From a virus (lineage: Duplodnaviria > Caudoviricetes), in IMG/VR virus record IMGVR_UViG_3300051213_000220, positions 1 to 30,592 of that record: a DNA stretch of 30,592 nucleotides. One strand, written 5' to 3'. Position numbers and translations under genes: made by a program. The notes below the pieces were generated by a model. The model worked only from the letters and a program-made list of their open reading frames with translations, was not told the origin of the DNA and made no database searches. This document shows positions 1-30,592 of the stretch, in pieces. How positions within the stretch are numbered: the first letter of the stretch is position 1; each line of letters opens with the position of its first letter.

Positions 1-1
1 T

Positions 2-661
2 AAAAATTATTATAAGTATAAATCTAATGAAAGTAAGTGTTCTAACTTATATTGTATAGAATGTAATGATGTTAGATTGTATGGAGATAAAATATGTGAT
101 AAATGTAAAGTTAGTAAAAGATATACAGCTGCTTACGATTATATATCTATATGTAGACATTGTAATGTAGAGTTTGGTATAGATATTAAATTAAGAAACT
201 TAGGAAGTGTTGCTCAATTAAATAATTATTGTTCTATTGAATGTAATAAACAATCAAAGAAGATTACAAGAAAAAAACATCAAAAAATAAATAGAAATAA
301 ATATAAAAGAATTAGAGATGATAAGGAATGGGCTAAAATATATGGTAATAAATACGAGCCAATTAGTAGGAATATTGTATATAGGAAACATAATTATATA
401 TGCACATCATGTGGCGTTAAGTGCTTACATCCTAATAAAGAAAACTATAATCAATCAAATGCAGCAACATTAGACCATATTATACCTAAATCAAAAGGTG
501 GTTCACATACTTATGATAATGTTACATTACTTTGTAGGTCTTGTAATACTATTAAGAGTGATAAGATACTTACACAGTTTAAAAGAAACCAAAGTCAATT
601 AGAATTACAATTCATTGACTATATTCCGCAAGGGTCACAGTTACAAATGCAAATGGAATAA
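2..661 (+). CDS. HNH endonuclease with Cys-rich N-terminal region (5'-truncated)
   Basis: Frame is open from base 2 (KNYYKYK...YCIECND...), so the 77 start is not the real one. CTSCG...TLDHIIPKSKGGSHTYDNVTLLCRSCN is a classic HNH motif. Lies just upstream of the terminase genes. Confidence 0.9.
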   Translation, partial: KNYYKYKSNESKCSNLYCIECNDVRLYGDKICDKCKVSKRYTAAYDYISICRHCNVEFGIDIKLRNLGSVAQLNNYCSIECNKQSKKITRKKHQKINRNKYKRIRDDKEWAKIYGNKYEPISRNIVYRKHNYICTSCGVKCLHPNKENYNQSNAATLDHIIPKSKGGSHTYDNVTLLCRSCNTIKSDKILTQFKRNQSQLELQFIDYIPQGSQLQMQME

Positions 662-814
662 TGAAACAAGGTCACAGCAAGAGGCGAGAGGTCGAAATAC
701 ACGGGGGAAGGGGTGAGGAATGCCTGGTACAGGATAATCATTGCGTTAAACTTATCTCGCACTCACGCAACCTCTAAAAGGGGGTTCAATTCAAAATCAT
801 AAACCATAAACAAC

Positions 815-1264
815 ATGGCACAAAAAAGCATAAAGACAAAACTACTCCAGGGAACATTGGAGAAATCACGCGTTAAGACATTCACTCCCGGTGAAATCGG
901 TGAGCCTATGTTTAACCTTGACGCAGGTGAGCAAAGAATCTACAACAGAATCCGTGAACACCTCCACCTTCACAAGGCTGGAAAGCAGGTTGATGAGATT
1001 TACCTTTCAATCGCAGCACGGGCAATAGGTCATTTATTGCACAATGCCGAGATATTAAGCAAAGATGGTGCAGTTATGGTGCATCCAAACGGTGCAAGGC
1101 AGGTAAGTGCCGAATGGACTGCATTTAAGCAAGGTTTTGAACTTTTCCTTGAATTATCAAAGACTTTAGGCTTAGATCCGAAGTCAAGGCTAACATTAGA
1201 GTATTTCCAGGATGGAAGTGGTGATGAGGAGGATGAAATTGCCAAACTTCTTAAAATGAACTAA
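815..1264 (+). CDS. terS: Terminase small subunit (P27-like)
   Basis: Size and position. KLLQGT N-terminus, DGAVM...NG segment and LGLDPKSR C-terminal motif are typical of P27-family TerS. Confidence 0.85.
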   Translation: MAQKSIKTKLLQGTLEKSRVKTFTPGEIGEPMFNLDAGEQRIYNRIREHLHLHKAGKQVDEIYLSIAARAIGHLLHNAEILSKDGAVMVHPNGARQVSAEWTAFKQGFELFLELSKTLGLDPKSRLTLEYFQDGSGDEEDEIAKLLKMN

Positions 1265-1266
1265 AA

Positions 1267-1482
1267 ATGGAACAAGTTAAAGAAATTGCCATCTCCATTC
1301 TTGCATCTGCCACTGCTCTGGCACTTATTTCGGTGCCGGTGTACATCATGTGGAACTGGCTTATCCCTAATATTTTTAATCTGCCATACATTGACTATGT
1401 TGAGGCATGGGGATTGATGGCTTTTGCAGTTTTGCTAAATAGTATTTTTGGATTAACTGTAAAAAGTAAAAAAGATAAATGA
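1267..1482 (+). CDS. Small two-helix membrane protein
   Basis: Two hydrophobic stretches around MWNWLIPNIFNLPYIDYVEAWGL. ATGA overlap with terL. Confidence 0.7.
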   Translation: MEQVKEIAISILASATALALISVPVYIMWNWLIPNIFNLPYIDYVEAWGLMAFAVLLNSIFGLTVKSKKDK

Positions 1483-3146
1483 AATTTATTGAGGATGTTG
1501 TTTCGGGAAAGTTATTGTTAGGCAATTACGCAAGGTTGGCAGTTGAACGGCATCTGAATGATTTAAAAAATAAAGATTGGGAATATACCTATTCCGAGGC
1601 ATACGCTACCAGAGCCTTTAACTTTATCTCTGCCCTCCGGCATACTAAAGGAGAATTTGCTGGTCAAAGGTTTAACATCCAACCTTTCCAGGAGTTTTTC
1701 ATAAAGGTCCTGTTTGGATGGCAGAGAAAAGATGGCGGCAGACGATTCCGCAAGGCATACCTTGAAATAGCAAGGAAGAATGGTAAGACAGAGTTAGCCG
1801 CTGCTATTGCTGTGTATTGTTTTCTCTGTGATAATGAAACGGGAGCTGAGGTGTACACAGCTGCAACTACCAGAGATCAGGCAAGGATAGCATTTGATAC
1901 GGCAAAGGTTATGCTTAAATCATTAAAGGCAGATTCACGGACATTTAACAAGTTAGTCAATGTATTAAAGTATAATTGCAATGTGCCATCTACTAATAGT
2001 AAATTTGAGGCAGTTGCATCGGAGGCAGATACTTTGGATGGACTTAATCCGCACTATGCCGGAATAGATGAATATCATTCGCATAAAACAAGTGATGTCT
2101 TAGAGGTAATGGAGACTGGTATGGGATCACGTTCACAGCCATTGCTCCTAATTACTACTACTGCTGGCTTTAATCGTGAATCACCTTGCTATATGTTCCG
2201 GAAAGTAATGGTTGACATTTTAGAAAATAGGAAAGTAGATAATAGCGTTTTCTCTTTGCTATTTTGCCTGGATGAAGGTGACGATTGGCAGGACAAAAAG
2301 AATTGGACAAAATCTAATCCTAACCTGGGAGTTACTCCTTACATTAGTTACATGGATGATCAGTATCAAAAGGCATTAAACGAAGGAGCTGCTAAACAGA
2401 TACAATTCATGACAAAGAATCTAAACGTATGGACAACTACCTCCAGTGTTTGGATATCTAATAGTTACATTGAATCTACCAGGTTAAAAGTAGATGATGA
2501 TATTCTGTATAATAAGAAATGCTTTGCAGGCTTAGACCTTGCCTCCACTCGTGACATTGCGGCCTTAGTGCTTTGTTTCCCTGTGCAAGCCGGACTTGAT
2601 AAGCCACATATTAAATCCTACTTCTTTTGTCCAGAGGATAACGTAAGGGAGAGATCATTATCTGATGGAGTGCCTTATGTGCAATGGGCACAGGATGGAG
2701 ATATTATTATGACAGATGGCAATGTTACTGATTATGATTTTATTAAAGCTAAAGTAATTGACCTAACAACAAAATATAAAATAGAGTGTATAGCGTTTGA
2801 TAGGTGGAACGCTTCGCAGTTGGTTATACAGCTTACAAATGATGGTGCTAACATGAAACCATTTGGACAAGGATTTATTTCAATGTCTGCACCAACAAAA
2901 GAAATAGAAAAGATGTTTTTATCATCAGAGATAACACATGATGGGAATCCGGTAATGGAATGGATGATGACAAATGTAATGTTGCGGTTTGATCCTGCTG
3001 GAAACATAAAGATAGATAAAGCTAAGTCAACAGAGAAAGTAGATGGGCCGGTAGCTATGGTTATGGCTTATGCTCAAATAATGGTTGAGGAGAGACCAAC
3101 CATATACACATCTGGTGAAAGAGAGCAAGGATTATTAATGTTATAA
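1479..3146 (+). CDS. terL: Terminase large subunit
   Basis: Walker A ARKNGKT, Walker B-like GIDEYH, ITTTAG coupling motif, nuclease GLDLASTRD and KVDGPVA. Confidence 0.97.
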   Translation: MKFIEDVVSGKLLLGNYARLAVERHLNDLKNKDWEYTYSEAYATRAFNFISALRHTKGEFAGQRFNIQPFQEFFIKVLFGWQRKDGGRRFRKAYLEIARKNGKTELAAAIAVYCFLCDNETGAEVYTAATTRDQARIAFDTAKVMLKSLKADSRTFNKLVNVLKYNCNVPSTNSKFEAVASEADTLDGLNPHYAGIDEYHSHKTSDVLEVMETGMGSRSQPLLLITTTAGFNRESPCYMFRKVMVDILENRKVDNSVFSLLFCLDEGDDWQDKKNWTKSNPNLGVTPYISYMDDQYQKALNEGAAKQIQFMTKNLNVWTTTSSVWISNSYIESTRLKVDDDILYNKKCFAGLDLASTRDIAALVLCFPVQAGLDKPHIKSYFFCPEDNVRERSLSDGVPYVQWAQDGDIIMTDGNVTDYDFIKAKVIDLTTKYKIECIAFDRWNASQLVIQLTNDGANMKPFGQGFISMSAPTKEIEKMFLSSEITHDGNPVMEWMMTNVMLRFDPAGNIKIDKAKSTEKVDGPVAMVMAYAQIMVEERPTIYTSGEREQGLLML

Positions 3147-3409
3147 TGTACCTAATTGAAAAGCTAAAAATGTCAATTATGGAGATTTTAATGAAAAAAC
3201 ATGAGTATGCACAACAAGTCAGGCAAATTAATTGCACCAGTGGATATTTCCACAGATTTTACGAACTTGTGAGCGATTATCCAAGGCATGAGGATGCCTG
3301 GCAGAAATTGGAGGAAGAAAGAGGTGAATTAGGACTTGATGAGAAGTATAGCACCTATAATTCATTTAGAAAAGCAAAGAAAACATATATGGATGTTAGG
3401 TTTGTTTAA
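3146..3409 (+). CDS. Hypothetical protein between terL and portal (possible regulator; start could be 3146, 3170, 3179 or 3191)
   Basis: TAATG coupling to terL. Helical, with basic/aromatic C-terminus KYSTYNSFRKAKK. Confidence 0.6.
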   Translation: MYLIEKLKMSIMEILMKKHEYAQQVRQINCTSGYFHRFYELVSDYPRHEDAWQKLEEERGELGLDEKYSTYNSFRKAKKTYMDVRFV

Positions 3410-3419
3410 CGTGTTACTG

Positions 3420-3456
3420 TAAGTTGTTGATTTCATACTGATTTTGTTTATTTTTA
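3420..3456 (+). promoter_or_regulatory. Candidate promoter for the portal/head operon with overlapping IHF-type box
   Basis: TTG (3427-3429)-N19-TATTTTTA (3449-3456) is one mismatch from the Bacteroidota TTG-N19-TAnnTTTG consensus. The reverse complement of 3420-3432, AATCAACAACTTA, fits WATCAANNNNTTR. Confidence 0.45.
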
Positions 3457-3460
3457 CCGC

Positions 3461-4741
3461 ATGGCTATACTTAACTCCATGCGGTCTTTTTTTTCGTCGA
3501 AACGTGGTTCGATAGAAAATCCATCTACACCTATTAACGGTGACACCTTAGGTGCATTGTTCCAGCGTGGAAGTGCAGCAGGTGTAGCAGTGGATGAATA
3601 CGCAATTATAGGACTTCCTGCTTTTTACAGAGCAACACAAATACTTGGAGGTGTAGTAGCATCTATACCTTTTGATGTTATTGAAAAATTAGATAATGGT
3701 GGTACAAGGATTGCAACAGAACATCCTAATTATAAAATAGTCTCCAGAGAGCCATGTGAGTTATATACCTCTCACACTTTTTATAAAACAATGGTACTGC
3801 ACTACCTGGCTCATGGTGCTTTTTACGCTGTGATCAACAGGAACAGTCTTACAAATAGAGTAAATAACCTACACATTCTTAATCCAACAAAAATGGAGAT
3901 AGGATATAATAGTAGGAATGAACTTATATTTAAAAATAAAGAGACTAACAAAACATACAAGGGAGATAACATACTTTATATTCCAAATCTTGCATGGGAT
4001 GGTGTTAAGGCTTTGTTAGTGCCAGACGTTCACCGTGACAATTTTGGATTAGCTTTAGCCAATAGAAATTACGGTGCTAACTTTTACAAAAACGGTGCGC
4101 ATCTTAATGGTGTACTTAAGCATCCTGGAAGATTAACCAATGAAGCATACGATAGATTAAAAAGTAGCTTTAACAGAGCATTTGGTGGAAGTCAAAACGC
4201 TGGAGGTACTGCTATTTTAGAGGAAGGAATGGATTTCCAAAAGGTAGGTCTTAATCCTTCCGATGCAGCATTCAATGAAACTAAGAAAGCTACTATCTCC
4301 GACATAGCAAGAATTACCGGTGTGCCAGGTATATTATTGGAAGATATGGATAAGGCTACATTTGGCAACATGGAACAGTTGAGCCAGATGTTTGTAAATT
4401 ATACTATTATGCCATTGTGCGAAACGATAGAGGCAGAATTTAATAGGAAATTATTTTTTGAGGCAGAGAAGTACCAGTATTGCACACGATTTAATCTTGA
4501 TGGCTTACTGCGTGGTGACATAGCAGCAAGATCTTCTTATTACACTACGATGCGCAATGTACTTGCCATGTCACCTAATGAAATTCGTATTAAAGAAAAT
4601 ATGAATCCTTATGAAGGTGGAGACAGTTATGAGTTACCATTAGCATCTAATATTAAAACAGAGCCATCCTCCGAAGGCATTGCACATGAGCAAGAAGAAG
4701 ATGTGATTGACATAAACGACGATAGCAATGGCGCACAGTGA
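3461..4741 (+). CDS. Portal protein (HK97 family)
   Basis: NFYKNGA..GVL, NAGGTAILEEGMDF, IARITGVP, NMEQ and MSPNEIRIKENMNP motifs. Confidence 0.96.
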   Translation: MAILNSMRSFFSSKRGSIENPSTPINGDTLGALFQRGSAAGVAVDEYAIIGLPAFYRATQILGGVVASIPFDVIEKLDNGGTRIATEHPNYKIVSREPCELYTSHTFYKTMVLHYLAHGAFYAVINRNSLTNRVNNLHILNPTKMEIGYNSRNELIFKNKETNKTYKGDNILYIPNLAWDGVKALLVPDVHRDNFGLALANRNYGANFYKNGAHLNGVLKHPGRLTNEAYDRLKSSFNRAFGGSQNAGGTAILEEGMDFQKVGLNPSDAAFNETKKATISDIARITGVPGILLEDMDKATFGNMEQLSQMFVNYTIMPLCETIEAEFNRKLFFEAEKYQYCTRFNLDGLLRGDIAARSSYYTTMRNVLAMSPNEIRIKENMNPYEGGDSYELPLASNIKTEPSSEGIAHEQEEDVIDINDDSNGAQ

Positions 4742-5660
4742 TTATCCAGAGGCAGCGACTAACGCAGCAAAGAAGGCAAGGAAACACAAAGAGGAGAATG
4801 GCTCTGATTGTGGTACAAGTGTTGGCTGGACAAGAGCAAGGCAATTAGCTAACAGAGAGTCATTAAGTGACGATGAGGTAATTAGGACATATAGTTTTTT
4901 AAGTAGAGCCAAGGTATATGACCAAGGCAAGTATTTTGACGAGAATGAGAATGAGATATGTGGTAGCATTATGTATGATGCCTGGGGAGGAAGTAGTATG
5001 TTGCCCTGGGCAGAAAGTAGAGCAAAGAAAATAATGGATGAAAGGTCTAAAGAAAATAACATGGAAAAGAGAAGCATAAATTTTGAACTAAGAGCTAAAC
5101 CGGAAAGCCGCACCATTTTTGGCACTGCCACAGTCTTTAACTCCTCCTATGACATGGGATGGTATGATGAGGAGATGTCTCCAGAGTCATTGAATGAGGC
5201 AGACATGGATGATGTCGTAGCTTTGTTCAACCATGACATGAACATGGTATTGGCAAGGACAAGTAGCGGCACATTAAAGCTAAATCTTACTGGTGATGCT
5301 ATGGAGTACGAATTTGAGGCACCTAATACTACATTGGGCAATGATCTTTTAGAGATGGTTAAACGTGGTGATGTGTATCAAAGTAGTTTTGCTTTTACCG
5401 TAGAAACAGAAGATTGGCAAGAGAGAAAAGGAATGAAACCTAAAAGAGTTATACGCTCAATTAAAAAGGTGTATGATGTTTCTCCTGTAACTTATCCTGC
5501 TAATCCGGATACAATGGTGGCTAAAAGAAGTTATGAGGCTACAAAGGAAATAGACAAAGATTTGCAAACAATAATTGATATATCTGTTAAGTCAGAAATT
5601 AATATACAGAACGAGCTACGCAGGAATGCCCTGCACTTATTAAATTTAAAAACAAAATAA
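4728..5660 (+). CDS. HK97-family prohead protease with ~110-aa N-terminal extra domain (internal start at 5061)
   Basis: ALFNHD..VLART, SSFAF and YDVSPVTYPA protease motifs start after Met112. The upstream domain (GTSVGWTRARQLAN...YDAWGG) is unrelated to the protease. Confidence 0.92.
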   Translation: MAHSDYPEAATNAAKKARKHKEENGSDCGTSVGWTRARQLANRESLSDDEVIRTYSFLSRAKVYDQGKYFDENENEICGSIMYDAWGGSSMLPWAESRAKKIMDERSKENNMEKRSINFELRAKPESRTIFGTATVFNSSYDMGWYDEEMSPESLNEADMDDVVALFNHDMNMVLARTSSGTLKLNLTGDAMEYEFEAPNTTLGNDLLEMVKRGDVYQSSFAFTVETEDWQERKGMKPKRVIRSIKKVYDVSPVTYPANPDTMVAKRSYEATKEIDKDLQTIIDISVKSEINIQNELRRNALHLLNLKTK

Positions 5661-6886
5661 TGAACTCTAAATTGCTAAGAGAAAAGCGGGCTTCCGATTA
5701 TGCTATAATGGAAGACTTGCAGAAGAGAGCAGCTGGCGAAGGACGTCTAATGAATGCCGAGGAATTGGCACAATGGGATGCCGCTGATGCTAACTTTAAA
5801 AATTATACAGACCAGATTTCTCGTTTGGAAAGATGGAATGAGATTAACTCTGAAGAAAGAGGTGTTAATCCTGTGGAGCAGACAATTAATGCAATGCCAA
5901 GAGATGCAAGGGAGATTGTAAAATCACCAGAGTATCACACAGCATTCATGAAAGCACTTGCAAAGCGTGACTTAACAAGCAATGAGCAATCAATGCTTAG
6001 AGAGATGCGTGGCACTGCTACCATCACGACTGCGGAGACTGGCTTGGCAGGTGGTTATGTTATTCCTTATCAATTCTCTTATGAGTTGGAGAAGACTATG
6101 GCATACTATGGGCCAATGCTTAATGTTAGCCGTATTATAACTACTCCACAGGCAGGTACATTGTACTGGCCAAAAGTAAATGATACAGCTACTGCTGGCT
6201 CATGGCATACTGAAGGAGGAGCGGTGACAGTACAGGACATGACTTTCACAAGAGAGACTTTCGGAGCTCACGTTTTAAACACACTTGTAAAAGTATCTGT
6301 TGAATGGGCAAATGACGAGTTTGGTCTATTGAACACAGAATTACCAATTATGTTAGGTGAGCGTTTAGGTCGTGGCTTAAACACTGCATTTACAACTGGT
6401 GATGGTTCTGGAAAGCCAACTGGATTTAAAGATGCTGCACCTTCTGGTGTTGAATCTGCATCTACTGGTGCATTTACAGCTGCTAACTTAGTTGAACTTG
6501 TTCACTCTGTTGACATTGCTTACCGTAATTCACCATCTGCTGCATTCATGATGCATGACCAGATTTTAAGTGCAGTTAGAAAGTTAAACTTAGACACTAA
6601 CAACACTACTTTGTTCCAACCATCACTTCGTGAAGGAACTCCAGATAGATTGTTAGGCTACCAATTCTTTGTAAATAATGATCTTCCATCTACACAAGCT
6701 GCTGATGCAAAGATTATTTACTTTGGAGATTGGAGTAAGTACATTATACGCCAGGTGGCTAACAATGTTCTTGTGCCATTGCGTGAGAGGTTTATGGATG
6801 AGATGGAGCTTGGCTTCTTAATGTATGCGAGATTTGATGGCAAGTTGATACAGACTGCTGCAATTAAGCACTTGAAGAATCTGTAA
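5660..6886 (+). CDS. Major capsid protein (HK97 fold, with N-terminal coiled-coil delta domain)
   Basis: GGYVIP, GDGSGKPTG, PDRLLGY, IYFGDWS and ARFDG motifs. Position after the protease. Confidence 0.96.
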   Translation: MNSKLLREKRASDYAIMEDLQKRAAGEGRLMNAEELAQWDAADANFKNYTDQISRLERWNEINSEERGVNPVEQTINAMPRDAREIVKSPEYHTAFMKALAKRDLTSNEQSMLREMRGTATITTAETGLAGGYVIPYQFSYELEKTMAYYGPMLNVSRIITTPQAGTLYWPKVNDTATAGSWHTEGGAVTVQDMTFTRETFGAHVLNTLVKVSVEWANDEFGLLNTELPIMLGERLGRGLNTAFTTGDGSGKPTGFKDAAPSGVESASTGAFTAANLVELVHSVDIAYRNSPSAAFMMHDQILSAVRKLNLDTNNTTLFQPSLREGTPDRLLGYQFFVNNDLPSTQAADAKIIYFGDWSKYIIRQVANNVLVPLRERFMDEMELGFLMYARFDGKLIQTAAIKHLKNL

Positions 6887-6903
6887 ATAATAGGGGGATA
6901 GTG

Positions 6904-6931
6904 AAGGGATAGGGAGAAATCTCTATCCCTT
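6904..6931 (+). terminator. Stem-loop after the capsid gene (weak terminator or mRNA stabiliser)
   Basis: AAGGGATAGGGA-GAAA-TCTCTATCCCTT: 12-bp stem (one G-U) with GNRA loop and no real U tract. Confidence 0.6.
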
Positions 6932-6946
6932 ATTAAAAATATAGAC

Positions 6947-7507
6947 ATGGCTTGGAAAGTAACAACGGCACCTGCTAAAGAAGTTTGGACATTAAATGAA
7001 GTAAAGAATTATCTGAAAGTAGATACATCTGCTGATGATACTTTAATTACTACTTTATTGCAGTCAGCTCGTGAAGTTGCAGAGCGTTACCTCAACCAGG
7101 CTTTAATCACACAAACTATTACAGAGAAGTTAGACAGACTTAATAATCCTACTATTTACTTATCTGTATCTCCTGTAATTGCCGTTTCATCATTTCAATA
7201 TCAAGATGGTGTAAATAGTTTACAGACTTATGATGCAGCTAATTATGTTGTAGATACATTTTTAAAGCCTGGCAGATTATCTCTTGGTTACGGCAAGACA
7301 TGGCCTACACTTTACGGTAATATAAATGATGTGACAATTACCTACACGGCAGGATATGGCACAGAGCCATCCGGTGTACCAATGCAGATAAGACAAGCAG
7401 TTTTAATGATGGTAGCAGATGGTTATGATAACAGAGAGGATTATATTAAGAAATTACCAACGGCATCAGAGTATTTACTTGACCAATACAGAGTACAACT
7501 ATTCTAA
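6947..7507 (+). CDS. Head-tail connector (HK97 gp6/gp15-like)
   Basis: TLNEVKNYLKVD...DDTLITTLLQSAREVAERY, YTAGYG, QAVLMMVA..YDNRE. Confidence 0.9.
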   Translation: MAWKVTTAPAKEVWTLNEVKNYLKVDTSADDTLITTLLQSAREVAERYLNQALITQTITEKLDRLNNPTIYLSVSPVIAVSSFQYQDGVNSLQTYDAANYVVDTFLKPGRLSLGYGKTWPTLYGNINDVTITYTAGYGTEPSGVPMQIRQAVLMMVADGYDNREDYIKKLPTASEYLLDQYRVQLF

Positions 7508-7851
7508 TGAGATACAACAAAAAAGAAGAGATTGGTAAATTAAGAGAAAGGATAATAGTGCAAAGCGTTAGTCGCTCTGTAACTACAAGTGGATTTGGCA
7601 CAGAGACATGGAGTAATTTAGCGGAGGTATGGGCAGTGGTGGATTATAAAGGAATTAACAAGGAAGAGGTAGAAGGAGGCAAGATAACAGCATTAAGCCA
7701 GGTGAGGGTTACCTGTCGAAATAGGACAGACATAAACGAGCAACAAAGAATAATCTGGATGAATAAATACTATCAAATAGAGAATGTCCAGATTAGTGAG
7801 GATAATATGTATTTACATTTATTTTGTTCATTTGCTCAAAACTATATGTAA
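7507..7851 (+). CDS. Head closure / head-tail adaptor (SPP1 gp16-like)
   Basis: IGKLRERIIVQ...G.G..TW...VWA...RIIW..KYYQI pattern and position. Confidence 0.88.
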   Translation: MRYNKKEEIGKLRERIIVQSVSRSVTTSGFGTETWSNLAEVWAVVDYKGINKEEVEGGKITALSQVRVTCRNRTDINEQQRIIWMNKYYQIENVQISEDNMYLHLFCSFAQNYM

Positions 7852-8408
7852 TGTTTATATCACAAGCAAAGTTAAATAGGCTTAAAAGATTGGAAGGCAA
7901 GACTAATAAAAAAGGTCAGCCTTTAGCTATTTCTAATTTTGCAAATAGTGTTATAGAACTTGATAATATTATGCAGCAAATTACCATTACAAAGAGAAAA
8001 GAAATAACAAAAGCAGCAGAACCTATTGCACTTGCAGCTTATAGAAATCTTGTTCCTAATTCAAATAAGTTACATAAATTTTATATAAAAGGTAAAGGTT
8101 TAAAGTACAATATTATGCCTGGTAATTTACAGCGATCAATACAAATAGTGAGCGATGTAAAGAACTTTAAATATTTAACTTCTGCTATTGGCCCTATATA
8201 TAAGGATGCTGGTAAAGGTGTTACATTAGGTAGTGATTCTAAATCAGATGGCTTTTATGCTCACATGGTTTATGGTAGCACTAAGGCATGGGTAAAGAAA
8301 GTTAAGAATCAAGCGGAAAGAGCAAGTCAAATGGCAGTTATAAGCAAAATGTCATCTGAAGCTATGTTAATGGCTAAACAATATCCTCGTAAATTCTGGG
8401 AAATATGA
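7851..8408 (+). CDS. Neck/tail component (HK97 gp10-like)
   Basis: PGNLQRSI and GFYAHMVYGS motifs. ATG at 7851 is coupled (TAATG) to the upstream stop, so it is preferred over TTG 7824. Confidence 0.75.
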   Translation: MFISQAKLNRLKRLEGKTNKKGQPLAISNFANSVIELDNIMQQITITKRKEITKAAEPIALAAYRNLVPNSNKLHKFYIKGKGLKYNIMPGNLQRSIQIVSDVKNFKYLTSAIGPIYKDAGKGVTLGSDSKSDGFYAHMVYGSTKAWVKKVKNQAERASQMAVISKMSSEAMLMAKQYPRKFWEI

Positions 8409-8794
8409 TAGGGAAAGTAATATACGGGAGATTATCAACTGATGCAGCAGTTACTGGTATTTGTGGATTAAATATCTATCCGGACATTGCTCCACAAAAT
8501 GTGCAATATCCTTTTTTAATATACACTATTACTAATTCTATACCAGTAGATTATAAGGATGGTCAAAGTAACTTGGAAGAAATAAATATACAGATTGATG
8601 TATATACTAATAATTACGATACTACACAAACACTTGCAAACAATGTGCGCAATAGGTTGGATAGATTTGTAGGCACAGTAAATGGTATTTCTGTACAAAC
8701 AATAAAATACATAAGCTCCGATAGTCAAGTCTATAATGCTGACTTAAATGTTTATTGGATGAGTGTTGATTTTATGGCAAATATGAAACGATGA
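8405..8794 (+). CDS. Tail terminator / completion protein (DUF3168-like)
   Basis: IYPDIAPQ..YPFLIY, IQIDVY, LANNVRNRLD. ATGA coupling at both ends. Confidence 0.85.
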   Translation: MIGKVIYGRLSTDAAVTGICGLNIYPDIAPQNVQYPFLIYTITNSIPVDYKDGQSNLEEINIQIDVYTNNYDTTQTLANNVRNRLDRFVGTVNGISVQTIKYISSDSQVYNADLNVYWMSVDFMANMKR

Positions 8795-9045
8795 AACTAA
8801 GATTATTAAAAGAATGGAATGGGAAGGCACCAGGTAAAGTTGGTGTATTTTTATCGGAATATGGCGAGCAAATGATAAAAGATGGGATTGCAGAATTACT
8901 TGATGAAAGCTTTGTTGTTGAACAAATGCCGCAGAAAGAGGAGACTAAGCAAGATCCAGTCTACATTCCTATTCCAGTCCCTAATTCATATTTTAACAAC
9001 GAAGAGCAAGAAGAAGGAATTATTAAACCGAAAAAAAATAAATAA
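8791..9045 (+). CDS. Small hypothetical virion-assembly protein
   Basis: N-terminal MKLRLLKEW...GKV...MIKDGIAE followed by an acidic/basic low-complexity tail. Coupled start. Confidence 0.65.
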   Translation: MKLRLLKEWNGKAPGKVGVFLSEYGEQMIKDGIAELLDESFVVEQMPQKEETKQDPVYIPIPVPNSYFNNEEQEEGIIKPKKNK

Positions 9046-9047
9046 AC

Positions 9048-9476
9048 ATGGCAACTACTGGCATTATTAATGGTACGTTGATGCGCCTATACAAAGATTC
9101 AACTGCGATAGGTTACGCAACATCCTGCCAAATGAACATCTCCGCAGCTATGCGTGAAATCTTGACAAAGGATTCAGCAGCTGGAGGATGGAGGGAAGTA
9201 AAGAAAGGTCAGCTTTCCGGCACATTGTCCACAGAGGCATTGTACGCTGGGCCTGGCGATTCTTCTACTAATTACTTATTTGATGATCTCTTTACCGATT
9301 TAATATCTGGTACTGCATTGACCATTAAATTTACCACAGACGTACAAGGTGACAATGTCTTTACAATGAGTGCTATCTGTACATCATTAGACTTAAACGC
9401 AGGTGTAGAAGAGAATACAAGCTATTCAGCATCCTTCGAGGTTACTGGTGCTATTACAAAGACAGTTAAAGCATAA
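9048..9476 (+). CDS. Major tail (tube) protein
   Basis: IGYATSC, TKDS..GGWRE...G and SYSASFEVTGAIT motifs. Strong A-rich start. Confidence 0.88.
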   Translation: MATTGIINGTLMRLYKDSTAIGYATSCQMNISAAMREILTKDSAAGGWREVKKGQLSGTLSTEALYAGPGDSSTNYLFDDLFTDLISGTALTIKFTTDVQGDNVFTMSAICTSLDLNAGVEENTSYSASFEVTGAITKTVKA

Positions 9477-9492
9477 TTTTAAATCCTAACAC

Positions 9493-9861
9493 ATGAAAAC
9501 AATAACAATAGCCAACACATCCATACCGATTAAATTTGGTATGTATGTGTTAGGTACATTTCTAAGGGAGAGGAAACTTAAATTAAGTGACCTTTCCCTT
9601 TTAGGAGAAGACCTTTTACTTGCCCTTGAACTTGCATTTACTGGTGTTGAGCATGGTTACAAAGCGAAGGGGGAGAAATGCCCTTACACTTTGCAATCTT
9701 TTTGCGACTTGGTAGATACAGACATGGGAGGAATAACTCGTATAATGGAAATGATATCAAATGAGATTTCACCACCAGAAGATGAGAGCCAAAAAAACGT
9801 AGTGGCGAAGGAGGAGAGCTTACCCTTGAGTACATCGAACGCTTTTGTTTCGGAGTTTTAA
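9493..9861 (+). CDS. Tail assembly chaperone (gpG-like)
   Basis: Lies between the tube and tape measure genes and contains a slippery heptamer at 9792-9798. Confidence 0.85.
   Translation: MKTITIANTSIPIKFGMYVLGTFLRERKLKLSDLSLLGEDLLLALELAFTGVEHGYKAKGEKCPYTLQSFCDLVDTDMGGITRIMEMISNEISPPEDESQKNVVAKEESLPLSTSNAFVSEF
9792..9798 (+). other. Programmed -1 frameshift site A AAA AAC
   Basis: In-frame X XXY YYZ heptamer. The -1 frame is open from 9792 through 10139. Confidence 0.85.
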
Positions 9862-10139
9862 GGTTTCCTCCTTCGCAATACTATGAAATGAGTTTAAAGG
9901 AAGTTGTTATAGCCATGCAAGGTTATAACAATCAATTTGAACAACAGGAGCAAACAGAGTGGGAAAGAATAAGATGGCAGACAACACTTTTACTAAATGT
10001 CCACACGGCAAAAGGAAAAAGTTTAAAGCCAAAAGATTTAATTGAATTTCCATGGGAGAATCCTATTAAGAAAGAAACTAACAGAAGTTTGACAAATAAC
10101 GACAAGTCAATATTTGACAAATGGGATAATGAAGCATAA
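9798..10139 (+). CDS. gpT-like second part of the frameshifted tail chaperone (fusion about 215 aa)
   Basis: The -1 frame reads RSGEGGELTLEYIERFCFGVLRFPPSQYYEMSLKE... and joins the 9888 ORF. Confidence 0.8.
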   Translation, partial: RSGEGGELTLEYIERFCFGVLRFPPSQYYEMSLKEVVIAMQGYNNQFEQQEQTEWERIRWQTTLLLNVHTAKGKSLKPKDLIEFPWENPIKKETNRSLTNNDKSIFDKWDNEA

Positions 10140-12215
10140 ATGGCAATAGGTAAACTACTTTTAAAACTTGGCATTGATACTACTAACCTTGACAAGGAGT
10201 TAGGAAAGGTAGAGAAGTCTATGACGAAGTTTGGACAAAATATGTCCAATCTTGGCTCTACCTTAACCCAGTCATTGACATTGCCTATTATCGGTGTTGG
10301 CGCTGCTGCTCTCAAATCCTTTGCTGACATGGAGAAGTTGGAGAATGGGTTAATAGCCATTATGGGAAGTAGTGAGGGAGCAGCAATAGAATTAGAAAAG
10401 TTACGCAAAGTAGCAGAGAATCCAGGCCTTGCCCTTCCCGAAGTTGTCAAAGCCTCTGCCTCCTTACAAAGTGTAGGGATGAATGCCGATGCTGCTCGTG
10501 AAACTATAACACAGTTTGGCAATGCCGTTGCCAGAGCCGGAGGTGGAGCGGAACAATTTGATGGAGTAGTGTTGGCACTATCACAGATAAGTGCAGTTGG
10601 CAAGGTTACACAGGAGGATCTTAATCAGATAAAGGAAAGATTACCAGAGTTTGCCAGAGTAATGAAAGAGGAGTTTGGAGTAGTGACTGCAGAAGGAATT
10701 AGAGAACTGGGAATAAGTAGCGAAGAATTTATACAAAGGTCGGTTGGTGCTTTAGGTAATTTGGAAAGAGCAAATGGAGGTTTAGCAAATACCTTTGATA
10801 ATTTAAAAGATAACGTAGGAGCATCATTAGCAGAACTTGGTAAAGCAATAAACGAAACATTAAATTTAGAGGCAGTTGCCGCAGCCTTGAGCGCAGGATT
10901 ACAAAGGTTAGTAGATGGATTTAAATCACTTAATCCGGAGACACAAGGCTTTATTGTAAAGGCTGGTTTATTAGTTGCAGCTTTAGGGCCTGCAATATTT
11001 ATAGTAGGTAAGTTAATATCTACCTTTGGAGCATTAATAGGTACTACTCGTTTAATAATGACAACAGTTAAAAATTTATCTACGGTTATATCCGGTGCCT
11101 TCGCCAAAATACTTGCTAATCCCGCTATACTTGGTGTTACTTTAGCTATTGCCGCAGTTGGTGCGATTGCCTTATATGTTTACGATAACTGGCAAGCATT
11201 TAGTGATAGATTTAAAAATATTTGGATAAATATAAAGAACTCCGTTATGCAAGGAGTTACTTTTGTTTTAGGTAAATTAGATAGTTTACAAAAAGCATTA
11301 GGTTTAGATTTATTTGATTTGTCAGGCATGACAAAGTACCAGGAAGAACAAAGAGTAGTTGCAGCGGAGTTTAAAACCATAGGTGAAACAGTTGACAGTC
11401 TTAAAGGCAAGTTTAAAAGCCTATTCATGGCTGCACCTGGCAAAGGTGGAGGTGGAGGTGGAACAGAAGGTACAGGTGAATTAGTGTTTGGTGATGGTGG
11501 CGCACCGACAGGAGGAGGAACGGGAGGAGTACCAAGTGCAACTCCAGTTGCTGCTATTACTGCACAATCAACAGGTATAACAAATATGTTACCTACTTTA
11601 GATTTATTAGCAATAAAATTAAATACAGCATCTGCAAGTAACGAAAGATTAAAACAGACAAATGAGGATGTTAAAAATTCTTTTGTAGGTGTTGAAACAC
11701 AAATGATGAGTTTTGGAAATACTGTAACAAGTGCTTTAATTGCAGCTGCAGATGCTTTTTCAAGTTTAGCCGTGCAAGGTGAGACTGATATGAAAAAATT
11801 AGGTAGTGCTGCAATGCAAGCTGCAAGAATGATAATATCATCTTATATTAAAGAAGGTGTTGCAGGTATTATAAAAGGTATCTTATCTGGTCCTTTAGGT
11901 AAAGCATTAGGTCCTGGTGCTATTGCTGTTGCTGGTGCTGCTGGTGCCGGTGCAGCAGTATTATTTAATACTATGCTTAATAAGGTTGCTCCTCCTAAAC
12001 TTGCACAAGGTGGTCTTGCCTACGGCCCTACTATGGCAACGGTGGGAGATAACAGAAACGCAAGAGTTGACCCAGAAGTTATTGCACCTTTATCAAAGCT
12101 AAAATCAATGATGGGAGACATGGGAGTAGGTGGCACATTGGAGACAAGGATAAGCGGCAATGATTTGATTATATTACTTAACAGGTCACAGAAAGGTCTT
12201 AACAGAGTACAATAA
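10140..12215 (+). CDS. Tape measure protein (691 aa)
   Basis: Ala/Gly-rich helical protein with ALSQISAVGKVTQEDLNQIKERLP tape-measure domain, hydrophobic central segments and C-terminal LAQGGLAYGPT...PEVIAPL. Confidence 0.95.
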   Translation: MAIGKLLLKLGIDTTNLDKELGKVEKSMTKFGQNMSNLGSTLTQSLTLPIIGVGAAALKSFADMEKLENGLIAIMGSSEGAAIELEKLRKVAENPGLALPEVVKASASLQSVGMNADAARETITQFGNAVARAGGGAEQFDGVVLALSQISAVGKVTQEDLNQIKERLPEFARVMKEEFGVVTAEGIRELGISSEEFIQRSVGALGNLERANGGLANTFDNLKDNVGASLAELGKAINETLNLEAVAAALSAGLQRLVDGFKSLNPETQGFIVKAGLLVAALGPAIFIVGKLISTFGALIGTTRLIMTTVKNLSTVISGAFAKILANPAILGVTLAIAAVGAIALYVYDNWQAFSDRFKNIWINIKNSVMQGVTFVLGKLDSLQKALGLDLFDLSGMTKYQEEQRVVAAEFKTIGETVDSLKGKFKSLFMAAPGKGGGGGGTEGTGELVFGDGGAPTGGGTGGVPSATPVAAITAQSTGITNMLPTLDLLAIKLNTASASNERLKQTNEDVKNSFVGVETQMMSFGNTVTSALIAAADAFSSLAVQGETDMKKLGSAAMQAARMIISSYIKEGVAGIIKGILSGPLGKALGPGAIAVAGAAGAGAAVLFNTMLNKVAPPKLAQGGLAYGPTMATVGDNRNARVDPEVIAPLSKLKSMMGDMGVGGTLETRISGNDLIILLNRSQKGLNRVQ

Positions 12216-14443
12216 TGGCAGCAAGGTTTCAAACAACGGTTTATAACGAAAAAGGCAGGAAGATAGTAGTTGCTATTAAAGACAAAGTCTTTTCCGGTAT
12301 GACTTATGATTTTGATACTATTGGTTTGCAGCTTCAATATGACAGTGAAAGTCAGCAAGGGCAGGAAAGGTTTACTCCTATCATTGGCTCACGTTGTTCT
12401 TTGTCTTTACTTATAAATAATAATGATCTTCAAACCTTGCTCCTTGACATTGGCTTGGCAGTTGAGGGAAGGTTTACAATGGAGCTGACTGCCTACCAGG
12501 ATGATAACACAACAGTATCATTTAAATGGTATGGCTATATAGTAACAGATTTAGTAGAGTTTGAAGACATACCATTGTCTATAGGTTACCAGGCGCAGAT
12601 ATCTGCCATTGATGGATTAGGATGGCTAAAGACTTTAGATTACAAAAGTGCGGTTGGGCCATATAATGGGCAGGACACAGTTGTGCAACATATTTTAAAC
12701 TGTCTTAATCAGTTGGATTTTGTCCAAGAGAATCTTGTGGCAAATAGTTTGCCTGTATTACATACTATTTTTAACTGGCATGAAAGCACATTAACATATA
12801 GTGCTAACAATGATTTTGCTTTAAAAACTGCAATACAGCATAGAGCATTTTATCACATTGATACAAAGAAAAATTATACTTACCAAAGTTGCTATGATGT
12901 AATTAAAAAGATATGTCAAGCACTTGGTGCAAGAATATTGTTTAGTGGTAGTCAATATTGGTTTATTCAGATTAATCAATATGCCAACAATCCTGCATCA
13001 TTACGTTACTTTAAATACAGTGCTTTAGGTGTACAAACATCTGGCACATTTACCGATGACTTTACTTTGTCTAATATACAAGGCAATTTAGGAAGTAGTG
13101 ATTTAATGCGATTAAGCGGAGGTAAATGGACATACTACTCTGCTTTAAAAAATGCTTTAGTAAGGTATAATCATAATGCTAAAAAGAATTTAATGCCTGG
13201 TGTAGTTTATAACTACATTACAAATACAGATCCTGTTATAGTTAGAACAGATACTTTAGATAGTACAAACAATGAGGCTAAATTAAGCTATACAGGAATG
13301 TTATATCAAAGGTCTATTTGGTCAACTGGTGGCGGTTTTGTGCCTCATATTTTTGTATATGCCGTAAAGGTTGCATCTATTATAGATTACATTCCATTGA
13401 TGGGTTTCAACATCTTACAAACATGGACACTTGGAAGTGGTTGGAGTATATTAAATGGTAGTTTATTTGCTACAACAGTTACAGGAGTAGTTGAATGGAC
13501 AGGCAGCGCAGTTGTAGCTAATAGATATTATTATGTTACAATAAAAGTTGGTTCTTTGCAGCAAGGTGAATTAAGGTTGCGCATCGGTGGAGTAACTAAA
13601 ACAATAACTACTGAAGGTGATTATGAGTATAAAATTTATACAACAAATACTGATGCTTTTAAATTAGATTCTATATCAGCTTTAAAATTTACTGGAGTTA
13701 TAGATAATCTTCAAGTTAAGCAAGAAAATAAATATTTAAAGAGACCAGTTACTTTTACTAATGGTTTTAATTATCAGTTAGGTGCTGCCAGTTGGGAAAG
13801 TAGCTTTTATGAGTGGGAATTTGTTACAGATATTATAAATTTAGATGGCACTGAAATAAATAATAAAACTATTTCATTTGACACTTTAGCTATTCCGGAG
13901 ACAGGAGAGTATGTCTGGGAGATGCGTCTAAAAGAAGTCAGAGATGAAAGTGGCACAGATATAAAAGCAGATTATGCCATTGAATATTATCTAACTAATA
14001 ATTATTTAGAATTTCTGCCAGATGGCACTATACAAGGTCAATCAGATTTAAAAGAATTTGCAAGTGATAATGATGACAAATCTTCTGTTGTCTGCAATCT
14101 TGATACATACCTTGGCGATGGGCCTTCTGCCACTACTACTGGTGGACTAAGAATATTAAATGCGTCAAATGTTTACGAACCATCCGACGCATGGAAAATA
14201 GGTAACACTGGCACCGCTAAAAATATTAGTCAATTATTAGTAAACGAGATCATCCGAGGACAACTCACACCAAAGCTCCGCATGGTAGATATGCCATTCC
14301 AAAATCTTTCAGTTGACAATCCCTACCTTCCTCACAAGGTCATAGAATATTCCTCTGGATATTACGTTTTTGAAAGAGGTAGTTTAGATTTAAAAACAGA
14401 GATTTGGCAAGGTGATTACTTTAAAATAGAACTTGATGCCTAA
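12215..14443 (+). CDS. Tail tip / hub-like protein with internal beta-sandwich insert
   Basis: Follows the TMP. WYGYI, SAIDGLGWLK and CYDVIKKICQALGARI pattern. Beta-rich. Confidence 0.7.
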   Translation: MAARFQTTVYNEKGRKIVVAIKDKVFSGMTYDFDTIGLQLQYDSESQQGQERFTPIIGSRCSLSLLINNNDLQTLLLDIGLAVEGRFTMELTAYQDDNTTVSFKWYGYIVTDLVEFEDIPLSIGYQAQISAIDGLGWLKTLDYKSAVGPYNGQDTVVQHILNCLNQLDFVQENLVANSLPVLHTIFNWHESTLTYSANNDFALKTAIQHRAFYHIDTKKNYTYQSCYDVIKKICQALGARILFSGSQYWFIQINQYANNPASLRYFKYSALGVQTSGTFTDDFTLSNIQGNLGSSDLMRLSGGKWTYYSALKNALVRYNHNAKKNLMPGVVYNYITNTDPVIVRTDTLDSTNNEAKLSYTGMLYQRSIWSTGGGFVPHIFVYAVKVASIIDYIPLMGFNILQTWTLGSGWSILNGSLFATTVTGVVEWTGSAVVANRYYYVTIKVGSLQQGELRLRIGGVTKTITTEGDYEYKIYTTNTDAFKLDSISALKFTGVIDNLQVKQENKYLKRPVTFTNGFNYQLGAASWESSFYEWEFVTDIINLDGTEINNKTISFDTLAIPETGEYVWEMRLKEVRDESGTDIKADYAIEYYLTNNYLEFLPDGTIQGQSDLKEFASDNDDKSSVVCNLDTYLGDGPSATTTGGLRILNASNVYEPSDAWKIGNTGTAKNISQLLVNEIIRGQLTPKLRMVDMPFQNLSVDNPYLPHKVIEYSSGYYVFERGSLDLKTEIWQGDYFKIELDA

Positions 14444-14807
14444 CTATACAGAAAGAACAGTTTTATCCAAGCCTCGTGACTTTAACCAGGTTGCAAACAA
14501 TGCTGGAAGTGGTGGAGTGGTGAATAATAATGTCACAGAAACAATAAACAATGTGACAGTTAATGGCTCTGCCGTTTCTATCTTTAATCAAGAATTTCTT
14601 GCAACTTCCTCCAATGTTTTAACCTGGACACAGAACAATGGCACATTGCCAGTTACTAACTTAAATGCCTCTGTTCATGTGTATCAGAATGGGCAGAAAT
14701 TAATAGATAGTCAATATAGTATCACGGCACCTGCCACTATCACAATAGATGCTAACACACATTACGATGGCAGTAATTATATTGTCTTTGCAATCAACAT
14801 AATATAA
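14436..14807 (+). CDS. Small tail-associated protein (one QEF-LTWT-NGQ domain)
   Basis: ATG 14436 preferred over TTG 14433. Its domain recurs twice in the next gene. Confidence 0.7.
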   Translation: MPNYTERTVLSKPRDFNQVANNAGSGGVVNNNVTETINNVTVNGSAVSIFNQEFLATSSNVLTWTQNNGTLPVTNLNASVHVYQNGQKLIDSQYSITAPATITIDANTHYDGSNYIVFAINII

Positions 14808-17800
14808 TGGAAGAGATAAAAGCACCGAAGAAAGAAAGAAAGTTTTTAAAAGCTATGGGTGACATTGCCCTGACCTTGTTCCGTGAGCTTGTTCTTGGCA
14901 TCGGGAAAAAGGTTATTAATAAAATAGGTAACAAACGGCAAGGCCTTGTCATTGCCCTTGTCATGGTTGCAGGTGTTTCTTACGCTGCCATTGATTCTAT
15001 TCCCTATCCAATTACAGGCAATAAGCAAAGATTAGGCTGGCAGACCAGTGGCAATGGCTTGGTGTGGAGAGGCACTGACGCAGACACTGTGACAAAACCT
15101 ACAAGCTATGCAGATAAAAATATTAAGGCTTATCTTATCCTTGACTCTGTTAGTGGCTCTTTATATGTTTTTAAGCAAGGTGCCTGGGCAGCTATAAGTG
15201 GTGTAGGAGGATTTGAACAGCCTATTGACTCATTATTCTTTGATACAAGTGTTCCGAGTAATAATGTTGACACTGCTAAAATGCGGTGGGATAGTGAGTT
15301 AGGAACGGTTGTTTTAGGAATGTACGATCAAGTGCCTAATGAACTTGGCTTTAAAAACTTTTGGTTAGTAAAAAATCAAACTGGCTCAACCATTACAAAA
15401 GGTAGTATAGTGTATGCCAATGGCACGGTTGGTGCAAGTGGAAGGATAACTATTGATAAATTTATAGCTGATGGCTCAATAGATGCAAAATATTTAATTG
15501 GAATTACAGCTCACGATTTGACAAATGGAGAAGATGGTTACGTTATATCATTTGGTAAAATAAGACAAGTTAACACCGATACTTTTGCGGCTGGTGCAAT
15601 CCTTTATCCTTCTCCAACAGTGGCAGGTGTTTGGACAGATGTAGAGCCAGTTGCTCCAAACATTGATATGCCAATTGGCTTTTGTATTAATTCATCGTCA
15701 AACAATGGAACAATAGCTATAAGAGTAGCATCCGGATATGATTTGTCAGAGCTTCATGATGTTGCTATTACTTCACCAGTTGACAAGGCTTCTTTGTATT
15801 ACTCTGGTGGATTATGGAGAGATACAACGGCAACACTTTTAGTAAGTGATACTGCCGCTATGCTTTCTAACTACGCTACCAAAGCCTATGCAGATACAAC
15901 AGGTAGATTTTATGCAAGGCAAGAATTTAGAAGTGTATCTTCAAGCACTCTGACATGGACACAGACAGATACTTTAATCGTAAATGATACGACCTCACTA
16001 CAAGTATATAGGAATGGTCAAATACTTTTGCCTAATCAATACACTGTACCAACATCTACAAGTGTAGTGATTGCATCAACATCATATAAAGCAGGTGAAA
16101 ATTATACAGTCATTCTGCCTCGTGGAGGTGGAGGTGGTGGCAGTGGATCGGGCAGCCTTACATCTATCTCCGGTGGCACTGGCATAACAGTTAGCCCTAA
16201 TCCAATTACTACCACAGGCACAGTCTCCGCAGACCTCACTGTATTAATGGAATTGACAGATACTACTTTGCTTAACCTTACTACAAGGTTTGCAACAAAG
16301 CAGAATAACATAACATTAACTACTACCGGTACAAGTGGAGCATCTACTTTAATAGGCTCTACTTTAAACATACCACAGTACACAGGAGGCAGTGGCACAG
16401 TTACCAGTGTAGGCAGTGGCTATGGATTACTTGGTGGGCCTATAACTACAACAGGTACATTAAGAGTAGATACCTCCACAGTCTACGACTTTGTCAGAGA
16501 TAGCATTGTAGCAGTGGAGATTGGAGGAGATACAATAAAAATACTAAAACAAGAATATACACCAGCTTTAACAGATACATTAACCTGGACAGTGACAAGT
16601 AAATTTCCTATTCAACTCAGACAGTTTATCCTCCTTTTCCGAAATGGACAGTTATTACTAAATGACCAATTCTCTATCATTGACACAAACAAGGTAAAGG
16701 TAGCAGCATCATCTTTTAAACTTGGCGAAAACTACACCTTAGTCACAGTATCCGGCATCGGCTCTGTTTCCTCTGGACAAGGCAATCCAGTTTATCCAGA
16801 GGCAGGCATAGCTTTAAGCACAGGCACAACATGGACAACAAGCATTACAAATAATAGTAGTAATTGGAACACAGCCTATACAGATAGATTAAAATGGGAT
16901 GGAGGAAGTACTGGACTTGTAGCAGCGACAGGGCGAACAAGTTTAGGAGGGACAACGATAGGGCAATCTATGTTTACCTTGACCAATCCTTCTGCCATTA
17001 CCTTCCCTCGCTTCAACGCTGACAACACAGTTGATGCCAGGAGTGCTGCTAATTTTCGGAGTGACATCGGAGCAGGTACAGTAACAAGTGTAACGGCATC
17101 GGGCACAGCTGGGAATCCAATATCTATAACAAATACTACGACTACACCTATAATAGAATTGTTAAGTGCTACAACGGGAAGGAATGGGTATTTAACATCC
17201 ACAGATTGGACAACCTTTAATAATAAAGGTAATGGTACAGTGACAAGTGTAAGTGGAACAGGAGCAATATCAGTTGCAACAGGTACAACTACACCTGTTA
17301 TAAGTGTGGCAGATGCAGCATTTGGAACGGCTGGTATAGTTACCTCATCTGGTACACAACAATTTAGCGGAGATAAAGTATTTGAAGGTATAACTCAATT
17401 TAACGCAAGAGCAGTATTTAAAGATTACACCTACACAGCAACAAGGCTTGGAGGCTTATCTTCCACAGATAGATTTGCCACAGTTACAATAGGTACAGGA
17501 TTATCTTTGTCAAGCGGCACATTGAGTGCAACGGGAGGCGGTGTTACAAGTGTTACAGCTTCATCTCCATTATCATCATCTGGAGGTGCTACACCTAATA
17601 TTACTATTACAGATGCAGGTGCTGCAGCATCGGGAGTAGTAAACACAACTACTCAAAGTTTTGCTGGTAATAAAACATTTACAGGTAATGTAGATATATC
17701 TACTGGCACTTTAAATGTTGGTTCAACAGGTACATTTGGAGGTAGAGTAAAAACTAATTGGTTGGAACGTAATTACGCATATTCTACAAGTTCATCATTT

Positions 17801-18073
17801 ACAGTAAGTGTAAATACTACATGGCAGGATATAAATACAAGTGTTTTAACAACATTAACACTTCCGAATGCTGCAACTTATCCTGGCAAGGAATTACATC
17901 TAAGACAAACAGGTACGGGAAATTTACAATCAGCTTCATCAAATATTATTCCTTTTACATCAGCTCCTACTGGAAGCCCTGTTACATCAATTTTAAATCC
18001 AACAAATAACAAAGCTGTAACACTTGTTAGTGATGGTACAAATTGGATAATAATGCAAAGAAGTACCAATTAA
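14807..18073 (+). CDS. Long fibre-like protein (1088 aa) with N-terminal signal/anchor segment
   Basis: Thr/Gly/Ser-rich with GTVTSV repeats and QxFxGxKTF fibre motifs. Basic N-region followed by hydrophobic GLVIALVMVAGVSYA. Confidence 0.8.
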   Translation: MEEIKAPKKERKFLKAMGDIALTLFRELVLGIGKKVINKIGNKRQGLVIALVMVAGVSYAAIDSIPYPITGNKQRLGWQTSGNGLVWRGTDADTVTKPTSYADKNIKAYLILDSVSGSLYVFKQGAWAAISGVGGFEQPIDSLFFDTSVPSNNVDTAKMRWDSELGTVVLGMYDQVPNELGFKNFWLVKNQTGSTITKGSIVYANGTVGASGRITIDKFIADGSIDAKYLIGITAHDLTNGEDGYVISFGKIRQVNTDTFAAGAILYPSPTVAGVWTDVEPVAPNIDMPIGFCINSSSNNGTIAIRVASGYDLSELHDVAITSPVDKASLYYSGGLWRDTTATLLVSDTAAMLSNYATKAYADTTGRFYARQEFRSVSSSTLTWTQTDTLIVNDTTSLQVYRNGQILLPNQYTVPTSTSVVIASTSYKAGENYTVILPRGGGGGGSGSGSLTSISGGTGITVSPNPITTTGTVSADLTVLMELTDTTLLNLTTRFATKQNNITLTTTGTSGASTLIGSTLNIPQYTGGSGTVTSVGSGYGLLGGPITTTGTLRVDTSTVYDFVRDSIVAVEIGGDTIKILKQEYTPALTDTLTWTVTSKFPIQLRQFILLFRNGQLLLNDQFSIIDTNKVKVAASSFKLGENYTLVTVSGIGSVSSGQGNPVYPEAGIALSTGTTWTTSITNNSSNWNTAYTDRLKWDGGSTGLVAATGRTSLGGTTIGQSMFTLTNPSAITFPRFNADNTVDARSAANFRSDIGAGTVTSVTASGTAGNPISITNTTTTPIIELLSATTGRNGYLTSTDWTTFNNKGNGTVTSVSGTGAISVATGTTTPVISVADAAFGTAGIVTSSGTQQFSGDKVFEGITQFNARAVFKDYTYTATRLGGLSSTDRFATVTIGTGLSLSSGTLSATGGGVTSVTASSPLSSSGGATPNITITDAGAAASGVVNTTTQSFAGNKTFTGNVDISTGTLNVGSTGTFGGRVKTNWLERNYAYSTSSSFTVSVNTTWQDINTSVLTTLTLPNAATYPGKELHLRQTGTGNLQSASSNIIPFTSAPTGSPVTSILNPTNNKAVTLVSDGTNWIIMQRSTN

Positions 18074-18092
18074 TTAAACTAAAAACATAAAC

Positions 18093-19352
18093 ATGAAACA
18101 ACTCCTTTTCCTCCTCCTTTTCCCTTGCCTTGCCTTGGCACAGTACACGGGCAACGGTAACCAAAAGATAACACTTGGTGAACAGACGACTGCTGATGGG
18201 CTGGTGTTCCGAGGCGTGGCATCCATTGACACAGTCACGGCAACAAGTAAAATTACACGGGCAAACAAACAGGATACAAGTGCATTCCTTTTGCTTGATA
18301 CAACTACAAATTTGCTATGGCATTATAAAACGGCAAGTAATGGATGGATACAAGCAGGTGGTGGTGTATCGGTTTCCTCATTCAGCGCGGGAACAACAGG
18401 ATTAACGCCATCGACGGCAACAACGGGCGCGGTAACATTGGGCGGTACATTGGCGGTGGCAAATGGGGGAACGGGGCAAAGTACCTTGGCAGCGGCTGGG
18501 ATAAATACAGGAAGTGGCACATTAAATTATTTGCCAAAATACACATCAACGGGTACAACCTTTGGGAATAGTTTAATTTTTGACAATGGAAGCAGTGTAG
18601 GAATTGGAACTGCATCACCGACCGCTGGTAATCAATTACAATTAACTGGAACTAATGCAAGATTAATAATGCTAAATACTTCTGGAAATACTTCGAATTA
18701 TTCTCAATTATCATTTGGAAATGGTACAGCTAATGGTCAATATGCTGAAATGATACGTTACAATAATACAAAACAATTTAGTATATTTAATGGTGGTGGT
18801 GATATATTTTTTTCTACTAATTATGTAAGTGATTACAGATATGACCTTTTTATTGAAACAGACAACGGCAACGTCGGCATTGGAACGGCAAGTCCATTAT
18901 CTAAATTAAATGTTATGGGGACTGTCAGAATAAATTCCGCAGCTGCACCAGATGCAAATTATTATTTACAATTAGAAAATAGCGCATCGCAAAAAGCTAA
19001 AGCAAACGCATGGGACACTTATTCAGACAAAAGAATTAAAACTGACATTCAACCAATATTCAATGCTATTGACAAAGTAAATTTATTAAATCCTGTTTAT
19101 TATCAAAAGCATGATAGTTACGTTGAAAATGATTTTTTAAATATTGATTTTGATAGTAGTGTTAAATCATTAGGTTTTATTGCACAGGAAGTTTACAACA
19201 TTATTCCCGAAGCGGTAAACACAGGAACAACAAATGAACTTTGGGCGATGGATTATACTAAAATTATCCCCATCCTTACTAAAGCCATACAAGAACAAAA
19301 CGCATTAATCAAAGCACTTGAACAAAGAATTTTAATCCTCGAAAACAAATAA
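18093..19352 (+). CDS. Fibre-like protein with signal peptide and C-terminal intramolecular chaperone (peptidase S74-like)
   Basis: MKQLLFLLLFPCLALA|Q start, VGIGTASP repeats, SDKRIKTDI...GFIAQEV...DYTKIIPILTKAIQE plus coiled coil. Confidence 0.88.
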   Translation: MKQLLFLLLFPCLALAQYTGNGNQKITLGEQTTADGLVFRGVASIDTVTATSKITRANKQDTSAFLLLDTTTNLLWHYKTASNGWIQAGGGVSVSSFSAGTTGLTPSTATTGAVTLGGTLAVANGGTGQSTLAAAGINTGSGTLNYLPKYTSTGTTFGNSLIFDNGSSVGIGTASPTAGNQLQLTGTNARLIMLNTSGNTSNYSQLSFGNGTANGQYAEMIRYNNTKQFSIFNGGGDIFFSTNYVSDYRYDLFIETDNGNVGIGTASPLSKLNVMGTVRINSAAAPDANYYLQLENSASQKAKANAWDTYSDKRIKTDIQPIFNAIDKVNLLNPVYYQKHDSYVENDFLNIDFDSSVKSLGFIAQEVYNIIPEAVNTGTTNELWAMDYTKIIPILTKAIQEQNALIKALEQRILILENK

Positions 19353-19353
19353 C

Positions 19354-19956
19354 ATGAAAAAAATACTTTTCTTTTTACTCATTCCTTTTCTTGCCCTTTC
19401 GCAAGACGTTGTTACTGATACGGTGTATATTCAAAAGCAAGGAGACATTTATTACATTGTCACCATGACCACGTTCAGCGATAGCACGGTGACAGGGAAT
19501 AAACAAATACTTGGCGATTCATTAACTGCCATTAACGCACTTGTTACCGATGCTGAAAGGCAAAGCAACACAATTGCCATTCATGCAAAGCCATTGATTT
19601 TAAAAGGTAAAGCGGTAAAGCGTATTAATTATTACAATAATTTGCACCTTCAAATAAGTGGTAAGCCTGTTTACACGTCAACGGCACTCCGTGATTCAAC
19701 GGCTTTCATTGGCGATTGGACATTGGTTTTTAACGGGGAAAATATTTTAGGTGAAATACAGATAAACAATGCCAATCGTTTTATATTTAATCCTGACAAC
19801 GGCAAGGTTTACACGATTACAACTAATTTATTATTAAGCACTTTTACCAACCAAGTCAGCTTTGCCTTCAACGGTGTGCGCTATGACTTGTACAAGTTTG
19901 CCAATGGCAAGTTTGCAACGGTGGATAATGAAGTGCGGCTAATAAAAAAGGAATAA
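19354..19956 (+). CDS. Secreted hypothetical protein
   Basis: MKKILFFLLIPFLALS|Q signal peptide. Beta-rich C-terminal half. Confidence 0.75.
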   Translation: MKKILFFLLIPFLALSQDVVTDTVYIQKQGDIYYIVTMTTFSDSTVTGNKQILGDSLTAINALVTDAERQSNTIAIHAKPLILKGKAVKRINYYNNLHLQISGKPVYTSTALRDSTAFIGDWTLVFNGENILGEIQINNANRFIFNPDNGKVYTITTNLLLSTFTNQVSFAFNGVRYDLYKFANGKFATVDNEVRLIKKE

Positions 19957-19957
19957 C

Positions 19958-20362
19958 ATGAAGTCAATAATTTTAAACCTACTTAAACAAGGATACGATT
20001 TCTTTGCCGTGGCATTGACAACTGGCTTTATCTTTTCCTTTTTCTTCCCGATTAAACATTTCCTTTTATTCACCATCGCAGTTGTAATAGCTGACACAAT
20101 CACGGGAATCAAGGCAGCACGGAAAGAGGGCAAGGCTATAACGAGCAAAGGACTGTACAGGACAACAGAGAAGATAGTGGTATATTTCACATCTATCCTT
20201 ATATTTCACGGTGCTCAGATTACCTTTGCAATACCAGTACCAATCGTTTACCTTGTGAGCTCAGTCATCGCTGGCACAGAATTGTTCAGCGTGGCGGAAA
20301 ATGTCAAGCGGATTACGGGAGTAAATCTTGGAACAATAATAATTAGATTTTTCAGACGTTAA
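19958..20362 (+). CDS. Holin
   Basis: Three hydrophobic segments, DTITGIKAARKEGKAITSKGL..T.EK and ELFSVAENV motifs. Lies upstream of the endolysin. Confidence 0.85.
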   Translation: MKSIILNLLKQGYDFFAVALTTGFIFSFFFPIKHFLLFTIAVVIADTITGIKAARKEGKAITSKGLYRTTEKIVVYFTSILIFHGAQITFAIPVPIVYLVSSVIAGTELFSVAENVKRITGVNLGTIIIRFFRR

Positions 20363-20373
20363 AACAAATAAAC

Positions 20374-20673
20374 ATGGAAACAAATTTCAAAGAAGTTTTA
20401 AAAAACTCAGACACAAAGAAAAGTCCATTATCGGACATTGCTTGCTATTCTCTTAATTTTGCAGAATTAGCGCAAAGTATAAATGTAATCGTAAGTGATG
20501 ATGATAAGAAAGTTAAATTTACCTGGCGAGAGTATGTTAAACTTGCTCAAATCATTTGGGATAAGGTTAAGGAGACATCCAAAGAGTGCGCAGGAAAGGA
20601 AATAGAAGTTAAAGTACCAGCCAAATTTGGTTTGATTAACGCAGCCTTTGCACTAATTGGTTTTAAGTTATAG
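20374..20673 (+). CDS. Hypothetical protein in lysis region
   Basis: A-rich start (AAACAAATAAACATG), 99 aa. Confidence 0.7.
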   Translation: METNFKEVLKNSDTKKSPLSDIACYSLNFAELAQSINVIVSDDDKKVKFTWREYVKLAQIIWDKVKETSKECAGKEIEVKVPAKFGLINAAFALIGFKL

Positions 20674-20702
20674 GCGCAGCAGGAATCGCTACCTTAGTGC
20701 CG

Positions 20703-20732
20703 AGGGGAGTAGATTGGTTTCTATTCCCCTTT
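20703..20732 (+). terminator. Stem-loop / weak terminator
   Basis: AGGGGAGTAGA-TTGGTT-TCTATTCCCCT, an 11-bp stem followed by a short T run. Confidence 0.55.
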
Positions 20733-20746
20733 AAAATAAAAAAACT

Positions 20747-21577
20747 ATGTTACAAAAAATATTTCCAAATACCTACCAATTTATAGACTATCAAGTATTT
20801 AAAAAGGATAGGTATTTTTTACTGATTTCCGATGTACACCTTGATAGTGTGCATTGTGATAGAGTAAAGCTAAAGCAACACCTTGACCTTGCTTTGGAAA
20901 GAAGTGCTTTAGTATTTATTTTTGGTGATTTACTTGACTTGATGCAAGGAAAATATGATCCTCGGAGTAACAAAGCAGATTTAAATCCAAAATACAACTC
21001 TGCCAGGTACATTGACGAAGTAATTAAGGATGTTGTAGAATTTTTAATGCCATACAAATCTATCTTAGCTTTCTATTCTCCTGGCAACCATGAGACAAGC
21101 GTTGAAAAGCGCATTGAATATGGCATAGTAGACAAGATTTGCGGAAAGTTAGAAATGACACAAGGAAATTACTCTGGATATATTTATTGTAGAATGTATG
21201 CTTACCTTGATGAAGGTAGTAAAGTGCCTTTAATTATGGCTTATCACCACGGTTACGGAGGAGGAGGCCCAGTAACTAAAGATGTAATTCAAACAAATAG
21301 AAGAGCTGTTTATCTGCCAGATGCTAATGTTGTTATTAGTGGACATACACATGACAGATGGATAGTACCCGTTACCAGAAATAGAGTAAACAGATACGGT
21401 GAAAGTATTGACCAGCAATGGCACATCAAGACAGGCACCTATCAAAATGCACCTATTGACTTTAATGGGTATGCGGTAGAAAAAGGCTTGTCTCCTAAAG
21501 CAGGTGCAGGTATCTGGATGAAATACACCTTTGATTCAGATAAGAAATTAATTTATAATTTTCAATTTGCAGAATGA
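20747..21577 (+). CDS. Calcineurin-like metallophosphoesterase
   Basis: SDVH, FGDLLD, GNHE, HHG and SGHTH metal-binding motifs in canonical order. Confidence 0.9.
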   Translation: MLQKIFPNTYQFIDYQVFKKDRYFLLISDVHLDSVHCDRVKLKQHLDLALERSALVFIFGDLLDLMQGKYDPRSNKADLNPKYNSARYIDEVIKDVVEFLMPYKSILAFYSPGNHETSVEKRIEYGIVDKICGKLEMTQGNYSGYIYCRMYAYLDEGSKVPLIMAYHHGYGGGGPVTKDVIQTNRRAVYLPDANVVISGHTHDRWIVPVTRNRVNRYGESIDQQWHIKTGTYQNAPIDFNGYAVEKGLSPKAGAGIWMKYTFDSDKKLIYNFQFAE

Positions 21578-22233
21578 AACCAAATGAATTTGTAGTATGT
21601 GTGGATGCTGGGCATGGTGGTTTACGGAAAGGAATAGGGCCAGATAAGTATGTCACCTATCCTTCCAAATGTTTCCAACATAATCACGGTAAATTCCATG
21701 CTTATGGCTGGTTCTTTGAAGGAGTGTTCAATCGCTCCCTTGCCAACTTCCTTGAACAGTTTCTTCTTGACTATGGCTTCCAGGTGAAACAAGTCTATGA
21801 GCCTATAAACGATACATCTTTGAACAAACGATGTCAGCTCGTAAATAGCTATGCTTCTTTGGGCAAGGCAACTGTGCTTGTTTCCATTCACGGCAATGCA
21901 GCAGCTTCAACATCTGCCAGAGGATGGGAGGTGTTTACATCGCCAGGTGATACAAAGTCTGATCTCCTTGCAACCATGATAGGAGAAGAAGTAAAAGATG
22001 CTACTCCTGGCTGGGTGCATCGGCATGATTACAGTGATGGTGACCTTGACAGAGAAGCAAGATTTCAGATGTTAACGGCTACCACAGTGCCAGCGGTGTT
22101 GACAGAAAATGGCTTCTTTACAAATTACAACGATGCAGTATTAATGATTGACAGAGAATGGCAGGAGGCAGTGGCAAAAGCTCACGCTAAAGGCATTCTG
22201 GAATATGCTATAAAGCAAGGTGTGGAGTGGTAA
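21574..22233 (+). CDS. Endolysin, N-acetylmuramoyl-L-alanine amidase (Amidase_3)
   Basis: DAGHGG, EGVFN, SIHGNA and AVLTENGF motifs. Confidence 0.93.
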   Translation: MKPNEFVVCVDAGHGGLRKGIGPDKYVTYPSKCFQHNHGKFHAYGWFFEGVFNRSLANFLEQFLLDYGFQVKQVYEPINDTSLNKRCQLVNSYASLGKATVLVSIHGNAAASTSARGWEVFTSPGDTKSDLLATMIGEEVKDATPGWVHRHDYSDGDLDREARFQMLTATTVPAVLTENGFFTNYNDAVLMIDREWQEAVAKAHAKGILEYAIKQGVEW

Positions 22234-22234
22234 C

Positions 22235-22265
22235 AAAAAAGCCGCAGGATAAAACACCTGCGGCT
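22235..22265 (-). terminator. Intrinsic terminator at the convergence point
   Basis: AGCCGCAGG/CCTGCGGCT 9-bp stem followed by a T run on the minus strand. Confidence 0.8.
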
Positions 22266-22289
22266 GAAATTACACTAAGTAAACACCAC

Positions 22290-22568
22290 TCAACTTTTGA
22301 AGAGTTTTTTGAACATCGTAGCTGCTTTAGCTTTGACTTCGTCTTTTTCGCTTGTATTATTTACTATCATAAATAAAATAGCTTGTAATCTTTCTGGATT
22401 CATATACTGATAAAACTTCCTACCTGCTCCATCATTGCCGGAGTAAAATTGCAGCAAGGCACTATTTGTGTTTACAACATTATTTTTATTGATAGGTTTT
22501 GGATATTTATCTATCAACAATAATCCATGTTTTATTTCCTTATCATTTAATAATTTAGTTATCTGCAT
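22290..22568 (-). CDS. Hypothetical protein
   Basis: 92-aa ORF, last gene of the leftward operon. Confidence 0.65.
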   Translation of the reverse strand: MQITKLLNDKEIKHGLLLIDKYPKPINKNNVVNTNSALLQFYSGNDGAGRKFYQYMNPERLQAILFMIVNNTSEKDEVKAKAATMFKKLFKS

Positions 22569-22728
22569 GACTTCCTATTTTTAAAAGTGTTAGTTTAGTT
22601 TCTTCTTGCCTTATCCTGGTGGCTAAGTAGTCAACATAAAAATAATTAATCTTTCGTCTCATCGTCTCCTCGATGTATGCCAGGTTCAACCGGTGGAGCT
22701 TCTTTTCTATAACCTTTATTTGCATCAT
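22555..22728 (-). CDS. Small hypothetical protein (57 aa, not in the ORF track)
   Basis: MMQIKVIEKKLHRLNLAYIEETMRRKINYFYVDYLATRIRQEETKLTLLKIGSHADN. Bridges the gap between neighbours and overlaps both. Confidence 0.5.
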   Translation of the reverse strand: MMQIKVIEKKLHRLNLAYIEETMRRKINYFYVDYLATRIRQEETKLTLLKIGSHADN

Positions 22729-23185
22729 TTTCGTAATAAGTTTTAGAAATTAACGCTATTTGGAAAGCGTCTATTTCATCTTGTGAAAGTTTTTTATTTC
22801 CATGCACCTCTAACTTCATTGCCTTAATAACTGACATACAATAATCAATAGTCCATTTGCTGCCTTTGTGCTGCGGTGAAATACCTTTTACTTTATGTCC
22901 ATTTAACTCTAATAAGTCAATGATAGTCCTGGATGCTCCTTGATTCATGCCGACGTTTCGGCTAATCTTATTGCTTGCTTTTACATTTGCGTGTTTACGA
23001 AAGGTAATATTTTGGAGGGAAGAATCTTCTACAACTATTGCACAATCTCTCTCCCATGTTAGGCTATCCATTATCCATGTAGCCAGATTCTTGTACCTAC
23101 CAAAATATACCTTTTTATCATCAATCACGCACACTGCCAAGCCGTTTAGCCGCATGGCTGGATCTATGCCGACGAATTTCATCAT
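22646..23185 (-). CDS. RuvC-like Holliday junction resolvase
   Basis: FVGIDP, IVVE and DEIDA acidic triad in RNase H/RuvC spacing. Confidence 0.7.
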   Translation of the reverse strand: MMKFVGIDPAMRLNGLAVCVIDDKKVYFGRYKNLATWIMDSLTWERDCAIVVEDSSLQNITFRKHANVKASNKISRNVGMNQGASRTIIDLLELNGHKVKGISPQHKGSKWTIDYCMSVIKAMKLEVHGNKKLSQDEIDAFQIALISKTYYENDANKGYRKEAPPVEPGIHRGDDETKD

Positions 23186-24065
23186 AATTTATCTTTTTAT
23201 TTAAGAAGTTACGTTTTACATACTTACTTACAAATTTCAATAAAGTATGATAATCATAGTATTTTTTACCATGCTTCCATAATCCCATCAATGGAAAGTA
23301 TTCTAAATTTAATGTTCCATAGGTCATAAATAGGCAGTTATCATAAGTTGTTCTGCTATATCCATCCCACAAATCTATGCCGGACAACATATCATAAGTT
23401 ATTGTATCAACTGTGTAGGTATCATCTGCCTCGCTGTAATAACTCCTTTCCAACAATTTGTTACTTATTTTTTCAAAGCCAACAGTATTATAGGCAAGAA
23501 AGTGATTATTCTGGGCATTTAAAGTAGTTATTCCCAACACTAACATAATTGCCAATGATAATTGAACACTGCGCACTGTTGTATTCATCTGTACGGGCTC
23601 TTTACCTTTACTTGGTACATTGCGCTTCCTTGGTGCTTTAATGCCAATGCCGTAGGCTTCTATGCCTTTCTCAATGAATTGTATCTCTAACACATATCCA
23701 AAGCAGATAATTGTGCCGATAAAAAAGAACATGGCATAAAACTCTGCACCAGTTGCCTGGCCTTGAATAGAAAAGAATAATTCTAACAATGCTACTACGG
23801 TGGCTATTGCTGCAACCTTTGGAGGATACTTTGATCGTTTAGTAGATGGATTAAGAAAGTCAATAAATACAATGGCAAATCTGCCAAACTGCAACATGAG
23901 AGAGGCAGGGATGGAAAGGAGTAAAGGAAGGGGAAGGAAATACACATTTAGTGCAGCTGTGATGGCATAAGTTAAAATAATGCCAACAAAGATAATTTTA
24001 GGCATTGTAGATGTAATGTCATCAAATAGCCATTCAAAGTTTTGGTTGTTAAAATTCTTTTTCAT
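23121..24065 (-). CDS. Multi-pass membrane protein with an internal signal peptide-like segment and soluble C-terminal domain
   Basis: About four hydrophobic helices in residues 25-130, a basic linker, then MNTTVRSVQLSLAIMLVLGITTLNA|Q. Confidence 0.75.
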   Translation of the reverse strand: MKKNFNNQNFEWLFDDITSTMPKIIFVGIILTYAITAALNVYFLPLPLLLSIPASLMLQFGRFAIVFIDFLNPSTKRSKYPPKVAAIATVVALLELFFSIQGQATGAEFYAMFFFIGTIICFGYVLEIQFIEKGIEAYGIGIKAPRKRNVPSKGKEPVQMNTTVRSVQLSLAIMLVLGITTLNAQNNHFLAYNTVGFEKISNKLLERSYYSEADDTYTVDTITYDMLSGIDLWDGYSRTTYDNCLFMTYGTLNLEYFPLMGLWKHGKKYYDYHTLLKFVSKYVKRNFLNKKINYDEIRRHRSSHAAKRLGSVRD

Positions 24066-24102
24066 TTGTGTGATGTTTTAGTGATTTGTCATAATGACTT
24101 TA

Positions 24103-24138
24103 CAAAAGTAATATAAAATAAATAACTTGTATATAAAT
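24103..24138 (-). promoter_or_regulatory. Bacteroidota-type promoter (cassette copy 1)
   Basis: Minus-strand TACTTTTG (24110-24103) matches TAnnTTTG. Upstream motifs are shared with the 28823-28859 copy. Confidence 0.65.
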
Positions 24139-24153
24139 ATTAAAAATAATTAT

Positions 24154-24183
24154 AAAAAAAGTGCGAAGGCAAATCTCCGCACT
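24154..24183 (-). terminator. Intrinsic terminator
   Basis: Minus strand AGTGCGGAG-ATTTGC-CTTCGCACT followed by a T run. Confidence 0.75.
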
Positions 24184-24211
24184 CTGAAACAACTTAAAAA
24201 TACCAAAATGA

Positions 24212-24397
24212 TTACGATTCTTTTTTCTTGTGTTTATTGTATCTCTCCCAGGCTGACATAACTCGTATCTCCTTTGTAGCTGTTTCAATTCTCAGTAGTT
24301 TAAATTCCTCTAAAGCATCTTCCAAATTTCTTGCAGTGACTGTTACGCTTCTGCCATTTTCATATTCAATGACATATTTATTCATTTCTACTTCCAT
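24212..24397 (-). CDS. Small hypothetical protein
   Basis: MEVEMNKYVIEYENG... The start at 24397 is coupled (TGATG) to the upstream ORF. Confidence 0.6.
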   Translation of the reverse strand: MEVEMNKYVIEYENGRSVTVTARNLEDALEEFKLLRIETATKEIRVMSAWERYNKHKKKES

Positions 24398-24525
24398 CAG
24401 TGCCATTTTTTAATGTAGTCAATAATAAAGTAAATAGCAAAGGCTAAAGTCACAATGCCTCCTGCGGCTACAAAGATGTTTGCTGCATCCTTGATTAATT
24501 TTGTTTTTTCATTTTCTGTCAACAT
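24397..24525 (-). CDS. Small single-pass membrane protein (42 aa, not in the ORF track)
   Basis: MLTENEKTKLIKDAANIFVAAGGIVTLAFAIYFIIDYIKKWH. Fills the gap after dcd exactly. Confidence 0.6.
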   Translation of the reverse strand: MLTENEKTKLIKDAANIFVAAGGIVTLAFAIYFIIDYIKKWH

Positions 24526-24527
24526 AG

Positions 24528-25061
24528 TTATTTATTTAAATACATTTTACTTGCTACTGGATCACTTCCCTGGTTGCTATACTTTGCATCCTCCTTTTTG
24601 TCATAGCTTATTTTAGGCATCTCGCTTATTTCATGATAAACTATTTGCGCTATCTTCATGCCAGGATAAATCTTGATCCTTTGCACTGCAATGAGCTCCA
24701 ATGTCCAATGTCCTTTAAATCCAACATCTCCAAAGCCAGCAGTAACATGAACAAATAAACCTAATCTTCCAAGTGATGATTTTCCTTGTATCACTGGCAC
24801 ATGGCGCAGTGTCTCCGTATATTCAACAGTTGAGGCAAGGTAAATAACATTAGGCTGTAAAATTAAACCTTCCGCAGGAATAATCATCGGTGCGCTAAGA
24901 TTCTTTTTCCTTACATCTAATATACTATCTGTATATAGTATTAAAGTGTTATGAAGAGTTAAATCAATGCTATTAGTGCCAAGGTTCTCTGGTATAAAAG
25001 GCTCTACTACAATGTTGCCATTGTTAATTTCTGCGGTAATTGTGTGATCTGTTAAAATCAT
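24528..25061 (-). CDS. dcd: dCTP deaminase
   Basis: NSIDLTL, GKSSLGRLGLFVHVTAGFGDVGFKGHWTLE, YPGMKIAQI and KYSNQ motifs. Confidence 0.93.
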   Translation of the reverse strand: MILTDHTITAEINNGNIVVEPFIPENLGTNSIDLTLHNTLILYTDSILDVRKKNLSAPMIIPAEGLILQPNVIYLASTVEYTETLRHVPVIQGKSSLGRLGLFVHVTAGFGDVGFKGHWTLELIAVQRIKIYPGMKIAQIVYHEISEMPKISYDKKEDAKYSNQGSDPVASKMYLNK

Positions 25062-25387
25062 TTGTCGTATTTTTTACGGTTATCAAAATCTTGTTTAGTA
25101 AAATAGTATTCTGTAAGCATTGCAGCATTGCATTGAAGGTGTGCGGCATGGAGCAGTCCTGACTCCGCATCTATATCCTCTCCCAGCCTTATCGCTTCCA
25201 GGTGCCTCATTGCACTGGCAATTACCTCTGTCCAAGGCATTCCCTTTTCCCAATTTCCTTCCGGATACTTGCCCAATGCCTGTGTCCATACTTTGGCATA
25301 TTCACGGTTGGCAAGAGGAGGGATAAGATCGTAGCGAAGTTTATCAGAGTTATAGCGAAGGCCTCTAACTTCATCGTAATCTTTCAT
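25058..25387 (-). CDS. DUF5664-like (dATP/dGTP diphosphohydrolase-type) all-alpha NTP pyrophosphatase
   Basis: KLRYDLIP, KY..GNWEKG, SAMRHL and DAESGLLHAAHLQCNAAML motifs. Confidence 0.85.
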   Translation of the reverse strand: MKDYDEVRGLRYNSDKLRYDLIPPLANREYAKVWTQALGKYPEGNWEKGMPWTEVIASAMRHLEAIRLGEDIDAESGLLHAAHLQCNAAMLTEYYFTKQDFDNRKKYDK

Positions 25388-26028
25388 ATATGAAATGCTT
25401 TTAAAGAGTGTTCAAAGCCATTAGTGCGCAATTTTAATTCACATAACATATCCATAGCAATCTGCATTGTTTCAAATTGTGTATCTCTTGTAATTCTTAA
25501 CTTCCAAAAGTTGATGTAAGCTAACAAACTACCTGTCCAAATAAAAGTTGTTTCTAAATTTAATGGTAAAATAGTACGGGCTTGTTCCTTTGCAACTCCG
25601 AGCTGCAACAGCTCATGGTAGGCAGTTGCACAATAATTAATAACAGCATCTTGTATCATTAATGCTGCATCATTGTCGTATCTCTCTAAATGTCCTGCGC
25701 TACCTTGTTTACTACTTTTGCTCTGTAATCTAAAATCATCTATCTTGTAATAGTTATCCTGAAAGTCAACATATCTACCAGATATACTATTGGCTGTCAA
25801 TCCTACCTGGTGCTTAAACAACTGCCTTTCAACAAAGATAGGGCAGGTGATTCTATATTGTAACTGTGGATGGCGAAAGGGAGAGGTATGATTGTGTTCT
25901 GCAAGGTATTTTATTAACTTTGCATTCTGATCAACAGAATAGTTACTGGCTTCTTTTCCGTACGAAACGCGGGCAGCATTGGCTACCATGTCATCATTTC
26001 CAAATATTTCTAATAATTCTACTTTCAT
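25384..26028 (-). CDS. thyX: Flavin-dependent thymidylate synthase
   Basis: ANAARVSY, HTSPFRH, PIFVERQLFKHQ...SGRY, GVAKEQARTILP and AYINFWKLR...TQFE motifs. Confidence 0.95.
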   Translation of the reverse strand: MKVELLEIFGNDDMVANAARVSYGKEASNYSVDQNAKLIKYLAEHNHTSPFRHPQLQYRITCPIFVERQLFKHQVGLTANSISGRYVDFQDNYYKIDDFRLQSKSSKQGSAGHLERYDNDAALMIQDAVINYCATAYHELLQLGVAKEQARTILPLNLETTFIWTGSLLAYINFWKLRITRDTQFETMQIAMDMLCELKLRTNGFEHSLKAFHI

Positions 26029-26043
26029 TTTAATGTTTTTTAT

Positions 26044-26150
26044 AAAAAAAATGCCTGTCTGTTCCAGGCTGTCAATTCATCCTCTGACGCAATAAGATGG
26101 AAAGAAATGTTTAATTAATAAACAAAACATCTTACTCCGAGGTCTGCAAA
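26044..26150 (-). ncRNA. C4-antisense-like structured RNA with overlapping terminator
   Basis: Long interrupted stem CCUC..AGUAAGAUG/CAUCUUAUU..GAGG, single-stranded AUGAAUUGACA, hairpin GCCUG-GAACAGA-CAGGC and a U8 tail. The 3' end resembles, from memory, the GACAGCC-GGAAAGAC-GGC end of phage C4 RNAs. Confidence 0.6.
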
Positions 26151-26154
26151 TGTC

Positions 26155-26565
26155 TTATGTAGTCATGTGACCTACTAATATTCTCTCTTGCCTAAAGCTA
26201 CTTAACAATGTCCTGTAATTATCAGACGTAACTAAAAGTAACTTTTGCACGGCTCTGCACTGTTCAAAGATGGCAGTCGCTTTAGGATATTTACCTTTCA
26301 CATAGTAATCTGTCAAGGTAGAGGAATGCTTTATTCTTTTATACTCCTCCTCTGGCATATCTCTAATGCAGCTCATCATCATCTGGGCAAAGATACTTTC
26401 ATTCATTCCGCTTATTACTGTGTACCTTGAGTAGTAGGCAGATAATTGCCGGAGATATTCGTCGCACTCATCCAACATCTCTGCCGATGGTGCAGTCGTT
26501 ATCCAGGCATTTACTTCTTCGCAAAAGGCAGATATTTCTAACATCTTACTATTCCACTCCTTCAT
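26155..26565 (-). CDS. Helical hypothetical protein (possibly a recombination mediator)
   Basis: All-helical 136 aa, adjacent to the nuclease and SSB-like genes. C-terminal DNYRTLLSSFRQE. Confidence 0.65.
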   Translation of the reverse strand: MKEWNSKMLEISAFCEEVNAWITTAPSAEMLDECDEYLRQLSAYYSRYTVISGMNESIFAQMMMSCIRDMPEEEYKRIKHSSTLTDYYVKGKYPKATAIFEQCRAVQKLLLVTSDNYRTLLSSFRQERILVGHMTT

Positions 26566-27451
26566 CTTTGACTAATATAAGTGTGACTGTTTTAGAATGC
26601 TCCTCTGCTACTCCAGTATTAATTTCTTCCTTCTTCATCTGCTCTATCTCATATTCCTTGTTTACAATGTTCTTGGAATAAGTGTAGGACTTTCGTTGAT
26701 AGGTGGAATAAGATACTAAACTACCATGCACATCCATAGCCATTTTATTATCCTTTAGTAAATCACTTAAATCATTTTTAATTAATTCCTTTTTTTTCTC
26801 TAATTCCTTTAACTCCTTTGTAATCTCAGCATATTTAAACATTCTTTCACCTATTGCACTATTCTGGTATCTTTCATAAGCCTCACTTATCTCTTTAGCT
26901 GCCTTCCTTATCCTTGCCTCTGCGGCAGTTAATTCCGCTGTATTAAACACATACATAAAACTTTCATGCTCACCTGCCCATGACAAGGTTTTGCCTCGCA
27001 GCTTTGTCTTCCAATAGCTAATCACAGATGTAGGCATTACACCAAACTTATACCACAATATTAAAGAGTAAGTCTGCATCTGCAAAGATTGTTGCAGTCG
27101 CTGTGTTGACCAAGGGGCAGTTCCAGTCTTGAAATCTATAACCATTTCAAAATCTTTGGAACAATTATCTATATATCCCAACATTTTAAAATTTCCGAAA
27201 TCATGCTCTAATTTATATTCTACATGAGGATAAATCAATGTCACATCTAAAAATCCTTCTGGAAAGTTAAAGTCTCTTTGCACACCAGCGGCATAGTCCT
27301 CAATATCTTTTGCAAACTGTTTTCCAAATTCAAGGAAAGGGGAAGGAGGATCGGGAATGCCAATAAAGTATTTCTTTTGGTATGCGATAGGATCGCTCTC
27401 CCAAAGGTTAATCTGTGAAACTGATAAGTGTTCTTTTGGTAATTTTAGCAT
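26549..27451 (-). CDS. PD-(D/E)XK (RecB/Cas4-like) exonuclease with C-terminal coiled-coil domain
   Basis: HLSVSQINLW, VEYKL, GYID, VIDFKTG and QMQTY motifs. Confidence 0.85.
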   Translation of the reverse strand: MLKLPKEHLSVSQINLWESDPIAYQKKYFIGIPDPPSPFLEFGKQFAKDIEDYAAGVQRDFNFPEGFLDVTLIYPHVEYKLEHDFGNFKMLGYIDNCSKDFEMVIDFKTGTAPWSTQRLQQSLQMQTYSLILWYKFGVMPTSVISYWKTKLRGKTLSWAGEHESFMYVFNTAELTAAEARIRKAAKEISEAYERYQNSAIGERMFKYAEITKELKELEKKKELIKNDLSDLLKDNKMAMDVHGSLVSYSTYQRKSYTYSKNIVNKEYEIEQMKKEEINTGVAEEHSKTVTLILVKDEGVE

Positions 27452-27471
27452 GGTAAGTTGTTTTAGTTTTT

Positions 27472-27499
27472 AAAAAAGTGCCAGCGCAGATACTGGCAC
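27472..27499 (-). terminator. Intrinsic terminator
   Basis: GTGCCAG/CTGGCAC 7-bp stem plus T6 on the minus strand. Confidence 0.7.
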
Positions 27500-27511
27500 A
27501 TATAGAGTCAT

Positions 27512-27928
27512 TCATCTCAATTTTTGGAAGACCTGTATAAAGATAGTAGAAGTTGCGGCAGTTGCATTGTCATGCGGTATTTCTGCCTCAATTAACTTGT
27601 TATAAATGTCAATGTATGTCTGTGTATAAATAGCAGATAGTTCAAAAGCAATGGCTGCAAGGTCAGGCTTCTCTTTATCTACATCTTGCATTGATTCAAT
27701 CGCTTGCTGTGTAGTTGGTTCGCTTTGAACATATTTTAATTTGCCTTTATCATCTATAACATCAATAACATCTCCTTGCTTTAAACTTTGTATAGGATCA
27801 CCAGGCTTTCCATATATCCTTGCTTCCTTGCCATCGGCAAAAACTACAAGAATGTTTATACTCGGGCCATACTGCCCTTCTCTTGGTGCGCCTGCACTGT
27901 ATTTAACTTTGGCTTTAGTGATTATCAT
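27512..27928 (-). CDS. Putative ssDNA-binding / annealing protein (OB-like N-terminus)
   Basis: Beta-rich N-half (REGQYGP...LKQGDVIDV) and helical C-half ending ATSTIFIQ. Next to the exonuclease gene. Confidence 0.55.
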   Translation of the reverse strand: MIITKAKVKYSAGAPREGQYGPSINILVVFADGKEARIYGKPGDPIQSLKQGDVIDVIDDKGKLKYVQSEPTTQQAIESMQDVDKEKPDLAAIAFELSAIYTQTYIDIYNKLIEAEIPHDNATAATSTIFIQVFQKLR

Positions 27929-28181
27929 AATAGTCTTCTCTTTGAGCGTCTAATCTTTTTAACTCCTCTTCCTCTGCCCAGTTTTGCAACTGTTCAGCAA
28001 TCCATTCAAAGTCTATCGCCTGTGCCATGATTGAATTAAATAGCACTTGTTCTTTCGGTAATAAGTCGTTAAAATTAAACAGTGCATCAATGGCCTTACT
28101 TACGCCTTCATCGGTAATGTCACGAAGGGCAAGGTGGTTATCTACAATGTAATCTAATATGTCTTGGCTTGCCTGGTTCAT
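27915..28181 (-). CDS. Acidic hypothetical protein
   Basis: 88 aa, coupled to neighbours, D/E-rich. Confidence 0.65.
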   Translation of the reverse strand: MNQASQDILDYIVDNHLALRDITDEGVSKAIDALFNFNDLLPKEQVLFNSIMAQAIDFEWIAEQLQNWAEEEELKRLDAQREDYYDNH

Positions 28182-28429
28182 TATTTTCTATATTCTTCGT
28201 TAAACTTTATTGTTTTTTGTAGATACTCAATGGCTGTTTTGTGCAAAAAAGCATGGGCATGATTACAGCGTGTGTACTCTTCTTCGTTTACCGGTAGTTG
28301 ATTAAGTTCATGTAAAACTTCTTCGTAAACTCGTACTCCGTTTTTATCAAACAGATTTTTAACAAGTACATTAATACAAATCTTTGTAAGAATACTTACA
28401 ATTTTTTCGTCTCTTTCTTCCGGTGTCAT
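28181..28429 (-). CDS. Hypothetical protein
   Basis: Start at 28429 (MTPEERDEK) has an A-rich leader TAAAACAAAACATC and is preferred over 28453. Confidence 0.65.
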   Translation of the reverse strand: MTPEERDEKIVSILTKICINVLVKNLFDKNGVRVYEEVLHELNQLPVNEEEYTRCNHAHAFLHKTAIEYLQKTIKFNEEYRK

Positions 28430-28537
28430 GATGTTTTGTTTTATTAGACACATCTAAATTTATTGTTTGTAATAAATTTGTTTCATTGTCTATATTTATA
28501 ATATCAATTAATTTTCCCATTATTGTATTGTTTATTT

Positions 28538-28561
28538 AAGGGCAGTAAATGTACTGCCCTT
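28538..28561 (-). terminator. Perfect 10-bp stem-loop after a small gene
   Basis: AAGGGCAGTA-N4-TACTGCCCTT with only a short T run. Confidence 0.5.
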
Positions 28562-28568
28562 TATATAA

Positions 28569-28775
28569 TTAATATGTTTCTTCAATATATATCTTTACCG
28601 CTTGAATTGCTACTATTTTACTATTGTAAGTATCATATACTTTATTACCTATTTGCCAATACCAAACTGATTCATTTTTTGTATTATAATTAGCTTCTGC
28701 TTTTACAATGGAAAAATTAATACCATTATATTGTCCTTTGTAAAAACCTGCACCTATTCTTGTTGTCTTAATCAT
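28569..28775 (-). CDS. Small hypothetical protein (68 aa)
   Basis: MIKTTRIGAGFYKGQY... with A-rich start. The longer 28964 ORF runs through a terminator and promoter and is spurious. Confidence 0.7.
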   Translation of the reverse strand: MIKTTRIGAGFYKGQYNGINFSIVKAEANYNTKNESVWYWQIGNKVYDTYNSKIVAIQAVKIYIEETY

Positions 28776-28822
28776 TTTGTTTGTTTTTTCTTGTGATGAA
28801 TGCTTTTGTCTTGTTGACCTTT

Positions 28823-28859
28823 CAAAGATACAAATAAAATAAATACAAAGTATATAAAT
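28823..28859 (-). promoter_or_regulatory. Bacteroidota-type promoter (cassette copy 2)
   Basis: Minus-strand TATCTTTG (28830-28823) matches TAnnTTTG. Shares motifs with the 24103-24138 copy. Confidence 0.65.
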
Positions 28860-28883
28860 TATATAAAAATATAAAAATAATTT

Positions 28884-28913
28884 AAAAAAAAGTGTGAGGT
28901 CAATTCCCCACAC
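28884..28913 (-). terminator. Intrinsic terminator
   Basis: Minus strand GTGTGGGG-AATTGA-CCTCACAC plus T8. Confidence 0.75.
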
Positions 28914-28939
28914 CATCAAACGCACTTTAAACCAGTTAC

Positions 28940-29665
28940 TTATCTCTTTAGCACCTTCCTCCACACTGCCAGTTGCTGGGCAATGACTACCGCTCTTCTT
29001 GTGTTGCCCTGTTCTATTTTCTTTGCATGGCTTCTAATGCTCATGAGATCCATGCTTTCCGGTGGCTCTTTTAATGCCAGTGCCTGCGCTTCCTCCCACA
29101 ATACTCTTTTCTCTCCCTCCTCATATTCTATCATATTGAACTGTACGCACATATCATACCAATACAATGGCACTGTTGTAAAGTCTTTCCCTTTAAACTC
29201 CTTTAGCATAGTAGGAAAGTTAGCATATAACTCCTCCCTTGTTTTTCTTGCCTTCTCTTCCATGTTGGCATTGTGCCGGAGGGCAGCGACTTCATTGTCG
29301 TGAGCTGCGATTATCTTTCTCCGGTAGATCAGGTAGGCATTTAGTATTTTACCAATAGTGTGCATATTTGCTTTACCATAGAATTTTACATCATCATCCA
29401 GGTCAAGGGACTGGGCAGCAAAGAGGCGGAAAGCTATTTCAATTTCATTAGCAGCTATCTGCCCAAAGGTTTTTACTATTTCTTTTGTAACTGTGCTGTA
29501 AAATGTGAGATCACCATCAATGCCATGCAAAGGGAAGAGACTGCTAATAACATTCAATACATTCCTAAATGCGTCTTTAGCTTCAATGTTGGCTATTCTG
29601 TTAGGCCTTGATTCAATGATGGCTTGTTCATCCTGGTTGTGTGGTTGGTACTTTGTCAGATTCAT
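28940..29665 (-). CDS. Putative replication accessory (helicase loader-like) protein
   Basis: Helical, with an EIEIAFRL...FYG...IGKILNAY segment of a kind seen near phage replication genes. Function is inferred. Confidence 0.55.
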   Translation of the reverse strand: MNLTKYQPHNQDEQAIIESRPNRIANIEAKDAFRNVLNVISSLFPLHGIDGDLTFYSTVTKEIVKTFGQIAANEIEIAFRLFAAQSLDLDDDVKFYGKANMHTIGKILNAYLIYRRKIIAAHDNEVAALRHNANMEEKARKTREELYANFPTMLKEFKGKDFTTVPLYWYDMCVQFNMIEYEEGEKRVLWEEAQALALKEPPESMDLMSIRSHAKKIEQGNTRRAVVIAQQLAVWRKVLKR

Positions 29666-29879
29666 TGTCTTTGTTTTTCATCCAATAATATAATTTTTGT
29701 TTATGTCGCTGATATTCTCTGTTTTTTTCAATCTGCTCTGGTGTGCGATTATCATATCTCTTTTTATGGTAAGCATTGTTTTTATCTCTAAATGCTCTCC
29801 ATTCCTCAAAGGTCATGTTGTCACGCTTTCGCTGCTGGTACGCTTTCATGTATGCGTTATATTCTTCTCTATTCCTCAT
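29628..29879 (-). CDS. Basic helical hypothetical protein
   Basis: Internally repetitive R/K/E/Y pattern (AY.....DN.T.E). Confidence 0.6.
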   Translation of the reverse strand: MRNREEYNAYMKAYQQRKRDNMTFEEWRAFRDKNNAYHKKRYDNRTPEQIEKNREYQRHKQKLYYWMKNKDNESDKVPTTQPG

Positions 29880-30102
29880 AATTTTCTAATTCGTGTTCAA
29901 CTTCTTCCCAATAATAATACTCATCATAGCCATTGGCTGTTTTAATTTTATACTTTTCCTTTAACATTTCCCTTGCTGCAAACAGAGCGCAGTGCCTTGC
30001 CAGGATAGATACAAGAATCTCCTGTCCAAGTTCTCCGCCAATGTCCTGGATAAGGTTGTGGTAATGCGTAAAAAGTTCTTTTGCTTTTTCTTTCGGTGTC
30101 AT
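29869..30102 (-). CDS. MTPKEKA-family small phage protein, copy 2
   Basis: MTPKEKAKEL...CALFAAREM...YWEEVEHEL. ATGA-coupled to copy 1. Confidence 0.75.
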   Translation of the reverse strand: MTPKEKAKELFTHYHNLIQDIGGELGQEILVSILARHCALFAAREMLKEKYKIKTANGYDEYYYWEEVEHELENYEE

Positions 30103-30356
30103 AGGTTTTGAATTTCTTTTTTAACTTCTTGCCAATAATAATGTGCGTGTGTTTTTTGAGCATCGTAGAAATATCTATGTTCTCCGCCACAATCATCCCA
30201 ATCAGCAAAGTTTGGTTCTAATGGCACTGAATTTAAAATTTCATCGACTGCAATCAAAGCACATTCTTTGGCTTGTTCTTTAGATAAAAATGGGTTTATT
30301 TTATCCATTAGCCAATAATTATCTACTAATTCATTTGCTTTTTCTTTGGGTGTCAT
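30099..30356 (-). CDS. MTPKEKA-family small phage protein, copy 1
   Basis: MTPKEKANEL...CALIAVDEI...YWQEVKKEI. Confidence 0.75.
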   Translation of the reverse strand: MTPKEKANELVDNYWLMDKINPFLSKEQAKECALIAVDEILNSVPLEPNFADWDDCGGEHRYFYDAQKTHAHYYWQEVKKEIQNL

Positions 30357-30380
30357 ATTTTTTAGTTTTATGTAAATTAA

Positions 30381-30590
30381 TTATTCTATATAATCATCAT
30401 ATATAGTAATAATTGGTGCTTTATTTTTATTGTCTGGGCCTTCAATAATTATGGTACCATACTTTTCAATAAATTTATTTAAATCCTTAAGGGAATTTAT
30501 TTCAATACTCCACAACATCTCATCATTTAGTTGCCTTGTTATATGTCCTTCATTAGTTATAGTGTGATTTTTACCTTGAGACCTCCATGT
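30381..30590 (-). CDS. Hypothetical protein (5'-truncated)
   Basis: Open frame from the window end: ...WSIEINSLKDLNKFIEKYG...ITIYDDYIE*. Confidence 0.65.
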   Translation of the reverse strand, partial: TWRSQGKNHTITNEGHITRQLNDEMLWSIEINSLKDLNKFIEKYGTIIIEGPDNKNKAPIITIYDDYIE

Positions 30591-30592
30591 TC

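Follow-up and report, generated by a model that had tools for sequence, protein, structure and literature searches.

Three late-operon genes with conserved export leaders in a putative Bacteroidota tailed phage suggest a fibre apparatus matured in the periplasm

Tailed-phage virions assemble in the cytoplasm, and no description of exported virion fibres was found in the open-licence literature. Among the closest described systems, XD3 of the CBA120 protein TSP4 is a known trimer-docking module (PMC8825819), and the MAT fibres of Bdellovibrio are cell-surface adhesins that carry a signal peptide (Caulton et al. 2024, PMC10769870). Bacteroidota Sec/SPI substrates that follow the Q-rule have Gln at +1 (PMC5837995), and the O-glycosylation system of this phylum modifies non-cytoplasmic proteins (PMC12871550). 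Q-rule proteins also occur in Porphyromonas gingivalis prophages, where they were noted as having no known function, not as fibres or virion parts (PMC10367356).

The locus presented here lies in a window of 30,592 nucleotides (the whole stretch of DNA analysed) and belongs to a freshwater, uncultured phage family that is known here from its genes alone and presumably infects Bacteroidota. The phage is of the HK97 type, and three genes of its late operon, g1088, g419, and g200, are wedged between the tail tip and the holin, with intergenic gaps of -1, 19, 1, and 1 bases from the one to the other. We infer that the trio probably encodes a branched tail-fibre apparatus, matured in the periplasm and docking on the finished virion at lysis, with export, glycosylation, and docking all predicted from the sequence. 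The features of the locus are as follows.

Positions 12215 to 14443, plus strand: g742, located right behind the tape measure and by position a signal-less tail-tip/hub protein; it likely contains a carbohydrate-binding insertion.
Positions 14436 to 14807, plus strand: g124, signal-less, 123 aa, with an N-terminal arm and one domain X (14574 to 14804) that aligns with both g1088 domain X copies.
Positions 14807 to 18073, plus strand: g1088, long fibre of 1088 aa, with a conserved proximal half and an exchangeable distal tip.
Positions 14807 to 14986, plus strand: extended leader of g1088, with a basic amphipathic segment of about 40 aa, an h-region at residues 47 to 60, and predicted cleavage after Ala60 (leader of 60 aa).
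Positions 14996 to 15211, plus strand: shared N-terminal "plug" domain of g1088 (residues ~64 to 135), in whose alignments the D-T and D-[ST] motifs are invariant.
Positions 15338 to 15736, plus strand: D2 of g1088 (residues 178 to 310), capsid-cement/decoration-like and optional.
Positions 15902 to 16132, plus strand: domain X copy 1 of g1088 (residues 366 to 442), predicted socket (pLDDT 68 to 91) with a Gly-rich linker behind it.
Positions 16529 to 16762, plus strand: domain X copy 2 of g1088 (residues 575 to 652), predicted socket (profile E 2.3e-33).
Positions 18093 to 19352, plus strand: g419, short fibre of 419 aa, with a 16-aa leader, Gln17, plug domain (18144 to 18371), VGIGT repeats, S74 chaperone (19023 to 19217), and C-terminal coiled coil.
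Positions 19354 to 19956, plus strand: g200, 200 aa, beta-helix-beta, with a 16-aa leader, Gln17, and four glycosylation motifs; no known family.
Positions 19958 to 20362, plus strand: holin, starting one base past g200 (PF05105, E 4.7e-10).
Positions 21574 to 22233, plus strand: amidase endolysin, last gene of the late operon (PF01520, E 1.8e-28).

All three open reading frames of the trio are present with the N-termini quoted in a previous, sequence-only reading, which had proposed that they carry export signals. Signal calls were based on conservation and on a rule of our own (not SignalP) that looks in the first 35 aa for a basic n-region, an uncharged h-region, and small residues at -1 and -3. 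The rule passes 3 of the 42 window genes. Two are g419 and g200, in which Gln occupies +1; the third, a weak early gene, has Asp there. The h-region of g1088, at residues 47 to 60, lies too far in for the rule. Longer forms of g419 and g200 do not exist because in-frame stops lie 5 and 6 codons, respectively, before the ATG. Across the g419 family, all 96 distinct short fibres pass, with 47 leader sequences that invariably have Ala at -1 and a charge-free h-region. The strict leader-plus-Gln rule is passed by 97 of 98 distinct g200 relatives, the 98th having a leader with one Lys, and n/h/c chemistry is constant across the 47 variants of this leader. Gln at +1 is found throughout both families, and an h-region in 85/85 distinct long-fibre leaders. 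Loci fetched by means of the signal-less g124, a choice independent of the leaders, gave the same picture: the next gene was unreadable in 5 of 80 and began with a hydrophobic leader segment in 75/75 of the others. Homologues thus keep their leaders instead of starting past the hydrophobic segment, and leader sequence and length vary while leader chemistry stays. No lipobox was found on the trio, g200 has no Cys, which argues against a spanin, and no NCBIfam match to a T9SS C-terminal sorting domain was obtained at E<=0.1 for the trio and four relatives. Together, rule and conservation support Sec/SPI-type leaders on the trio, with cleavage and export predicted.

The long-fibre leader departs from this pattern. 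Gln at +1, put forward as typical of SPI-cleaved Bacteroidota proteins, holds for g419 and g200 (Q17) and fails for the g1088 of the window, whose unusual 60-aa leader is a point against the main reading. The basic N-region noted earlier is a basic amphipathic stretch in front of the h-region, and cleavage is predicted after Ala60. It is conceivable that this leader is something beyond a plain cleaved signal peptide, given that the basic extension, which such a peptide does not need, is kept in 85/85 leaders (net charge +5 to +8 in 38 leaders) and that 39/85 have no Gln at +1. This seems very unlikely, as 46/85 leaders end in A/G-Gln, the non-Gln type, to which the window's copy belongs, still has a small residue at -1 and -3, and the h-region of about 14 aa is short for a membrane span.

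The glycosylation motif D-[ST]-[AILVMT] occurs 874 times in residues 61 to 660 of 73 long fibres against 218 expected (4-fold), a pooled count that, like the pooled leader counts, overstates significance because relatives are not independent; four control motifs in the same residues reach 0.43 to 0.67 of expectation. The window's own g1088 has 14 motifs, all within residues 63 to 590, against 5.7 expected (1/1000 shuffles), and g200 has 4 against 0.7. In the short-fibre family the proximal 110 aa contain 212 motifs against 45 expected and the distal part 54 against 76, while the exported domain X copy 1 has 50 against 12 compared with 4 against 6 in the cytoplasmic g124-type copies. Two counts weigh against the main reading: the window's g419 by itself shows no enrichment (2 motifs, 1.6 expected), and the signal-less g742 is borderline (6 motifs, 2.8 expected, 51/1000 shuffles). 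Judging by the motifs, the proximal fibre stalk likely carries host O-glycans. The earlier proposal that these proteins cross the inner membrane is hence supported by the conserved leader chemistry, Gln at +1, and a motif excess confined to the signal-bearing copies of a shared domain.

Both fibres, g1088 and g419, begin with one common plug domain behind the leader. This domain has 534 representatives at E<=1e-3; among the best 150 of these, 145 are preceded by an h-region and a small-residue/Gln site and the other 5 are N-terminally cut. Its monomer model is poor (pLDDT 30 to 47). It was found in 0/400 other Bacteroidota genomes searched, so that a recent capture from host S74 proteins, previously offered as an alternative, is unsupported. 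The same result bears on the idea that the leaders are either disused remnants of host genes or structural pieces, and that the fibres assemble in the cytoplasm as usual. Textbook tailed-phage assembly speaks for this, yet we consider it the most improbable of the explanations considered: the leaders differ in sequence while keeping their chemistry, motif enrichment tracks the leader, domain X was found in 1/401 Bacteroidota genomes (E 4.8e-4), and the GC content of the trio (0.38 to 0.40) matches that of the late region.

The signal-less tail-tip protein g124 contains a single domain X, and the long fibre contains two. In three complete relatives, as in the window, a tail-region gene without a signal carries one domain X, and in a second phage backbone the domain forms the C-terminus of an 811-aa signal-less protein directly before the tape measure. 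No sequence match was found in the PDB; structurally, copy 1 resembles residues 187 to 250 of CBA120 TSP4 (7rfv, VIA; Z 7.2, rmsd 1.9, 63 aa, 18% identity), a middling match tied with phage neck proteins and small phage beta-domains. Among the 75 long fibres that were complete and had either a holin or a short fibre visible downstream, the domain X pair is present in 62/62 with a short fibre and in 0/13 without. This joint state changes 6 times, at least 5 of them forced, on a quick tree that places 69 of the 75 phages (one long fibre, L122, contains an N gap), and tips up to 96% identical occur in both states. Binding of one domain X to another is disfavoured, as 12 phages retain g124 when their long fibre is devoid of domain X. 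From co-occurrence and the middling likeness to XD3, domain X is predicted to act as a socket, and g124 is the predicted tail-tip adaptor for the long fibre.

The fold of D2 points to the capsid instead of the tail and counts against tail-tip docking. Its best matches are the cement proteins of Pam3 (8hdt_G; Z 9.7, rmsd 3.1, 125 aa) and HFTV1 (8qsy; Z 8.0) (VIA; model pLDDT ~45 to 67), with a Foldseek match at E 1.4e-4 and a weaker likeness to the phi29 head-fibre base (Z 5.1). The exported long fibre might then be a head fibre that docks through D2 at capsid three-fold axes at lysis, like phi29 gp8.5, with another partner for g124, and the presence of the module in phages with unrelated tails would favour this. 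We nevertheless consider it distinctly unlikely, since D2 is missing in 6/75 complete long fibres and the plug domain in none, D2 relatives are found in annotated tail proteins of other phages, and the long-fibre gene always follows g124 in this backbone.

The fibre hallmarks of g1088 and g419 are distributed differently from what had been proposed for both. The four GTVTSV-type repeats are in g1088 only, which has no Pfam or PHROG match and whose tips form 16 clusters among 72 long fibres. The two VGIGT repeats and the S74 chaperone are in g419 only (PF13884, residues 311 to 375, E 1.7e-13, 51.1 bits against a cut-off of 22, dyad S311/K316), and Pfam finds S74 in 26/30 g419 relatives scanned. 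In cultured phages (50,697 phage records) g1088 and g419 match in distal or D2 parts only, and g742 has no relative among them. The third protein, g200, is not a fibre. Foldseek, run on a modest model, found nothing in the PDB at E<=1e-3, and there was one unnamed viral match (pLDDT 69, pTM 0.38); g200 is likely an accessory of the fibre complex, with export predicted from its leader.

A link to the virion is supported by the position between tail tip and holin, the lack of an integrase, the domain X encoded in a signal-less tail-region gene, and the middling likeness to XD3. No integrase or repressor match was found among the 80 proteins scanned from two complete DTR relative genomes, nor any further fibre gene in these genomes. 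Promoter-like sites around the trio are at chance level. The trio does not have the attributes of a lysogenic-conversion moron, i.e., a temperate phage and its own promoter and terminator. An unlikely alternative is that the trio is exported and never enters the virion. Its proteins would then be fibres that work in the periplasm or after release, as decoys masking the receptor, as exclusion factors, or as adhesins, and g742 would be the sole receptor-binding protein. It draws on the layout of signal, conserved beta-rich domain, variable fibre, and S74, which parallels the Bdellovibrio MAT adhesins as outlined in PMC10769870, on the short fibre being absent from 13/75 phages, and on g742, which may bind the receptor through its possible carbohydrate-binding insertion. 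The nearest named ESM Atlas clusters of g742 (Sipho_Gp37 0.91, YQBQ 0.90, and CBM_4_9 0.92, the last with 18% of members) are leads only, and g742 is a possible second receptor-binding part. Against a role outside the virion stand the want of a T9SS domain match or lipobox on the trio, the two integrase-free genomes, the late-operon site with no promoter excess, the signal-less tail-region protein with the same domain X, and the long fibre's place after g124 in 75/75 readable loci. Docking on virions at lysis is, by domain layout and co-occurrence, the best fit among the options that the sequence-only reading had left side by side.

Host assignment through MAG bins was unreliable, the six MAG matches being short contigs with five different labels. 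In one metatranscriptome (runs with small shares were left out), short contigs, which cannot show expression, cover g1088, the start of g419, and g200. A frameshift fusion of g124 and the fibre, as in the single-member database protein P0271 that reads through, was taken as an error, no slippery heptamer being seen by eye.

In the docking model, the long fibre, the short fibre, and g200 would cross the inner membrane by Sec late in infection and lose their leaders. They would gain pyroglutamate and, on the proximal stalk, host O-glycans. Bearing neither T9SS nor lipoprotein signal, they would remain soluble periplasmic proteins and form trimers, for which the short fibre would use its self-cleaving S74 chaperone. 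The N-terminal plug of the short fibre would then bind the long fibre at its domain X sockets. Heads and tails would meanwhile be put together in the cytoplasm, and g124 would offer a single unoccupied socket at the tail tip. Once the holin opens the inner membrane, cytoplasm and periplasm would mix and the long-fibre plug would bind g124, so that the particle would be armed only on leaving.

A broader proposition, on which we are evenly divided, is that Bacteroidota tailed phages use two-compartment assembly, in which the receptor-binding apparatus, a portable plug-and-socket module, is exported, the host caps and glycosylates it in the periplasm, and the particle becomes infectious only after holin-induced mixing. 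The stalk of the fibre would then be shielded or stiffened by its coat of host glycans. The module, common to phages with unrelated tails, would move among head-tail lineages that are unrelated, a single small socket domain being enough to adopt it. If true, this would break the rule that tailed phages are built wholly in the cytoplasm and present a case in which a periplasmic glycosylation system of the host modifies virion fibres. Mutating glutaminyl cyclase or O-glycosylation in the host would then alter phage infectivity. Signal peptides, often used to call phage genes non-structural, could mark receptor-binding proteins. The window offers a candidate docking pair, the domain X of g124 and the first 70 residues of the long fibre, and Cellulophaga phage phi18:3 a cultured system for the general claim.

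In phi18:3 (Pachyviridae), three adjacent proteins upstream of the lysis genes, gp085 to gp087, begin with a leader and Gln and are annotated from virion MS/MS (NC_021794, record annotation). They have no sequence similarity to those of the window and 1 motif each against 3.0 to 3.6 by chance, making them an analogue, not a relative. Capsid cement and decoration proteins (Pam3, HFTV1, lambda gpD, phi29 gp8.5 base) share the fold of D2, which here is instead internal, optional, and inside an exported protein. The MAT fibres, as presented by Caulton et al. (PMC10769870), resemble the trio in layout only, i.e., a signal peptide, a conserved beta-rich domain right behind it, a mosaic fibre, and S74 and non-S74 ends; they are chromosomal adhesins with a domain of ~130 aa, whereas ours are phage late-operon genes with a domain of ~70 aa. 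The CBA120 TSP4 complex (XD2/XD3, T4 gp10-type), in its description in PMC8825819, has the arrangement proposed here: its carrier is a long trimer, on which two small beta-jellyroll modules and Gly-rich linkers let additional trimeric receptor-binding proteins dock. Here, by contrast, carrier and branch have export leaders, glycosylation motifs, and one common N-terminal domain, with binding predicted; another gene, itself signal-less, supplies a further predicted socket, and fibres take the place of O-antigen hydrolases at the distal ends. The Bacteroidota Q-rule substrates and O-glycosylation system show the same leader, small residues at -1 and -3, Gln at +1, and D-[ST]-[AILVMT] motif and, in the accounts drawn on here (PMC5837995, PMC12871550), are described for host proteins, unlike the phage trio.

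The window is an entire IMG/VR virus record (linear, estimated completeness 77%). Its structural genes for terminase, portal, protease, HK97-type capsid, connectors, tail tube and tape measure lie on one strand, followed on that strand by g742, g124, the trio g1088, g419 and g200, a holin gene, a 99-aa gene, a phosphoesterase and an amidase. Freshwater metagenomes are the top sequence-run holders for the window and may be its own source. The features discussed are as follows.

12215 to 14443, + strand: g742, signal-less tail-tip/hub protein
14436 to 14807, + strand: g124, signal-less 123-aa protein
14807 to 18073, + strand: g1088, long fibre
14807 to 14935, + strand: basic amphipathic extension of g1088
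18093 to 19352, + strand: g419, short fibre
19354 to 19956, + strand: g200, small protein
20374 to 20673, + strand: 99-aa gene directly after the holin gene
20747 to 21577, + strand: metallophosphoesterase between holin and amidase
23121 to 24065, - strand: 314-aa early gene

The sequence-only reading held that all three proteins of the trio carry export signals. For g419 and g200 the leaders (putative Sec/SPI-type signals) proved real, as each ORF opens 5 to 6 codons past a stop and encodes a 16-aa leader followed by Gln17. Applied to 42 window genes, our own signal rule passed g419, g200 and one weak early gene. The 96 distinct short-fibre relatives comprise 47 leader sequences of 16 to 20 aa, and all 96 have Ala at -1, an uncharged hydrophobic region (h-region) and Gln at +1, the residue after the predicted cleavage site; 97 of 98 distinct g200 relatives pass the leader rule, again with 47 leader sequences. 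Long-fibre leaders have an h-region in 85/85 distinct sequences, preceded by a basic extension of ~40 aa, and end in A/G-Gln in 46 or, as in the window, in a non-Gln type in 39. Because many of these loci had been retrieved with leader-containing queries, the test was repeated on 80 loci retrieved via signal-less g124: a hydrophobic segment was present in 75/75 readable next genes. Searching with a profile built on the mature N-terminal domain (the plug) yielded 534 representatives, and among the best 150 an h-region and Gln site were found in 145, the other five being cut short. The leader feature is thus real and conserved, and we regard export as highly probable for g419 and g200 and as probable for g1088. 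Gln at +1 is described as typical of Bacteroidota SPI substrates (PMC5837995); we infer a Bacteroidota host for the window phage, with the MAG bins of matches disagreeing on the host.

The basic extension of the long fibre, conserved in both main backbones, has a net charge of +5 to +8 and a helical moment exceeding most shuffles (38 leaders each). It could time export or, once cleaved off, remain in the membrane.

The Bacteroidota O-glycosylation motif D-[ST]-[AILVMT] is described as acting on non-cytoplasmic proteins (PMC12871550), and its excess here would be a second sign of periplasmic transit, glycosylation itself being predicted. There are 14 motifs in g1088 versus 5.7 expected (1/1000 shuffles), 4 in g200 versus 0.7 (2/1000 shuffles), 2 in g419 versus 1.6, and 6 in signal-less g742 versus 2.8 (51/1000 shuffles). 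Pooling 73 long fibres gave 4.0 times expectation in the proximal 600 residues (four control motifs, 0.43 to 0.67). Enrichment is seen only in proximal fibre parts: the distal part of long fibres had 137 motifs versus 126 expected, and short fibres had 212 versus 45 expected within their first 110 residues but 54 versus 76 further on, the ratios weighing more than any p-value since the sequences are related to each other. The two exported copies of domain X, the predicted socket, had 50 versus 12 and 16 versus 8 expected, and cytoplasmic copies 4 versus 6. Neither a T9SS sorting domain nor a lipobox was found on the trio, so the exported products would stay in the periplasm.

Both fibres start with the same 70-aa domain, the plug. 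In the long fibre it is followed by D2 and a first domain X; a stalk then leads to the second domain X, and the tip beyond it is exchangeable. A structure model of g1088 residues 63 to 445 was good for domain X only and fair for D2, whose fold resembles that of capsid cement proteins (Z 9.7 and 8.0). The fold matches of domain X are small phage beta-domains, among which residues 187 to 250 of CBA120 TSP4 give the lowest rmsd (Z 7.2, rmsd 1.9); XD trimers in TSP4 and T4 gp10 are described as surfaces to which other trimers bind (PMC8825819). g124 contains a third domain X. In one database protein (P0271), g124 and the long fibre read as one ORF; we rejected this fusion as a single member, probably reflecting a frameshift error.

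A domain X pair that serves to hold the short fibre should be missing from phages that have no short fibre. Among 75 complete long fibres, the 62 with a short fibre next all have two domain X copies (one has three), and the 13 without one downstream have none. On a quick tree built from 69 leader-plus-plug sequences, this joint state changes six times, and strong branches force at least five of these changes. Simple linkage would not explain the pattern, because the tip lying between both traits is common to both states at up to 96% identity, with 5 of 16 tip clusters mixed. g200 tracks less well: among the 13, two keep a clear relative and two more a remote or truncated one. That g124 is retained in phages whose long fibre lacks domain X favours plug-into-socket over socket-to-socket binding; by this reasoning g124, made in the cytoplasm, may be the socket into which the exported long fibre docks.

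The same trio occurs in an unrelated head-tail backbone, where domain X makes up the C-terminal end of a signal-less 811-aa protein encoded ahead of the tape measure. In that second backbone (L124:6746-19998, L121:1-9824) the structural genes are mostly unannotated and their order is unusual, tail tip and tape measure preceding protease, capsid, tube and portal. A third backbone, again unrelated (L032:2-6281), shares the short fibre and has three g200 paralogues in tandem, with one domain X visible.

Intergenic gaps from g124 through g1088, g419 and g200 to the holin gene are -1, 19, 1 and 1 bases. Promoter-like sites are no more frequent than chance, and the trio thus appears to belong to the late operon. 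No lipobox spanin was found among the real ORFs of the window or of three complete relatives, which makes the 99-aa gene, kept in most relatives and of no family, a candidate for a role in outer-membrane lysis. Only some relatives have the metallophosphoesterase. The 314-aa early gene has several hydrophobic segments and an internal export-like segment ending Ala-Gln; its relatives in genomes G003 and G004 are 178 to 182 aa. Many relatives have a ~280-aa early-strand gene (L123:9893-10735 and L127:5107-5952, - strand) that was not seen in the window; its product has a hydrophobic segment at the N-terminus and gives weak PHROG hits to endolysin/endopeptidase.

Overall, periplasm-matured branched fibres docking on the tail tip at lysis are the best reading, one we hold with moderate confidence; some form of virion attachment, head-fibre and tethered variants included, is likely. 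Two complete direct-terminal-repeat relatives show no other fibre genes, and no integrase or repressor was found among 80 of their proteins scanned, the others matching window or L121 genes. Counting against a virion role of the trio, g742 may itself bind the receptor. The alternative that the trio was captured from a host was not supported: the plug was found in 0/400 other Bacteroidota genomes, and domain X gave one weak match among those searched.

Searches of the open-licence literature turned up no account of virion fibres that are exported. XD-branched tailspikes and S74 fibres are precedents for parts of the system. Further precedents for parts are MAT fibres (PMC10769870) and, in P. 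gingivalis prophages, Q-rule proteins of unknown function (PMC10367356). In phi18:3, a cultured Cellulophaga phage, three neighbouring proteins whose annotation comes from virion MS/MS start with a leader plus Gln, although they are non-homologous to the trio and not motif-rich.
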